A stretch of 64,000 nt of DNA from a virus. The stretch is from positions 20,843-84,842 of the IMG/VR virus record IMGVR_UViG_3300043436_002834; one strand, written 5' to 3'. Below, in pieces: positions 1-64,000 of this stretch. How positions within the stretch are numbered: position 1 is the stretch's first letter; every line of letters begins with the position of its first letter. Made by a program: the position numbers and the translations under genes. The notes beneath the pieces were generated by a model. The model made no database searches and was not told the DNA's origin. It saw only the letters and a list, made by a program, of their open reading frames with translations.

Positions 1-2
1 AA

Positions 3-521
3 GGTGTTACATTTAGTAATTATGGATTTAATGTAAAAATTTCAGATTGTGTTGTTCATGGAAATGGGTACAATCAAACTTTTAATAATATTCCTTATAG
101 TCCAGATTTATTAAACCGAATTACTTTTTTAAATTGTTTATCTGATACAGAATCAGGTCCTTCTTTTTGTTGTTATACTAATGCACCAAATACAGGAAAT
201 ACTTGGAGTTATGGTAATTATATAAATTGTACAAGTTTAATTGGGTTTCCTTTTAACGGATATGCACAAAATAACGGACCTTATCTGCAACCATATCATA
301 TAGGATCATACATTAATTGTTTTGCAGGCAAAAATGACAATAATCAAGACTCATTTAAAAATATTATTTATTTAAATGAATGCAGCATGACTAATTGCAC
401 AGGCTACATTAATGGATCAGGTACAACATTTTTAAAACCTGCTAATTATTCTGCTAACGGTCATATTATAAATGGTTCTACTATAACAATTACAGGTGAT
501 GTACAAATTGTAAATTATTAA
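3..521 (+). CDS. 5'-truncated beta-helix-like tail spike/fibre protein (C-terminal part)
   Basis: Open frame from the window start to TAA at 519-521 (not in the ORF track). Asn/Cys/Gly-rich with repeated (I/L/T)NC turns, as in parallel beta-helix proteins. Confidence 0.55.
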   Translation, partial: GVTFSNYGFNVKISDCVVHGNGYNQTFNNIPYSPDLLNRITFLNCLSDTESGPSFCCYTNAPNTGNTWSYGNYINCTSLIGFPFNGYAQNNGPYLQPYHIGSYINCFAGKNDNNQDSFKNIIYLNECSMTNCTGYINGSGTTFLKPANYSANGHIINGSTITITGDVQIVNY

Positions 522-533
522 TAAATTAAGAAC

Positions 534-866
534 ATGAAAACATATAATTGGAATACAAAATGGGTTATTAAAGTACCTGTACAAATTACAAGTTTAGAAC
601 AAGCTGTACTTTCTTCTAAAGTTAAAGAAAATGAAGAAGAAAGAAAAAGTGTAGGTGATTCTATAATGGCAAGATCTGAGATTGAGATGACAGCAGCAGA
701 AAGAACTAAATTAGAATCTTTTTTGTTAAAAAAATTAGAACTTAAAAGTAAAACAGGTCTTGAATTTATAAGTTGTTACTTTCAAGCAGATATTGATGAA
801 GATATTATTTTTGGACATGTTATGTTCCGTAAAAATGATAAAACTGAAATTAAAAATTTTAATTAA
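534..866 (+). CDS. hypothetical protein
   Basis: 110 aa ORF with an A-rich leader, co-oriented with its neighbours. Confidence 0.6.
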   Translation: MKTYNWNTKWVIKVPVQITSLEQAVLSSKVKENEEERKSVGDSIMARSEIEMTAAERTKLESFLLKKLELKSKTGLEFISCYFQADIDEDIIFGHVMFRKNDKTEIKNFN

Positions 867-872
867 TCACTC

Positions 873-2141
873 ATGGCATCAAATATAGATATTACCGGTC
901 AGTATACTATTAATGGAGTACCTATTGGCGGAGGAGGCGGAGGAGGTCTTCCTCCTTATTTAGAAACTGATGATACTACATTATCTGTTTGGAATAATGG
1001 TACAGGTAATATTAATACCAATACTGTATTTGGTGAATCTGTATTATCTTTTAATACAACAGGATCTCAAAATGGAGGATTTGGTTTCTCTGCTTTAAAT
1101 TCCAATACTACAGGTTTTTCAAATATAGCCTTTGGACAACTTGCTCTATCATCTAATACAGTAGGATATGCCAATGTTGGCATTGGAGATATGTCTTTAT
1201 TGGCAAATCAAATAGGTAATAATAATATTGCTATTGGAGCCGCAGCATTACAAAATTCTAGTAATCAAAACGACAATATTGCCATAGGTACTGCAAGTTT
1301 AGCTTCATCTAATACGTCAACTAATTTAGCTGTCGGCAATTATGCATTGCAAAATAGTCAAGCAATTAGAAATTTGGCTATTGGTTACTATGCACTTAAT
1401 AATCATCGTTTTGGTCCTGATAATCTAGCTATCGGTGCATATGCATTATTAAATAATTACGATGGTCAAGAGAATATAGCTATTGGAACTTCTTCTTTAG
1501 TTGGTAATACTTCAGGAGATTATAATATAGCTATTGGATTTAATGCTATGAGTAATTCTAATGATTCTCAATATAATATTGCTATAGGTAGTTTAGCATT
1601 ATCTCAAGGTGTTACTTTAGGTACTGATAATATTGCAATTGGATACCAGGCTTTGTATGTTGGAGCAAATAATTCGTATAATAATATTGCCATTGGTAGA
1701 AAAGCATTGCAAGCTGCAAATACATCATCTAATATTGCAATCGGATTGCAAGCTTTAGAAAAAGCAACTACAGGCGATTCAAATTTAGCTATGGGTACAC
1801 TCACAGCACAGAATCTTACAACGGGTGCAGCTAATGTAAATCTTGGCGCTTCTGCTAGTCCTGCTTTAACTACAGGATCTTGGAATGTAGCAGTAGGTGT
1901 TGCAGGTATGGGTACAAATGCAACAGGATCAAGCAACGTAGCAATAGGTGCATCGACAAGTATTCCTAATTATAGTAGTTGTATTGTAATTGGTAGAGGT
2001 GCAACTGCAACGGCTAACAACCAATTTGTTGTTGGGTCTGCTACATATACTTCAGGCGCAGTAACAACAGAGACTGTAGCTAGTACAAGAACATGGTCTG
2101 TTGTAATCAACGGTGTAGCAAGAAAAATTTTATTAGCATAA
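873..2141 (+). CDS. trimeric fibre/adhesin with YadA/Hep_Hag-like head repeats
   Basis: About 20 repeats of ~14 aa with an NxAIGxxAL consensus; poly-Gly linker near the N-terminus. Confidence 0.75.
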   Translation: MASNIDITGQYTINGVPIGGGGGGGLPPYLETDDTTLSVWNNGTGNINTNTVFGESVLSFNTTGSQNGGFGFSALNSNTTGFSNIAFGQLALSSNTVGYANVGIGDMSLLANQIGNNNIAIGAAALQNSSNQNDNIAIGTASLASSNTSTNLAVGNYALQNSQAIRNLAIGYYALNNHRFGPDNLAIGAYALLNNYDGQENIAIGTSSLVGNTSGDYNIAIGFNAMSNSNDSQYNIAIGSLALSQGVTLGTDNIAIGYQALYVGANNSYNNIAIGRKALQAANTSSNIAIGLQALEKATTGDSNLAMGTLTAQNLTTGAANVNLGASASPALTTGSWNVAVGVAGMGTNATGSSNVAIGASTSIPNYSSCIVIGRGATATANNQFVVGSATYTSGAVTTETVASTRTWSVVINGVARKILLA

Positions 2142-2159
2142 TAATTAATATATTTGAAC

Positions 2160-2372
2160 ATGGAATATACACAAGAAGAAGTTACAAAATCAATTAATGC
2201 TGCATATGATAGCGTGCATTTAATTAATGAACTTAAAGCTAAAGAAACACTTACTGAATTAGAAGTGGCTATTTTAGACAGAAATGAAAGACATATTAGA
2301 ATTATGTTAGAAAAAGAGTGGTTTGTTGAAGGACTAACTGCTGAACAAAAAACTGAATTAGAAGCAATATGA
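2160..2372 (+). CDS. small acidic hypothetical protein (possible fibre chaperone)
   Basis: ATG at 2160 preferred over TTG at 2154; follows the fibre gene directly. Confidence 0.55.
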   Translation: MEYTQEEVTKSINAAYDSVHLINELKAKETLTELEVAILDRNERHIRIMLEKEWFVEGLTAEQKTELEAI

Positions 2373-2527
2373 ATCCAGAACAAGCACTTACAATTTTAAA
2401 ACAAGCTATAGATAAAGGATTTACGGCTGGTTTATATTCAATGCAGGATGCTGCTGTAATTTTACAAGCATTGACTACATTAAATTCTTCTGCTGCGCCA
2501 GAAACAAATTCAAATCAAAAAAGTTAA
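2369..2527 (+). CDS. small hypothetical protein (52 aa, MNPEQALTILKQAIDKGF...)
   Basis: Read manually; ATGA overlap with the upstream stop; below the ORF-track cutoff. Confidence 0.6.
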   Translation: MNPEQALTILKQAIDKGFTAGLYSMQDAAVILQALTTLNSSAAPETNSNQKS

Positions 2528-2547
2528 ATTATCTTTTAAAGATAATT

Positions 2548-2579
2548 TTGCTTCTTATATATTTTTTTTGTATATTATA
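2548..2579 (+). promoter_or_regulatory. putative phage promoter TTG-N20-TATATTA upstream of the lysis cassette
   Basis: TTTGTATATTATA at 2567-2579 with TTG at 2548-2550; the same core recurs in five other intergenic regions. Confidence 0.55.
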
Positions 2580-2591
2580 GATATAAGATCT

Positions 2592-3086
2592 ATGATTAAA
2601 AAAGAAAATATATCAATAATCTTGACCCTTTGTTTAGGGGTAATGTGCTTTATCTTAATTCTAAGAGAGCCAAAACAGGTTTACCCTGTATCTACTCAAA
2701 AGACAATTGAAAAACGCATAGAAGGCAAAGAAACTATTATTAAAGAAAAAGGTAAGGTTATTGACAACAGTAACCTTATCATTTCTGAACTTAACAATGG
2801 TCTTTTTGATTTACAGTCACAATTAGATGCTGTAAAAAATGCAAAAGATACTTTTAACATAGTACAAATCCAAGATACTATGATCCATGTGTTATATCGC
2901 AGGGATAAAGAAAAAGATGTGATTATAGCCGCGCAGGATACAATTATTCAAGCTCAGCGCTATATTATCAATTCAAAAGACACCATCATTGCTTCTAAAG
3001 AACTAGACCTTAAAAAAATTAAGCGACAAAGAAATTTGTCCTTATTGCTCAATGGAATATTAACTGCAGGATTGATTATAAAATGA
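2592..3086 (+). CDS. membrane-anchored coiled-coil protein (spanin-like?)
   Basis: N-terminal TM helix, coiled coil and C-terminal hydrophobic segment; ATG at 2592 preferred; lies in the lysis region. Confidence 0.5.
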   Translation: MIKKENISIILTLCLGVMCFILILREPKQVYPVSTQKTIEKRIEGKETIIKEKGKVIDNSNLIISELNNGLFDLQSQLDAVKNAKDTFNIVQIQDTMIHVLYRRDKEKDVIIAAQDTIIQAQRYIINSKDTIIASKELDLKKIKRQRNLSLLLNGILTAGLIIK

Positions 3087-3346
3087 TGGAAATTACACAA
3101 CTCATACAATGGGGTCTTATAGCTGTAACAGGAGTTATTGGCTACTTTCTAAGAATGATTCACACAGATGTTAGAAACAACACTGAAAGCCTTGGAAAAC
3201 TAAAAGGAAAAATTGAATTAGTGGAACAAGAATCTCGACTCAAGTACCAGGCTATTCAAGAACAAACACAGTTAGAGATTAAAAATCTTGCTAGAACTGT
3301 AGGAGAACTATCAGATGCAGTTAAACAATTAATTTTACATAAATAA
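3083..3346 (+). CDS. single-TM coiled-coil protein (holin-like)
   Basis: N-terminal TM (LIQWGLIAVTGVIGYFL) followed by a coiled coil. Confidence 0.5.
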   Translation: MMEITQLIQWGLIAVTGVIGYFLRMIHTDVRNNTESLGKLKGKIELVEQESRLKYQAIQEQTQLEIKNLARTVGELSDAVKQLILHK

Positions 3347-3537
3347 TGGATACAGTATCAACAGCACCGGACTTTGGAGTATTTGCTCAATTAGGCGATT
3401 ATGGTCCGCTAGGATTAGCCGTATTAGCTCTTGGCTATGTTGCTTGGTTATTTATTAAGAGATATCTTGATGATAACAAAAGAATGAAAGAGGAGCTTGA
3501 TGAAAAAAAAACAACAAAAAGAAAACCTAAGAAATAA
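3346..3537 (+). CDS. small single-TM holin-like protein, paralog A
   Basis: YGPLGLAVLALGYVAWLF TM segment and a basic tail. Confidence 0.5.
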   Translation: MDTVSTAPDFGVFAQLGDYGPLGLAVLALGYVAWLFIKRYLDDNKRMKEELDEKKTTKRKPKK

Positions 3538-3779
3538 TGTCATTTGGTCCCTTTGAAGTATTAACGCAGTATGGGGTATTAGGCTTTGCTGTCTTAGCAC
3601 TGGGTTACTTATGCTGGATGTTTTTAAATAAACTACTCAAAAGTGAGGAAGAATTAAAAGCAAAAGTTGAAGAACTAGAAGGTGATTATAGAGATGACCT
3701 AGAAAAAAAGCTTGAAGAAAGCACTGAAAGTTCTAAAAGTTTAAAAGAAACTATACTATTGCTTTTTGGTAAAAAATGA
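3537..3779 (+). CDS. small single-TM holin-like protein, paralog B
   Basis: YGVLGFAVLALGYLCWMF TM segment, clearly similar to the preceding gene. Confidence 0.5.
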   Translation: MSFGPFEVLTQYGVLGFAVLALGYLCWMFLNKLLKSEEELKAKVEELEGDYRDDLEKKLEESTESSKSLKETILLLFGKK

Positions 3780-4156
3780 AAACTAGACTATTTCTGATAG
3801 CGGGTGGTTTTATTCTACTTGTAGTATTGCAGATATTCTCAAGTGGGCACGGACATGTTGTAGTTGTAAAAGATAATGTAAAACTTACAGGAGAAAATAA
3901 ACAACTTTCAGTTGCCAATACTAAATTAACTAAGAGTGTAGGTAAATTAAAAGCTGCAAATAAAGAGTTGGTGGAAGATAAAGCCAGTTTAGAAGAAATG
4001 GTTTCTGAAGTAATAGGAGATCTAGATTCAACCCGCAGTGTAGTTAAAGATATTAAAAAGGAGTTAGCAAATGAAAAGGATATTGTTCGTAGGCAGTCTA
4101 CTGGTAAGCAGTTTGAGTTCCAGCCAATCACGCTACCCACTGCAGACGGTAATTGA
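3776..4156 (+). CDS. i-spanin-like protein (N-terminal TM + coiled coil)
   Basis: Type II membrane topology with a long coiled coil; its 3' end is overlapped by the next gene, as in Rz/Rz1. Confidence 0.45.
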   Translation: MKTRLFLIAGGFILLVVLQIFSSGHGHVVVVKDNVKLTGENKQLSVANTKLTKSVGKLKAANKELVEDKASLEEMVSEVIGDLDSTRSVVKDIKKELANEKDIVRRQSTGKQFEFQPITLPTADGN

Positions 4157-4622
4157 AGGTGACTCAGTAGTTATACTTACAAAGGGACAGGCTGATACAA
4201 TTAATGATATTTTTGAAAGCCAAAAAAAGAAACTAGCTGATACTAAAACACAATTGTTCTTAAAGGATTCTTTGTTAAAAGCTAAAGACTCTTTATTAAG
4301 AATTATTTATAGCAGAACATCAGATTATGAACAGTTAAAATCTGATTACCTGTCAGCAATGTTTTTTCTTGATTATGTTGAAACTTGGATATATGACAGA
4401 GCAGTAGAAGGAGCTTGGATATACTATTCATATGACAGCAACTGGATTGAAGCTATGGATCTATCAGAATACAAAGTAAGAAAGAATGATCAAACCGGAG
4501 ACATATTCTTTTATAGAGCAGAAAATTGTCCTCCGGAAGACAAAAAGAAAAATGACTATCCAAAAAGAGGATGGGAAAAAGAAGTAGTATTACCAAACAG
4601 ACCTAAAATAAATAAGTTATGA
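4071..4622 (+). CDS. secreted/periplasmic protein overlapping the i-spanin-like gene
   Basis: Signal peptide MKRILFVGSLLVSSLSSS-Q with no lipobox Cys; 86 nt overlap with the upstream gene. Confidence 0.5.
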   Translation: MKRILFVGSLLVSSLSSSQSRYPLQTVIEGDSVVILTKGQADTINDIFESQKKKLADTKTQLFLKDSLLKAKDSLLRIIYSRTSDYEQLKSDYLSAMFFLDYVETWIYDRAVEGAWIYYSYDSNWIEAMDLSEYKVRKNDQTGDIFFYRAENCPPEDKKKNDYPKRGWEKEVVLPNRPKINKL

Positions 4623-4888
4623 AAAAGTTTTTTAGAGAGTTAATCTCAGACGACAACAACATTAATGAGCAAGCCTTTGTAGGGGTTGTATCATTTTTTG
4701 CTATGGTATTTGTATTATTGACAGATGTAATTACAGGAATCATTGGTAACGAACTAATCATTAAAGAATTTATCTTTGATGGATTTATGTTACTAACTTT
4801 AGGAGCATTTGGAATTACCACTGCAGGAAGAATTTTAAAGCTTAAAGAAAAAGCTAAAAAAGATGAAGAAGTAAACATTGAAGAATAA
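4619..4888 (+). CDS. two-TM holin-like protein
   Basis: Two hydrophobic helices and a charged C-terminus; directly precedes the endolysin. Confidence 0.55.
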   Translation: MKKFFRELISDDNNINEQAFVGVVSFFAMVFVLLTDVITGIIGNELIIKEFIFDGFMLLTLGAFGITTAGRILKLKEKAKKDEEVNIEE

Positions 4889-4903
4889 TTAAAATAAATA
4901 ACA

Positions 4904-5368
4904 ATGCAATTAAGTAAAAACCTATCACTTGCAGAAGTAACAAGAAGTGAAACTGCTAAACGTAGAGGAGTAAGCAACATGCCAACAGAAGCGCATATTG
5001 CAAACTTTAAATTATTAGCTGAGAAAGTGTTTCAGCCAATCCGTGAACACTTTGGTGTTCCAATTCATATTTCATCTGGATACCGCTCTGCAGCGTTAAA
5101 TAAGGCTATTGGCGGAGCAGCCTCCAGTCAACATTGCACAGGAGAAGCGATTGATATTGATATGGATGGTACATCAATTACCAATGCGCAAATCTTTAAC
5201 TACATTAAAGATAATTTAGAGTTTGATCAACTTATTTGGGAGTTTGGTACAGACAAAAATCCTGATTGGGTACATGTATCTTATGAGTCAACTGGTAAAC
5301 AACGCAAGCAAATGCTTAAAGCTGTTAAAACATCAACAGGTACAAAATACTTAGTTTACAATGGCTAG
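4904..5368 (+). CDS. endolysin, peptidase M15 family Zn-peptidase
   Basis: SSGYRS...SQHCTGEAID and WVHVS motifs typical of Peptidase_M15. Confidence 0.88.
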   Translation: MQLSKNLSLAEVTRSETAKRRGVSNMPTEAHIANFKLLAEKVFQPIREHFGVPIHISSGYRSAALNKAIGGAASSQHCTGEAIDIDMDGTSITNAQIFNYIKDNLEFDQLIWEFGTDKNPDWVHVSYESTGKQRKQMLKAVKTSTGTKYLVYNG

Positions 5369-5654
5369 AAATTCATTAGCTGGAAAATCTACTGGCACAA
5401 GTAAATCTGCCAAGTATTTTGCTACTCATCCGGAAGCACGCAAGAAGAAGAATGCATATAATAAAGAATATCATTCTAGTCCTTCGCGTGTTAACTATAG
5501 AGAAGAGTTGAATGCAGCTAATAGAAAGTCAGGTACTTATGGTAACAAAGATGGTAAAGATAAATCTCATACTAAATCTGGAAAACTAGTAAGTGAAAAA
5601 GCTTCTACAAACCGTGCTAGAAATGGTAGAGGCGGTAAACCTAAAAGAAAATAA
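5361..5654 (+). CDS. basic protein with a degenerate HNH-like motif
   Basis: K/R-rich; DGKDKSH...STNRARN resembles the minimal HNH-like proteins of phages. Confidence 0.45.
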   Translation: MARNSLAGKSTGTSKSAKYFATHPEARKKKNAYNKEYHSSPSRVNYREELNAANRKSGTYGNKDGKDKSHTKSGKLVSEKASTNRARNGRGGKPKRK

Positions 5655-5684
5655 CACACCCTTTTGAATTTTATTTCATTAGCT

Positions 5685-5710
5685 AAGGCCCTCACATAGA
5701 GGGCTTTTTT
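5685..5710 (+). terminator. intrinsic terminator
   Basis: GCCCTC-acata-GAGGGC hairpin followed by T6. Confidence 0.8.
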
Positions 5711-5712
5711 AT

Positions 5713-5750
5713 TTAAACATTTATTAGTTAAACATTTATTATTATATTTG
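5713..5750 (+). promoter_or_regulatory. Bacteroidota-type -7 element TATATTTG preceded by a 14-bp direct repeat
   Basis: TAnnTTTG match at 5743-5750; TTAAACATTTATTA at 5713-5726 and 5728-5741. Confidence 0.6.
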
Positions 5751-5771
5751 ACACAATAAATATTTAAAATT

Positions 5772-6020
5772 ATGTCAGAACAAACCAACCAAGAAACAGA
5801 CAGAGAATACACTGAAGCTGAGTTAAATGCAATGCGTGAAAAAACCATCAAGTATTATGCTCAGCAAAAAAAAGTATTGACTAGTCAATGTGAAGTAGAA
5901 GAATTAAAAGCAAGAATTAAGAAAGCACAATTTGAAGCATTTGATTATACAGTTCGCATGATGCAGATCAATCAAGCTATAAAAGAAGCAGAAGATGAAG
6001 TAGAACAAAAATCTGAATAA
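5772..6020 (+). CDS. hypothetical coiled-coil protein
   Basis: 82 aa ORF, first gene after the terminator/promoter. Confidence 0.65.
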   Translation: MSEQTNQETDREYTEAELNAMREKTIKYYAQQKKVLTSQCEVEELKARIKKAQFEAFDYTVRMMQINQAIKEAEDEVEQKSE

Positions 6021-6022
6021 TT

Positions 6023-6388
6023 ATGGCCAAGGCATTAGTAGTAAATAAGCAAGTGCCTTTATCTTTAAAAGAAGTAATTAAGTTTCAAATAAACATGTAT
6101 TGCTTTATTAATAAGATAAGGCTTAGTCCTGCGCAGTTAGACTGTTTATCATTGCTAGGACTTTATGGTGACATCAATATGTCTGATTTTTGTGCGGAAG
6201 TAGTATCTGAAGAAATTTTTGGAAATGTACAGACTACTAGAAACTTTATAACCAAATGTGTTAAAGAAGATTTAGTTACGCGCAGTGGATTAGGTAATAA
6301 AATTGTATCCATAAATAAGAAATTAGAGTTATTAACAGAAGGCACAATTTTACTTAACTTAAAAGTGTATCACGTTGAGACCAACTAA
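6023..6388 (+). CDS. hypothetical protein (possible winged-helix DNA-binding protein)
   Basis: LSPAQLDCLSLL...QTTRNFITKCVKEDLV pattern is wHTH-like. Confidence 0.45.
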   Translation: MAKALVVNKQVPLSLKEVIKFQINMYCFINKIRLSPAQLDCLSLLGLYGDINMSDFCAEVVSEEIFGNVQTTRNFITKCVKEDLVTRSGLGNKIVSINKKLELLTEGTILLNLKVYHVETN

Positions 6389-6740
6389 AGCAAAAGAGTT
6401 AATTAAAAAAACTGCAGAAGAACTTAACTTAAATGAAGAACTAGTTAAGGATGTTGTAGATTTTTATTATTCAGTTGTTGTAAAGAAAATTGAAAACTTA
6501 GAAACAACTACAATATTCTTACATGGTTTAGGGACTTTAAGACTAAGCAGAAAAAAATTAGATTTTCAAATTAGAAATCTTAAAAAACTGCTAGATAGTA
6601 ACTCTCAAGAAGACTTTAAGAAAGTGGTTAAGTATAACCTTTCTAAAGCTATGCTTGATAGCAAAGAAAAGGCATTAGAAATGTGTAATGATTATTATAA
6701 GGAATTATATGAAAAGCGTTATAAAGATTTGGAAAAATAA
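6375..6740 (+). CDS. HU/IHF-like DNA-binding protein
   Basis: KELIKKTAEELNL...VKDVVD...IFLHGLGTL fits the HU/IHF fold; such genes are common in crAss-like capsid modules. Confidence 0.7.
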   Translation: MRPTKAKELIKKTAEELNLNEELVKDVVDFYYSVVVKKIENLETTTIFLHGLGTLRLSRKKLDFQIRNLKKLLDSNSQEDFKKVVKYNLSKAMLDSKEKALEMCNDYYKELYEKRYKDLEK

Positions 6741-7029
6741 AAATCAAATTTTAGAAGGCATTAAAAACAATATTTTTAAATCTGAAGATGTAGAAATAAT
6801 TGCTAATGAAAGATGGGTTATTTGTGAGGGTTGTCCTTTATTAGATAAAAAAGGTTCCAAGTGTTTAGTTCCAGGCACCGGTCCATGCTGTGGATCATGT
6901 GGTTGTAGCATGGGTCTTAAATTAAGATCTCTTGGATCAGAATGTCCAGAAGGCAAATGGGATGCTGTATTAACACATGAAGAAAATTATTTATTGCAAC
7001 AAAACTTAAAAAAAGAAGACAATGCCTGA
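6709..7029 (+). CDS. Cys-rich Zn-binding protein
   Basis: CxxC...C...CCxxCGC...CPxGKW; ATG at 6709 preferred. Confidence 0.65.
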   Translation: MKSVIKIWKNKNQILEGIKNNIFKSEDVEIIANERWVICEGCPLLDKKGSKCLVPGTGPCCGSCGCSMGLKLRSLGSECPEGKWDAVLTHEENYLLQQNLKKEDNA

Positions 7030-7303
7030 TATTAATTCAATACCAAGTGTAGATTCAATGATATGGGGCGGAACATCTACTCATAACGGAAATGGTCTTT
7101 TTGCACATAGTGGCGGCAGTACAACTATTCATAGTCTTAATAATCACTTAGAAGAAATTGAAATAATTGCTGATTTATTAGCTGCAGGTATAATTACATC
7201 TGATTCATATTTTAAATTAAAAACTTTACTTCGCTCAACAGATTTGGAAGTAAGACAACTTGGACTAAAATTTATATCAGAAAAATCTAAATTAGAAATA
7301 TGA
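7022..7303 (+). CDS. hypothetical protein
   Basis: 93 aa ORF coupled to both neighbours. Confidence 0.5.
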   Translation: MPDINSIPSVDSMIWGGTSTHNGNGLFAHSGGSTTIHSLNNHLEEIEIIADLLAAGIITSDSYFKLKTLLRSTDLEVRQLGLKFISEKSKLEI

Positions 7304-8139
7304 GTTTAAAGTTTTATTCAGAAGAACACAAGTATGTAAGTGATGATGATTCAGAAAAAATTGACTGGATCAGTGTTACAAGATTGATACATGCTTTTAA
7401 AGAACCTTTCAATACTCAGGTAATGGCTGAGGCTTGTTCTAAAGGAAAGAATCCCAAGTACAATAAAATGACTCCTCAAGAGATTATTGATTTGTGGGAA
7501 AAAGAGAATAAGCGAGCAGTTGCTGTTGGGTCATGGTATCATGATCAAAGAGAAAGAGATTTGCTTTCATGTAATACCATTACCCGCCAAGGAAGAGAAC
7601 TTGAAATTATTAATCCTCTTATGGATGGTAATATTAAGTTGGCCCCATCTCAACAACTTGTAGAGGGTATTTATCCTGAACATCTTGTTTATCTTAAATC
7701 TGCAGGTGTTTGTGGACAATCAGATAGAGTAGAAGTAGTTTTTGATCTTGTTGATGTATTTGATTACAAAACCAACAAAGAAATTAAAATGGAAGGGTTT
7801 AAGGGAAAAGGCGGTAAAACAAAAAAAATGTTGCCTCCTTTGTCTCATTTAGATGATTGCAATTATAATGATTATGCATTGCAGTTAAGTACTTACATGT
7901 ATATTATTTTAAAACATAATCATCATTTAAAACCAGGTAAAATTCAATTAGATCATGTTGAATTTGAAGTTGAAAAATTAGATGAAAATGGATATCCAAT
8001 AGTATCAACTGATGCTATGGGTGATCCACTAGTAAAAAAAGTAACACCTTATGAATTGCCATATTTAAAAAAGGAAGTTATTGCAATGTTTAAGTTTTTA
8101 CAAGAGAATAGAGATAAAGTTTTAAATCATGGCCATTAA
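7300..8139 (+). CDS. PD-(D/E)xK nuclease
   Basis: GQSD...DYKT...YALQLSTY motifs of RecB/Cas4-like nucleases. Confidence 0.8.
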   Translation: MSLKFYSEEHKYVSDDDSEKIDWISVTRLIHAFKEPFNTQVMAEACSKGKNPKYNKMTPQEIIDLWEKENKRAVAVGSWYHDQRERDLLSCNTITRQGRELEIINPLMDGNIKLAPSQQLVEGIYPEHLVYLKSAGVCGQSDRVEVVFDLVDVFDYKTNKEIKMEGFKGKGGKTKKMLPPLSHLDDCNYNDYALQLSTYMYIILKHNHHLKPGKIQLDHVEFEVEKLDENGYPIVSTDAMGDPLVKKVTPYELPYLKKEVIAMFKFLQENRDKVLNHGH

Positions 8140-8641
8140 GTTATTTGACATACAGGGAGGTAAGGTTGTTCCTACAGAACATTGCCATACACTACCCTTT
8201 TTAAAAAGAATCATGAACGAGTATGAGGATAACCACTTGGCTATCTTGGCATACCTGTTTTACATGTCTTGCCGCAGTTCTGAGAACCCTTATTTTAATA
8301 GACCGCAAGATGAAGTAGAGGAAGAGATTCTACGGGATCTAGAAGCAAACTTTGATCCGGAAGACAGATATATCAGAATGGCTCTGGACCGATGTAAAGA
8401 TATGTATGAAACACCTACCGTTAGAGCATATAATGGTATTGCAAACATGTTAGAGAAATTAGCATTGTATATGGAGACGCAAACAATTACTGATGGTAGA
8501 GATGGTAACATTACTGCTATTGTAAGTGCTGCCAAAAACTTTGATGCAATTAGAAAATCATTTAAAGGTGTTGCTAAAGATCTTGAAGAAGAACAATCAT
8601 CAAGAGCAAGAGGTGGACAAAAACTAAGCTACGATGATTAG
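8129..8641 (+). CDS. conserved protein upstream of terL (possible terminase small subunit)
   Basis: Position immediately before the terminase; helical, with a C-terminal RGG. Confidence 0.45.
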   Translation: MAIKLFDIQGGKVVPTEHCHTLPFLKRIMNEYEDNHLAILAYLFYMSCRSSENPYFNRPQDEVEEEILRDLEANFDPEDRYIRMALDRCKDMYETPTVRAYNGIANMLEKLALYMETQTITDGRDGNITAIVSAAKNFDAIRKSFKGVAKDLEEEQSSRARGGQKLSYDD

Positions 8642-10859
8642 AGATGACTTGGGAGAGGTTTATGAAGATATTCCTCTCTGGCATAATGGTGTATGGACTA
8701 CGCATAATTTTTCTAGCCGTGAAGAAATGGCAGATGAATTAGAAACTAATTATTTCAAAGAACCTGGAGAATACCAATTTGATGAAATAATCAAAGAGTT
8801 TCAAAGAGAAGGTATCAAGTTTAAAAAACATGGTTACTTCTGTGATGCTCCTGATGGCACCAAAGATTTTATTGATTATTGGAATCATGAAAAACTAAAA
8901 TCTAGAAAAGGTGTATTATTTTGGAAAGATGACCGCAAGTTTTATTTACCAAGAGACTACTATTTTTGGATTAACTTTTTACCTATTATTGATAAGATCA
9001 AAAGAAAAACTGATTTACCTGATATTCATGATGCACAGTATCACATGTCATTATATGAATGGATTGGTGAGTTAAAATATAGGCATGGGGTTGTACTCAA
9101 AAAGCGCCAGTTTGGATCTTCTTTTTACCATGCAGCCAAGCTTATAAATATTCTTTGGTTTGAATATTCACCTGTACTTAAAATTGGTTCTTCTCTTAGC
9201 GCTTATGTTACAGGGGTAAATGGTACTTGGAAAATGTTACAAGAATATCGCATTTTTTTAAATACTCATACAGCTTGGTATAGACCAATGAACCCAGGAG
9301 GAGTTGGAGAATGGCAACAGAAAATTGAATATGTAGAAGGTGGGAGAAAGACTGAAAAAGGTAGAAAAGGAGTATTGCAAGCCTTATCTTTTGAACAATC
9401 AGATACTGCCGGTGTAGGGGGTTTATGTACCTTATTCTTTTATGAAGAAGCAGGTATTGCTAAAAGTATGGATAAAACATATGAGTTCATGCTTCCTGCA
9501 TTACAAGCCGGTGAAATTACAACTGGTTATTTTATTGCTTCAGGAACCGTAGGTGATTTGAAACAATGTGAGCCATTGCGTAAATACATGTATAAAGCCC
9601 AAGGTAACGGATTTTATGAAGTACCCAACAAATGGGCTGATGCAAAAGGAACAGTTCTTAATACAGGTTTGTTTATTCCTGAACAGTGGTCAATGCCTCC
9701 ATATATTGATGAGTTTGGTAATTCAAAAGTAGATGAGGCTTTAGAAGCGCTAGTTGAATTAAAGAAACAGTGGAAGAAAGATTTGGATCCGGAAACATAT
9801 CAAATTAGATGTTCTCAGCGACCAACAAATATGGAAGAAGCCTTTGCCTTTAGAGGTGAAAGCATTTTCCCATTAGAACTTGTAAAATCACATAAGCGGG
9901 ATATTGAAGAAGGAGATTATCCATACCGATGCATTAACCTTGCTTATGATAACAAGGGTGACATTATTGCTAGTCCAACAACCAAGAAACCAATTCTAAC
10001 CTTTCCTATAGAAAAGAATGCCGAAGATAAATCAGGTGCTATTCAAGTATGGGAGGAACCAGATGAAGAAAAGGAATTTTGCACAACTTACTATGCTTCT
10101 GTTGACCCCGTGTCTGAAGGTAAAACAGTAACTTCAGACTCATTATGTTCTATCCATGTTTATAAGAATCCAGTTCATATACAAAGAGTAATGACCAATG
10201 GAGAAGTAGAAACATTTATAGAAGGAGATAAAATTGTATGTGCTTGGACAGGGCGATATGATGATATCAATAAAACTCATGAAAGATTAGAACTAATTAT
10301 TGAATGGTATCAGGCTTGGACTGTAGTAGAGAACAACGTGCCTTTATTTATTCAGTACATGCAGTTTAAAAGAAAACAAAAGTATTTGGTACCATCATCT
10401 CAAATTGTATTTTCAAAAGAGATACAAATGTCCAAAACACAATTTCAGCAATATGGTTGGCGAAATGTTTCTACAATATTTAAAACTGTAATGCTCAGTT
10501 ATTTAATTGAGTACCTTAGAGAAGAATTAGATGTAGAAACTGATGACTCTGGAAAGATATATAAAAAGCATTATGGTATATCTAGAATACCGGATTACAT
10601 GTCTATGGTTGAGATGGAACACTATCAGCCTGGAGTCAACGTGGATAGATTAATTTCATTAGCAGCCTTAATTACTTTTGTAAAAATACAGGAAGCAAGT
10701 AGAGGATTAAAGAAAAGAGTTGAGTATGATAATGAAGAACATTTGGAAAAGTCAGAAAATTTGTATAAATTAAATAAGAGTCTCTTTAGGCATATTGGAT
10801 CAAGCAGTGAATCTTTATCAATGAAGAAGCCGCGCAATCCATTTAAAAATATTAGATAA
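8634..10859 (+). CDS. terL: terminase large subunit
   Basis: LKKRQFGSS Walker-A-like, FFYEEAG Walker-B, and RNase H-like VDPV...SDS; crAss-like size and synteny. Confidence 0.9.
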   Translation: MIRDDLGEVYEDIPLWHNGVWTTHNFSSREEMADELETNYFKEPGEYQFDEIIKEFQREGIKFKKHGYFCDAPDGTKDFIDYWNHEKLKSRKGVLFWKDDRKFYLPRDYYFWINFLPIIDKIKRKTDLPDIHDAQYHMSLYEWIGELKYRHGVVLKKRQFGSSFYHAAKLINILWFEYSPVLKIGSSLSAYVTGVNGTWKMLQEYRIFLNTHTAWYRPMNPGGVGEWQQKIEYVEGGRKTEKGRKGVLQALSFEQSDTAGVGGLCTLFFYEEAGIAKSMDKTYEFMLPALQAGEITTGYFIASGTVGDLKQCEPLRKYMYKAQGNGFYEVPNKWADAKGTVLNTGLFIPEQWSMPPYIDEFGNSKVDEALEALVELKKQWKKDLDPETYQIRCSQRPTNMEEAFAFRGESIFPLELVKSHKRDIEEGDYPYRCINLAYDNKGDIIASPTTKKPILTFPIEKNAEDKSGAIQVWEEPDEEKEFCTTYYASVDPVSEGKTVTSDSLCSIHVYKNPVHIQRVMTNGEVETFIEGDKIVCAWTGRYDDINKTHERLELIIEWYQAWTVVENNVPLFIQYMQFKRKQKYLVPSSQIVFSKEIQMSKTQFQQYGWRNVSTIFKTVMLSYLIEYLREELDVETDDSGKIYKKHYGISRIPDYMSMVEMEHYQPGVNVDRLISLAALITFVKIQEASRGLKKRVEYDNEEHLEKSENLYKLNKSLFRHIGSSSESLSMKKPRNPFKNIR

Positions 10860-13594
10860 TGGAAATTTTAAATGCAATAGATTTAAAAAAGGGTAAAAGA
10901 ACCAAAAAAAATAGATTTGGTGTTTTTACTCAACCAATTCAATTTGTTCCTTCTGATGAAAAAGATGATGAGTGGTCAAAGTGGAATATAGATTGGCTAG
11001 AATGGCAAGGGATTAAACAAATTCAAGCTAAGGCAAGACGCATAATGAAGAATTATAAACTTGCTAAAGGAACAATTGATAAGACAGATTACCTGCCAGA
11101 TGTTGAGAATGAAATGACTGAAATGGTTGAGGTTTTAACCGAAGGTCAAAATGAAGCTTTGGAATTAAAGTTCTATCCTATTATTCCAAATGTTATTAAC
11201 ACAATGGTTTCTGAATTTGCTAAAAGAAATACTAAGATTGACTACCGTGCAATTGATGAGTATTCTTACAATGAGATCATGGAAAAAAAGACTGAGGAAA
11301 TAAGCAAAGTGCTTGTTGAATATGCTCAGCAAAAGTTAGTAGCTAAGATGGTAGAAATGGGAATGGATCCTAATTCTGAAGAAGCTCAACAACAACTTGA
11401 TCCAGAAGCATTAAAAAAATTACCAGAGATTGAAGATTTCTATTCTAAGAAATATCAAACTATGGCTGAAAGATGGGCAGTTAAACAACATGCAATTGAT
11501 GTTAACCGCTTTAGAATGGATGAAATGGAAGAACTTGCTTTCAGAGATTCATTAATTACTGATAGTGAGTTTTGGCATTTTAAAATGCTTGAAGATGATT
11601 ATAACATTGAGTTATTAAATCCAGCATTATCATTTTATCATAAATCTCCTAATGTTCATTATATTTCACAAGGTAACTGGGCAGGATGGATAGACATGCT
11701 TACTATTTCAGATGTAGTAGATAAGTATGGCTACTTGATGACTGCAGAACAGTTAGAAACATTAGAATTATTACATCCGGCTAGATCAGCAAGATATATG
11801 ATTGATGGTATTCCTAATGATGGATCACTATACAACTCAGATGATTCTTATGAATCTAATCGTAGATCAGGTGTTGATATGCGCAGGCATCTCTCTTTCC
11901 TAGAGAATGCTCATGACCCCCATGATGTTGTATCTTATATTGTTGGACAGAGTGAACATGCAGGTAACTTACACACTGTGGAATTACTGCGTGTTTCTAC
12001 TGTATATTGGAAGACACAACGCAGAGTTGGCCAATTGACTAAGATTGATGAAGATGGAGCAGTTATTACTGAGATAGTAGATGAAAACTATGTGGTAACT
12101 ACTAAACCTATTTACAACAAAGTATTTCAGAAAAAAGAAGCTGCTGATAATTTAATCTTTGGCGATCACATAGATTGGTTTTGGATTAATCAAGTATGGG
12201 GTGGTGTAAAAATTGGAAATAACAGAACAATCTTTAATACTGAAACTGATACTGACTTTGATCCAATCTATGTTGGTATTGACAGACAGAAACCAGGACC
12301 GCTTAAATTCCAATTCCGTGGTGATAAAACTATGTATGGTGCCAAACTACCAATTGAAGGAAAAGTATTCTCTGATAGAAATACTAAATCAACTTCTTTG
12401 GTGGATTTAATGAAACCTGCACAAATTGGATATAACATCTGTAATAATCAAATTGCAGATATTCTTGTTGATGAATTAGGTTCTGTAATTGTATTAGATC
12501 AAAATGCAATTCCTAAACATTCAATGGGTGAAGATTGGGGTAAAAACAATTTGGCTAAAGCATATGTAGCAATGAAAGACTTTTCAATGTTACCTTTAGA
12601 TCCAAGTATTGCCAATACTGAAAATGCTACTAACTTTCAGCATTATCAAGTATTAAACCTTGAGCAATCAAACCGATTGATGTCTAGAATTCAATTGGCT
12701 AATTACTTTAAACAGCAAGCCATGGAAGTTGTGGGATTAAATCCACAACGAATGGGTCAGCAATTGGGTCAAACAAATACAGCTACTGGTGTAGAACAAG
12801 CAGTATCTGGTTCTTATGCACAAACAGAAACTTATTTTATTCAACACAGTGATCATTTAATGCCTCGTGTGCATCAAATGCGTACTGACTTAGCCCAATA
12901 CTACCATTCTAATAAATCATCTGTTAGATTGCAAGGAATGATCTCTCCAGATGAGAGAACAAACTTTGAAATTAATGGAACAGATTTATTGCTTGTAGAT
13001 TTAAATGTATTTTGCCAAACAAATGCAACTAATAGAAATATGCTTGAACAACTTAAACAAGTGTTCATGAGTAATAATACTACAGGTGCATCAATCTATG
13101 ACTTAGGTAAAGCAATACAAGCTGACTCAATTGGATCACTTAATGGTATTCTTAAAGACATTGAGCAAAAAACTGAAGAGAGACGCAAAGAAGAAATGCA
13201 GCATCAAGAACAAATGCAGCAAGAGGAAATCAAAGCTAAACAAGCAGAAAAACAAATGGTGTTTGACCATGAATCTCGCGAGAAAGAAAAAGACCGCAGA
13301 TCTAGATTGCTTGAAGCTGAGATTAAAGCTGCCGGTTATGGTGCTATGCAGGATGTTAACAAAAATGAGCAATCCGATTTCCAAGATGTTCTCAAAGATG
13401 TTAAGCAGTCTGAGCAATATGCTGAAACCATGAACTTTAACAGAGAAAAAGAGTCTGCAAAAAACAACTTGCATCAACAGAAACTTGACTTAGAGAAACA
13501 AAAATTGATGAATGAGTCTCAAAATAAGCAAATTGAGTTTGCTATTGCTAGAGAAAACAAGAACCGTTTTGATCAGAAAAAACCTAATAAGTAG
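10859..13594 (+). CDS. portal protein
   Basis: 911 aa gene following terL; FYPIIP...SEF, SLVDLMKPAQIGYN and a C-terminal coiled coil as in crAss-like portals. Confidence 0.85.
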   Translation: MEILNAIDLKKGKRTKKNRFGVFTQPIQFVPSDEKDDEWSKWNIDWLEWQGIKQIQAKARRIMKNYKLAKGTIDKTDYLPDVENEMTEMVEVLTEGQNEALELKFYPIIPNVINTMVSEFAKRNTKIDYRAIDEYSYNEIMEKKTEEISKVLVEYAQQKLVAKMVEMGMDPNSEEAQQQLDPEALKKLPEIEDFYSKKYQTMAERWAVKQHAIDVNRFRMDEMEELAFRDSLITDSEFWHFKMLEDDYNIELLNPALSFYHKSPNVHYISQGNWAGWIDMLTISDVVDKYGYLMTAEQLETLELLHPARSARYMIDGIPNDGSLYNSDDSYESNRRSGVDMRRHLSFLENAHDPHDVVSYIVGQSEHAGNLHTVELLRVSTVYWKTQRRVGQLTKIDEDGAVITEIVDENYVVTTKPIYNKVFQKKEAADNLIFGDHIDWFWINQVWGGVKIGNNRTIFNTETDTDFDPIYVGIDRQKPGPLKFQFRGDKTMYGAKLPIEGKVFSDRNTKSTSLVDLMKPAQIGYNICNNQIADILVDELGSVIVLDQNAIPKHSMGEDWGKNNLAKAYVAMKDFSMLPLDPSIANTENATNFQHYQVLNLEQSNRLMSRIQLANYFKQQAMEVVGLNPQRMGQQLGQTNTATGVEQAVSGSYAQTETYFIQHSDHLMPRVHQMRTDLAQYYHSNKSSVRLQGMISPDERTNFEINGTDLLLVDLNVFCQTNATNRNMLEQLKQVFMSNNTTGASIYDLGKAIQADSIGSLNGILKDIEQKTEERRKEEMQHQEQMQQEEIKAKQAEKQMVFDHESREKEKDRRSRLLEAEIKAAGYGAMQDVNKNEQSDFQDVLKDVKQSEQYAETMNFNREKESAKNNLHQQKLDLEKQKLMNESQNKQIEFAIARENKNRFDQKKPNK

Positions 13595-13648
13595 AAAATT
13601 TATCAATTATAACTATAGTATTGCAAAAACTTTTTTGTGCACCAAAAA

Positions 13649-13720
13649 TAGTTAAACATATATTATTTACAATTGAATAAATTTGCTTATATTATATCAT
13701 AGTCAGTAATTAAACCAACA
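13649..13720 (+). promoter_or_regulatory. promoter/leader of the capsid operon
   Basis: Contains a TTAAACATATATTA box, TTTGCTTATATTATA, and the GTCAG-N4-TAAACCAAC leader motif. Confidence 0.5.
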
Positions 13721-13723
13721 AAA

Positions 13724-15004
13724 ATGACAGAAGAAGAAAAAGCAGCTCAAGCAGCTGCACAAGTCTCTAGCGCAGCGGTGCAAGAGATTGAGTTTGACAA
13801 CATTGATGATTTGTTAGGAATCCCTTCCGCAAGTTCTGTTATAGCTCCTGCGGATACTAAACCATCAGTATTGAAATCAAACAAAGTTGACATATCGTTC
13901 TTAGATGAGATTAGTGATGATGATACTGAATCTATTCAAGACCCTGATGTAGCAAAAGCTGTAGTATCTTCAATTGTTGATGCGCCACTTTTAAATACAG
14001 ATGAAGAAGAAGATGATGATCAAGCGCAAGTCAACAAAGGAGGAAGACCTAAATTAGTTAAAGATGCAATGGTGGAAGCCGCAACTAGACTAATTGATAA
14101 AGGAATTCTACAACCTTTTGATGATGGAAAAGCATTAGCTGATTATACAGTTGATGATTTTGAAGAACTCATTCAGGCAAACATTGACTCACAAACAAGT
14201 GAAGTTGCACAAAATGCACCAGTTCAGTTGTTTCAACAGTTACCTGAAGAAGTTCAAGCGGTTGTTCATTATGCTTTAAATGGAGGTCAAGATATTAAAT
14301 CGGTATTTAATCAATTGGCTAAAGCACAAGAAACCTTTGACTTAGATGTAAAAAAGGAAGAAGATCAAGAAGTAATTGCTAGACAATACTTAAATCTTAC
14401 CGGATTTGGATCTGTAGAAGAAATTGAGGATGAGATTAATGTTCTTAAAGATAGAGGGGACTTAGCTAAATATGCTGAAAGATACAAACCGAAGTTAGAT
14501 TCACGCCAGGCTGAAGTAATTGAAAAAAGATTACAAGATCAGCAAAGTGCACAGGCGCGCAAGGTTGAGATGGAAAAGAAATACCATGATGTTGTTTATT
14601 CAACATTAAATGCTAAAAACTTAAATGGTATTCCATTAAATAATAAAGTTCAAACAATGCTTTATTATGGCTTAACAGATGCAACTAAGTATCAAGACTC
14701 AAAAGGAAATCCTACAAATGCATTAGGATATCTACTTGAGCAACATCAATTTGGTCCAAAAGCTAATCCATCTTTAGTTGCTGAAGCACTTTGGTTGTTA
14801 GCTGATCCGGTTGAATACCGCAATTCAGTAAAACAATTAGGTGCAAACACAGCTAATGCAAATACTGTTCGCCAATTAAGAACTGAAGAAGCTTCAAGAA
14901 ATGCTTCATCAACTGGAATTGGAGAGCAGGCATCAAATGCTGGAAGAGTTACTGCTAAAAGAGAGCCCGTTAAAAGGCAAGGCAGATCACTTTTTTCCAG
15001 ATAA
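13724..15004 (+). CDS. acidic scaffold-like protein preceding the MCP
   Basis: Acidic disordered N-terminus and helical core; position between portal and MCP. Confidence 0.65.
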   Translation: MTEEEKAAQAAAQVSSAAVQEIEFDNIDDLLGIPSASSVIAPADTKPSVLKSNKVDISFLDEISDDDTESIQDPDVAKAVVSSIVDAPLLNTDEEEDDDQAQVNKGGRPKLVKDAMVEAATRLIDKGILQPFDDGKALADYTVDDFEELIQANIDSQTSEVAQNAPVQLFQQLPEEVQAVVHYALNGGQDIKSVFNQLAKAQETFDLDVKKEEDQEVIARQYLNLTGFGSVEEIEDEINVLKDRGDLAKYAERYKPKLDSRQAEVIEKRLQDQQSAQARKVEMEKKYHDVVYSTLNAKNLNGIPLNNKVQTMLYYGLTDATKYQDSKGNPTNALGYLLEQHQFGPKANPSLVAEALWLLADPVEYRNSVKQLGANTANANTVRQLRTEEASRNASSTGIGEQASNAGRVTAKREPVKRQGRSLFSR

Positions 15005-15036
15005 TTAAATAGTAAACAATTAAATAATAAATAAAA

Positions 15037-16653
15037 ATGAGTACACCAGTTCTAAATAATGGTATGTTCCTCCGGGACAACTATTACACAGCAAGCTCTC
15101 ATGTGGATTCTTACCACTTGATGAATTTGATGAAGGATGCACAACCAGATGACTTAGGTCCAATTGAACTTTGGGCGCAAGTTAAAAAGTTGGAAATGCC
15201 TTTGTATCAAATGTCATCTTTCAATGGTAAGAATGTTATTGAGGTAAACCACCCTCGTGGTGAATACAAGTGGTCAACACCTGTATCAGAAGAACTTCCT
15301 TTCATCATGGAAGATCTTGATCCATCAAATACAGCAAAAGGTATTGATGGTACACCGTTCAAAATCAAATTGAACAAGCGCGTATTTGGACATGGTGATA
15401 TCATCACTTATGACAAATTCAATGGTAAAGAACTTTACATTACTGACGAGGATATCCTTGACATGGGTGATGGCTTTATCTATACTGTTCAGATGCCAAA
15501 CAATGATTCATCTGCAACATTTGACAACCGTTTCTTGACTAACAACACTTATTTCTTCCGTGTAGGTTCTGCACGCGGTGAATATGGTGAGCGTTACTCT
15601 GATATCTCTATGACTCACACAAGCCGTGAGTTCTACAACTATGTTGGTAATGCTGATGCTCACGTTCACTACACAATCTCTTCTAAAGTTAAATTGATGG
15701 AGAAAGGTGGTATGCAAGCTGATGGTTCTGTACCAGTTGTTGAGATTTGGAAAAACTTTGATACAACCATGGATCCATCTATCAATACTTTAGAAGGTAT
15801 GGTTGCAGCAAAAGGTCAAGGTTATGTGAAAAAAGCAATGGACAATGGTAACCTTGTTCGCTCTTTCATCACTAAACTTGAAGCAGCTCACCTTTCTAAA
15901 ATTGCTTATGACATTGAAACTTACCTTATGTGGGGTAAAGGTGGTCGCATTAAGCAAGATGGTCCAGATGATCTTCGTTTGTCAGTTGGTTTGTGGAAAC
16001 AATTAGACTTGTCTTACAAGCATGTTTACAACAAATCTGACTTCCGTCTTGATATCTTCCGCTCTGAGATTTTCAACTTCTACAATGGTAAAGTTGACTT
16101 CCAAGGTCCAGATCCAAAACGTGAGTTGATTGTTCAAACCGGTATGGGTGGTATGCGCATGATCAATGAGGCAATTAAGCGTGAAGCATTTGCATCAGGT
16201 CTTGTATTGAATGCTAAAGAATTGGATGCTGTTAAAGGTTCAGGAATGGACTTGTCTTATGGCTTCTCTTTCACAAGCTACACTATTCCATTCTTGGCTA
16301 ATGTGAAGTTTGTATTGAACCCAGCATTTGATAACCTTCAAAACAATGAGATTGAAAACCCAATCATTGATGGTTTCCGTTTGTCTTCTTACTCATTTAT
16401 CATCTTTGATATTACTGAGAACGGTCAAGACAATATCAAATTGTTGAAGTGTGCTTGGAACAAAGACCTTGTATGGCGCTATGTAAATGGTACTATGGAC
16501 TATATGGGTCGTACACAAGGTTTTGCATCTTCAGGTAACTTTAATGGATACCAAATCTACATGACTCAGGCAATGCCTGCAATCAAAGTAGAAGATCCAA
16601 CTAAAGTGTTGAAAATTGTGATGCGTAACCCAATCACAGGAGGATCACTATAA
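15037..16653 (+). CDS. major capsid protein
   Basis: Synteny; 538 aa; strong high-expression codon bias (TTC/AAC/CGT); followed by a strong terminator. Confidence 0.85.
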   Translation: MSTPVLNNGMFLRDNYYTASSHVDSYHLMNLMKDAQPDDLGPIELWAQVKKLEMPLYQMSSFNGKNVIEVNHPRGEYKWSTPVSEELPFIMEDLDPSNTAKGIDGTPFKIKLNKRVFGHGDIITYDKFNGKELYITDEDILDMGDGFIYTVQMPNNDSSATFDNRFLTNNTYFFRVGSARGEYGERYSDISMTHTSREFYNYVGNADAHVHYTISSKVKLMEKGGMQADGSVPVVEIWKNFDTTMDPSINTLEGMVAAKGQGYVKKAMDNGNLVRSFITKLEAAHLSKIAYDIETYLMWGKGGRIKQDGPDDLRLSVGLWKQLDLSYKHVYNKSDFRLDIFRSEIFNFYNGKVDFQGPDPKRELIVQTGMGGMRMINEAIKREAFASGLVLNAKELDAVKGSGMDLSYGFSFTSYTIPFLANVKFVLNPAFDNLQNNEIENPIIDGFRLSSYSFIIFDITENGQDNIKLLKCAWNKDLVWRYVNGTMDYMGRTQGFASSGNFNGYQIYMTQAMPAIKVEDPTKVLKIVMRNPITGGSL

Positions 16654-16669
16654 TCCTACTACTAATACT

Positions 16670-16711
16670 AAAAAGGGAGGTGGATGCCAAGCAACTTCCT
16701 CCCTTTTTTTT
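16670..16711 (+). terminator. intrinsic terminator after the MCP
   Basis: AAAAGGGAGG...CCTCCCTTTT stem with a T tract. Confidence 0.8.
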
Positions 16712-16724
16712 AAATTAAAAAGTC

Positions 16725-16985
16725 ATGGCAGAAATTAAAGTAAGTGTATCAAGTCCAGATCCTGTTTTAGCACGAACACCATATACTGAAGCAGCACCTG
16801 CAAGAATTGCTCATGTAAACGAGGCAATGAGATTATTAAAAGAAGAAATTGCTGCAGTAGGTACACTACCTGCATATACTGCAATTTCTGGTCAGTCTTC
16901 TGTTGCTGGATTGCAAGCTGCAACCAATGCAAAACTATTAGAAATTACTAATAAACTTAATGCTCTAATTACAGCATTATCCTAG
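16725..16985 (+). CDS. small head-fibre/decoration-like protein
   Basis: Follows the MCP; C-terminal KLNALITAL resembles head-fibre trimerisation ends. Confidence 0.45.
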   Translation: MAEIKVSVSSPDPVLARTPYTEAAPARIAHVNEAMRLLKEEIAAVGTLPAYTAISGQSSVAGLQAATNAKLLEITNKLNALITALS

Positions 16986-16995
16986 AAAGGTAAAT

Positions 16996-17025
16996 AGAGG
17001 CGGATTCAGTGTTCTGCCTCTTTTT
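16996..17025 (+). terminator. intrinsic terminator
   Basis: AGAGGCGGA-loop-TCTGCCTCT followed by a T tract. Confidence 0.75.
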
Positions 17026-17027
17026 AT

Positions 17028-17056
17028 TATATTTGTCAGTCATAAAATAAACCAAC
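17028..17056 (+). promoter_or_regulatory. TATATTTG -7 element plus GTCAG-N8-TAAACCAAC leader
   Basis: Match to the Bacteroidota TAnnTTTG element directly after a terminator. Confidence 0.55.
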
Positions 17057-17061
17057 AAAAA

Positions 17062-18054
17062 ATGAGTACAAAATTTGAAACAATCGGTAAGGTTACAGTC
17101 AAACCTTACACTGATCCTAATCAGGAAAACATGGGACTAGAAAAGTATAATTATGTGGTATTTCCAAATACTTTTCAAGTAGAAAGTTTAGCTGCTGTAG
17201 AACAAAATGGTAAGACCCGCTATTTAACTGGCCTTAATGAGTTTGCTCCAGAAGTTAAACAAATTAAAGACCCAGAAAAAAGAAAAGCGGTTATTAAAGA
17301 TATCCGTGAAACTGTAGCTACTTTAGAAAGAGAAAGAGCATTTAATCATTTAGATCCTGAAGACAAAGAGTTTTGGTCTAAAGTAGAAATGTTTAAGCCA
17401 GACAATTCAGAAATTTGGGGCAAGGTTAGTATTAAGTTAGGCAACGATGATGTTGTCCTTGATCCTAAAGAAAATCTTGATCACCTTATCTTAGTTAAAG
17501 CAATTGAAAACGGAGGATTTTCATTAGTGGCTTCTAACTTTGAAGAGGCAAAAAGAACTAAAGCTAAATGGTACCTAGATAGACAAATTGATTCTGTTGC
17601 TTCTAGTGTTAGCATTACTAAGCTTAAAAATAAAGCAGGAGCTATTTTGGAAGAGTTATCAGAAGAGCAACCAAGAAAACTATTCTACATTGCTAAAAAC
17701 ATTGATGGAAATAGTCCACAATACTCAAACAAAACTATGCCTGGTATTATCTATAGTAATTTAGATAAATACATCAATGGTAAAGCATATGACAATAACT
17801 TAAAGCGTTGTGCTACTACATTTATTGAGCATGCAGAAATGAGTGTTGAGGATCTTAAAATTAAAGCAATTATTAAAGATGCTAGTTTCTATAAGTATAT
17901 CATTGTTAAGTCTGATGGTATGCTTTATGAGCAAACACAAAATGTAATGCTTGGTAGAAATGTTTCTGATGTTTTAGAGTATTTAAAGAATCCAACCAAT
18001 GAAGATATGTTAGATCTTTTAATGGCTAAGGTTGAAGATATTTGGAGTAAATAA
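17062..18054 (+). CDS. conserved crAss-like capsid-module protein of unknown function
   Basis: 330 aa ORF; position downstream of the MCP matches a conserved crAss-like gene. Confidence 0.6.
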   Translation: MSTKFETIGKVTVKPYTDPNQENMGLEKYNYVVFPNTFQVESLAAVEQNGKTRYLTGLNEFAPEVKQIKDPEKRKAVIKDIRETVATLERERAFNHLDPEDKEFWSKVEMFKPDNSEIWGKVSIKLGNDDVVLDPKENLDHLILVKAIENGGFSLVASNFEEAKRTKAKWYLDRQIDSVASSVSITKLKNKAGAILEELSEEQPRKLFYIAKNIDGNSPQYSNKTMPGIIYSNLDKYINGKAYDNNLKRCATTFIEHAEMSVEDLKIKAIIKDASFYKYIIVKSDGMLYEQTQNVMLGRNVSDVLEYLKNPTNEDMLDLLMAKVEDIWSK

Positions 18055-18068
18055 TTAAAATCTAGGAT

Positions 18069-18179
18069 ATGAAAACTACAATGAAAAAAGCAGCAACAAA
18101 ACCAGTTATGAAAAATGGTGGCAAAGTAGCTGTACCTAAAAAAGCTATGGGTGGCAAAATGGGTAAGAAATCTTGCTAA
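18069..18179 (+). CDS. 36 aa basic peptide with two xxxGG motifs (MKNGG, KAMGG)
   Basis: Read manually; TAATG coupling to the next gene. Confidence 0.6.
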   Translation: MKTTMKKAATKPVMKNGGKVAVPKKAMGGKMGKKSC

Positions 18180-18328
18180 TGGTTAAGAAAGGGCTTTACG
18201 CAAACATCCATGCTAAAAGAGAGCGCATTAAAAATGGTTCCGGGGAAACAATGAAAAAACCCGGAACCAAAGGTGCGCCTACTAAAAAGGATTTTGTTAA
18301 TTCTGCAAAGACAGCAAAAAAGAAATAA
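18179..18328 (+). CDS. 49 aa basic protein (GLYANIHAKRERI...KPGTKGAP)
   Basis: Read manually; resembles a small basic protein seen in aquatic phages. Confidence 0.7.
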   Translation: MVKKGLYANIHAKRERIKNGSGETMKKPGTKGAPTKKDFVNSAKTAKKK

Positions 18329-18329
18329 A

Positions 18330-18458
18330 ATGGCTAAAACTACAACTAGTAAAACCACAAAAAAATCAGATTGCGCAGTTAAGATTAAAAAATCTTTTCA
18401 AGCAGGATTAAATATAGGCCGTAATATGAAAAAGCCTGGTACTAAAAAGAAGAACTAA
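18330..18458 (+). CDS. 42 aa Lys-rich protein
   Basis: ATG at 18330 directly after the previous stop (the ORF track's 18273 start is overextended). Confidence 0.55.
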   Translation: MAKTTTSKTTKKSDCAVKIKKSFQAGLNIGRNMKKPGTKKKN

Positions 18459-18748
18459 TGGCAAAGACACCTGCTTGGACTCGCAAGGAAGGCAAAAATC
18501 CAAATGGAGGATTAAATGCTAAAGGTAGAGCTTCTGCTAAAGCGCAAGGTTCTAATTTAAAAGCTCCTGTAAAATCAGGAACTAATCCACGAAGAGTGAG
18601 TTTTGCTGCTAGATTTGGAGGAATGGCTGGACCAGAAAAGAAACCTAATGGTGAACCTACAAGATTAAAGTTAGCTTTAAAAGCTTGGGGCTTTGGTAGT
18701 AAAGAAGCGGCCAGAAAATTTGCAAATACACACAAAAAGAAAAGGTAA
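18458..18748 (+). CDS. basic protein (PAWTRKEGKNPxGGLNAKGRAS family)
   Basis: Recognisable small basic phage protein ending RxSFxAR...LALKAWG. Confidence 0.75.
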   Translation: MAKTPAWTRKEGKNPNGGLNAKGRASAKAQGSNLKAPVKSGTNPRRVSFAARFGGMAGPEKKPNGEPTRLKLALKAWGFGSKEAARKFANTHKKKR

Positions 18749-18915
18749 TGGCAACTGTTAAAAAAGGTATGGGTTTTAAAGCAGCACAAAAAGGTATTGC
18801 TAAAAAACAAGGTTTATCAATGAAAGCTGCAGGAGCCATACTTGCATCTGCTGCTAGAAAAGCTTCGCCTGCAGCAAAGCGCAAAAACCCAAATCTCAAA
18901 AAAGTTAAAGGGTAA
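18748..18915 (+). CDS. 55 aa Lys/Ala-rich protein
   Basis: Read manually; TAATG-coupled on both sides. Confidence 0.65.
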   Translation: MATVKKGMGFKAAQKGIAKKQGLSMKAAGAILASAARKASPAAKRKNPNLKKVKG

Positions 18916-19616
18916 TGACAAATGAAACTATTCAAATAAAGGTTAAGGAGCGTATTAATAAGCTTGCTAGTAATGATTATGATAACATCATGCCTTGGCA
19001 AATTATTGAAGCTTTTAACAAAGGGATGACTGCTTGGTGCAGAAGAAACCTTATGGGTACAAACATGACCAAAACTGGTGATGAGGCAAGTAAAAGAAGA
19101 ATAGATGACCTTCAGATTTTGCTTACTGAAAAACCTTTAGCTATGGTTAAAAAAGATTTGTATTATCAATCCCCCAGTTTACCTACTAACTATTTTGAAT
19201 GGAAGAGACTTTCTGCTAAAGCTAAAAAAGATTGCTGCGATGACAGAAGAATGGTAGTCTATTTAGCAGAGGAAGCCAATGTAGATGAGTTGTTAAGAGA
19301 TCATAATAAGAAACCAAGTTTTGAATGGGCAGAAACATTTTCTACTATTCTTGGAAATAAGATTAAGGTTTATACTAATAATGATTTTGAAATTGAATCT
19401 GCAGTATTGACATATTACAGACAACCCCGCAGAATTCAAATTCAAGGTGTATCTGATCCTTATACAGGACAAGTATCTACAAGTAATGTAGAATGCGAAT
19501 TTAAAGATGACTTAGTGGAAGTTTTTATTGATGAGTGTGTCAAAATACTTGCAGGTGATCTTGAAGATGTTACAGCAAATCAAATTGCAGATAATTCTGT
19601 AGAAACAAATAACTAA
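18915..19616 (+). CDS. tail ring/adaptor-like structural protein
   Basis: KRRIDDLQIL and LTYYRQP motifs; size and context resemble crAss-like ring proteins. Confidence 0.55.
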   Translation: MTNETIQIKVKERINKLASNDYDNIMPWQIIEAFNKGMTAWCRRNLMGTNMTKTGDEASKRRIDDLQILLTEKPLAMVKKDLYYQSPSLPTNYFEWKRLSAKAKKDCCDDRRMVVYLAEEANVDELLRDHNKKPSFEWAETFSTILGNKIKVYTNNDFEIESAVLTYYRQPRRIQIQGVSDPYTGQVSTSNVECEFKDDLVEVFIDECVKILAGDLEDVTANQIADNSVETNN

Positions 19617-19623
19617 TAATAAA

Positions 19624-20082
19624 ATGAACACTCCACAAAGAGGTCTATTAAAAAGACCAACGACCCAAGCTCCCGCTGCACCATATAAACAAGGTAACAG
19701 TAGTTGTGAAGAACAAACAACAATGTTAATTTGTGAAATGATGAATGCTGCATCTGCTTTTCATAAACTTCATTTAAAATTAACAGGTGTAGGTTCTTAT
19801 GCAGCACACAAAGCACTTAACGAGTTGTATGATGCTTTGCCTGGACATGCAGATAGTCTTGCAGAAGGTTATCAAGGTGCTGCAGAAACAATACTAAACT
19901 ATGTTGAATGTGCACCAAGAATATTAAATACTGTTGATGATGGCATAGCATATATTAGAGAAATGTATGACATGATTTGTGCGTTGCAAGAAGTTATGTG
20001 TTACTCAGAAATTTCTAATGAATTAGATAATGCAAAGAGTATATTATCTTCTACAAAATACAAACTTTTGTTTTTAAAATAA
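19624..20082 (+). CDS. ferritin/Dps-like four-helix protein
   Basis: HKLH...SYAAHKALNELYD...DSLAEGYQG...KYKLLFL pattern of phage Dps/ferritin-like proteins. Confidence 0.75.
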   Translation: MNTPQRGLLKRPTTQAPAAPYKQGNSSCEEQTTMLICEMMNAASAFHKLHLKLTGVGSYAAHKALNELYDALPGHADSLAEGYQGAAETILNYVECAPRILNTVDDGIAYIREMYDMICALQEVMCYSEISNELDNAKSILSSTKYKLLFLK

Positions 20083-20098
20083 AAAAGCGCTGGCAAAT

Positions 20099-20129
20099 TT
20101 GCTTTTTCAAAAATAATTTGCTATATTGA
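20099..20129 (+). promoter_or_regulatory. putative phage promoter TTG-N20-TATATT
   Basis: TTG at 20099-20101 and TTTGCTATATTG at 20117-20128. Confidence 0.5.
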
Positions 20130-20160
20130 ATATGTTGTTTATTAATTAAAAAAAAGAAAA

Positions 20161-21735
20161 ATGAGTTATTTTAATCACGCGTACCGCAAATCATTTGTAG
20201 GTACAAAAGCTACCCAATCTGGGTCAGGTACAGCTAAAGCGGTGAATAATGGATTCTTGCTTGATGCAGGTGTTCCTACTTCTGCTCTTGCTGATACAGC
20301 AGCACCATACTCTTTAGGAGTTGGTACTTACGGATTCTTTAATCCAAACACTTATCTATCTGTAAACAATGCTTCTGCTGAAGTAATTGCCGGAAAACCT
20401 TTGGTTTTTGCTGCTGCGTCATTGTTTCAAAATGATAAGATTGGTCCATTCCACGGTGGATATAAAGAGTCTAACAAATCTAAGATGATCAATCCGCGAT
20501 TTGTTCACAAATTTTCTAAAATGACAGGTGCTGGTTCAGAGCAATCAATCTGGCACTTAGGTAATACTAACTGGAATGCTAATTCAATTGCTACTTTAGG
20601 TGCAATTACAGCAGGTACTGGTTATACTAACGGTACTTATACTAATATTGCTTTAGTAGGTGGTTCAGGTGTTGGTGCATTTGCTACAGTAGTTGTAGCT
20701 GGTGGTATTGTAACAGGTATTACTATTACACAACCTGGTCAAGGTTATGCTGCTGGTGATGTTCTTACTTTGCCTGCAACAGTTCCTTACACTGCAGGTA
20801 CAGAGGCATCTGTATTAGTTGCTACTATTAAGTATACAAAAGGTGCAAAATGTGATTTTGAATTCTTTTGTGGTGAAAACTATAATCTTCGTTTGGACTT
20901 GTGGGGTTCACCAGTACTTCGTTACTTAAACCATGACTTGTACAAAACTCTTTCTGTTAACACAGCTTGTTGTCCTGCAGGTTCAATTGCTCCTACAAAT
21001 GTAGATTCTACATTGGTAATGATTGACTGGGCTAACCAAATTGTTAATGATGTATGGTTGCAGTATTTTATTCGCCCAATTGTCTATACACAAACAGGTG
21101 TTCCATTGTTTGCTACTGCTGCTGAAGCTGTTGCTGCTGGTTTCCCTGCAGGTAATGTATGGTCAACATATGTAAGCCCAGGTCATATTGCAGGTGCAAC
21201 TGCTGGTATCCGTTTTATTGGTGCTTATGTTGAAACTAAATTTGGTAACTGTTCATTCCAAAACTCTGATTTCTTTGAGAAAGAAGTAGTTCAAATGAAT
21301 GTATCATTAACAGATTTGACTGGTGATCCATGTGAGTTTTCTGCTCTTTGTGCTAACAAAGAATATGCAGGATTTACAGGTCAAGGATTTGGTGAAACTG
21401 TATTGCGTGATGTAATTCTTGATGAGTCTTACTTGCAAAATCACTTCTCTAATGATGTCCGCATTCGCGAGATTACTCAAGGAGATCAGTATTTTTCTGC
21501 AATCAACCGTAATGCATTATATACTCGCTATGTAATCCAACACAGTGTTCCACGTTATAACAACCCTTCAGGTGTTTATGACGATGATCAATATGCATTG
21601 AACATTTATGTTCCTGCTGCTACAGCAACTGCATTTGAAACATTCATGGCAACATGGTTAGGTGCAGCCGCAGTAGGTGGTGTAGTAACACTACAAACTT
21701 ACGGTCACACTGCTTACACACCAGCAGTACTTTAA
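20161..21735 (+). CDS. abundant structural protein (auxiliary capsid/decoration-like) with an inserted beta-rich domain
   Basis: MCP-like codon bias; own promoter and terminator; GTGYT...GSG.GA.A...G.GY insert. Confidence 0.55.
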   Translation: MSYFNHAYRKSFVGTKATQSGSGTAKAVNNGFLLDAGVPTSALADTAAPYSLGVGTYGFFNPNTYLSVNNASAEVIAGKPLVFAAASLFQNDKIGPFHGGYKESNKSKMINPRFVHKFSKMTGAGSEQSIWHLGNTNWNANSIATLGAITAGTGYTNGTYTNIALVGGSGVGAFATVVVAGGIVTGITITQPGQGYAAGDVLTLPATVPYTAGTEASVLVATIKYTKGAKCDFEFFCGENYNLRLDLWGSPVLRYLNHDLYKTLSVNTACCPAGSIAPTNVDSTLVMIDWANQIVNDVWLQYFIRPIVYTQTGVPLFATAAEAVAAGFPAGNVWSTYVSPGHIAGATAGIRFIGAYVETKFGNCSFQNSDFFEKEVVQMNVSLTDLTGDPCEFSALCANKEYAGFTGQGFGETVLRDVILDESYLQNHFSNDVRIREITQGDQYFSAINRNALYTRYVIQHSVPRYNNPSGVYDDDQYALNIYVPAATATAFETFMATWLGAAAVGGVVTLQTYGHTAYTPAVL

Positions 21736-21755
21736 GATTGTAACAATATCTTCCT

Positions 21756-21796
21756 AAAATGGAGAATGGAGGCTTTCTCTATTCTCCATTTTTTTT
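21756..21796 (+). terminator. intrinsic terminator
   Basis: AAAATGGAGAATGGAG-gcttt-CTCTATTCTCCATTTT stem with a T tract. Confidence 0.8.
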
Positions 21797-21807
21797 AAAT
21801 AGAAATT

Positions 21808-22368
21808 ATGGCAACAAATTCATTAAGTTTAAACATTCCTAATATTATGACAGATTGTATTCTTCGCATTGAAGATACAAGTGTATATGAGCCTTTGTTG
21901 CCATATATTTGTCCAACTGTCCAAGTATTAGTTCCAGGCTACCGAGATTGTGTAACCTTTAATGACACAACTGTTCCTACAGTTGATAAAGGTTTTATAT
22001 TCAATTTAACAGCCTGCGACCTAAAAGTACAAAGTGCTCATTGTGGAACTGAATTTGATGCATTGCCTGATGGCATATATGTGATTAAATATTCTATCTC
22101 TCCTAATGACAGAATGTATGTAGAATATAATCATCTGCGAGTTACAGCTTTAAGAGCGAAACTTAAAGAACAATGGTGTAATTTGAAACTAAGTGCTTGC
22201 GAACCAATACCTGAAACCAAAGAGAAATTTTTATCTTTGATGGAGATTACTGGTTATATAGATGCTGCTCAAGCTAAAGCAGAATACTGTTTAGATCATG
22301 AGCAAGCAATGGTTCTATATAACTATGCTAAAAAATTATTAGACGGTTATTGTTGTAAATTATATTAA
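21808..22368 (+). CDS. Cys-rich structural protein (fibre hub-like)
   Basis: LPDGIYxIxY motif and many Cys residues. Confidence 0.5.
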   Translation: MATNSLSLNIPNIMTDCILRIEDTSVYEPLLPYICPTVQVLVPGYRDCVTFNDTTVPTVDKGFIFNLTACDLKVQSAHCGTEFDALPDGIYVIKYSISPNDRMYVEYNHLRVTALRAKLKEQWCNLKLSACEPIPETKEKFLSLMEITGYIDAAQAKAEYCLDHEQAMVLYNYAKKLLDGYCCKLY

Positions 22369-22369
22369 T

Positions 22370-22510
22370 ATGGCGAAGAGTTGTCCAAATTGTGGAATCT
22401 GCACATGCACAGGAACTTATTTAGTAAATGCCACAAATGGCAAACCATGCTGCACAGCATGTGTTAATGTGGTCAATCAGCAAATTGCTGAAGGCCAAAA
22501 TGTAAAATAA
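22370..22510 (+). CDS. 46 aa Cys-rich peptide (CPNCGICTC...CCTAC)
   Basis: Read manually; fills the gap between two genes. Confidence 0.65.
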   Translation: MAKSCPNCGICTCTGTYLVNATNGKPCCTACVNVVNQQIAEGQNVK

Positions 22511-22513
22511 CTA

Positions 22514-23296
22514 ATGGCTACAATTATACCAGAAGAAAGATATCAGCTTATCTGTTGTTCTACAGGAACTCCGTTAATGATTAATTCATTACCGGCTGTT
22601 TTTGTTTTTAATGGAATTACAAGCAATGATAATCATCCAGATGATTATTTAGAAGTAGTAATAACTGCAATTAAAGATATCAATGCTAATGTAGTCACTG
22701 GTTGTTATAGATTAGTTGAAGCAGATTGCGAACAGGAATGGGAAGAATTGCTTTGGCAAGACTTTTTTGTGCAAACAGAATGTGTAAATACATGTCAAGA
22801 GTGTTTACCTAAACCTGCACCTGTTGTTCCAATTACTAATCACAAAGTTATTTATGCGGATTATAAAGTTAATAATGCTGATCCGTATAAAGCAGAAAAA
22901 ATCTTTTGCGCTTTTGGTGATGTTAATTATCAAAAGGTTTTATCATTAAGATATGGCATTCAATTCTGTTGTCCTACAGATCTAATGCAATCTACTATAG
23001 AGCATGAAATACTAAAGATGGATATAACTACTGACCCGGATGCTTGTAAGTGTATTACACCGCCTCCAGGGACTTGTAAGAAGTACACAGTAACTATACC
23101 AAGTTCAGTTGAAGGTTACTTATACTTTAAAGACTGCGATAATGTTAGCAGAACAGTTCAGTTTTATTCTTCTTCATCTGCACATGATGTTTATGTGTGT
23201 GGTATAACAGGACAAACAAATCAAGATATTTATATCTTGGCTAATAATCATGCAGTAATGCAAGTTCAGTTTTCTGAAGGAGTTGACTGCAATTGA
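22514..23296 (+). CDS. Cys-rich structural protein
   Basis: 260 aa; RYGIQFCC motif and a C-terminal beta-rich YFKDC domain. Confidence 0.55.
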   Translation: MATIIPEERYQLICCSTGTPLMINSLPAVFVFNGITSNDNHPDDYLEVVITAIKDINANVVTGCYRLVEADCEQEWEELLWQDFFVQTECVNTCQECLPKPAPVVPITNHKVIYADYKVNNADPYKAEKIFCAFGDVNYQKVLSLRYGIQFCCPTDLMQSTIEHEILKMDITTDPDACKCITPPPGTCKKYTVTIPSSVEGYLYFKDCDNVSRTVQFYSSSSAHDVYVCGITGQTNQDIYILANNHAVMQVQFSEGVDCN

Positions 23297-23316
23297 TTAG
23301 GATAATTAATTTAAAT

Positions 23317-23328
23317 TTTGTATATTAT
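23317..23328 (+). promoter_or_regulatory. TTTGTATATTAT promoter core
   Basis: Identical to the core at 2567. Confidence 0.45.
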
Positions 23329-23333
23329 TAGCT

Positions 23334-23846
23334 ATGGGAAAGCCAACAAATACTAAAAGAGCCGGATGTGCTGTAACAACAAGTAATTGTGTTGTTTGGC
23401 AAGGACCTGATTTATGTTGCATTGATTTGTGTCATGGTGATACAATTAGCGATGTAATAAATGAAATTGCAAAAAAGATTTGTAAGATCTTTGAAATGTT
23501 AAATGTTCAAAGTTATGATCTATCAGAACTTATTACAACTGAATGTCCTCCTGCAAACTTTGTAGAATTAATTCAATTATTAATTGATCAAGTTGCAGCA
23601 ATTAAAAATAATCCTGCATCTGGTGTTGCCGGTGCAAGTGGATGTCCAGATTGTGAAATTGCTACTGCTGCTTGTTTTCATGAAAGATACGGAACTGTAT
23701 TGCAATTAACAGATTATGTTACTGCAATTGGAACTACTTTATGTGAACAGCAAGTAGTAATTCAAACACAAAATAATGCTATTGCTCAATTGACTATTCA
23801 GTTAGCAAACATGCAAACTCAGTTGAACTTATTAATTGGAGGATAA
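23334..23846 (+). CDS. Cys-rich coiled-coil fibre protein
   Basis: SNCVVWQGPDLCC N-terminal module and C-terminal heptad repeats. Confidence 0.55.
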   Translation: MGKPTNTKRAGCAVTTSNCVVWQGPDLCCIDLCHGDTISDVINEIAKKICKIFEMLNVQSYDLSELITTECPPANFVELIQLLIDQVAAIKNNPASGVAGASGCPDCEIATAACFHERYGTVLQLTDYVTAIGTTLCEQQVVIQTQNNAIAQLTIQLANMQTQLNLLIGG

Positions 23847-24586
23847 TGAAAAGAAAATGCACCCCAATAAATAATGCAATAACAATTAAAACTCCGGTTA
23901 CTTGTCCTGCACCAATTGCTCCTATAGTTGATGGTTGTGTAGATCCATTTACATATACTTGGAACATGGCGGTTAATCAAGCATTACTTGATAGCACATT
24001 TTCTGTAGGAGAATATTTTGATAGGATATTAGATAAAGGTTTAATGGCATCAAGTGCAACAAATGTATGTTGCCCTGATTGCATTGAAAATCCAATTTAT
24101 GTTTTAGCAAGTGTTGAATCATTTTTAAAATTAGCTGATTTTATGGGTTGGCTAAATGATGATACAAATCAACCATGTTGTACAAATATTCAAGCAAGTA
24201 TAGAAACTTATTTAAAATACAATGATGCTTGGCAAGTTGATCAACCAGAATGCTGTAAAACTGATTTTGAATCATGTTTAAATCAATTTTCAACTATTGT
24301 TAATTTAGATAGAATGATTGATAAAGGGATTGTGGAAGCAAATGGTTTTGATGGAAATACTTTGCTTTGCAAAATTTATGAATTGTTTGTTAATACTCCG
24401 GAAGATTTACTGCAAGGTGCAACATTATCAGATATATTTGATAGAATTTTAGATAAAGGTTTTGTTGCTTACTGTTGTGACTGTAATGTAATTATTGGTT
24501 CAATTGAAACATTTTTAAAATGGTGGGACGCCACAGGCGGATGTGGAACAGTGGCATTGCCAGCACCAGCACCAGCACTAGGATAA
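23846..24586 (+). CDS. Cys-rich repeat protein, paralog A
   Basis: Three DRxxDKG repeats, three (A/G)S(V/I)E(S/T)(F/Y)L repeats, and CCPDC. Confidence 0.6.
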   Translation: MKRKCTPINNAITIKTPVTCPAPIAPIVDGCVDPFTYTWNMAVNQALLDSTFSVGEYFDRILDKGLMASSATNVCCPDCIENPIYVLASVESFLKLADFMGWLNDDTNQPCCTNIQASIETYLKYNDAWQVDQPECCKTDFESCLNQFSTIVNLDRMIDKGIVEANGFDGNTLLCKIYELFVNTPEDLLQGATLSDIFDRILDKGFVAYCCDCNVIIGSIETFLKWWDATGGCGTVALPAPAPALG

Positions 24587-24597
24587 ATTAAAAGAAG

Positions 24598-25263
24598 ATG
24601 AGTTGTAAAAAATGTAAAACAAGTAAATGCTCATGTGAAACTACAATTTGCACAAATCCTTTGATTTATGCAATGAAAAGTGTTTTTTCATTAGTTGATG
24701 GTAATGCAAATTTACCTACTGTACTTTCTGATGTTTTAACTGGAGGAATATCTATTTCAAATAACAAAAATCTTTGTTGTCCAGATTGCAAGAATGGAAT
24801 TTACTTTTTAGGAGGTGCAGAAAATTTTATAAATTTATACAATACTACAACAACAAGAATATGTTGTTTAGAACACGCATCCGCTGTAGAAACTTGGTTA
24901 ACGGTAATAGAAGCAACAGGAAATAAATACGGATGTTGCAATACTGATTTTAATGAAGCATTTCAACAATGGTTTGATGCATCAAGTTCGTCAAGTGCTA
25001 ACTTTTACTTAGATGATTTAGTAGAATTAGGTATTCTTGAATCTTCCTCATTTAATGGGTACAGCGGGCTAGGTATTTTATTTAACTATCTTCAGCTGAA
25101 CCATCCGGAACTAACTCCTGAAAATTATTTAAACATTTTAAGCGTTATTGTAAATTTAGGACTTGTTATTCAATGTAACGGTTGTGAAATTGTAATAGCT
25201 TCTGTAGACACATATTTAACATGGGTTGAAGCTATTGGTGGCGGAGGCGGAGTACCTGCATAA
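24598..25263 (+). CDS. Cys-rich repeat protein, paralog B
   Basis: CCPDC, CCNTDF and IASVDTYL align with the preceding gene. Confidence 0.6.
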   Translation: MSCKKCKTSKCSCETTICTNPLIYAMKSVFSLVDGNANLPTVLSDVLTGGISISNNKNLCCPDCKNGIYFLGGAENFINLYNTTTTRICCLEHASAVETWLTVIEATGNKYGCCNTDFNEAFQQWFDASSSSSANFYLDDLVELGILESSSFNGYSGLGILFNYLQLNHPELTPENYLNILSVIVNLGLVIQCNGCEIVIASVDTYLTWVEAIGGGGGVPA

Positions 25264-25287
25264 TTATAAAATTAAAAATTACTAGAA

Positions 25288-26322
25288 ATGGGATGTTCAT
25301 CTTGTCAACAAAATAATCATGTAGTACCAAGTACACATGTACACAATCCAACTGCACAAACTCATTGTGAATGTGCTTGTGGTTGTGAGGAACCGGTGTG
25401 TCCTACACCTCAGCCTTGTACTGAGATTACAGATAGCAAATGTATCATTTATACTGATGCTCCTATTAAGTGTGGAAATAACGTTGTTGTAACCACTAAT
25501 GCTAGTGTTTCTACAGCTCTAAACCAAATTACAAACTTTTTTTGTGGTTTAGCAGGCTTAGTAACAACAGCGGATATACTTTGCGGGGACACTGTAATTG
25601 TACCTGCAGGAAGTTCAATTCAGGCAGCTTTTGAATTAACAGTACAATTTATTTGTAGTATTCAATTAACCCCGGGTCCACAAGGTCCTGCTGGCGCTCA
25701 AGGTCCCGTAGGAGCAACTGGTGCAACTGGTGCTACTGGACAGCAAGGTCCAATTGGTTTAACTGGCGCAACAGGTCCACAAGGCCCGATAGGATTAACA
25801 GGACCCGCTGGAGCAGCAGGTTTATATTCACAAACTAGAAGTTCTACTCCTGTGACTAATGCAACAGGAATGGCTTCATTAATTGGTCTTGGTTCAGGAA
25901 CATTAAGTGTACCAGCAAATGCTTTTCAAGTAGGTGATTCTTTTAAAGCTACATTACATGGACAAGTTACATGTGCAAATAACCAACAATTAAGGGTTGT
26001 AATTTTTTCTAATGGTAATATATTAGCCACTACACCTTTGATTGTATTGCCGCAAATTACAGGAAAACACTGGACATTAGAAATTGATTTTGTTATTCGC
26101 GCAATTGGCGGTCCGGCAACTGCAGTTATTATGACAGGAGGTAATTTCATTTACAATAAAGATTCTAATAATGTCTATGAGGGTGTTGGTTTTAGATTTG
26201 AACAAGCTACTTTATTTGATACAACTGTATTAAACACATTGACTATTGAAGCTGAATGGGGAACGGTTAATGCAGCGAATTCTATCTACAGCGAAATTTT
26301 CAATTTATTTAAAACATTCTAA
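25288..26322 (+). CDS. collagen-like fibre protein
   Basis: Cys-rich N-terminus, ~16 Gly-X-Y triplets and a beta-rich C-terminal head. Confidence 0.75.
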
Positions 26323-26324
26323 GC

Positions 26325-26822
26325 ATGTGTGTAAATTGCGGAAATAATCATTGTGCTGGAAATTGCCAAGTACTTCCTAAAGGTTTAAGAGGACCTAGAG
26401 GATACAAAGGCGATAAAGGAGATAAAGGAGATCAGGGTCCTATTGGATTAACTGGTCCGCAAGGCCCTGCCGGAAATCCTGGCACTAACGGTGCTTCTGG
26501 TCTTCCTGGCGGTGTTGGACCTCAAGGTCCTATTGGACCCATTGGACCACAAGGGTTACCTGGACTTCCTGGAGCAAATGGGATTAACGGTACTAATGGT
26601 TTAGATGGAGCTCCGGGTCCTGCCGGCAATGCAGGTCCACAAGGAGATCAAGGTTATTCAGGTAGAGGTGTAGCTGTATTTACACAAGCTAGTCAACCTA
26701 CCGCAGCTGACTTTAATACGTCTTATGGTTCTGTAGATGGATTTGGTGTTAATTATGTACCAGGTTCGGGAAACAATGCTATCCGTCCAGGAGATATCTG
26801 GATTCAATCTTGTACACCTTAA
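26325..26822 (+). CDS. collagen-like fibre protein
   Basis: Cys-rich N-terminal tag, ~31 Gly-X-Y triplets, C-terminal PGDIWI. Confidence 0.75.
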   Translation: MCVNCGNNHCAGNCQVLPKGLRGPRGYKGDKGDKGDQGPIGLTGPQGPAGNPGTNGASGLPGGVGPQGPIGPIGPQGLPGLPGANGINGTNGLDGAPGPAGNAGPQGDQGYSGRGVAVFTQASQPTAADFNTSYGSVDGFGVNYVPGSGNNAIRPGDIWIQSCTP

Positions 26823-26823
26823 T

Positions 26824-28542
26824 ATGAGCGGATTTAAAATTTTTGATGGTACAAACTGGGTTGATCCTTGTAATTGCAATATTAGCATCTTAGATGTTGA
26901 TGGTGTAACTTATAAGTTAATTAATCCGCATAACTGTATTGTTAGTTATTTTGACGGAACTAATTGGTGTCCGATAACTTGCCCTTGTGAATGTCCTTCT
27001 GGATATACATTTAATGCAAGCACCAATTCATGTGAAGCTGTAGAAATAAGTCCTGCAACACCATCAGGCGGAACAACTGCTCCTGTAGTTGCAGGTAATA
27101 CAAATACAGGTTATTCTGAATTTGGAGCCAGGCTTTATGAAAACATTACAGGTTCTGTATATCCTCTTAATGGTTGGCAAAATACAACAATTTGCACTAC
27201 CTGTTCTACAGGTTACCAAGTTCTTGAAAACGCAGGTACTGGATCTGCATTAGCCATTCAGCAACTTTCTGCAGTAGATAGCGATATCTTTAATTCACAA
27301 GGAACTACAACTTTAGGAAGACTTAATAATACAGGTCTGTGGGCTACAGGATTTCCTAATAATCAATGGTTAAATGTAGAATTTTGCATAAACATTGCAG
27401 AAACTAAAACATATATATTTGCATTAGCTGGCGATAACCAAGTTAAAGCTGATATTACATCAACTACTTTTAATGGAGGTGGAACATTTAACTTAGTAAA
27501 TTTATGGGCATCAGACAGTCCAACAGGATTGCCTGCAAGTATAACAACTATGCCACATAAGTTATGGCACATGTTTCCTATTACATTGCCTGCGGGATCT
27601 CATACATTAAAATTATCAGGATATAACTTTGCTGCAGATAAAGCATTTGGTGCAGAAATATATGATATTTCTGAATTAGACATGACTGGTTTGATGACAT
27701 CATCTACAGCAACAGTTGGTGATCTACAACCTTATATTTTATTTTCAACAGAAAGTTTAATTACAAGTCCTCCTTTGCTTATTCCGATGCCGGGACAAAC
27801 AATTACATGGTCTTGTCCTTCAGGTAGCACATACAGTCTTTGTTATGGTGCACCATCTTGCATTACGGTTGATTCTATTCCATGTGGTAATCAACAACCT
27901 TTAACTATCAATACCGAAGTTAATATTTGGTTTGATAATTCAGGATCAATGAATACTACAAGATTGGGTCTTGAATTAATGCAAGCACAAGAACTTAAAA
28001 CTGCGTTGCTTCCTATTTTTAATTATGATGAAACCTTGTACAATAAAAGAGTAAAACTCTTTGATATGAATGGTTCATCATGGAATTATAATCAGAGATT
28101 TATTAAATGTTTGGCAGAAGAAAGAAATTTTCAAAGAACTCCAGACACAGATGTAAATCAAGTAATCAATCTTGTTTTTACAGATAGATCCGTTATCTAT
28201 GGTTATGGTTCTACTGAAGAATTTGATAACACTGCTAGAGAAGAGCAATATGACTTAGATGTAGATGATTTAAGAAATGTTATGGCTACTGCAGGTTATG
28301 ATATTAAAGGAACCGTGTTTAGAATAAATAGTGATCAAAATAGTTATGTTGGGTTTAGAACATTAGTTCAATCTACTTTTGTAAACAATCAAGCATATAC
28401 TAAACCTTATAATTTAAATGATTTTTATTCATTAAACTTTAACTGTAATTTAGATACTATGGCTGCAGATAAATCATCCTATTATAAGGATCAGGTTGTT
28501 GCTGCATTAAGAGCTTTAGATATTGTTGTGCCAGTTGTATAA
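26824..28542 (+). CDS. multidomain fibre-tip/adhesin (Cys-rich EGF-like, beta-sandwich, vWA-like)
   Basis: ATG at 26824 preferred; FDGTNW x2, CPSGY...C, and a WFDNSGSM MIDAS-like motif. Confidence 0.6.
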   Translation: MSGFKIFDGTNWVDPCNCNISILDVDGVTYKLINPHNCIVSYFDGTNWCPITCPCECPSGYTFNASTNSCEAVEISPATPSGGTTAPVVAGNTNTGYSEFGARLYENITGSVYPLNGWQNTTICTTCSTGYQVLENAGTGSALAIQQLSAVDSDIFNSQGTTTLGRLNNTGLWATGFPNNQWLNVEFCINIAETKTYIFALAGDNQVKADITSTTFNGGGTFNLVNLWASDSPTGLPASITTMPHKLWHMFPITLPAGSHTLKLSGYNFAADKAFGAEIYDISELDMTGLMTSSTATVGDLQPYILFSTESLITSPPLLIPMPGQTITWSCPSGSTYSLCYGAPSCITVDSIPCGNQQPLTINTEVNIWFDNSGSMNTTRLGLELMQAQELKTALLPIFNYDETLYNKRVKLFDMNGSSWNYNQRFIKCLAEERNFQRTPDTDVNQVINLVFTDRSVIYGYGSTEEFDNTAREEQYDLDVDDLRNVMATAGYDIKGTVFRINSDQNSYVGFRTLVQSTFVNNQAYTKPYNLNDFYSLNFNCNLDTMAADKSSYYKDQVVAALRALDIVVPVV

Positions 28543-28552
28543 AAAATAAGAT

Positions 28553-29053
28553 ATGAGTTGTAGTTGTAAAGGCGCATGTGAATGCAGTAGTCATGAAGTT
28601 AAACTAAGAGGTCCTCGTGGATTTAAAGGAGACAAAGGGGAACCTGGTGTAGCCGGTCCTCAAGGAATTCAAGGTCTTGTAGGTCCCGTTGGACCCCAAG
28701 GACCTGTTGGTCCTCAAGGGCCTTCAGGAATGACAACTAACCAACTTGCTGTAAAAATTACACATGTTGGCGGACAACTGAAAGCTAATGTATATGGAGG
28801 AATTGGTACCGTTACTTATGCATGGGAAATGGCTGATGTATTGGTAATGAATAATGCATATCATTACTTTCAGTTTAATACTCCAATAAATATACAAACA
28901 GTTGGCGTTTCTTTAACTAACTTTACACCTGCGTTTAATGGTTGTAATGCAACTAACAATGCGCAAATAGGAATGGCCAAGGTAACAGTAACAGATGCAA
29001 CCGGCAGAAAAGCTATTGATACATTCTTACTTTTGAATGTGAATTGTGCTTAA
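28553..29053 (+). CDS. collagen-like fibre protein with an Ig/PKD-like end
   Basis: Cys-rich N-terminal tag, Gly-X-Y repeats, YAW...VTVTDATG. Confidence 0.7.
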
Positions 29054-29065
29054 TGCGAAAAAAAT

Positions 29066-29129
29066 GTCACAGAAGGTTGGTTTATGTGGCTGACTAGGAT
29101 GAACCCCGGATAATACCGGGGTTTGTTTT
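29066..29129 (+). ncRNA. candidate structured small RNA / 3'-UTR element
   Basis: Hairpin GUCACA/UGUGGC with loop GAAGGUUGGUUUA, followed by a terminator; complementary to several leaders (see findings). Confidence 0.35.
29102..29129 (+). terminator. intrinsic terminator
   Basis: AACCCCGG-ataata-CCGGGGTT followed by TGTTTT. Confidence 0.8.
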
Positions 29130-29139
29130 ATCAATTAAT

Positions 29140-29170
29140 TTGTATTTTTGATTTATAATTAGTATATTAT
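29140..29170 (+). promoter_or_regulatory. putative phage promoter TTG-N20-TATATTA abutting the start codon
   Basis: TTG at 29140-29142 and TATATTAT at 29163-29170. Confidence 0.45.
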
Positions 29171-29662
29171 ATGAAGGTTGATTTAAATAAACCAAGGGTT
29201 ACAGAGAAAAAAGGAAAAGTAATTAACTACAAGGAAGTTAGAGATTTTAACAAGCTGTATCCTGAACATAATTTAAAGCAATCAGATATTATTAAAATCA
29301 TGCGTGCATTTAATACTAATCTGGCTGATGAAACAATGAACAATATTTATGGAGTTGTACTTCCAGAAAATATTGGAGCCATATTTATTAATAATGCAGG
29401 CAAAGCAAAAGGTAAATCAATTGACTATGCCAAATCAAAAGCGGCAGAAAAAATTGTTTACCATAAAAATTGGCATACGGATAACAATTTGATGAGGATT
29501 GTTTATATAAATAGAACAAGAAGGACATTAGTAAAAAATGCCAGCTTGTTTACATTTAACCCTCTTCAGCAATTTAAAAGAAGAGCCAGCGCATATTTTA
29601 AAAAACATTGGTCTAGATGTTTAACCACAACATATAAACCAACAGTTGACATAAAACTATAA
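29171..29662 (+). CDS. basic IHF/HU-like crAss-type protein
   Basis: LPENIGAIFI...IDYAKS...YHKNWHTD resembles the divergent IHF-like gene of crAss-like tail modules. Confidence 0.55.
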   Translation: MKVDLNKPRVTEKKGKVINYKEVRDFNKLYPEHNLKQSDIIKIMRAFNTNLADETMNNIYGVVLPENIGAIFINNAGKAKGKSIDYAKSKAAEKIVYHKNWHTDNNLMRIVYINRTRRTLVKNASLFTFNPLQQFKRRASAYFKKHWSRCLTTTYKPTVDIKL

Positions 29663-29664
29663 AA

Positions 29665-30336
29665 ATGGTTACAATTAGAGAAAGTATTTCTAGAATAAGA
29701 AATGTATTCAAATTAGTTAATGAAGATGCTTTTTTAACCGATAGGTTCATTTATAGTCTTTTAATCAAACATGCTAAAACATTAATCAGAAGACAAGATG
29801 TAGAAAACAAGTTGATGCAATATGACAGTTTGTTTGAAACATTACCTTTTGTTGAACTGATTGAAGTAGATAAAATTGAAGCTGACTGCGCTAGAATTAA
29901 AACTGGCTGCAAGATAATGCGAACTAAAAAAAAGCTTCCTAAACTAATGACAGGCAGCAATGGACCAATTCTAAGAACAGTTGCTCCTATAGATGGAAGT
30001 GATGTATTCCAACAATGTTTAGCTGCCGTATATGTAGCTATGTCTCAATCTACAAATTTTAAATACAATAAGTGTCATTACTTCTGGTATAAAAACGGGT
30101 ATTTGTATTTTCCAGATATTGTATGGGATGCAGTATCGGTAGAAGGAATGTTTGAAGAACCTGTAGATGATTTTTGTAATGAGAATGATTCTGAATGCAC
30201 ATTAGCTCAAGATAGAGATTTAACAATTCCTGATTATCTATTTACTGAAATTGAACAATTAACTCAACAAGAGTTAATGACATTAGGTAAAATTCCATCT
30301 GATACTGGAGATAATTCACAAAACATATTGAGATAA
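29665..30336 (+). CDS. tail ring/tubular protein
   Basis: YFWYKNGYLYF...GMFEEP motifs; synteny before the muzzle gene. Confidence 0.6.
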   Translation: MVTIRESISRIRNVFKLVNEDAFLTDRFIYSLLIKHAKTLIRRQDVENKLMQYDSLFETLPFVELIEVDKIEADCARIKTGCKIMRTKKKLPKLMTGSNGPILRTVAPIDGSDVFQQCLAAVYVAMSQSTNFKYNKCHYFWYKNGYLYFPDIVWDAVSVEGMFEEPVDDFCNENDSECTLAQDRDLTIPDYLFTEIEQLTQQELMTLGKIPSDTGDNSQNILR

Positions 30337-30337
30337 G

Positions 30338-31312
30338 ATGCAAAATACATTTTTGAATTATAGAACTTATGATCAGTTATTGGCGGAGATCCAATCTGAT
30401 TTTAAAAAATACTATCTTGAAGATTTTATTAATCCTCAAGAGTTTATTAAAGTAGCTAAGCGTTGCAACTATGAATTAGGTCTTAGAATATTTAAGACTA
30501 AAGAAATTGTTCTTGATATAGAAAAGGGTAGAGCTAAACTGCCTAATAACTTTCAAGTATTAAACTTTGCTTTTATTCTTGCTGATCATTATACAGTTGA
30601 ACCATTAATATCAGGAACTCATGTTGAAAATGTAAACTTAGGTCCTGTATACAATCCTGGTAACTGGAATGATGTAGATCTTTGTTCTCCTGCTACTGTT
30701 CCTCATCAACCTGAAAACAAACCGTGTAATGTACCTCATCCACATTCTTGTGGTAGTTGTGGTTCTAAGTTTGAATCATGTACATGCAAACCCGTTGGCG
30801 ATGTTAAACTAGATTGCAAAGGAAACTTTATGGTGCTTACACAACACTTTAAGTATCATACAAGAAGATGGAAGACTATGCATTCTTTAAGAATAATTAA
30901 TAGTCCTGATGTAGTTGATGCTGATTGTCCAAACAAAACTTGGCAGTCTGCAAATACAGCTTATATTAAAAATGGTTTTATCTATCCATCATTTAAAACA
31001 GGTAAACTATACATCAACTATCAATCAATGATGGAAGATGAAGATGGCAACATCTTAGTTCCCGATCATGATATGCTAAATGAGTTCTACGAATATGCTA
31101 TTAAGCAAAGAGTTCTAGAAAACATGATTATGAATGGAGAAGCTGTTAATGGTAATCAAATTCAAATTATTGAACAACGCCTTAGAGCTGCTAGAAACAA
31201 TGCATTTAGTTTGGTAAATACTCCAAACTTTAGTGAATTAAGAAGAATTTGGGAAGTTAACCGTAAAGCTCAATACCACAACTTCTACAATATGTTCTTA
31301 TCTTATAGATAA
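30338..31312 (+). CDS. tail ring protein with a Cys/His-rich insertion
   Basis: AKLPNNF and YIKNGFIYPSFKTGKLYINY...VPD motifs. Confidence 0.6.
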   Translation: MQNTFLNYRTYDQLLAEIQSDFKKYYLEDFINPQEFIKVAKRCNYELGLRIFKTKEIVLDIEKGRAKLPNNFQVLNFAFILADHYTVEPLISGTHVENVNLGPVYNPGNWNDVDLCSPATVPHQPENKPCNVPHPHSCGSCGSKFESCTCKPVGDVKLDCKGNFMVLTQHFKYHTRRWKTMHSLRIINSPDVVDADCPNKTWQSANTAYIKNGFIYPSFKTGKLYINYQSMMEDEDGNILVPDHDMLNEFYEYAIKQRVLENMIMNGEAVNGNQIQIIEQRLRAARNNAFSLVNTPNFSELRRIWEVNRKAQYHNFYNMFLSYR

Positions 31313-31317
31313 TAGTT

Positions 31318-34300
31318 ATGGCAAAGAAATCACCAGCAGGAGGCAATACATTTAAGTCTCGTGGAACTTTTGATAAGTCACTTGTAACTGATACAAGTGA
31401 TTTTCATTTACCGGAGAATTCATGGACATATGCAAGAAATGCTATTAACAATACAAGAAAAGGAGATTTAGGTAAACTTAGTACTGAGCCGGCTAATGCT
31501 TTATGTACTTTTGCACCCTACACAATTATTGGAGCAATTCATATTGAACAAGATCAATGGTTGTTGTTTTCTACTAATAATACAGATTCTGAAATTGGTA
31601 TTTTTAAAGAAGGTAGTTGCTCCTACAGCACAGTTGTAAATGATCCTTGTCTTAATTTTAATACAGATAATCTTATTAAGGGGATTATAAGACCAACATT
31701 TAATTGTTCTTTTAATGCTTACTGGGATGACGGCAGAAATGTTTCAAGAGTACTGGATATTAAAAATGTTCCATGGAAACAAGTATGTACAACCACAAAT
31801 GGCTGCACTACATGCGTTGACACAACAGATCTTGATTGTGATAAGATAAGACTTGAGTCTTTCATAGAAACACCTTGTATTCAAATAAAAAAAGGTAAAG
31901 GTATTGGTAGCATACTTAATGGCACTTACCAAGCGCAGATTGCTTATTTAGTAGATCAGCAACGAGTAACTGACTACTTTATCCCTTCTAATGCATTAAC
32001 TTTATTTGATCATACAAATGTTAATAGCTCAATAGAATTAAATCTTAGCAACCTAGATACAAACTTTGAAGATTATGAGTTGGTATTGATATCTACAATT
32101 AATGAAAAGACTGTAGCTAGAAAGATGGGTATTTATAGTACCCGTCAAACTCAAATATCTTTTGATTACATTGATATTACTTTACCGGTAGTTCCTTTAG
32201 CAGATCTTACTATTATTACTCCGGTTCCAGATAAATCAGAAGCCATGTTTACTGTAGGAAGCTATGCATTGCGTGTAGGTCCTACAACTAAATTTGACTT
32301 TAATTACCAACCACTTGCTAATCAGATTTCAACTCTTTGGCAGTGTGTAGAATACAAAAAAGAGTATTATAAAAATGGGGGAACTAACATTGGATATATG
32401 CGAGATGAGGTCTACTCATTTTTTATCCGATGGGTGTATAACACTGGAGACAAATCTAAAAGTTACCACATTCCAGGAAGAGCAGCTGAACAATTTTATT
32501 TGACAAATGATGCGGGAGCTAATGCAGGTTTAATATCTGAAACAGCAATTTGTCCTGCAACAGTCAATGACATAGAAAGTCCTGACTATACTCCTAAAGT
32601 ATTTGAAGTTTACAATACAGCTACTATATCATCTACACCAAATACAGTATTGGCTGATGGCGGGGTTTTAGTGGCAGAAGGTAAAATGGGTTATTGGGAA
32701 TCTGTTGAGAACTATGATGACAATAATCCTATTGTTTGGAACTCAAATGTACCTGGTCATCCAGAATGGAATCTTTGCGGGCAGCCTATTAGACATCATA
32801 AATTTCCAGAGAATACTATTATTTCCGGGGGAGCCATAGATACTATTACCAATCACTATGTTGATGGTGGTGAAAAAATTAGAATCATGGGTGTTGCTTT
32901 TGATAATATTCAGCCTCCTGTAGATAATAATGGCAACCCAATTACTAATATTGTTGGGTATGAAATTCTAAGAGGAAATAGAACAGGTACTAAAAGTGTA
33001 TTGTATAAAGGTATTATCAATAACATGTTTGAATATAATGCTCCTGATTTAATTACAGGCAAAACAGCATTGTATGCTAACTATCCATTTAATGATTTAA
33101 GACCGGATCCATTTATTTCTTCTAATGCTTTACCGACTAGTTATGAACCACTTCAAGGTGGTTTAATTAACTATACACCTAATGCAGATTATAGCAAGAA
33201 ACATTTTACATTTCATTCACCAGATACAATGTTTGCAAGACCATTTTTGGTTGATGATGAAGTAAAAGTATATGGTACCTCTTATGGCACATCTAATGGT
33301 TATTATATTGAACCTGATAATCATCCAAGACATAAATTTATAACTGATATTTCTTTTGCTACATCAATTATTGTGGGTGTAGGATTTGCCATTTCTAAAA
33401 TGGTAGGTAGTAGAGATACTAAGTATGTAGGTTATCAAATAGACAGCGATCAAATATTTGCAGGAACATCTACATCACCGGGTAACGTAGTGCCTGCTGG
33501 TGCGGCTTTAACTGCAGCACAAGCTACCGCTCTAAACACATTAGGTATTCAAGGAATGACAGATGCATTTACCGGTCAGAATACCGGTTTAGCTTCTGCT
33601 ACAAGCGGTGCACAAAATGGCGCCATAGCTGCTTCTAAAGTTGCTGCGTCAATTCCTGCAACAGGTATAACATCAGGTTATGTTGAGATCTCACTTAAAG
33701 ATCAAGATGCAACACCAGGTATTTTAAAGACGGCCTTGTTGGCTTTAGGAAACCCTATGTTCCAATCATATTTAGCTGATGGTACAGATACAACTATTAA
33801 GTTAATTCAATCATTAGGATCTTGGAGACAGTATGCTGTGCAGTATCAGTCACTCTGTAGATATGAAAATTTTGCGGGTCCTGCAGCTAAAAATAGAAGA
33901 AGAAGAGTTAATGATGCAAGGTATTTAAATCCAGGTGTACAAGATTACTCAACTAACTTTATAGTAAATCACATTAACAGGAATGAAACTGTAATGTTTG
34001 ATACTACTGTAGATATTGAGAATGTACCTTCTGCTTATGCTGATGTATCCCGTCCTCCGCGTATTTCTCAATTACCAGGAGGAGCTGAGTTTAATACAAT
34101 TAACAGAAGAGCATCTTCTCACTATGTAGCTTTAAAAACAAGATTGCGTAACCAATATGGTCAATTGCAATCTATCAGACAAGTGATGGTTTCTTCTTGT
34201 GTGACTCCAATAACATACACTAAGTCACCTACTTTATTTGGAGGAGACATTTATATTGGAAAGTATTCAGAAAAAAACACTTTATACTATTTCCAACAGT

Positions 34301-36237
34301 GGTTAAATGGACAACCAGATGGTGCTGTATTTAATTACAATAAACAAAAGATGTTTGAGTGGACTGCATTTTGGATGGATACTGATCCATTTGATTTGGC
34401 TGAGTTTATTCAAAGTATTCCTACAGCTCTACAGAATGCTATTACAGGAGGTACAGTAAACTCATTCTTGGCATCATTGGTTACACCAAGCGATAAACAC
34501 TGCTTAGATAGATTAAATCCGCACAACGGACAAGCAAATGGTATATTCTTGTTAAAGAGAGCCTTTATGTATTTGTTTAATTCTGGCGTAAGAGATTTCT
34601 ATGTAGAGTCAGAGTTTAATATTGATATGCGCGATTGGCAAGATAATGTAGCAAAAAAACATTATCCAATTCTTGCAGATCTTAAAACAATGTTTGGAAT
34701 GGATTTAATTAAAGCTGATAACTATTATCAAATAGATAGAAGCTTATCTCATTCATTTATGGCAAGTCAAAAAATACCTTGGGGTATAATGCAAGAAAGA
34801 GATTATGATCCACAATTATCTGAAACTTGTTATACTAAGTTTCCTCGCAGATTACTATACTCATTACCTCAAGTTGCCGCTCAGCAAAATGTATCACTAC
34901 TTAAAAAAGATAATTGGAGAGTATTCTTACCAAATAACTTTGCTGATTATGAAAGTGCAATTACAGCTATAAAACCAATTGATAAAACAGGAGCTCTTAT
35001 TTTGTTTGAAAATCAAGCTCCTGGTTTTTTACCAGGTGTTGATGAACTACAAACTCAAGGTGGTGCCGCTGTTACTATTGGTGATGGTAAATTATTTGCA
35101 AGAAAACTTCAACAGTTATCTAACTCTGAAACATCTTATGAGTATGCTTCATGCCAAAGCAGATTGTCTGTATTAAATACCCCGGCAGGTGTCTTTTGGA
35201 TGAATCTTAATCAGGGTAAGATATTTAATTATGCAGGCGGTCTCAAAGAGATTTCACTTAAAGGAAACCGCTTTTGGTTAAACAACTATTTACCATACAA
35301 ATTACTTGAAGATTTTCCTACCTATTCGGTATTAGATAATCCTGTAGCTGGTATTGGTTGTCAGACAATTTATGATAATGAGTACAGTTTAGTTTATTTC
35401 TGTAAGAAGGATTATAAGCTAAAGAAAAATCTTCCTGTTACAGTAGAATATATTGGCGGATCTAAGTTTTTAATTAATGGCATATTTGTAGCTCAAACAG
35501 GAGATCCATTATACTTTGATGATTGCTCTTGGACATTAAGTTATGATCCTAAGATTGAAGAGTTTGTTTCATTCCATGACTGGCATCCAGATTTATCTTT
35601 AGGAGCAAAGAATACTTTCTTGACAACTAAGGATAATAGCATTTGGAATCATAACAATATCTGCAGCAAGTATTGTAATTACTATGGTAAGGATTATCCT
35701 TTTGAGGTTGAATTCCAATTAGATAATAAGTTTTCTGTAGCTACAATGCGCAATGTTGAATACTACATTGAATCATATATTTACAATCCAGAAAACTGCT
35801 ATGACCGTTTTCATGTATTAGATTATGGATTTGATGAAGCAATTGTATATAACTCAGAGCAAGTATCCGGTCTTTTAAAACTTCACTTGAGTCCTAAGAA
35901 TGATATTCCTTTGTTACTTACATTCCCTAAGATTCAGACTAATTACATTGATATTCTCTTTTCTAAAGAAGAGCAGCAATACAGATTTAATCAGTTCTGG
36001 GATGTTACAAACGACAGAGGTGAATATTCAAATGCGCAAGAAACTATATGGCAAACCGAAGATAATGGCTACATTAGAAACCTGAATCCAAATAACTTAA
36101 ACTATAATAAGCAGGAGTTTCAAAGAAAAAAATTCCGCCATTATAATAACCGAGTTATTTTAAGAAGAAGCAAAAATACTAATGTAGAAATCTTGGTAAG
36201 TTTAGCTGCAAGTAACCAGCAACTATCTCACCGATAA
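31318..36237 (+). CDS. tail muzzle/stabilization (nozzle-like) protein
   Basis: 1639 aa; YMRDEVYSF, IRHHKFP and WTLSY...SFHDWHP motifs of crAss-like stabilization proteins. Confidence 0.8.
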   Translation: MAKKSPAGGNTFKSRGTFDKSLVTDTSDFHLPENSWTYARNAINNTRKGDLGKLSTEPANALCTFAPYTIIGAIHIEQDQWLLFSTNNTDSEIGIFKEGSCSYSTVVNDPCLNFNTDNLIKGIIRPTFNCSFNAYWDDGRNVSRVLDIKNVPWKQVCTTTNGCTTCVDTTDLDCDKIRLESFIETPCIQIKKGKGIGSILNGTYQAQIAYLVDQQRVTDYFIPSNALTLFDHTNVNSSIELNLSNLDTNFEDYELVLISTINEKTVARKMGIYSTRQTQISFDYIDITLPVVPLADLTIITPVPDKSEAMFTVGSYALRVGPTTKFDFNYQPLANQISTLWQCVEYKKEYYKNGGTNIGYMRDEVYSFFIRWVYNTGDKSKSYHIPGRAAEQFYLTNDAGANAGLISETAICPATVNDIESPDYTPKVFEVYNTATISSTPNTVLADGGVLVAEGKMGYWESVENYDDNNPIVWNSNVPGHPEWNLCGQPIRHHKFPENTIISGGAIDTITNHYVDGGEKIRIMGVAFDNIQPPVDNNGNPITNIVGYEILRGNRTGTKSVLYKGIINNMFEYNAPDLITGKTALYANYPFNDLRPDPFISSNALPTSYEPLQGGLINYTPNADYSKKHFTFHSPDTMFARPFLVDDEVKVYGTSYGTSNGYYIEPDNHPRHKFITDISFATSIIVGVGFAISKMVGSRDTKYVGYQIDSDQIFAGTSTSPGNVVPAGAALTAAQATALNTLGIQGMTDAFTGQNTGLASATSGAQNGAIAASKVAASIPATGITSGYVEISLKDQDATPGILKTALLALGNPMFQSYLADGTDTTIKLIQSLGSWRQYAVQYQSLCRYENFAGPAAKNRRRRVNDARYLNPGVQDYSTNFIVNHINRNETVMFDTTVDIENVPSAYADVSRPPRISQLPGGAEFNTINRRASSHYVALKTRLRNQYGQLQSIRQVMVSSCVTPITYTKSPTLFGGDIYIGKYSEKNTLYYFQQWLNGQPDGAVFNYNKQKMFEWTAFWMDTDPFDLAEFIQSIPTALQNAITGGTVNSFLASLVTPSDKHCLDRLNPHNGQANGIFLLKRAFMYLFNSGVRDFYVESEFNIDMRDWQDNVAKKHYPILADLKTMFGMDLIKADNYYQIDRSLSHSFMASQKIPWGIMQERDYDPQLSETCYTKFPRRLLYSLPQVAAQQNVSLLKKDNWRVFLPNNFADYESAITAIKPIDKTGALILFENQAPGFLPGVDELQTQGGAAVTIGDGKLFARKLQQLSNSETSYEYASCQSRLSVLNTPAGVFWMNLNQGKIFNYAGGLKEISLKGNRFWLNNYLPYKLLEDFPTYSVLDNPVAGIGCQTIYDNEYSLVYFCKKDYKLKKNLPVTVEYIGGSKFLINGIFVAQTGDPLYFDDCSWTLSYDPKIEEFVSFHDWHPDLSLGAKNTFLTTKDNSIWNHNNICSKYCNYYGKDYPFEVEFQLDNKFSVATMRNVEYYIESYIYNPENCYDRFHVLDYGFDEAIVYNSEQVSGLLKLHLSPKNDIPLLLTFPKIQTNYIDILFSKEEQQYRFNQFWDVTNDRGEYSNAQETIWQTEDNGYIRNLNPNNLNYNKQEFQRKKFRHYNNRVILRRSKNTNVEILVSLAASNQQLSHR

Positions 36238-36280
36238 ACATTTAATAGTTAAGATAAATAAATTTTTTTTTGTATATTAC
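36234..36280 (+). promoter_or_regulatory. promoter of the cargo/RNAP operon
   Basis: TAAACATTTAATAGTTAA box plus a TTTGTATATTAC core. Confidence 0.55.
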
Positions 36281-36298
36281 AAGTATAACCAATATAAA

Positions 36299-39200
36299 AT
36301 GGAGAATCCGCAAGCACAAATGCCACAAGGGCAACCAGGTCCAGCTCAACAAGGAGGGGATGATCAAATGCAGCAAATTATGCAATATGTACAGCAATCT
36401 GTACAGCAAGGTGCACAACCTGTTGATGTTGCAATACAATTAATTCAACAAGGAGCACAGCCTGAAATGATCATGCAAGTGTTTGTTCAAATGGGTATGC
36501 CGGAAGATCAAGCGCGTGAGGCTATAGAAACTGCAATGGAAGGTGGGCAACCTATGCCTGCTACAGGAGAAGGTGATCAATTAGAAGATGCTAGTAATCC
36601 GGATGCAGAAATGGCTGAAGAAGGTGATATGCCTGTAGATCAACCAGGTGATTTGGCTCAACAAATGGCATTTGGAGGTTCTCCCAGACGCGCACTTAAA
36701 AAGTATGCAAATGGTGCTGCAGTAGATCCTAATCAAGAATTGCAATCAGTAATGCAGCAGGTTCAAGAAATGATGGATGGTGGTGCTGATGCTAGACAAG
36801 TAATGCAACAAATTCAAGCGGCTGCACAACAAGGACAAATCAGCCCTGAAGTTGCTACATCTGTAATGGAGCAATTACAAGGAATGCAACAAGCAGAAAA
36901 CCCACAAGGTTCTGATGCGGCAATGATGGCTCAATCACAAGATCCTCAACAAATGGATCCTAACATGGCTGTACCAGATTCTCCAATGATGAAGTTTGGT
37001 GGGAATCTTAAAAAGCTTATGTCTAAAGCTTATGGAGGTAACATGACTCCACCAAGCATTGACTCTAAAACATATGCTCAAGATAGAGCTGCTATGTTTG
37101 TAGGAGCTGTAAAGAACAATGCATTTAAATCAACTTTAGATGATGAGTTTCCTAGTCTTGTTGGAAATAAAATGGCTTACGGTGGAGATATTCCTAAAGC
37201 TGTAGATGGCTTTGATGTAACTAAATATAAAACAGCGGATGAAGCTGAATTAGCAGCTTACCGTTATAGAAATACATTAGCTCCGGAAGAACAAGCTAAG
37301 TTTGATGTAGGAGCTACATTAAAGAATTGGAAACAACCAGAGCCTACTTATGAAGCAGGTAAAAATTATCAATATGATCCTGCTACTAAAAGTTGGAAAG
37401 CAGCAGAAACACCCGCTGCTAATACAGTTCAAGCTAACAGCCAATTAAATCCTGTAGGTTATCCTAATCCTAATATGGGATTGTATGGTAATTTGTATGC
37501 AGGTGCATCACCGTTTGCAAGATTACTTGCTAATAGCGGTAATTACAATTTAGATCCAAGAATTACTGGAGCTAATCTACCTGGAGGAATGAGCGCTCAA
37601 CAGTTTTTAGGAGCTGCTGGCCCTAATGGTTTAGTACCGGGTATGTCAGGAACAATTGGTGATCAAACTTGGAGAATCGGTGAAGCAGAAAAATTCAAAG
37701 AAGGCAGTATTTGGAAAGGCAACCGTAGAAAAGGTGTGCGCTATCAAATTGATTGGGGTTCACAAGCGGCAATGAATCCTAATGCACCACAACCTGCAAT
37801 GGGACCGCAAAATCAACCAGTAGTTGGTCCACAAAATCAACCAGCGCCTGCACCTGCCGCAGCACCTACTGCTCCAGTTGTACCTTCTGTTCCAACAGCA
37901 CCTGTTTCTCCTGCAGCAGCAACTCCTGCAGTTTCTTCAACAACTTCGGTTCCTGCTGCGGCACCTCCAACTAATCCATATTTTCCTGGAGAAAATCCGG
38001 CAGATGATGCAGGCTGGGGTTTACCAAGCAATGTACAACCTAATAACTATTTTGCTGGAGAAAATCCATCTGATGATTCTGGGTGGGGTTTACCAAAAGA
38101 TCCTAATGCACCGGTTACACAAAGTGTTAATCCATCTATGGTTAATTCAAATCCTGCTCCTGATAACCCAATGAATGTTAATTCTCAGTTTGCTCAAAAT
38201 TATATTAATTCGGCATATGGGGATATACGTTCTGATTTAACAGGAACAGATCAACAGGCTTTAGACCAATTAATTACTAATGGTGCAAATCAGAATCAAA
38301 TTGATGAAAGTGTAACAGCCATTTTAAATAACCGTAACTTAAATCTTTCTCAAGCCAATCAAAATGCTATGCAGCCGCCTGTTGAAGAATTTCCATCTTT
38401 AGCAACAGCTCCAACTGCAGTTAATACAGCAGATCAAACATTAGTTAATCCTGCAACTACAGATGTAATTAATCCATCTAGTGAAGTAAATCCTGTAGAT
38501 CAAAATGTTCAGCCTCAAGCTGTTTTGCCACAAGCTACTCAGTTAGCTGCTGCACCAGCATCTCCTAGGATTACTGTACCTCCAGTTAAACCAAAACCGG
38601 TAAGTCAAAATCCCCCAGTTACTCCGCCTACTACTCCTAAAAAAGGAAATAATCCTTGGGATCAAGATAAATCAAGCAACTGGTATGTTCCTAAAAATGA
38701 TGACGCTGGTTTTGCTGAATTTAAAAAAACTAATCCTAAAATTCCAAATCCTAATGCTCCTCGTTGGGGTAAAGGTGGAACTGAGGAACAATTAAAAGCG
38801 GCACATTTACAAGCTATTAAAAATGCTCAAACCCGAATGGCCACATTTAATAGTCAACAACAAAAGCAACAACAAGCTAATCGTAACTCAAATGCTAATT
38901 TAAATAGCTATGGTTATGGTGGAGGAGTTGATCCAGCTGCTTTAGAAAATGCAGTTGCATTAATTAATCGTGCATTTGGGGGTATGATTCCAAGAGCTGA
39001 CAATGGATTAAATCTTGGTACCCAGGATACAGACACCAATAATATTCCAGATTATTTGCAGTTTAATACTTGGCAAGAGGCTAATCCTGACAAAGGATCT
39101 ATAGAAGCATCTAATGCCCAAAAATTAAATATTGACTGGAATGCTGCAGGTGACATGTATATGAGTGGTGCGGGTAGACTTACTAACTTTATGAATAAAG

Positions 39201-39484
39201 CTAGAGCAAATGATCCAAATAGGACTAATGCTAAGTATTCTGCATTGAACACTGCTTCTAATACTTATGATCAAATGAAGCAAGGTCTTTATGATCAAGC
39301 TGGTAATTTTATTCCTAATGATATTGGAAACCAAGTTTTAAATCCTACTAATACTTACTATAGTAATCAAAGACCTATTTTTGCATACGGTGGTAAAGTG
39401 TATGAAATTGGTGGCGATGTTGAGTTGGATGACAATGAAATGCAAGAACTTGCTGCCGCAGGATTTAAATTTTCAAGAATTTAA
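36299..39484 (+). CDS. low-complexity virion cargo protein with repeated xxxGG motifs
   Basis: Q/M/P/A-rich and largely disordered; 8 phi-x-x-GG motifs. Confidence 0.65.
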   Translation: MENPQAQMPQGQPGPAQQGGDDQMQQIMQYVQQSVQQGAQPVDVAIQLIQQGAQPEMIMQVFVQMGMPEDQAREAIETAMEGGQPMPATGEGDQLEDASNPDAEMAEEGDMPVDQPGDLAQQMAFGGSPRRALKKYANGAAVDPNQELQSVMQQVQEMMDGGADARQVMQQIQAAAQQGQISPEVATSVMEQLQGMQQAENPQGSDAAMMAQSQDPQQMDPNMAVPDSPMMKFGGNLKKLMSKAYGGNMTPPSIDSKTYAQDRAAMFVGAVKNNAFKSTLDDEFPSLVGNKMAYGGDIPKAVDGFDVTKYKTADEAELAAYRYRNTLAPEEQAKFDVGATLKNWKQPEPTYEAGKNYQYDPATKSWKAAETPAANTVQANSQLNPVGYPNPNMGLYGNLYAGASPFARLLANSGNYNLDPRITGANLPGGMSAQQFLGAAGPNGLVPGMSGTIGDQTWRIGEAEKFKEGSIWKGNRRKGVRYQIDWGSQAAMNPNAPQPAMGPQNQPVVGPQNQPAPAPAAAPTAPVVPSVPTAPVSPAAATPAVSSTTSVPAAAPPTNPYFPGENPADDAGWGLPSNVQPNNYFAGENPSDDSGWGLPKDPNAPVTQSVNPSMVNSNPAPDNPMNVNSQFAQNYINSAYGDIRSDLTGTDQQALDQLITNGANQNQIDESVTAILNNRNLNLSQANQNAMQPPVEEFPSLATAPTAVNTADQTLVNPATTDVINPSSEVNPVDQNVQPQAVLPQATQLAAAPASPRITVPPVKPKPVSQNPPVTPPTTPKKGNNPWDQDKSSNWYVPKNDDAGFAEFKKTNPKIPNPNAPRWGKGGTEEQLKAAHLQAIKNAQTRMATFNSQQQKQQQANRNSNANLNSYGYGGGVDPAALENAVALINRAFGGMIPRADNGLNLGTQDTDTNNIPDYLQFNTWQEANPDKGSIEASNAQKLNIDWNAAGDMYMSGAGRLTNFMNKARANDPNRTNAKYSALNTASNTYDQMKQGLYDQAGNFIPNDIGNQVLNPTNTYYSNQRPIFAYGGKVYEIGGDVELDDNEMQELAAAGFKFSRI
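37972..38095 (+). repeat. intragenic tandem duplication (YFxGENPxDDxGWGLP x2)
   Basis: Two near-identical 16-18 codon units. Confidence 0.8.
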
Positions 39485-39486
39485 TT

Positions 39487-41814
39487 ATGGCTAGATATAC
39501 AATAACAGGATTCCCGGAGCAAGCCGTTCCTAAAGTTACTACATCTAAAACACTAGGTGCAGTAAATAGAAAGGTAGCTAATGTAGAAGCTGAGAAGGGA
39601 GAGACCGTAGTAACAAACATGAGTAGAGGATTGAACAACATCTTTGAAATGTATGGTATTGGGGGGAAGAAACACAGTCAAGGGGGAACACCTTTGGCAT
39701 TGCCAACTGATGAAGGAAAGGATACTGACGGCACATCTTTTATCTTTAGTGATAACAAAAGGATGATAGTAAAAGACCCTGCAATTTTGGAATACTTTGG
39801 GGTTGACCCAAAGAAGCCAAAAACATTTGCGGGTATTTCTAAATCATGGTTGGATGCTATTAATAAGTCTAAGGAAATTATAATTAGCGACACTGCAGAT
39901 AAAGTTGCCAAAAAATCTGCTGAGATGAGTATGGACAATGCTGCATTTAAGATTGCAGCTTTGAAGTTATTGCAAGAATCTAGAAAAGGATTTAAAGAAG
40001 GAATTCCTAACGGGTTATCTCCATTCTTTGACAAACTCAAGATTGATCCAAATGAGATGTTTGCAATGAATCAACAAGAAGCCGACAACACTAACCAAGC
40101 TGTAGCTATGGCTATGGGTGGTGCAGCAAGAGAATTTGCATCTATGCAAGGGGATTATCCTTTCCCTTCTCTCTCTATGGGTGGAGAGTTACCTAGGTAT
40201 GATAAAGCAGGAGCTGTAACACCAGAAAATAATGCTGCAAAAACACCTCCTGCTGAAGGTACAACACCACCGGCAGAAGGTCCACAGCTTACTTGGGGTA
40301 CAGCAGATCCAAAATCTAAAAAGCAGTATGATTATATTATTAATGTACTATCTAAGAATGATAAATTCAAAGAAGCATTATATAAAGAATATCAGAACGC
40401 GGCTAATCAAAAAGAAAACTGGGGTAGAGGTTACAATGCTCAATTTGATAAAGATCCTAAGAATAAAGAAAAGGTAGTTAGAAAATCACCTGAAGAAGTA
40501 TTCCAAGATTATCTTGAATTCCAAAAAAGAAACTTAATGTTTAAGTCTCATGGATTAAATGTAGCAGGTACTGCACAAAATCCAGAAAGAGATAAAAACG
40601 GTAATCTAACTGTATCTAATAAAGATATTAAAGCTTGGGGTGAACAATATGGAGTTCCGCTTCCTAATATGGATAAAGCAACACAAGAACAGCTTTCGTT
40701 TATTGCATTTGAGAACTTGTCTAAAAACAGAGATGTTTATGATCAAGAATTAAAAGATGTAATGAAACCATTTGGTACTAACCCTGTTGGTATGGCTGAT
40801 GAAGTAGTTGCTGGATCAGGAGGTAAAAAAGGAGTTATTTCTAAAGCCGATGGTGCATATACAAATACTACAGCAGGAGAGATATCTTATTTTACAGAAC
40901 CAGAGCCAACTGAACCATGTCCACCATGTCCTGATGGAACAGTAAGAGAAAGATTAGCAAGTGGTGTATGTCCGCCTTGTGAGCCTCCTCAAGAAGTTCC
41001 TGGTCAGCAAAAACCGCCAGCATACAAAGGTTTGGCTCAAACAACACCTCTTGTTAATCCTTATGGCTTTAGAAGAGAAGATATTGCTGCTTTAAACAGA
41101 GCAACTCAAGCTAGATTTGAGATTCCTGAATTACATCCTTGGGCTAAGTCTGCAGAAGCTGTTATGCCGGATCGCGCATACTATTCTCCAGAAAGAACAA
41201 TTGCAGCTAAGAATGAGCAATTAAATCAAATGATGCAAGGAGTAAGTGCATTTGGTTCAGCTCAAGGCGCTGGTGCCACTGCTATGGCTTTAAGTGGTCA
41301 AGCTTATGGTGATGTAGCAAATGCTATTAGTGATTATGCTGATAAAAATGTTGGAGTCTTTAATGCTGGAGAAAACTACAATACTCAAATTGCTAATGCA
41401 GTAAATGAAAAGAATGCGCAGTTAGCTACAAACATGTATGACAAAGAAAATATCTTAAAGCAAAGTTTAGCTAATTCAATTAGTGCTGCTAAAGATAAGA
41501 TTGTACAATTGTCTAACCAAGCATTTACTAATGCATCAAACATTTATAATTTAAATACCACTAATGAGAACTTCAAGAAGGATCCATTTACCGGACTTAT
41601 TTATAAAATGAATGACAAGGCAATTACACCAAATACAGCAACAACTAAAGATTTTGGTGAAGAGTTTAATGAGTTTGCTAAATCAGTTCCTACAGTTAAT
41701 CCTGATTTACAAATGAAAGCATTCTTGGCATATAAATCTGGTAAGTATCAAATTGAACCGGATGATAATGTGACTAAAGCAGGTGAGCTGGACAACACCA
41801 ATGTTCGGTCTTAA
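39487..41814 (+). CDS. virion cargo protein with an N-terminal EAEKGE/GxxHxxGG domain
   Basis: Motifs seen in the translation; C-terminal helical/coiled region. Confidence 0.6.
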   Translation: MARYTITGFPEQAVPKVTTSKTLGAVNRKVANVEAEKGETVVTNMSRGLNNIFEMYGIGGKKHSQGGTPLALPTDEGKDTDGTSFIFSDNKRMIVKDPAILEYFGVDPKKPKTFAGISKSWLDAINKSKEIIISDTADKVAKKSAEMSMDNAAFKIAALKLLQESRKGFKEGIPNGLSPFFDKLKIDPNEMFAMNQQEADNTNQAVAMAMGGAAREFASMQGDYPFPSLSMGGELPRYDKAGAVTPENNAAKTPPAEGTTPPAEGPQLTWGTADPKSKKQYDYIINVLSKNDKFKEALYKEYQNAANQKENWGRGYNAQFDKDPKNKEKVVRKSPEEVFQDYLEFQKRNLMFKSHGLNVAGTAQNPERDKNGNLTVSNKDIKAWGEQYGVPLPNMDKATQEQLSFIAFENLSKNRDVYDQELKDVMKPFGTNPVGMADEVVAGSGGKKGVISKADGAYTNTTAGEISYFTEPEPTEPCPPCPDGTVRERLASGVCPPCEPPQEVPGQQKPPAYKGLAQTTPLVNPYGFRREDIAALNRATQARFEIPELHPWAKSAEAVMPDRAYYSPERTIAAKNEQLNQMMQGVSAFGSAQGAGATAMALSGQAYGDVANAISDYADKNVGVFNAGENYNTQIANAVNEKNAQLATNMYDKENILKQSLANSISAAKDKIVQLSNQAFTNASNIYNLNTTNENFKKDPFTGLIYKMNDKAITPNTATTKDFGEEFNEFAKSVPTVNPDLQMKAFLAYKSGKYQIEPDDNVTKAGELDNTNVRS

Positions 41815-41861
41815 CTAATTTTTGTTTATCATATATTTAATACATTTACAAATAAAAAAGA

Positions 41862-43685
41862 ATGGCAACTTATATACAAGGTCAAGCGGATTATATCTCA
41901 CAGATTCAGCCTACTGAACCTAATTTAGCATTTGATGCGCAAATCCTTCAGACTAAGCAAGCCAAATATGATGCTAATCACAAAAAAGTAAGTGATCTAT
42001 ATGGCTCATTGCTTAATGCATCTATGACTCGTTCAGATAATATTCAAGCTAGAGATGAATTCTTTAAGATTATCAATGATGATATTAAAAGAATGGGGGG
42101 TTTGGATTTTTCTTTAGATCAAAATGTACAAGCCGCAGCTAGTGTATTTCAATCTATTTATACAAACAATAACATTGTTAAGGATATGGTATGGACCAAA
42201 AACTTTAACAATGAAGTAAATAGAATGGAAGCCTTTAAAAATTGTACTGATGAAGAAAAATGCGGAGGTACATATTGGGAAGAAGGTGAAAGATACATGC
42301 AGTATAAAAGACAAGAGTTTAAAAATGCTACATCTAATGAAGCACTTGGTATGGGAGATGTTAAATATGTTCCCTACAAAAGTGTTATGAAACAAGCTAT
42401 AAAGCTTGCTAAAGATGCTGGATTAAATGTAACTCTTGATAAAATTTCTGGAGATTATAAAGTAACTACTAAAAATGGCGAGTTAATTAAATCACCATTG
42501 ACTACTTTGTTTTCTGAAACTATTGGTAAAGATCCGGCTTATGCGGAAATGTTTAGAGCAAAAGCTTATGTTCAAAGAAATGACTGGGCTCAGTCAAAAG
42601 TAAACATGGGTGAATATGGAGATTTAAAATCAGCTCAATTGGGTTATTTACAAAATGTAGATAAGCAAAACAAAGCAAAGATTGATCAGGCTGCTGCGGA
42701 TTTAAGTATTGATGTAGGTCACTTAGATCAAAAAGTAAAAGACATGGAGCTTGCTTATCAACGTGGTGAGTTTCAACAAGGTAGCGATAAGTTTAATGAG
42801 TATGCTCAACTAGTACAATTGCAACAAAGTGCTAAACAGGCTCAATCATTTACATCTCAGGTTCAAGCCATTTCTGAAATGAAAAATAATAAAGCTGCTA
42901 TTGAAACTATGTCTGACAACATAGACAATCAGAATGCTTATACATTTTTTAATGAGGAACTTTCTAAAGCTGTAAACACACTTGCCTATAAAGATGCAGA
43001 GCAAACTTTAGAAGCAGATAAGTTTGCAGAAATGAAGTACGCAAACAAATATAAAATGTCTGAGATGGCTTTGCAACATCAATATGACATGGCAGAAGAA
43101 CAGCAGTCATTTCAAAATAAACTGGATCTAGAGGCTTATAAGAAAAAGATTGGTCACAGTTCTTATTCAGATAAAGGATCTGGTACAGGATCTATTACTG
43201 CTTCTGATAATTACATTCAAAAAAAGAATGAAGCTGAAACATATGGAAACTCTCTTGATGAAATGAAAAGAGTAGAAATGAAAAATATGTTTGGTGGGGA
43301 AATTCCAAAAGCTAGTGAGGTAGAGACTTGGAAAAATTCTACTGATGATACTAAAAAATCTAAGTATAAACAATATCAAAAAGCAGCAGCTGCAGCAGAA
43401 GCCAAGTATTTAAAATTACAGCGAGATGCTAATGAAGCAGCAGTTAAATTTGGAAAAATTCCTAAATACCGAAATATATTAACAGTTACCGATATTGAAA
43501 CATTTGGAAAAGAATATGATTTTGATTATGTAACAGCATGGCGACAAAATTCAGTTAATTATTTAGGGGAATATTATCCAAAAATGACAACTACTGACTT
43601 TGATGCTGCGGTAAATTCAGCAGATAAAACTAAACCGTTATATCCGCAGATAGAAAATTATATGAAAAATAAATTTAAAAAATAA
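41862..43685 (+). CDS. virion cargo/ejection protein
   Basis: MATY start, coiled coils, synteny within the cargo block. Confidence 0.55.
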   Translation: MATYIQGQADYISQIQPTEPNLAFDAQILQTKQAKYDANHKKVSDLYGSLLNASMTRSDNIQARDEFFKIINDDIKRMGGLDFSLDQNVQAAASVFQSIYTNNNIVKDMVWTKNFNNEVNRMEAFKNCTDEEKCGGTYWEEGERYMQYKRQEFKNATSNEALGMGDVKYVPYKSVMKQAIKLAKDAGLNVTLDKISGDYKVTTKNGELIKSPLTTLFSETIGKDPAYAEMFRAKAYVQRNDWAQSKVNMGEYGDLKSAQLGYLQNVDKQNKAKIDQAAADLSIDVGHLDQKVKDMELAYQRGEFQQGSDKFNEYAQLVQLQQSAKQAQSFTSQVQAISEMKNNKAAIETMSDNIDNQNAYTFFNEELSKAVNTLAYKDAEQTLEADKFAEMKYANKYKMSEMALQHQYDMAEEQQSFQNKLDLEAYKKKIGHSSYSDKGSGTGSITASDNYIQKKNEAETYGNSLDEMKRVEMKNMFGGEIPKASEVETWKNSTDDTKKSKYKQYQKAAAAAEAKYLKLQRDANEAAVKFGKIPKYRNILTVTDIETFGKEYDFDYVTAWRQNSVNYLGEYYPKMTTTDFDAAVNSADKTKPLYPQIENYMKNKFKK

Positions 43686-43688
43686 ATT

Positions 43689-45950
43689 ATGCCACTAACA
43701 TTTGGAGGTGATACTGAAGCATTTAACAAAGCTCTTTCTAAATCTAACGTTAAAGTAGATACAGGTGCAAATTATAAACCTGAAACTAAAGATGTTAAAA
43801 AAGTTAGCACTTGGGATTCCAAATTTCAACCATTAGTTGAAGAAATGGGCATGCAAGATATGATTAACTACAAGGATTCTAAACATATTATGCGTGCTGT
43901 TAATGGCAGATATGATAATGTAATGTCTCAACTTAAAACTGAAGATCCTGCTTTATATAATAAGTTTAAACAGTTTAAAAATAGTTCTTGGGACTTTGCT
44001 AAAGAATTAGAGGTTATTAGAGAAGGTGGTGATAGTGCTAAGATTAATGAGTATTATAAAAAAGCTACAGTAATGTTTACTGAAATTGCAAATAGTTTGG
44101 ATTATACCAAAAATAAAAAATTTGCAATGGATGAAAATGCTCGTGTTTTAACAAGAGAGCAGTATGATAAATATAGTCAAGAAGTTCAAGTTGGTAATAA
44201 ATCATCTACTAATGCAAGAGTTGTATTAGATAGAGGAGAATTAAAAGCTGACTATGAAACATGGAATACATCAGCTGAATACGCTAAACTTAAAAATGTT
44301 AGTGACTACTGGATGAACTCTATTAAAAAGAAAGCGCAGCCAATTGTTTCATCTTGGGTGGCTACATCTTTAAAACACTTAGATGTTGAAGATACTTCTA
44401 AAGCTGATTTCAACAGAGAGAGTTTTGATATGAATGTTGACTTACTTAAACATGTTTCTAAGTATGGTACTATAGCTGATTCCGGGTTATCTAAAAAAGA
44501 TAAGGATCTCGCCATGTCTATTAGAAAAGAAATGTGGGGCAAGGACTATGGTGATATCTTAAAAGTTCTTAAAAACCGATCTGAGGATATTCAAGGAATG
44601 TCTACTCGATTAGGTTACCATGGTAGTATTAAGCTTCTTAATACGCATAAAGATACTGTTGGTAAAAAACTAGAATATTATCCGCAAACAAGTACTAAAA
44701 CTAGAAATGATTTTGCCGACAGGGATATGCTTGACATTGAAAAAATGACCAAGCATTATAAAGAATTTAAAGAAGTTGACGGCAAGCTTAGAAATTTATC
44801 TTTAGATAGTTCTAAAAATAATTATGAGTCAATTAGAGATGGTTTAGGTTTAGATTTAAATAGATCTCAATTTAATATGGCTATGGATGCTTTAGTAGAT
44901 GATAATGGAAACATTATGTCTTATAAAAAGTGGAAAGATTCTTTGCGCAATATTCCAGATCCTTCAGGAAGAGGCTTTATTAAAGGCGGAGCTACTGGTA
45001 ATATTGGACAAGATGTTAAAAATGCCAAACCTGCATCTTTATTAGGTAAAATTTGGGAGCAAAATAAAACAACATCTGTTTCATGGGAGGGAGGAATTAA
45101 TAGTCTACCTTGGGGACAAACTTCTAAAGAAGATAAAGAAGATGATCTTATTGCAATTTACAATGGATTAAAAGGAGGTTATAAAAAAGAGTTTTCTAAA
45201 ATTAAAGCAAATCAAGTTTATGATTCTTCTTTATTGGCTGCTGGTTTTGGTAATGTAAGAAATCAATCTTTGCAATTTAAAGGCGTTGATCTAAACTTAG
45301 ATAAAAACTATCAGCTTAAAAATTCATCTGGTAAAAAACAAGAAAATGTAAACAAGTTAATTGGTTTAATGAAAGATGACCGAGGTGAGTTTACAACTGA
45401 GAATATTACTCTTTTTGGTAATGATAGAGTAAATGCAGGTTTGAATGCAATACAAAAAGATGAACTAGCAGATCAAAGAGAAAATAATGCCAAGGTAGCC
45501 AAAGACTTTTTTAAAGGCGACATGTCAAATGTAACTGTAGAGTTTTTTAGAAATACTAACGTACCTGGACAAGCGGCATATTCTTTTTACAACACTAAGA
45601 CTAAAAAGTCTATGGTCATGTATGCTCCAAAAAATATGCTTGGCAAAAATGAAGGTATTGGTGAGGACATGTATGTTCATACTGCTAGAGATCCTCAAGA
45701 GTTTACTTTTAATGCTAAAGGTTATCAAGATATGAAAGTTATTACGGTTAAAAATAAACCTGCGTATAAAAGCGCCAGGCTTTCATTTGACCAAAATAAA
45801 AATGCTTATATTGGTAGTATGTGGTATTATGATAAACAAGGTAATATTCAACAATACCAACATGTAATACCAATGGGTCAAGCTATAACTTTAAAAGGAG
45901 CTACCGATAATTTTAATAAGTTTTTAATGGATTACAGTAAAGAATTGTAA
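43689..45950 (+). CDS. virion cargo/ejection protein (hypothetical)
   Basis: 753 aa ORF within the cargo block. Confidence 0.5.
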   Translation: MPLTFGGDTEAFNKALSKSNVKVDTGANYKPETKDVKKVSTWDSKFQPLVEEMGMQDMINYKDSKHIMRAVNGRYDNVMSQLKTEDPALYNKFKQFKNSSWDFAKELEVIREGGDSAKINEYYKKATVMFTEIANSLDYTKNKKFAMDENARVLTREQYDKYSQEVQVGNKSSTNARVVLDRGELKADYETWNTSAEYAKLKNVSDYWMNSIKKKAQPIVSSWVATSLKHLDVEDTSKADFNRESFDMNVDLLKHVSKYGTIADSGLSKKDKDLAMSIRKEMWGKDYGDILKVLKNRSEDIQGMSTRLGYHGSIKLLNTHKDTVGKKLEYYPQTSTKTRNDFADRDMLDIEKMTKHYKEFKEVDGKLRNLSLDSSKNNYESIRDGLGLDLNRSQFNMAMDALVDDNGNIMSYKKWKDSLRNIPDPSGRGFIKGGATGNIGQDVKNAKPASLLGKIWEQNKTTSVSWEGGINSLPWGQTSKEDKEDDLIAIYNGLKGGYKKEFSKIKANQVYDSSLLAAGFGNVRNQSLQFKGVDLNLDKNYQLKNSSGKKQENVNKLIGLMKDDRGEFTTENITLFGNDRVNAGLNAIQKDELADQRENNAKVAKDFFKGDMSNVTVEFFRNTNVPGQAAYSFYNTKTKKSMVMYAPKNMLGKNEGIGEDMYVHTARDPQEFTFNAKGYQDMKVITVKNKPAYKSARLSFDQNKNAYIGSMWYYDKQGNIQQYQHVIPMGQAITLKGATDNFNKFLMDYSKEL

Positions 45951-45952
45951 GC

Positions 45953-48900
45953 ATGTCAGAAATTAAAAAACCAGTAGAAATTGAAGATAAATTACAATCA
46001 ATTTCTAATAAAGTTAATGCAGAAACATTACCAAAAATTACCAATGCTTATAATGCAGGTAGAGCTCAGGACTTTTCTGCAAAGCAAGCTAATCTTGCTA
46101 AGTACGCGTCATATGGTTCTCAAACATTTGGTAAGCTAGGATTTGATCCATATAAATCATCTAATACTGCAGGTAAAAGCGGAATGGATGAGTTGTATGA
46201 TACTAAAACAAGCTGGACTTCTGACATTGGTCGTGCATTTACAGGTATGCAAAAACTTGCAGGTATTGGTATACAAGATACTTTTGCCTTAGGTGCTTTT
46301 GCTGATCAAGGAAACTATTTGACTTTTGAAGATACAATGAATAAGTATTCTTCAACTAGAGGTGGTGTAACTGGATTTGTAGCTAACACAATGACATCTG
46401 CAGGATATACAGTTGGTATCATTGCGGGTATTGCTGCTGAAGAAATGGCATTAGCTGGTATTACAGCATTATCTGGAGGTACGGCTGCACCGGGTACAAT
46501 TGCTGCAGGCGGAACATTATTGGCTAGAGGAGTTGGTAAACTTAAAGAAGCCGGAAGTATGCTTAAAGCTGTAAACAAATTGCAAGATTTAAATACAGCT
46601 AAAAGTTTTATGGGTGCCACCGGTAAGTTTGTTGGAGGTAGTTTAAAAAGTTTTGGTAAAGCTTTAAATCCATTAGAAAATACTTATGATTTTTTAAAAA
46701 CAATTGATAAGCTTGAAGACTTTAATGGTTTAAGACAAACAGCAATTGGAGCTGGAGCTATAGTTAGAGATGCTAGAAAGATTACTATGGCGCATAGTGA
46801 ATCAAAACTAGAAGCTGATCTTGCTGCTAAAGAATTTAAGCAACAAATGTTTGATGACTATTATTTAGATAAAGCAAACATTGGTACAACTATACCTGAT
46901 TCATATTTAGATACTATTGAAAATGAGGCGCAAAAGGTTAAAGACCGCGTGTACTCATCTAACTTTGGCTTAATCTATGCAACCAATGCAATTACCTTTG
47001 ATAACATGTTTAAAAACATGAAAGGTACTAACCGTTGGGCAGGTATTGCTAATGATGCATATAGAGTAAGTAGAAAAGAAGGTACAAAAGTAGCAGTTGA
47101 TGCATTAGCTAAAACATTTGGTAATGCCGTAAGAAAAAAGCTAAGCACCATTACATTAAAAAGTGCTATGAATAGCGCTCTTTCTAGTTCAATGGAAGGT
47201 GTACAAGAGCTTGGTCAAGATATGATCTCAGAATCAATGAAATCATATCATGCGCGAAATGTTAAAGGAACTCAAGTCCGTGGAGGTATGTTAGAATATC
47301 TTCACAATGATTTATCTAAAGCGGCTTCTAAACAGTACAGTGAAGAGGGAGCAATTACTTTTCTTTCTGGAGCATTAATGGGTGTATTTGCTTCACCTGC
47401 AGGATTTGCTGTAGGGCAAGTTAATAATTTTGTAGCTGGAGGCGGTGCTCAAAAAACTTATCAAAGAGTATTTGATAACAAAAAATGGCAAGCAGAAAAA
47501 ACATCTTTAGAAATTAAGCGCAAAGAAAAAACTAAAGTATTAACTGAGTTTTTTAATAATAGCAAAAATTTTATTGATGGTTTTTCTAAACCTATATATA
47601 CTCTAAATGAATTGCAGGAAAATATGCTGCAAGCTGCAGAAAATAAAAATAGCATGCAGTTTAAAAATGGTCAACATGATTCATTTGTAACTGGAGTACA
47701 TACTTTATTAGAAGCTGGTTTAGAAAATGAATTTGCGGAACACTTAGAGTACATGGCTAAAAACTTTGGTGCTCAAGAACTAAATGAAGTATTTGGTAGA
47801 ACTGATATAACTGAAGAAACAAAAGCAGAGTATCAGGAAAAATTACAAACGCAGGCCAGTAATGTAAAACAATTGCGTGCTAAGTATAATGAAATTCAAG
47901 AAACTGTAATTAATCCACATAAAATGAAAGGTGTTAAAACCACCGATCCTGATTATTTGGAAAAATTTATTAAGTATACTTCTGTAGAAAATCTTAAAAG
48001 AGAATTACTTTTTTCTGATTCTAAAATAGCAGATCGCGCTAATAGAATTAAAGCTCTTGAAAAAGATATTAATGAAAGCAATCCTTTATCATCTTTAGAA
48101 ATAAATGCTTTACTAAATTCTGATGCTTTACAACAACAGATAGGTTTATTACAAGCTGAAGTAGAAGCAAATAAAACATTAACATTAACTGGAGCGGGTA
48201 AAGAAAGTGCTAATAAAGCTCAAGCTAAATTAGATGCTTTTAAAGCATATCAAGAAAAGTTAAAAGCATTTACAACAGAACAACAAAAAGCTGAGGGTTC
48301 TATTTATGAATCAGATGCTTATGAAGATTTATTTGAGGCTTACAATAACTTAATGCAGACATATGGCAAGAATACATTGTCTAACCAAGATGCACAGTTA
48401 CAAGCTAATAAAAAACAGTTTGATAAAGTATTTGATTACATTTCACTAGGTGAAGAAAATAAAATTTATCAAGAGTTTGTAGATACTTTATTAAATCCTT
48501 CTGGAGCAAGCGCGTATCTTAAAGGGCAAGAAGATTTGCTTAAACGATTAGATGACAATAAAGCAGAGCACATTGAAAATGCATTAAAAGCTTTTGAAGA
48601 AAAATCAACAGCTGATGATATGCTTAATGCTTTATATGCAGAAGGTTTATTTTTTGATCTTAATGAGTTGGATGATTTGATTAAAAACCGAATGATGCCT
48701 TCTCAAATTTATGATATTGCTGACAACAATAAAGAGGCTACTCCAGAACAAGTAAAAATTGCACAACAGATAATTAATAAATTTATTGTCCGTCTAACAG
48801 GTAAATCAATTGTTAATGATAAGACTACTTTAAACAAACAAGGGCGTAAATTAAAATCTGATAAAAGAACTGTAGCAGGTATCTTGCGTCAGTATGGAAT

Positions 48901-51900
48901 CACCCTTAATAAGGAGATCAAACTTTCTTCTAAAGCTGGCCAAAGATTCTTAGACAAGTTAATGGCTAAGGAAAACAAATACCTTACTAGACTTGATAGA
49001 GAAATTCTTGCTAAGCTTGGTGATCAGGATGTAACAATTAAGTTTATTACAGATGGAACTCTTCCAGTACAAATGGATGAAAACGGAGTTCTCTTAATGG
49101 ATTTAAGATTTGCAGGTAGAGATTATACTAATTCAGTCATGTCAATAGAAAACATGATTGTGACTGGTTTAACTCAAAATAAAATTGCTGAGGAATTAAG
49201 AAATAATGATAACCTTTGGTTGGCTGCAAGGAATGCAATGGAACAAGCTAAAAGCGCATTTCAAGCTACTTTCCCGGCACAAAACATTGATGAGGTAGAA
49301 ATCTTTGATGATCCTGTTTTGTTTCTTACAGAAGCAATGAATGACATTCAGTTTCAAAAGTTCCTTGCTCAAATAGAAGACAACATTCAACCTGCATCCA
49401 AATCTTTGTGGAGTACCCTTATGACGGGTATCAAAGAAATTGTAAGTGAAGAGTTTGACAAAAGACTTATTAATCGCGTTATTAATATATCAGCTAAAGC
49501 TTTAGATAGCAAGATTGTAGATAACATTGCTGAAGAAGAAACTGATACTAAAGTAACAGAAGCAGAAAAAACAGAAGCTAGAGCAGAAAAGTTTGATGAA
49601 CTTACTAGTTTAGCCAAAGAACTTGCATTACGCTGGAATGTAAATGTTAAAATTCTTAACTCTCAAAAAGAAGCTGAAGACATTTTAAACAAAATCCAAA
49701 ACCCATTTTTTCAAAAGTTTAATACTATTCTTGGTGATTTATTATATGGACCAACAGGACCGGGTATTATTAATTTAAGAAAAGGTGTTGCTGACGTAGC
49801 TCTTTCTGATTTGTTGAAATCAGTCTATGAAAAATCAGAATCATTATCTGAGTTAATTCAAAATTTAAAAGAACTATCAGTTTATCAAACTAACGGTAAA
49901 GTTGGTGAAATGGTTAACTGGTTAATTGATAATGCAGATAATATTGGTGATGGTATTGAGATTGTAAAAAACATATTCTTTCAAGCAGAAGGTCAAACAA
50001 CTGCAGGATTTTATGATGAGAAAACAAATACCGCATATATAGTTGCAGATGCTGTAAAAGCAAATACTCTATATCATGAAATGTTTTTGCATCCATTTTT
50101 AATTAACTTAGAAAAAACTAATCCCGCTTTTTATAAAAGACTGGTTGATGAAGCTAAGCAAAATGCAGAAGCAGTAGCATATGTTGAAGCCAATTATGGT
50201 CCTGTAGATCAAATTGGTGTCAGACAATATGAACACGAACTTGTTGGTAGAGTCTATGATCAATTTGTCAATAATGAACTTAATCAGGCAGAAAACCAAG
50301 GTTTATTAAAAACACTAGGGCAATTTATTAAGCGCATGTTTGCTAGTGTTGCTGAATACTTTGGCATTGCTAAAACTGACATTAAAAGATTTAATGAAAA
50401 GAAAACAACTATTGCTGATCTTGCTAAAGTATCTGTAAGAGAAAAAAGCAAGGTTGATTTAGGAGCTGTTATTGAAGCAGATAGTGTAATATCTGGTACC
50501 CCTGCAGCTAAACCTAAAACAAAAACAACTACTCGCCAAAGAGTTATTACTAAACAGCAATTAGTAAATACAGGGGGGAATGTTGTTATGCTAGATAACG
50601 CATCTGATAATCCAGAATTATTTGCTGATTTTTTACATCCAGAAATAGTATCAACAGATAGAGTTGCTACAGAAGAATGGACTAATAAAATAGTTAGTTT
50701 AGGTCAAGAATTAGATCAAGCTTCAGATGTTGATATACAATATGGTTCTATTAGAGCACAAGTAGATGGAAGATTAATAATTGATGTTATTGCTAATGTA
50801 AATGGCAAGACTGTTAAATTTTTAATGTATAAATCTACAGGCAAAGGAACTACTCTTAATACAAAAGGTGAGTGGGTTCCTTTATTAGCTATAGGAACAT
50901 TACCTGGTGGAGCAGAATGGTTTGTAAAAAGTTTATATAAAGGAACTGATCCAAAAATTAATAAATATGGCAGCGAAACTTTTTTATCAATTAATAATGA
51001 TTTAAAAGCTAAAGAGTCTGAATTATTTACTGAACCTGAAAATTGGGTTAATCAAGAAGTTGAAGAAACTATTACAGAAGAAGTTGAAGAAGTAGAAGAA
51101 CCGGTAACCAGAGAAGAAAAAGAAGTTCTTAATGATGCTAAAAATATTCAATCTAGAATTGCTACAATTGAAAAAGAACTGGATGTTTTAAATAAACAAC
51201 TGGCTGATAATTCTTTATCTTTTGTACAAAAGCGTTCTACTAGAACTAAAGTTACTCAATTATCTATTGAGCTTAATGAGCTATATGATAAATTAAATGA
51301 TATTCAACCGGAGTTAGATGCTATTAAAGCAGCTGAAGTTGTTGAAGATCTTGATGCAGAATATATCCCTAAGCTTGATTACAATGATAATGAAATCATT
51401 ACCCATCAAACTCCATGGCCATCTGTTCCTAAAGATCTAAGAGAAGCACTTGCTATTGTTTATGGTAAGCCATTAACTAAATTAAACAATGAAGATGTAG
51501 CGGAGATTAGAAAGGAAATGAAATCTAATCCAAAATACATTAAAGTAATTAATGATTTTAGTGAAAACCGATTAAGAGAACAGGATCTGGTCAAAGGTCA
51601 ACAAGAGCTGGCTGAAAATCAAAAAAGAGTTGAAGCCAATAAAGCTGCGAGACAACAGCAAATTGCTGAGCAAAAAGAAGCAGACCGTCAAAGAAAAAAG
51701 CAAAAAGTAAAAATTCAAGCCCCTGTATCAGATGAGAATTTTTTAAAGAACTTACTACCTGATTTTGATTATTCTATTCTTACTGAGAAAGAAATTAAAA
51801 TGCTTGTCAAAAAGTTTAAAGACAATAGCGATATAGTTCCTTTTACTGTTAATGACATCATTAGTTTTGTTGTAAACAAACAAGCTAAAGAGGATGCTAA

Positions 51901-53746
51901 AAAGCAAAGAAAGCAATTACTTGATGATATTGATAAGCAAAGAGCTCAAAGACTTATTGATCAACAAATTGAAAGCAATTTTAATTTATTAGCTACTAGA
52001 AAATTATCTATTAAGCAAGGTAAAAAATTATTGACTTTAAGAATAACACCAGGAATGTTTAGGTTCATAACAACTTATCATCCGGAAATTTTTAAAGAAG
52101 ATAAGTCTAGTTTTATTGAATCTGTATATTTAATTCTTCAGACTCGCAAAAATGAAAAGGCTAAGCTAAAATTAAACCCAATAGAATTTAAACCTAAGGG
52201 TATTAATTTTCAATTAACTGCAATGGTTAATAAGCTAGAAAAAGAAAAGCATTTATATCCGGAGGTTGTTTATCAAATTAACCTGGCCTTATATAAAGCT
52301 GGCAGTAATTTGCGGGTTAGAGCTATAAGAAAAGGTAAGCCTGCTGCATTGTCTACCATGTATACTATTGGTAAAAAATATGCTAATGAAAAAAGATCTG
52401 TACTAAAAGCTAAACCTTCTGTTTATTCAGGTAAAAAAAGAGCAATCCTTGAAGTAAATGAAGGCATGTTGAGTCCTAAGATGATGATGCAAGTTTATCT
52501 TTTACAACAATTTATCTTAGGGGCTAAAATTAGTAAAGAGGCTGTGTTAAATGCATTAGGTTCTAATAATATTACCGAAGCAGATAATTGGGTTGGAATT
52601 ACAGAAGATGAAGCAGATCGTGCTAGAAGAACAGGTGATAGCTCTTCAATTGATTTACTTGCAGATTTCACCAGTGAGCGTGGAGATTTATTTGAAAGAA
52701 CTAATGATGTAGCTGATGCACTTCAAGAGTTTCTTAGAAACTATGATAACATAGCTGATGCTGTTGAAAAAATCTATGATGATATTCAAAAGGCTAAAAA
52801 AACATTTGCTGAAGAATCTTTTGATGATGCAAGTGAAGATGTTCAAAATGAGTTGATGTTCCTACAGGATTTGCAGATTGCAGGAATGACGCGTGATGAA
52901 GCTGTAGATAATTTAAATGTTTTAAAGTATTTAAATACACCGGAAGGTCAAGAGATGCTTGACAAAGAAGCAGCAGCATTGGCAGCATACTATGATTCAG
53001 TTCAAGCAGAAATCATTAATGACACATTTGAAGGTAATCCTGAAGAATTATCTGATGAAGATGGAGAACTATATAATTCTAGTCAAAAAGATTATGATCC
53101 AGAAGATGCTGAAGCTGCCAATGATATGGCAAATCAAGAGGATGAATTTTTTGCAGAGTTTGGTCAAGATCCTAATGCAGATTTCTTTGAAGGAATTGAA
53201 AAGGTAGAGAAAGAAGAAACTCAAATAGACAAGGAATTACAAATCATTTATGACAATGGTCGTCAGGCTTTAAATGGTTTTAAATATATTGGAACATTAC
53301 AAGATGCTTTAAACCAATCTAAAAGAGGAGATTTAAATTTTGCAATAGCTGTTTATAAATATAAACCAAGTGCTGCATCTAAAATCTTAGAAGCTCAATT
53401 TAGAACTGGTGTATTTACAGATAAAAATATTGTTGTAAATGGTAAAGCTTATCGTGTTGCAGGTTATCAGCAGAACATGATATATCTACAAGACTTAGTT
53501 TCACTTGATCAAATAAAAATTGGTCTAGATGACTTGATGAATAGTGTTACAGAAGTACTTGAGCCAGGGTCTAAATTTAATGCAACAAACATAGATTCAG
53601 TTGTAAATGTCGCAGAATTTGATTATATTAAAGGGGCATATGATGAAATTTTAAATAACTTTACCTCTTTCATGGGAGAGGCAAATGCGTTGTCTGAAGA
53701 AGATCTCATGGCAGATTTAAACAAGGAAATAACAAAATGTAAATAG
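45953..53746 (+). CDS. giant polyvalent ejection protein with TM-like segments and zincin-like domain(s)
   Basis: 2597 aa; Gly/Ala hydrophobic segments, EGVQE, and TLYHEMFLH...EHE metallopeptidase-like motif. Confidence 0.7.
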   Translation: MSEIKKPVEIEDKLQSISNKVNAETLPKITNAYNAGRAQDFSAKQANLAKYASYGSQTFGKLGFDPYKSSNTAGKSGMDELYDTKTSWTSDIGRAFTGMQKLAGIGIQDTFALGAFADQGNYLTFEDTMNKYSSTRGGVTGFVANTMTSAGYTVGIIAGIAAEEMALAGITALSGGTAAPGTIAAGGTLLARGVGKLKEAGSMLKAVNKLQDLNTAKSFMGATGKFVGGSLKSFGKALNPLENTYDFLKTIDKLEDFNGLRQTAIGAGAIVRDARKITMAHSESKLEADLAAKEFKQQMFDDYYLDKANIGTTIPDSYLDTIENEAQKVKDRVYSSNFGLIYATNAITFDNMFKNMKGTNRWAGIANDAYRVSRKEGTKVAVDALAKTFGNAVRKKLSTITLKSAMNSALSSSMEGVQELGQDMISESMKSYHARNVKGTQVRGGMLEYLHNDLSKAASKQYSEEGAITFLSGALMGVFASPAGFAVGQVNNFVAGGGAQKTYQRVFDNKKWQAEKTSLEIKRKEKTKVLTEFFNNSKNFIDGFSKPIYTLNELQENMLQAAENKNSMQFKNGQHDSFVTGVHTLLEAGLENEFAEHLEYMAKNFGAQELNEVFGRTDITEETKAEYQEKLQTQASNVKQLRAKYNEIQETVINPHKMKGVKTTDPDYLEKFIKYTSVENLKRELLFSDSKIADRANRIKALEKDINESNPLSSLEINALLNSDALQQQIGLLQAEVEANKTLTLTGAGKESANKAQAKLDAFKAYQEKLKAFTTEQQKAEGSIYESDAYEDLFEAYNNLMQTYGKNTLSNQDAQLQANKKQFDKVFDYISLGEENKIYQEFVDTLLNPSGASAYLKGQEDLLKRLDDNKAEHIENALKAFEEKSTADDMLNALYAEGLFFDLNELDDLIKNRMMPSQIYDIADNNKEATPEQVKIAQQIINKFIVRLTGKSIVNDKTTLNKQGRKLKSDKRTVAGILRQYGITLNKEIKLSSKAGQRFLDKLMAKENKYLTRLDREILAKLGDQDVTIKFITDGTLPVQMDENGVLLMDLRFAGRDYTNSVMSIENMIVTGLTQNKIAEELRNNDNLWLAARNAMEQAKSAFQATFPAQNIDEVEIFDDPVLFLTEAMNDIQFQKFLAQIEDNIQPASKSLWSTLMTGIKEIVSEEFDKRLINRVINISAKALDSKIVDNIAEEETDTKVTEAEKTEARAEKFDELTSLAKELALRWNVNVKILNSQKEAEDILNKIQNPFFQKFNTILGDLLYGPTGPGIINLRKGVADVALSDLLKSVYEKSESLSELIQNLKELSVYQTNGKVGEMVNWLIDNADNIGDGIEIVKNIFFQAEGQTTAGFYDEKTNTAYIVADAVKANTLYHEMFLHPFLINLEKTNPAFYKRLVDEAKQNAEAVAYVEANYGPVDQIGVRQYEHELVGRVYDQFVNNELNQAENQGLLKTLGQFIKRMFASVAEYFGIAKTDIKRFNEKKTTIADLAKVSVREKSKVDLGAVIEADSVISGTPAAKPKTKTTTRQRVITKQQLVNTGGNVVMLDNASDNPELFADFLHPEIVSTDRVATEEWTNKIVSLGQELDQASDVDIQYGSIRAQVDGRLIIDVIANVNGKTVKFLMYKSTGKGTTLNTKGEWVPLLAIGTLPGGAEWFVKSLYKGTDPKINKYGSETFLSINNDLKAKESELFTEPENWVNQEVEETITEEVEEVEEPVTREEKEVLNDAKNIQSRIATIEKELDVLNKQLADNSLSFVQKRSTRTKVTQLSIELNELYDKLNDIQPELDAIKAAEVVEDLDAEYIPKLDYNDNEIITHQTPWPSVPKDLREALAIVYGKPLTKLNNEDVAEIRKEMKSNPKYIKVINDFSENRLREQDLVKGQQELAENQKRVEANKAARQQQIAEQKEADRQRKKQKVKIQAPVSDENFLKNLLPDFDYSILTEKEIKMLVKKFKDNSDIVPFTVNDIISFVVNKQAKEDAKKQRKQLLDDIDKQRAQRLIDQQIESNFNLLATRKLSIKQGKKLLTLRITPGMFRFITTYHPEIFKEDKSSFIESVYLILQTRKNEKAKLKLNPIEFKPKGINFQLTAMVNKLEKEKHLYPEVVYQINLALYKAGSNLRVRAIRKGKPAALSTMYTIGKKYANEKRSVLKAKPSVYSGKKRAILEVNEGMLSPKMMMQVYLLQQFILGAKISKEAVLNALGSNNITEADNWVGITEDEADRARRTGDSSSIDLLADFTSERGDLFERTNDVADALQEFLRNYDNIADAVEKIYDDIQKAKKTFAEESFDDASEDVQNELMFLQDLQIAGMTRDEAVDNLNVLKYLNTPEGQEMLDKEAAALAAYYDSVQAEIINDTFEGNPEELSDEDGELYNSSQKDYDPEDAEAANDMANQEDEFFAEFGQDPNADFFEGIEKVEKEETQIDKELQIIYDNGRQALNGFKYIGTLQDALNQSKRGDLNFAIAVYKYKPSAASKILEAQFRTGVFTDKNIVVNGKAYRVAGYQQNMIYLQDLVSLDQIKIGLDDLMNSVTEVLEPGSKFNATNIDSVVNVAEFDYIKGAYDEILNNFTSFMGEANALSEEDLMADLNKEITKCK

Positions 53747-53747
53747 G

Positions 53748-56700
53748 ATGAATATTTGTATTACACCAAACTCAATAAAGTTATTTGGATCATATATAAG
53801 CAGAAAATTACCAGAATATTTATCACAAGAAAAATCAGCTGAAGCATTATTGACAGATTTGTTCAATGATGCTTTAACTGTTTTTAGTGATAATGGTTTA
53901 AGCAATGACCGAAATAAAGAATTAGTCCTACAACATTTGAGCATTGTTCCTCAAATTGTTTTAAAGTATATTGCGGATAATCCAAAGATGGGTACTCCTG
54001 CATCTTTTGAAAAGTTTAAAGAATTATCTCAAGATGTAGTAACCGCAACTGAAGATACATCTAAGGATACCTTTCAGGCTTTAATAGATCGCTTTGGAGA
54101 CATTATTGGTAACACATCTATACAAGTAGAAGAGGGCAATCCATTAGATCGCTTTGAGGCAGTTTCTTTTGAGTTAATGAAAACCAGTAACCAAGAAGCT
54201 ATTTACAATCCACTATTGGGTTACTCAGAAAATATAACAGATCCTAAAAAGGTATTTGAATTTACAGTTGCTAGAAATGTTATTAAAAATGACAACAAAC
54301 TAAATCTTAGTTTTAGATTAACAACTTTGGGTGAGGTTATTAACAATTCAAAAGTTGTTAATACTACAGGAAGTGAAGATCCCAACTTGCCAATTTTGTT
54401 ATTAGTAGATTCTAAAAATGAAATTGCTTCTTTTGATGAAGCTGGTAATTTGGTTACAGATGGTAAAATTCCAGTGTATACCATTAAAACAGATAAGGTT
54501 TCTTTAGACTACCAAGTCAAAATGCTTACTGTACAAGAAATGGCTTATGACTCTAGCCTTTCTCAAAAAGAAGCAGCTGTAAAAGCACAGCAACAAGTAG
54601 ATCAATTTTTAGCATATATCAATGAGTCTCTTGCCAAAGTTAAAGCGGGTGATCAAGTTTATATGCGTATTGATTTAGATAAAAGTAATTTAGGCTTTAT
54701 TGCTCAGGATAGAAATAAAACAACAAATCTAACTGATATTACTAATATCAATGATGGAGCAACTGTTTTAGAACAAGGAGGAACTAACCTTCAATTTTAC
54801 CCAGTTATTGCTGTAGCCAATACTAACAAGACATTTAGAGTTTATGAAAAACCTTTGTCTTCATTAACCGATGAAGAATTTGAAACACTTCATTACTTAA
54901 TTTCACAAGATGAACTTAAAATTAAAGGTTATACCGCGGCTAATGCAAATGCATCAGGTGTGCGAGAAGCCTTTATGAATTTTTATATTGATAGTTATAA
55001 CAAGGGTCAATATAAAGACAGAAGCTTTTACTATTATGTTGAAGAATCAGTTGATGAAAAAGGTAAAAAAACAAAGACAAGAATGGTTAGATTGGGTAAC
55101 AATGAACCTATTCTTGCATCTACATTAACTTTAGCTCAACTTAAAGAATTTGCTAATCTTAGATTTTCCAAACCGGTTTCTGCTAAGGATTTAAATGCAA
55201 ATGCAACTAAACCTAAAGCTTCTATAAATGATGTTACCAATTTAGGTGAATACTTTTATGGTGAAGACGGTCAAGTATATGAAATGGTTGGACCAAGAAG
55301 ATCTTTTACAAACAAAAAAGATGCTTCAATGGATACTGTTATTTATAAAGTACCTGCAAGAATTGAAGATGGTCAACTTATTACAGGCGCTAGAACTACT
55401 ATTGGTGATCATGTTATCCAAGTAGGATATACAAACCTTGTTCCTACAGCTGAAGGCAAATTACAAGGGTTTGGTTCTTATTTAGGTTTTGCTCCAAGTG
55501 TGGTGGCATCTAATATAAAACCTAAGAGAGATATTAAATGGCGTAGTGTATCTGAAAGAAACCTGGCCACAGTGGCTTCAGATAAACAAAATGAAGCAGC
55601 ATTAGAATGGTGGAATAAAAGTCCACTAAGCAAGGTTATTACATTAAATAACATGCAAAATAAAGCAGCTGAGTTTGGACCAAACTTTGTTGCTAACTTT
55701 ATTGGTAATGCTATTAATCTTTATCAGGGATCTTCATCCAGTGATGTTTATCATGAGGCATTCCATGCTTTCTATGATGGTATTTTAACTCCTTCAGAGC
55801 GCAAAGAAATTTATGATACTTTAAGAGCAACTCCTGGTTATTTTACTACAGTAGTAAATGGTCAATCTAAATTGCTTTCTTATTCAGATGCTACTGATTT
55901 AGAACTAGAAGAATTTTTAGCTGAAGGTTTTAGAGAGTACGCGTTGTCTAATGGCAAGAAAACTAAATTTAGTGACAATAAGATTAAAGCATTCTTTCAA
56001 AAATTACTTAATCTTTTAAAGTCTGTATTTGGTAACATGACATATGCAGAGGCTAAAGCATTTAACAAAACAAATGCGATGGTTGATGTAATCTTTTCTG
56101 ATTTGTTTAAAGGAAACTTTACATCAGATATGTTTGTAGCATCTAATGAAGAAGCCAAATGGCGTTCATCAGAAGTAGAAACAACATCTGGTGATACTTT
56201 TACTTTAGAAGAAATGTATGATGCCATGACAAGTATGAAATCTGTATTTTCAGATTTTATTACTCAGGGTCTAAACTTTTCTCAAAACCAAAAGGATCAA
56301 GAACAAGCAGTTAGTTTGTTATTTGAAATGGCAGATTATGCTGAGTCATCTGATGAATATAAACAATTAGCAAATGATTTAAAACTACTTGATGAAAAAG
56401 GTAGTTCAGTTAGAACAGGTCAAGGTGTGTTTAACATTGCCGCTAATCCGCGCTTATTAAGTTTAGCTGTTGATTATGTCAAAGCTAGATTTGAACAAAG
56501 GCTCAATGATGTAAACAATAAACTTGAGTCTATTTCTAAAATTGAAGATAAAAATGCACAACAAAGAAGTGAAAGCACTGCGTTGGTATTTCAAAAACAA
56601 CTTTTAGAAAAAATACTAAACCCTGAAAATTTTGGCAAGCTATCTGATTTAAACAAAACAGCTAGATTAAAAGGTGAAGAGCAGATACCAAAATCTTTAA

Positions 56701-59700
56701 TTGAAAACTTCTTAAAAAATTACAGCGACTTGGTTTTGAAAAAAACTGAGTATGAAGATTTTTATGATGTCAAAGCAACTGAAGAAGAAAACTATGTTCC
56801 TTTGTGGGACCGCTCCGGCAATGAGCAATTATTTGATGAATTAATTGATGGGCAAACATTAAGCATTCTTGGTTCTATTCAGCAATATACTGAACAAGGA
56901 AAAGGTGTGCCACAACTAAATGGATTAGGCTTTAAGAAAATTATGCCTACCAAAAATGCAATTGCTAAAGTAGCAAAACTTTTACGCAATACCCCAGATG
57001 CAATGGACATGAGTGCTAAACTCAAGGATGCTGCAAAAACCGATAAAGAAATTGATCAATTACTAAGAAGATTAGGTGATATTTCACAACTGGATTTTAC
57101 TGATAATATTACTGTTGCTGAACATAGACAATGGACCGGATTCTGGGAATCATTTAATAAAGCAGATGTTTTACTCCGTGAATTTATTTTAGAAAAAGAA
57201 ATAGATGAAACTGATCCGGATAATCCTGTTGTTACTTTAATATCTAAATCAGGTAAGTCTTCTTCTATGAGTTTGCAAGTTACCCGCAAGTGGGCAGCTA
57301 ATTTCAAATTCTTGTTGACGGAAAGCCCTTATGCTGATGAGTTAGGTGGTGTGCCTGTATTTAATTTGGAAAATCTTTATCTTGATTTTAACAGAGCTGA
57401 CTCATTAACTTATGCCAAAATACAAGGACCTGGGCCAAATAATATTACTTCTAAAAATGATCCTAAAAAATCTAAAAATGCGGAGTATACTTTATTTGCT
57501 AAAGTAGAAGCTATTGCTAAACCATTTGAGTTTTTAAAAGCTCTTGGTATAGATATGGTAGAAGATGAGGATGTTAGAAAAATTTTATTTAGAGGTGATT
57601 CTGAATTAGGTATAAGTGCTGCCATTACTGAGTATATTAATAATTCCATCAAAAATAGAATGACCAAAGCTGTTTGGGATTCTGAACTTGAAAGATGGGT
57701 AGTAGATACCAATGGTAAGTTTATTGGCAACTTAGATCAGTTATTTAGAAAATTCAACTACTTTGATGAAAACAATAAAGTTGTAGAACAACAAGATCTT
57801 TCTGGCTTCTTAACTCAATTAAGAGAACTGCAATATATTTATTCTAATGACTATACCAACTTCTCTAGCTTTAATGCTAATGGTGATTTGGTTAGTGAGA
57901 AATCATTAAACTCAAGTCTTTTAGTAACTGTATCAGAAATAAATAAGGCAGCAACACTTGAAGATTTCCTAAAGATTAAAGGTATGGAGCATTTAGATCC
58001 ATATACTAATCCGCAGGCGGCATCATCTAAATGGCTCATTGACATGTTCCAATTAGATCCTTCTGTGCATGCGCCTACTAAAAGAGGTAAGAGAGATTAC
58101 GGTATTAAAATTTCAGTAGAGGCTTTATCGGGATCCAAGCTTATTCAAAAATATAAAGGTATCTCAGAAAAAGAAGATGACACAACTGGTGAAATCTATG
58201 ATGAGCCTATTAGCTGGGAAACTGACCGTGGTATTGAGTCCATGGGTTCAGATATTAAAACTAAATTCATTAGTGATTTCCATTTAACTTTAGAAGGCAA
58301 GCAGGAGATCATGCGATCTGAAGCTAAATCTACTTCATTAACGGTGTTTGCTCCATCAAGAAAAGGATCAGAAACTAGAAAAGGTTCTAACTTACTAGTG
58401 GATAAAGGTGAGGTTCAATCAATTTTTTCTGAAGGATATAAAGGTAAAATTCTTTACAATGAATTTAAAAATCACATAGCTGCAGAAATTATCCGCATTC
58501 AAAAAATCCGTAAGATTAAAGAAATGTTGTTGTCTGGAGAAATCAATCCTTCAGAAATTGCAATTGATGTTAAACAACTTAATCGCGGAGAAGATTGGTT
58601 TGTATTTGATAAAATATTTAATCCTGAGTTAAAAAGTAAACTTGAATCTATTTCATTAGATGGTATTCTAGGAGATAAAGGATTTACTATTGATGCTTTA
58701 TCAACTCCATTAAAAACTGAAATTGAAAATGCTCTTGTAGAGTACTTTAGAAATGAAGCTGCTTTACTGATGAATGAGTTTGCTAATAAGATTGTTATTT
58801 CTGATAACCTTTACAAAGATTACACTAATCAAGATGAATCAATTGAATCAGTAAATGATAAGTTATTTAGAACTTTTGTAATTAATAACTTTATTCAAAA
58901 CCTTAATTACGGTTCATTATTTATTGGTGATTCTTCTGTCTTTAATGTAGAAGGTGAAGATTTTCATAAACGTATTGCTGGATTAATTTCTACTGGTAAA
59001 ATATTTAGACATGATGATGCATGGTTAAAGTTTTTAAACTCTGAAAAATTTAATGCAAAAGGATTTGCTAAAAAGCATAATACAGAAAAGGGAATTACTG
59101 CTGATTACTCATATTCAGGATATTTAAATACAGCTATTATCAAAGAAGCTAAATCTAATTCAGTATATGCGGATCATTATCGCAAAATGCTAGGCTTAGA
59201 TAGCAATAAATATGAAACTGAAGGTGGGGCAATTGAAGAAGCGGATGCTCAAGGTTGGGTTTCATTTGATACTTATCGCTTATTAAATATTTCAATTAAT
59301 GAGTGGTCTGATGCACAAGAAAATTTGTATCAAAAAATGCTATCTGGTGAAAAAATCTTGAAAAAAGATTTAGTTACTACATTCCCTGCTAGAAAGTTTC
59401 AATACTATGGCCAGGTAAATAATCCACAAACACAAGAACTATTGGGTACATTAGGTTTGTCATTAAACAACATGGCATTTCATAAGTACTCTTTAGTACC
59501 ATTAGTTCCTCAATTAATTGAAGGCACTCACTTGCAAACTTTGCATGAAAAAATGATGGAGCAAGGTATTGATTATGTTACAATGCAAACCGGTTCTAAA
59601 CTTTCAACTCTTTCTAAAGTAAAAGTGAACAAAGACACTAAGACTTTTGAAGCTGATGTTGATAATTTCTATGATGCAAAAACTAGAACAGTAACTGAAG

Positions 59701-62700
59701 ATCCGGACTTTAAGTTTACGCCTAATGTTATTCACATTAAGTTTTTAAAGAGTCAGATCTTTTTAGATGAAGGCTTTAAAGGACACATATCTTTACCTAC
59801 ACAGCTTCGTAAGATTGCTACCATTGGTATTATGGATGGCGGTGTACCTACAGATTTTGTTTATACTGGCAAGAAAAATATTAAAGAAGCATGGGAAGCC
59901 CTATCTCCAAAACAAAAGTTAGAGAAATCAGCTAAATGGAGATGGTTGCAAAACTTTAATAACACTCTTGATAAAATGCAAGAGGTATTAAAGAATCAAC
60001 TATTAGAAGACATAGAGTTAAAAGAAACTATAGTTGATGGCAAAGTTGTTGGATATAGCGGGGATTCATCTAAACTAAAACAGTATCTCCAAGACAAGTT
60101 AAGAAACAAAGAAATCCTACCTTCTGAAATTGAATTTATTGCCAAACCAGATGGTACTCTTATTGATGACTTATCGCTTTCTATGATTAGTGAAAAGTTA
60201 GAAGAGTTGCTTGTTGCTTTAGTAGATAAAACTTTAAGAAGGATATCTGTTAATGGAGAAGCTTTAGTGCAGGTTTCCGGTACCATGTATGAAACATCTC
60301 TTAAAAAAGCTACTAGAGAAGAAGGTTTAAAGTATGGCTCCAACGGTCTCAAGTTTTATTATTTAAAAGATGAGAATGGTAATGAAGCAGTAAGTCCGGA
60401 TGGTCAAAAGTATGTACAAGCTATGGAAGTTAAAGTAGCTTTACAAGGTGACTTTAAGAAACTTTTTTATACTACACATCCTGATGGTAATTCAGTAGCG
60501 GTTTACTTTAAAACTGAAGAAGGTAAAAATGAATTAGATTATGATGCATCACTTAAAAGGTTAAATGAAGCCATTAAGGACACAAAATGGTTAGATCAAT
60601 ATTCTGATTACATTTCTATTCCAGGAGTTCGTATTCCTACACAGGGACCAAATGCATTAACCAGTGCAACAATTGCTGAATTTTTACCTGAATGGGCAGG
60701 ACCTATTATTGTTTTGCCTACAGAGATTACTTCACAAACCGGATCTGACTTTGACATTGATAAGTTATTTAACATGTTTAAAAATCTTATCAACTTAAAT
60801 GGTAAGGTTGAACAAGTTGTTTATGATCCATCTGTAACTGAATCTTATGATGAACTGCGTGCTCAGATTATTCCTATAGATGAAAAGATTAAAGCCACAA
60901 GCGAAAAGCTTAGCCAAGCTTGGGCTGTGTATACAGATTACTTAGAGAATAAAACTCAGGTCAATGCAGATATTGAAAGTTCTTTTGAAGCTATTGCGGT
61001 TATTCAAGATGAAATTGATCAGAAGTACAGTCAGAAAAAAGAGGTAGCTGAAAATAAGGCGTATCCAAAAGAATTACAAAGATCTGTTCATGCAGAGCTT
61101 CAATCTGAAATTGATGCTTTAAATTCCTCTATTAATTATTTGCGTTCTGACATTCAGAATAAATTAACTGCATTTTTTGACAAAGAGATTCTTAATAAGG
61201 AGGATCGCAAACAAGCTGTTGGGCAAAAGTATGAAGAGTACATGGCAGATATTTCAGCAATAGAAGCTGAATTAAACCAATACAATGAAGAAAAAGCATC
61301 AGTTGAAAGAAAGATAGCAGGTAAAGGTGTAAAGGGTCTAGAAAACAAATTATTTGATTTGTTATCAGAAAGAGTTTTAATGCCGGATAATCTATTGTTA
61401 TTGGTTACACCTAACACAACAGATAGTGTAGAACCTTTAGCAAGAGCTGCAGGTAAACAAATTAAAAAGTCATATAACAAATTAAGCAATAAGAAAAATT
61501 CATCTTCTGCTTCAGATAAAATTGCTAAGACTTCTATTTTTGAATATCGCTATAACTTGTTAAAGCACCAAGAAAACTCTGTTGGTAAAGATTCATTAGG
61601 TATTGCTGCTATTTCATCTACTTTTTATGCAATATTTACAACCTTTGGTGCCACTTTGCAAGCTACCTCAGCTGAAGACCAAGCCAAGTTTGAAAACGCT
61701 CTTAAAGTTCTTCAAAATGAGTCATTAGTAAACAGTCCCGCATATCTCCGTGCTCTTAAAACTATTGACAACTTTAAGAACAAGAAGCTAAATTTCATTA
61801 CAGATGATGGCAAAATAGGTTATAATCTTAATGAAAAAGATAATGCCGTTGCTTTAGGTATTATGAAAAATGCTGATGGACAACAAGTATCTGATATTAT
61901 TTCTCAACTTATTAATGGTTATGTGGATGTAGCTAAGGATGCTTGGATTTTTGAAGCTCAGGGTACTAAAGAAAATAGCCCTATTCTTTTGTTCATGGTT
62001 ATGGCAGGTATAAGTACATCTTCTGTAATTAATATGGTAAACAATCCATTAGTATTAGAATACAATGAACTTAAAAAAGAAAATGAAGGTGTATTTGCTA
62101 AAGCTAATAAAGTTGCTGAAGGGATTACTGATCCTAACAAAGAAGGTACAGCTTTAGATTTTCTTTATGAAAAATACAAAGGTTTATTTTCATCAAAGAA
62201 TCCAGAAAATAAAACTAAAACTACTCTGTTCAATATAGATAGAATTGCTAATGCAGCTGATCCATTCAGTCCCACAGAACTTGAATCAAGATTAGGTAGT
62301 GAACCAACATTTAGGGATGTTGAAATTCTTTCTCATTATGTGCAGATTGAAAACATGGCTAATGCACTTACTGCATTTACAATGTTATCTAAGTTTGACA
62401 CTAATAAAATCTCTAATATTACCGAGGCTCAAAAAAGGATTGAAGATATTGCTGAGTTTAAACTTACTGCAATAGAAGATAAAATTATTCCGGATTATTG
62501 GTTTGATGCATTACTTGATACACCAATTGGTAAATTCAATAATGATGAGTTTATTGTTAATTTGTTTTCTAAATACTTTAAGATTAAGAATAACAGGGCT
62601 CTTGTCCTTAGATCTTTAGGTATTAAAACTCCAAAAGGATCTGATCCAAGAAAAGTACTTACAGAATTTAAGAATGACTTTATGTGGTTCTTATATCAAA

Positions 62701-64000
62701 ATGCCGCATATAACCGTAAATCTTATACTACATCTCCAAGTAAATATTATGAGGATGGTTCTGCGCTTCCGGGTAAAACTTATATTTTAGAACAAGATGT
62801 AAATTTACCACAAGGAAAAGGCATGGAAGTTAATGAAGAAACAGGTGTGGTAAAATACCATCCTAAAGCCATGATCTTAGATATCAATATGGCAGAGTTT
62901 CTTTATTCATCTAAATTCTTTAATGCAGCTCAACCAAAAGAATGGGTAACTTTTAGACTAGAGTATGACAATTTAAAAGCTGCCTCTGAGGAACTTTCAG
63001 ATAATGAATTTAAAGAAAAGTTCTATCAATTTGATAATCCAAATAATTCTTTCTTGGACTATGGATCTGTCACAGGCCGCAATATTATTTTACAAAGAGC
63101 TGCACTCTACCATACAAATAATGTAAATGCTTTATTTGATTTATCTGTAGGAGTAGGTAACATCTTGCGTAATTTTTCTGCTAAGTATCCAGGGCTTAAT
63201 CAGTATGCTTTTTTCAGAGATGTTAATTATGATTTTAGTGACTCTCTTAAAAAAATGAACATTTACTTTCCACAGATTAAAGATGCTCAGATGGCGGCTG
63301 TGTATAAAGAAAATGTTGAGGAGTTAAAAAATTATCCTGAAAGAGAAGTTGCTGAATTCTTTGGAAAGCTTTCTCACATCGGTATTATGCAAACTGGTAT
63401 GAACCGTACATCTAAATATGATTTTGCTAAAATACTTGATCAAAACTTATTTAATGAAGTTATTGAAAATGAAATAGGCTTACCTTACATTAATGATGTT
63501 CTTCAGGAATTAGAAAAAAGCTTTGCTGTTCGTGAAGGTAAAAAAGATGGACAAATTGTTGATCAGTTTAAAGAGATCTTTGTTGAGAAGATTAAAAACA
63601 ATGGTCTGCGCACTAAGGTCCGTGGTACTAGCTATCTTGTTGATGAGCTACGCTTCTCTAAAGAAAAGTCTTTAAAAGAATCTAAGATTGCTCAAAACAA
63701 GATTACTATTATTCCGGTTAATAAAACAGCAGCAGCCGGTCAAGAACTATTGACAGCGGCTATGTTCTATAATAATCCTAACATTACCCCGCTTGAGTTT
63801 GCTAATTCTATTAGAACTTTGAACTGGTCAATTAAAAATGAAAAATTAGTTGCTCCTGAAGGAAAAAGTCAAAAGGAATTAGATAAAGCTTTATTAGTAT
63901 TAGGTATTGATAACTCTCAAGAGCTACCTTCATTAAAGTATAAATCTAAAAACTTAAAAGAAGGTTTCTTATCTATTGGTGAATCTGAAATTCAAAAAGC
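53748..64000 (+). CDS. giant virion-packaged RNA polymerase (two-barrel, crAss type), 3'-truncated, with an N-terminal zincin domain
   Basis: ATG at 53748 with the frame apparently open to the window end (>3400 aa; absent from the ORF track). In-frame RIPTQG and GSDFDIDK (60741-60764), DAQGW, INGYVDVAKD, and YHEAFH at ~55749-55766. Confidence 0.9.
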   Translation, partial: MNICITPNSIKLFGSYISRKLPEYLSQEKSAEALLTDLFNDALTVFSDNGLSNDRNKELVLQHLSIVPQIVLKYIADNPKMGTPASFEKFKELSQDVVTATEDTSKDTFQALIDRFGDIIGNTSIQVEEGNPLDRFEAVSFELMKTSNQEAIYNPLLGYSENITDPKKVFEFTVARNVIKNDNKLNLSFRLTTLGEVINNSKVVNTTGSEDPNLPILLLVDSKNEIASFDEAGNLVTDGKIPVYTIKTDKVSLDYQVKMLTVQEMAYDSSLSQKEAAVKAQQQVDQFLAYINESLAKVKAGDQVYMRIDLDKSNLGFIAQDRNKTTNLTDITNINDGATVLEQGGTNLQFYPVIAVANTNKTFRVYEKPLSSLTDEEFETLHYLISQDELKIKGYTAANANASGVREAFMNFYIDSYNKGQYKDRSFYYYVEESVDEKGKKTKTRMVRLGNNEPILASTLTLAQLKEFANLRFSKPVSAKDLNANATKPKASINDVTNLGEYFYGEDGQVYEMVGPRRSFTNKKDASMDTVIYKVPARIEDGQLITGARTTIGDHVIQVGYTNLVPTAEGKLQGFGSYLGFAPSVVASNIKPKRDIKWRSVSERNLATVASDKQNEAALEWWNKSPLSKVITLNNMQNKAAEFGPNFVANFIGNAINLYQGSSSSDVYHEAFHAFYDGILTPSERKEIYDTLRATPGYFTTVVNGQSKLLSYSDATDLELEEFLAEGFREYALSNGKKTKFSDNKIKAFFQKLLNLLKSVFGNMTYAEAKAFNKTNAMVDVIFSDLFKGNFTSDMFVASNEEAKWRSSEVETTSGDTFTLEEMYDAMTSMKSVFSDFITQGLNFSQNQKDQEQAVSLLFEMADYAESSDEYKQLANDLKLLDEKGSSVRTGQGVFNIAANPRLLSLAVDYVKARFEQRLNDVNNKLESISKIEDKNAQQRSESTALVFQKQLLEKILNPENFGKLSDLNKTARLKGEEQIPKSLIENFLKNYSDLVLKKTEYEDFYDVKATEEENYVPLWDRSGNEQLFDELIDGQTLSILGSIQQYTEQGKGVPQLNGLGFKKIMPTKNAIAKVAKLLRNTPDAMDMSAKLKDAAKTDKEIDQLLRRLGDISQLDFTDNITVAEHRQWTGFWESFNKADVLLREFILEKEIDETDPDNPVVTLISKSGKSSSMSLQVTRKWAANFKFLLTESPYADELGGVPVFNLENLYLDFNRADSLTYAKIQGPGPNNITSKNDPKKSKNAEYTLFAKVEAIAKPFEFLKALGIDMVEDEDVRKILFRGDSELGISAAITEYINNSIKNRMTKAVWDSELERWVVDTNGKFIGNLDQLFRKFNYFDENNKVVEQQDLSGFLTQLRELQYIYSNDYTNFSSFNANGDLVSEKSLNSSLLVTVSEINKAATLEDFLKIKGMEHLDPYTNPQAASSKWLIDMFQLDPSVHAPTKRGKRDYGIKISVEALSGSKLIQKYKGISEKEDDTTGEIYDEPISWETDRGIESMGSDIKTKFISDFHLTLEGKQEIMRSEAKSTSLTVFAPSRKGSETRKGSNLLVDKGEVQSIFSEGYKGKILYNEFKNHIAAEIIRIQKIRKIKEMLLSGEINPSEIAIDVKQLNRGEDWFVFDKIFNPELKSKLESISLDGILGDKGFTIDALSTPLKTEIENALVEYFRNEAALLMNEFANKIVISDNLYKDYTNQDESIESVNDKLFRTFVINNFIQNLNYGSLFIGDSSVFNVEGEDFHKRIAGLISTGKIFRHDDAWLKFLNSEKFNAKGFAKKHNTEKGITADYSYSGYLNTAIIKEAKSNSVYADHYRKMLGLDSNKYETEGGAIEEADAQGWVSFDTYRLLNISINEWSDAQENLYQKMLSGEKILKKDLVTTFPARKFQYYGQVNNPQTQELLGTLGLSLNNMAFHKYSLVPLVPQLIEGTHLQTLHEKMMEQGIDYVTMQTGSKLSTLSKVKVNKDTKTFEADVDNFYDAKTRTVTEDPDFKFTPNVIHIKFLKSQIFLDEGFKGHISLPTQLRKIATIGIMDGGVPTDFVYTGKKNIKEAWEALSPKQKLEKSAKWRWLQNFNNTLDKMQEVLKNQLLEDIELKETIVDGKVVGYSGDSSKLKQYLQDKLRNKEILPSEIEFIAKPDGTLIDDLSLSMISEKLEELLVALVDKTLRRISVNGEALVQVSGTMYETSLKKATREEGLKYGSNGLKFYYLKDENGNEAVSPDGQKYVQAMEVKVALQGDFKKLFYTTHPDGNSVAVYFKTEEGKNELDYDASLKRLNEAIKDTKWLDQYSDYISIPGVRIPTQGPNALTSATIAEFLPEWAGPIIVLPTEITSQTGSDFDIDKLFNMFKNLINLNGKVEQVVYDPSVTESYDELRAQIIPIDEKIKATSEKLSQAWAVYTDYLENKTQVNADIESSFEAIAVIQDEIDQKYSQKKEVAENKAYPKELQRSVHAELQSEIDALNSSINYLRSDIQNKLTAFFDKEILNKEDRKQAVGQKYEEYMADISAIEAELNQYNEEKASVERKIAGKGVKGLENKLFDLLSERVLMPDNLLLLVTPNTTDSVEPLARAAGKQIKKSYNKLSNKKNSSSASDKIAKTSIFEYRYNLLKHQENSVGKDSLGIAAISSTFYAIFTTFGATLQATSAEDQAKFENALKVLQNESLVNSPAYLRALKTIDNFKNKKLNFITDDGKIGYNLNEKDNAVALGIMKNADGQQVSDIISQLINGYVDVAKDAWIFEAQGTKENSPILLFMVMAGISTSSVINMVNNPLVLEYNELKKENEGVFAKANKVAEGITDPNKEGTALDFLYEKYKGLFSSKNPENKTKTTLFNIDRIANAADPFSPTELESRLGSEPTFRDVEILSHYVQIENMANALTAFTMLSKFDTNKISNITEAQKRIEDIAEFKLTAIEDKIIPDYWFDALLDTPIGKFNNDEFIVNLFSKYFKIKNNRALVLRSLGIKTPKGSDPRKVLTEFKNDFMWFLYQNAAYNRKSYTTSPSKYYEDGSALPGKTYILEQDVNLPQGKGMEVNEETGVVKYHPKAMILDINMAEFLYSSKFFNAAQPKEWVTFRLEYDNLKAASEELSDNEFKEKFYQFDNPNNSFLDYGSVTGRNIILQRAALYHTNNVNALFDLSVGVGNILRNFSAKYPGLNQYAFFRDVNYDFSDSLKKMNIYFPQIKDAQMAAVYKENVEELKNYPEREVAEFFGKLSHIGIMQTGMNRTSKYDFAKILDQNLFNEVIENEIGLPYINDVLQELEKSFAVREGKKDGQIVDQFKEIFVEKIKNNGLRTKVRGTSYLVDELRFSKEKSLKESKIAQNKITIIPVNKTAAAGQELLTAAMFYNNPNITPLEFANSIRTLNWSIKNEKLVAPEGKSQKELDKALLVLGIDNSQELPSLKYKSKNLKEGFLSIGESEIQK

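What the first reader, a model, noticed from the sequence alone, without database searches (positions are those of the whole stretch)
29066..29129. Candidate phage small RNA antisense to the translation-initiation regions of several operon-leading genes
Seen: the 3' UTR of the fibre operon contains GUUGGUUUAUGUGGCUGACUA (29076-29096). Part of it forms the loop of a hairpin (GUCACA/UGUGGC; a G-U pair favours the + strand RNA), just before a GC-rich terminator. Its reverse complement, GTCAG-N-TAAACCAAC, recurs at gene starts. (a) 13700-13719, scaffold/MCP leader: 7+9 bp. (b) 17035-17056, leader of gene 17062: 9 bp including 2 G-U, a 3-nt bulge, then 10 bp. (c) 5774-5790, overlapping the start codon of gene 5772: GTCAG plus AAACCAACC. 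Partial matches ATAAACCAA(C) occur at 29187 and at 29634, ~20 nt before gene 29665. Inference: a 3'-UTR-derived trans-acting RNA that couples capsid-gene translation to fibre-operon transcription. Alternatively, it is an orientation-independent protein-binding box. Caveat: at 17035 the GTCAG half overlaps the predicted promoter and may not be transcribed from it.
Basis: partly seen in the sequence, partly recalled or inferred. Interest (0 to 1): 0.78.

Follow-up and report, generated by a model that had tools for sequence, protein, structure and literature searches.

The report
Anti-leader RNA hairpin after tail-fibre genes
A freshwater crAss-like phage, like hundreds of its relatives, keeps a small RNA hairpin at the end of its tail-fibre genes whose loop mirrors a short A/C-rich signal just before the start codons of the capsid operons, which suggests an untested RNA-on-RNA control of capsid protein synthesis.

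Summary
Positions 29066-29129 hold a 6-bp hairpin with loop GAAGGUUGGUUUA, a CUGACUAG tail and an intrinsic terminator, right after a tail-fibre gene. Loop and tail are the reverse complement of a two-box motif, GUCAG...UAAACCAAC, in the leaders of genes 13724 and 17062.

The element is a conserved plus-strand RNA. A covariance model found it in 76 of 80 and 78 of 80 related phage loci. 98.6% of stem cells pair and 13 of 14 pairs show compensatory changes. It matches no Rfam family.

In its own genome the two capsid leaders are the best and third-best pairing sites. One of 90 shuffled controls did as well.

In a subclade the loop changed G to A and both leaders changed C to U.

Weak points:
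- No RNA data exist.
- A global cognate versus non-cognate energy test gave p=0.089.
- The partial sites at 29187 and 29634 are not conserved.
- The 5772 site is ambiguous.

Best reading (about 0.6): an anti-leader RNA embedded in a 3'UTR. The scan reached the same reading earlier on another genome (e1-5971432).

The parts
28553..29053 (+). Last gene of the tail-fibre operon (166 aa). The element sits in its 3'UTR.
   Evidence: ORF. PHROGs tail fibre families match, best phrog_5073 at E 1.8e-13. The C-terminal coding sequence cannot be aligned between relatives, while the element directly after it is conserved.
29058..29065 (+). A-rich single-stranded stretch between the stop codon and the hairpin. 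It is a possible processing site (inferred).
   Evidence: A-rich in relatives. In 19 of 19 distant loci checked, the hairpin starts 0-20 nt after the upstream stop codon.
29066..29090 (+). Hairpin: stem GUCACA (29066-29071) with UGUGGC (29085-29090), and loop GAAGGUUGGUUUA (29072-29084) that carries the conserved GUUGGUUU seed.
   Evidence: Fold. Covariation on A2: 92.5% of cells paired, 0 of 500 shuffles as high. On A4: 98.6% paired, with 5 of 6 stem pairs changed on both sides. The UUGGUU core is present in 76 of 76 distinct members found by the model.
29090..29097 (+). 3' tail CUGACUAG. It is complementary to the UAGUCAG box at the 5' end of capsid leader 1 and is a subgroup-specific second pairing module.
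   Evidence: The full TGACTAG tail is present in 9 of 76 distinct members (12 begin with TGAC). Two groups of distant relatives (L092-L094 and L132/L152/L200) lack this tail, and their leaders lack GUCAG; in L095 a CUGAC is present but its leader lacks GUCAG.
29102..29129 (+). Intrinsic terminator: AACCCCGG, a 6-nt loop, CCGGGGUU, then a U-tract.
   Evidence: All 8 stem pairs show changes on both sides across relatives, with 99.5% of cells paired.
13700..13723 (+). Leader of the operon that holds the 426-aa protein and the major capsid protein. Box A is UAGUCAG (13700-13706), box B is UAAACCAAC (13711-13719), and the AUG is at 13724.
   Evidence: It is the best pairing site of 71 start regions (-18.6 kcal/mol) and of 2827 genome windows. 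The two-box motif directly precedes the ATG in 33 of 53 related loci. The major head protein is assigned to gene 15037.
17035..17061 (+). Leader of the 330-aa gene after the capsid-operon terminator. GUCAG is at 17035-17039, UAAACCAAC at 17048-17056, and the AUG at 17062.
   Evidence: Second of 71 start regions (-16.1) and third genome-wide. The motif is kept in the 23 related loci where I found it at the second leader. The G of GUCAG overlaps a TAnnTTTG-like box, so the first box may not be transcribed (read from the sequence).
5772..5790 (+). Possible third site inside the first codons of an 82-aa gene: AUG, then GUCAG, then AAACCAACC. Uncertain.
   Evidence: Rank 5 of 71 (-10.0). Kept in 4 of 5 relatives, but as coding sequence MSE.TNQE.

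Best explanation
The element is a conserved structured RNA made from the + strand as the 3' end of the tail-fibre mRNA. It consists of a short hairpin that presents an almost invariant U/G-rich loop ((U/G)GUUGGUUU), a short single-stranded tail and the operon's intrinsic terminator.

The proposed mechanism is as follows. The RNA acts either as part of the mRNA or as a roughly 65-70-nt fragment protected by its terminator. It pairs in trans with the A/C-rich box AAACCAAC, which lies 4-9 nt upstream of the AUG of the two capsid-module operon leaders. In the window's subgroup the tail CUGACUAG also pairs with the UAGUCAG box at the 5' end of leader 1.

These phages lack Shine-Dalgarno sequences, and their presumed Bacteroidota hosts need open start regions. 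A duplex of 9-19 bp over the ribosome loading site would therefore most likely lower translation of the scaffold-like, capsid and 330-aa proteins. This would tie capsid output to accumulation of the fibre-operon transcript.

Shown: the structure, its conservation and strand, the complementarity, its enrichment at start codons, and one compensatory change.
Inferred: action in trans, release of a small RNA, and repression as the direction of the effect.
For: Structure and strand:
- MFE z-score is -4.32.
- On 53 distinct relatives 98.6% of cells pair, 13 of 14 pairs change on both sides, and 0 of 500 shuffles reach the observed values. Slid controls pair in at most 50% of cells.
- G.U pairs are frequent in the hairpin stem, for example UG:17, GU:13 and GU:9 at three pairs. 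On the other strand these would be mismatches.

Distribution:
- The covariance model hits the + strand in 76 of 80 loci and 78 of 80 loci. These are two overlapping samples of more than 300 relatives.
- There is one strong copy in each of 5 of 5 genomes searched (four of them at least 92% complete by CheckV, the fifth a 63% fragment), and one in the window's own genome.
- The element always follows a stop codon (19 of 19 loci).

Target side:
- AACCAA lies within 35 nt of the ATG in 68 of 74 first leaders and 54 of 69 second leaders, and in 0 of 80 internal capsid start regions. The modal distance to the ATG is 7 nt.
- C is otherwise rare at -14 to -5 (1-15%) in this phage's start regions.

Own genome:
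- The cofold energy gain ranks 13724 and 17062 first and second of 71 start regions, and first and third of 2827 windows.
- Shuffles reach these values in 1 of 90, 2 of 90 and 0 of 90 cases.
- The only weak antisense model hits in the genome, apart from the element's own palindrome, are the two leaders (E 0.10 and 0.49).

Co-variation:
- In the nine genomes with loop UUAUUGGUUUU (G to A), none of the nine has CCAAC in a leader. Seven have CCAAU and two have CCAUAU.
- One example is a perfect 13-nt match, AAAACCAAUAUAA, against loop UUAUAUUGGUUUU.
- With loop G, the leader base is C in 21, U in 3 (a wobble pair) and A in 6 of 30 genomes.
- The GUCAG box and the CUGAC tail occur together in the window's subgroup and are both absent in two of the three distant groups examined; the third (L095) keeps a CUGAC without a GUCAG leader.

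Leaders are open: no structure is predicted over the box or the AUG.

No Shine-Dalgarno use: SD-like 4-mers occur in 5 of 71 start regions against 9.2% background, and A at -3 occurs in 65%. Bacteroidetes translation is tuned by mRNA structure near the start codon (PMC6847099, abstract read).
Against: - No RNA evidence of any kind exists.
- The 7-nt cores UUGGUUU and AAACCAA never vary, so most of the proposed duplex cannot be tested by co-variation.
- The one clean compensatory change is probably a single evolutionary event in one clade (capsid proteins at least 85% identical).
- Uncompensated cases exist. Six of 30 G-loop genomes have A opposite the G. L346 has loop C opposite leader A.
- A global test of cognate against non-cognate loop-leader energies over 34 pairs was weak: -11.79 against -11.38 kcal/mol, permutation p=0.089. 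The window-group loops rank only 19th to 23rd of 34 on their own leaders.
- Plain duplex energies of random coding windows come close: -28.9 against -29.7, and -16.8 at 58029.
- Pairing 9 or more bp inside a closed 13-nt loop needs strain or stem opening. The 19-bp duplex with leader 2 requires the stem to open.
- At leader 2 the GUCAG box may lie upstream of the transcription start.
Confidence: 0.6

Rival explanations
1. The hairpin is a protein-recognised RNA element. The protein, from the phage or the host (for example an RRM-type RNA-binding protein of Bacteroidota, a recalled idea), would bind the U/G-rich loop to stabilise the fibre mRNA's 3' end or to tune termination and read-through into the next module. 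On this view the complementarity to the capsid leaders has no function.
For: - An invariant loop on a freely co-varying stem is the classic picture of a protein-binding hairpin.
- The element always sits directly before a terminator and upstream of the conserved promoter-like block and the 163-aa gene.
- The global cognate test is weak.
- Mismatches opposite the loop G are tolerated in 6 of 30 genomes.
Against: - It does not explain why the loop's complement is a conserved C-containing box at the operon-leading start regions of the same genomes (68 of 74 and 54 of 69, against 0 of 80 internal start regions).
- It does not explain why loop G to A coincides with C to U in both leaders.
- It does not explain why the window's subgroup has a second complementary module.
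- A protein would not recognise both a sequence and its complement.
Confidence: 0.2
2. The pairing is real but runs the other way. The very abundant capsid-mRNA leaders would bind the hairpin and tail of the nascent fibre transcript and change termination or stability at 29102-29129. Capsid transcription would then set the read-through into the downstream 163-aa gene and virion-RNA-polymerase module.
For: - The complementarity and co-variation are the same as for the main reading.
- The tail box ends only 4 nt before the terminator stem, and RNAfold can extend the terminator stem into the tail.
- The next module starts 40 nt downstream.
Against: - In most relatives the pairing region is the loop alone, 10-20 nt away from the terminator, and does not overlap its stem.
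- A conserved promoter-like block follows the terminator, so read-through is not needed to express the next gene.
- No anti-terminator alternative fold is conserved. I did not test this systematically.
Confidence: 0.08
3. The two boxes are a DNA site for a phage or host DNA-binding protein that works in either orientation. It would act as an operator at the capsid promoters and again at the fibre-operon end.
For: - There are four copies of the two-box motif, three direct and one inverted.
- In the leaders the motif lies between the promoter-like box and the ATG, which is a typical operator position.
Against: - The spacer between the boxes varies from 3 to 11 nt among relatives and between the two leaders. 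Fixed-geometry DNA binding does not tolerate this.
- At the element the sequence is embedded in a hairpin whose stem co-varies and uses G.U pairs that exist only in + strand RNA.
- Most relatives have only the loop box.
- The path G.C to G.U to A.U seen across clades is an RNA-pairing signature.
Confidence: 0.05
4. The element is a real conserved RNA, but its match to the leaders is chance between two low-complexity conserved motifs.
For: - Random coding windows reach similar raw duplex energies.
- One of 90 shuffled elements does as well on the best site.
- The genome is AT-rich.
Against: - The third-best energy is reached by 0 of 90 shuffles.
- The two modules occur in the same order in two leaders.
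- The box is specific to operon leaders across 59 distinct leader sequences.
- The G to A and C to U changes are correlated.
Confidence: 0.05

Closest known systems
3'UTR-derived base-pairing small RNAs of bacteria (CpxQ, SroC, DapZ type). The names are recalled and come from no call. A 2026 paper on a 3'UTR-derived sRNA acting on a CTX-phi mRNA was seen only as a search listing (PMC13250501).
   Same: - Lies between a stop codon and the mRNA's own intrinsic terminator.
- No conserved promoter of its own.
- A short conserved seed complementary to translation-initiation regions of other operons.
   Different: - Encoded by a lytic-type phage and aimed at the phage's own capsid operons.
- The seed sits in the apical loop of a hairpin.
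- The targets are Shine-Dalgarno-less A/C-rich leaders.
- The presumed hosts lack Hfq (recalled).
- Release of a discrete RNA is not shown.
Phage P1/P7 c4 antisense RNA acting on the ant mRNA (recalled; no call)
   Same: A phage regulatory RNA that pairs through two separate segments with two boxes around the ribosome loading site of a phage mRNA. In the window's subgroup the loop pairs with AAACCAAC and the tail with UAGUCAG.
   Different: - c4 is processed from the same transcript as its target. Here the regulator and its targets are in different operons separated by terminators.
- There is no sequence relation (not tested).
- Most relatives have only one module.
3'UTR-5'UTR pairing within one mRNA (Staphylococcus aureus icaR type; recalled)
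   Same: A 3'UTR motif complementary to the ribosome loading region of a 5' leader.
   Different: The pairing is not within one transcript. Intrinsic terminators at 16996-17021 and 21756-21792 lie between the leaders and the element.
Long non-coding early RNAs of crAss-like phage phi14:2 (bioRxiv 10.1101/2020.03.07.982082; passages read)
   Same: Non-coding RNA in a crAss-like phage of a Bacteroidota host. That paper also reports that middle and late genes are read by the host RNA polymerase.
   Different: Those are long early intergenic transcripts of unknown function at another genome position. Nothing in the passages I read describes a hairpin or a leader match.
Rfam release 15 families
   Same: None.
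   Different: There were 0 matches at gathering score in the window. Over five member loci only 4 sub-threshold hairpin-plus-terminator look-alikes appeared, at 20.6-29.5 bits against cut-offs of 40-55.6.

Membership tests
3'UTR-derived base-pairing sRNA | Located between the stop codon of a gene and that mRNA's intrinsic terminator | tested here: met
   The stop codon is at 29051-29053, the hairpin at 29066-29090 and the terminator at 29102-29129. In 19 of 19 distant loci the hairpin starts 0-20 nt after a stop codon.
3'UTR-derived base-pairing sRNA | Made by processing of the parent mRNA, or from a promoter inside the gene, and present as a discrete stable RNA | not testable with these tools
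   No RNA run holds the phage; the 20 runs that hold the stretch are all recorded as DNA. Upstream sequence is unalignable coding DNA, so no conserved promoter is seen.
3'UTR-derived base-pairing sRNA | Conserved seed complementary to start regions of target mRNAs, beyond chance | tested here: met
   The leaders rank 1 and 2 of 71 start regions and 1 and 3 of 2827 windows. Shuffles reach the real values in 1, 2 and 0 of 90 cases. The box is present in 68 of 74 and 54 of 69 leaders against 0 of 80 internal start regions.
3'UTR-derived base-pairing sRNA | Seed and target co-vary | tested here: inconclusive
   One clade shows loop G to A with leader C to U: 0 of 9 genomes have CCAAC. However, the cores are invariant, 6 of 30 genomes are uncompensated, L346 is uncompensated, and the global test gave p=0.089.
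3'UTR-derived base-pairing sRNA | Dependence on an RNA chaperone (Hfq or ProQ) | not testable with these tools
   The host is unknown. That Bacteroidota lack Hfq is recalled, not tested.
Intramolecular 3'UTR-5'UTR pairing (icaR type) | Both partners lie on the same transcript | tested here: not met
   Terminator-like sites on the + strand at 16996-17021 and 21756-21792 separate the leaders from the element.
Two-site phage antisense RNA (P1 c4 type) | Two RNA segments pair with two boxes at the ribosome loading site | tested here: met
   In the window's subgroup only: 7+9 nt with leader 1 and 9+10 bp with leader 2. The full TGACTAG tail module is present in 9 of 76 distinct members (12 begin with TGAC).
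Two-site phage antisense RNA (P1 c4 type) | Regulator cut from the same transcript as its target | tested here: not met
   They lie in different operons.
Any described RNA family (Rfam 15) | Score at or above the family's gathering threshold | tested here: not met
Orientation-independent DNA operator | Fixed spacing of half-sites, and no strand-specific RNA signal | tested here: not met
   The spacer varies from 3 to 11 nt. G.U pairs are frequent in the stem.

The most novel reading that the evidence does not exclude
The hairpin loop and the AAACCAAC box form a clade-wide, virus-encoded riboregulatory pair in phages of hosts that lack Shine-Dalgarno sequences. The A/C-rich box would be a dedicated translation enhancer of the capsid operons. 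The fibre-operon 3'UTR would be its built-in anti-enhancer. Together they would give these crAss-like phages an RNA timer or dosage balancer between head and tail production that needs no protein regulator. In many distant members a second GUUGG in the tail (26 of 76) may provide a second seed for leaders that carry two boxes.
Probability: 0.35. Interest if true: 0.8.

Novelty: new member of a known kind. Interest (0 to 1): 0.62.

Why it matters
Post-transcriptional control in crAss-like phages, and more broadly in Bacteroidota that lack Shine-Dalgarno sequences, is almost unexplored. My full-text search for 'crAss-like' together with 'sRNA' found 2 papers, and neither is about such an RNA.

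This element is small and sharply defined, and it is present in hundreds of environmental phage genomes. It comes with a natural compensatory mutant pair: loop G to A with leader C to U. That makes the pairing hypothesis directly testable with reporters in a Flavobacterium host.

If confirmed, it would show:
- how a phage couples head and tail gene expression through RNA alone;
- what the conserved A/C-rich leader box does in translation without a Shine-Dalgarno sequence.

It would also add a new RNA family for genome annotation.

Tried and rejected
Expression data: the look-up of sequencing runs listed 22 runs; the 20 that hold the stretch are lake or freshwater metagenomes recorded as DNA. 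No RNA holder was listed.

Cultured relatives:
- blastn of the region against phage records gave one 2% match.
- tblastn with the capsid protein gave at best 26.7% identity, to a Leptolyngbya phage.
- No model phage with RNA-seq data carries the element, as far as I could see.

Plain RNAduplex scan: leader 1 was the best hit, but random coding windows scored nearly as well (-28.9 against -29.7). I replaced this scan with cofold energies that charge for opening the hairpin. One search was the same scan run with T instead of U and gave the same numbers.

Only 3 had the hairpin context.

Global cognate against non-cognate loop-leader energy test: not significant (p=0.089).

Sites rejected as targets:
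- 29187 is the coding sequence for N-K-P-R and is not conserved at the DNA level.
- 29634-29643 is not conserved in 5 of 5 relatives, although it scores third of 71 in the window.

The idea that a leader and the element share one mRNA is rejected because terminators lie between them.

A possible second seed (GUUGG) in the tails of distant members was seen in 26 of 76 distinct members but was not followed up.

Host rRNA complementarity of the leader box was considered but not tested, because the host is unknown.

Literature:
- Searches were badly framed and uninformative.
- Searches gave the phi14:2 transcription paper (passages read).
- Searches gave PMC6847099 (abstract and outline read).
Supplementary file 1 of the phi14:2 paper lists promoter motifs and could bear on where the leaders start.
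Full report
**Context.**
The window is 64 kb of an 84.8-kb viral record. All long ORFs are on the + strand. The genes include:
- a portal protein (10859-13594);
- a 426-aa acidic protein (13724-15004);
- the major head protein (15037-16653);
- tail-fibre proteins ending at 29053;
- very large ORFs typical of crAss-like phages.

No close cultured relative exists. The DNA occurs in lake-water metagenomes.

Start regions do not use Shine-Dalgarno motifs. SD-like 4-mers occur in 5 of 71 start regions against 9.2% background. The regions are A-rich, with A at -3 in 65%. This fits a Bacteroidota host, where initiation depends on open mRNA and on key upstream adenines (PMC6847099, abstract). It also fits the report that middle and late genes of a crAss-like phage are read by the host RNA polymerase (bioRxiv 10.1101/2020.03.07.982082, passages).

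**The observation.**
- A hairpin, GUCACA/UGUGGC, lies 13 nt after the fibre gene's stop codon, with a 13-nt loop GAAGGUUGGUUUA.
- The tail CUGACUAG follows.
- A G+C-rich terminator with a U-tract comes next.

The fold is far more stable than shuffles (z -4.32).

The reverse complement recurs as two boxes:
- TAGTCAG-N4-TAAACCAAC ends 4 nt before ATG 13724.
- GTCAG-N8-TAAACCAAC ends 5 nt before ATG 17062.
- GTCAG-N3-AAACCAACC lies just inside gene 5772.

Genome-wide the two-box pattern occurs only at these three + strand places and once on the - strand, which is the element itself. AAACCAAC has 4 of its 6 + strand copies in start-codon windows, which cover 4.6% of the genome.

**What the element is.**
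In five relatives found through the downstream 163-aa ORF, the block from the hairpin to the terminator is nearly invariant. The coding sequence just upstream cannot be aligned, and the terminator stem co-varies.

Pattern and protein-anchored searches then showed the same architecture in ever more distant phages, with different stem sequences such as GUCAUG/CAUGAC, GUCAG/CUGAC and GUGGUGG/CUACUAC.

A covariance model built from 20 sequences gave these results:
- One strong copy in the window's genome and one in each of five further genomes (four at least 92% complete, one a 63% fragment).
- Hits on the gene strand in 76 of 80 and 78 of 80 loci. These are two overlapping samples of 319 and 337 relatives of the 163-aa ORF.

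On 53 distinct sequences:
- 98.6% of cells form pairs.
- 13 of 14 pairs show changes on both sides.
- No shuffle out of 500 reaches the observed values.
- Sliding the partners drops pairing to 33-50%. That alignment was fitted to the model, which favours the structure. The unfitted MAFFT alignment already gave 92.5% paired and 0 of 500 shuffles.

G.U pairs are common in the stem, so the folded molecule is the + strand RNA.

The hairpin always begins 0-20 nt after a stop codon (19 of 19 loci). It is therefore a 3'UTR element with no conserved promoter of its own.

The loop is almost invariant. All 76 distinct members hold UUGGUU, 69 hold GUUGGUUU and 6 hold AUUGGUUU. Members were found with a model that includes the loop, which biases this count.

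No Rfam family matches.

**The partner.**
Across 80 loci anchored on the capsid gene:
- The first gene of the capsid operon is preceded by AACCAA within 35 nt in 68 of 74 cases, and by AACCAAC in 54 of 74. There are 59 distinct leader sequences, and the modal distance to the ATG is 7 nt.
- The gene after the capsid terminator is preceded by AACCAA in 54 of 69 cases.
- The internal start region of the capsid gene has it in 0 of 80 cases.

C is otherwise rare in this phage's start regions. The box is therefore a specific signal of operon-leading start regions, not general A-richness.

In the window's subgroup the leaders also keep GUCAG(U), separated from the box by 3-11 variable nucleotides. 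The motif is present in 33 of 53 first-leader loci and in the 23 loci where I found it at the second leader.

**Is the pairing more than chance?**
RNAcofold charges for opening the hairpin. With it, the energy gain on 71 start regions (-40 to +20) is as follows:
- -18.6 for 13724
- -16.1 for 17062
- -15.6 for 29665
- then a gap to -10.3
- 5772 ranks fifth at -10.0
- the median is -3.4

Among 2827 windows tiling the + strand of the genome, the two leaders rank first and third.

Ninety dinucleotide shuffles of the non-terminator part gave these results:
- One reached the real best energy.
- Two gave three start regions at -15 or below.
- None reached the real third-best.

The covariance model gave an independent pointer. 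Scanned over both strands of the genome, its only weak antisense hits besides the element's own palindrome are the two leaders (E 0.10 and 0.49).

**Co-variation.**
The 7-nt cores never vary, so only the flanks inform.

The clearest case is a clade in which the loop base 5' of UUGGUU is A instead of G (12 of 78 loci). In nine such genomes with leaders in hand:
- None has CCAAC.
- Seven have CCAAU in leader 1 and/or leader 2.
- Two have CCAUAU.
- The matches are long: 13 of 13 nt in L321/L322, and 10-11 nt in several second leaders.

With loop G, the opposite leader base is C in 21, U in 3 (a wobble pair) and A in 6 of 30 genomes.

The likely path is G.C to G.U to A.U, which is an RNA-pairing signature.

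Further, weaker cases:
- L088/L024: loop UUUC with leader GAAA.
- L091/L035: loop GGUUGGUUG with leaders CAACCAAC.
- The CUGAC tail and the GUCAG box occur together in the window's subgroup, and both are absent from two distant groups (L092-L094 and L132/L152/L200); L095 has a CUGAC but its leader lacks GUCAG.

Evidence against:
- The A-loop clade is probably one evolutionary event.
- L346 has loop C opposite leader A.
- Six G-loop genomes are uncompensated.
- A global cognate against non-cognate energy test over 34 pairs gave only -11.79 against -11.38 kcal/mol (p=0.089).
- The clade-by-clade interaction does go the expected way: variant loops on variant leaders -10.78 against -9.65 on canonical leaders, and canonical loops on canonical leaders -11.79 against -10.19 on variant leaders.

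**Mechanism.**
The leaders are predicted to be open over the box and the AUG. The box sits where the 30S subunit loads. In this host type structure near the start codon lowers initiation. The most likely effect of pairing is therefore repression of the first cistron of each capsid-module operon. This step is inferred.

Terminators at 16996-17021 and 21756-21792 lie between the leaders and the element. The interaction would therefore be in trans, from the fibre-operon transcript or from a fragment of it protected by its terminator.

I put about 0.6 on this reading. The rivals are:
- a protein-bound 3'-end hairpin whose match to the leaders has no function (0.2);
- the reverse direction, in which the leader acts on termination (0.08);
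- a DNA operator (0.05), which is disfavoured by the variable spacing and the G.U pairs;
- chance (0.05).

- The partial matches at 29187 and 29634 are not conserved.
- The 5772 site is kept in 4 of 5 relatives, but inside conserved codons.
- At leader 2 the G of GUCAG is the last base of a TAnnTTTG-like box, so this box may be at or before the transcription start. I could not settle this.

**Comparison and novelty.**
Functionally this resembles 3'UTR-derived base-pairing small RNAs. In the window's subgroup it also resembles two-site phage antisense RNAs such as P1 c4. Both comparisons are recalled, not tested.

It is not an intramolecular 3'UTR-5'UTR pair, and it is not an Rfam family.

I found no description in print. 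A search for 'crAss-like' plus 'sRNA' returned 2 papers, neither on this. The passages I read of the phi14:2 paper mention only long early non-coding RNAs.

An earlier follow-up in this scan reached the same reading for the same RNA family on another genome (e1-5971432). That note is not independent evidence. I re-derived everything here.

I class the element as a new member of a known kind, with moderate to high interest. It is widespread and sharply defined, and nature has already supplied the compensatory mutant needed to test it.

Noticed in passing
window 29130-29173: The block AATTTGTATTTTTG...TAGTATATTATATG between the terminator and the 163-aa ORF is invariant in five relatives. It holds TATTTTTG (TAnnTTTG-like, 29143-29150). 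It also holds TATATTAT (29163-29170), which abuts the ATG at 29171. If TATATTAT were the -7 box, the annotated start codon would lie upstream of the transcript start. Which box is the promoter remains open.
   Followed up: partly
window 29171-29662 and loci L237-L401: The 163-aa ORF (phrog_12177, unknown function) has more than 300 relatives. It always lies downstream of the hairpin, either directly or, in distant clades, after one extra gene of about 400 aa. Invariant residues include N, W, T and D in a K-N-W-x-T-D block.
   Followed up: no
window 2565, 13682, 23316, 36267 and genome positions 13242, 14367, 18656: A repeated promoter-like word, TTTTTTGTATATTATA(G), stands before several operons.
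   Followed up: partly
window 28553-29053 versus L001-L005: The C-terminal part of the last fibre gene cannot be aligned between phages whose flanking genes are 72-79% identical. This looks like cassette-style exchange of receptor-binding ends, with the RNA element as the conserved right-hand border.
   Followed up: no
loci L237-L401, tails between hairpin and terminator: 26 of 76 distinct members carry a second GUUGG in the single-stranded tail, and 36 carry GUUG. Many distant leaders carry two ACCAA boxes. This may be a two-seed, two-box arrangement.
   Followed up: partly
window 13702-13728: In leader 1, GUCA (13702-13705) can pair with UGAC of AUGACA at the start codon. This is a 4-bp closing stem in the MFE fold. 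ATGACAGAAGAA is kept in nearly all close relatives.
   Followed up: no
G001:C1:68038-68092, G012:C1:95248-95316, G010:C1:27321-27397: The covariance model gave weak second hits (E 0.002-0.008) elsewhere in three complete relatives. They may be ordinary hairpin-plus-terminator sites.
   Followed up: no
window 7769-7795: AAAACCAACAAAGAAATTAAAATGG lies inside gene 7300-8139, with an out-of-frame ATG 16 nt downstream. It is probably chance.
   Followed up: no
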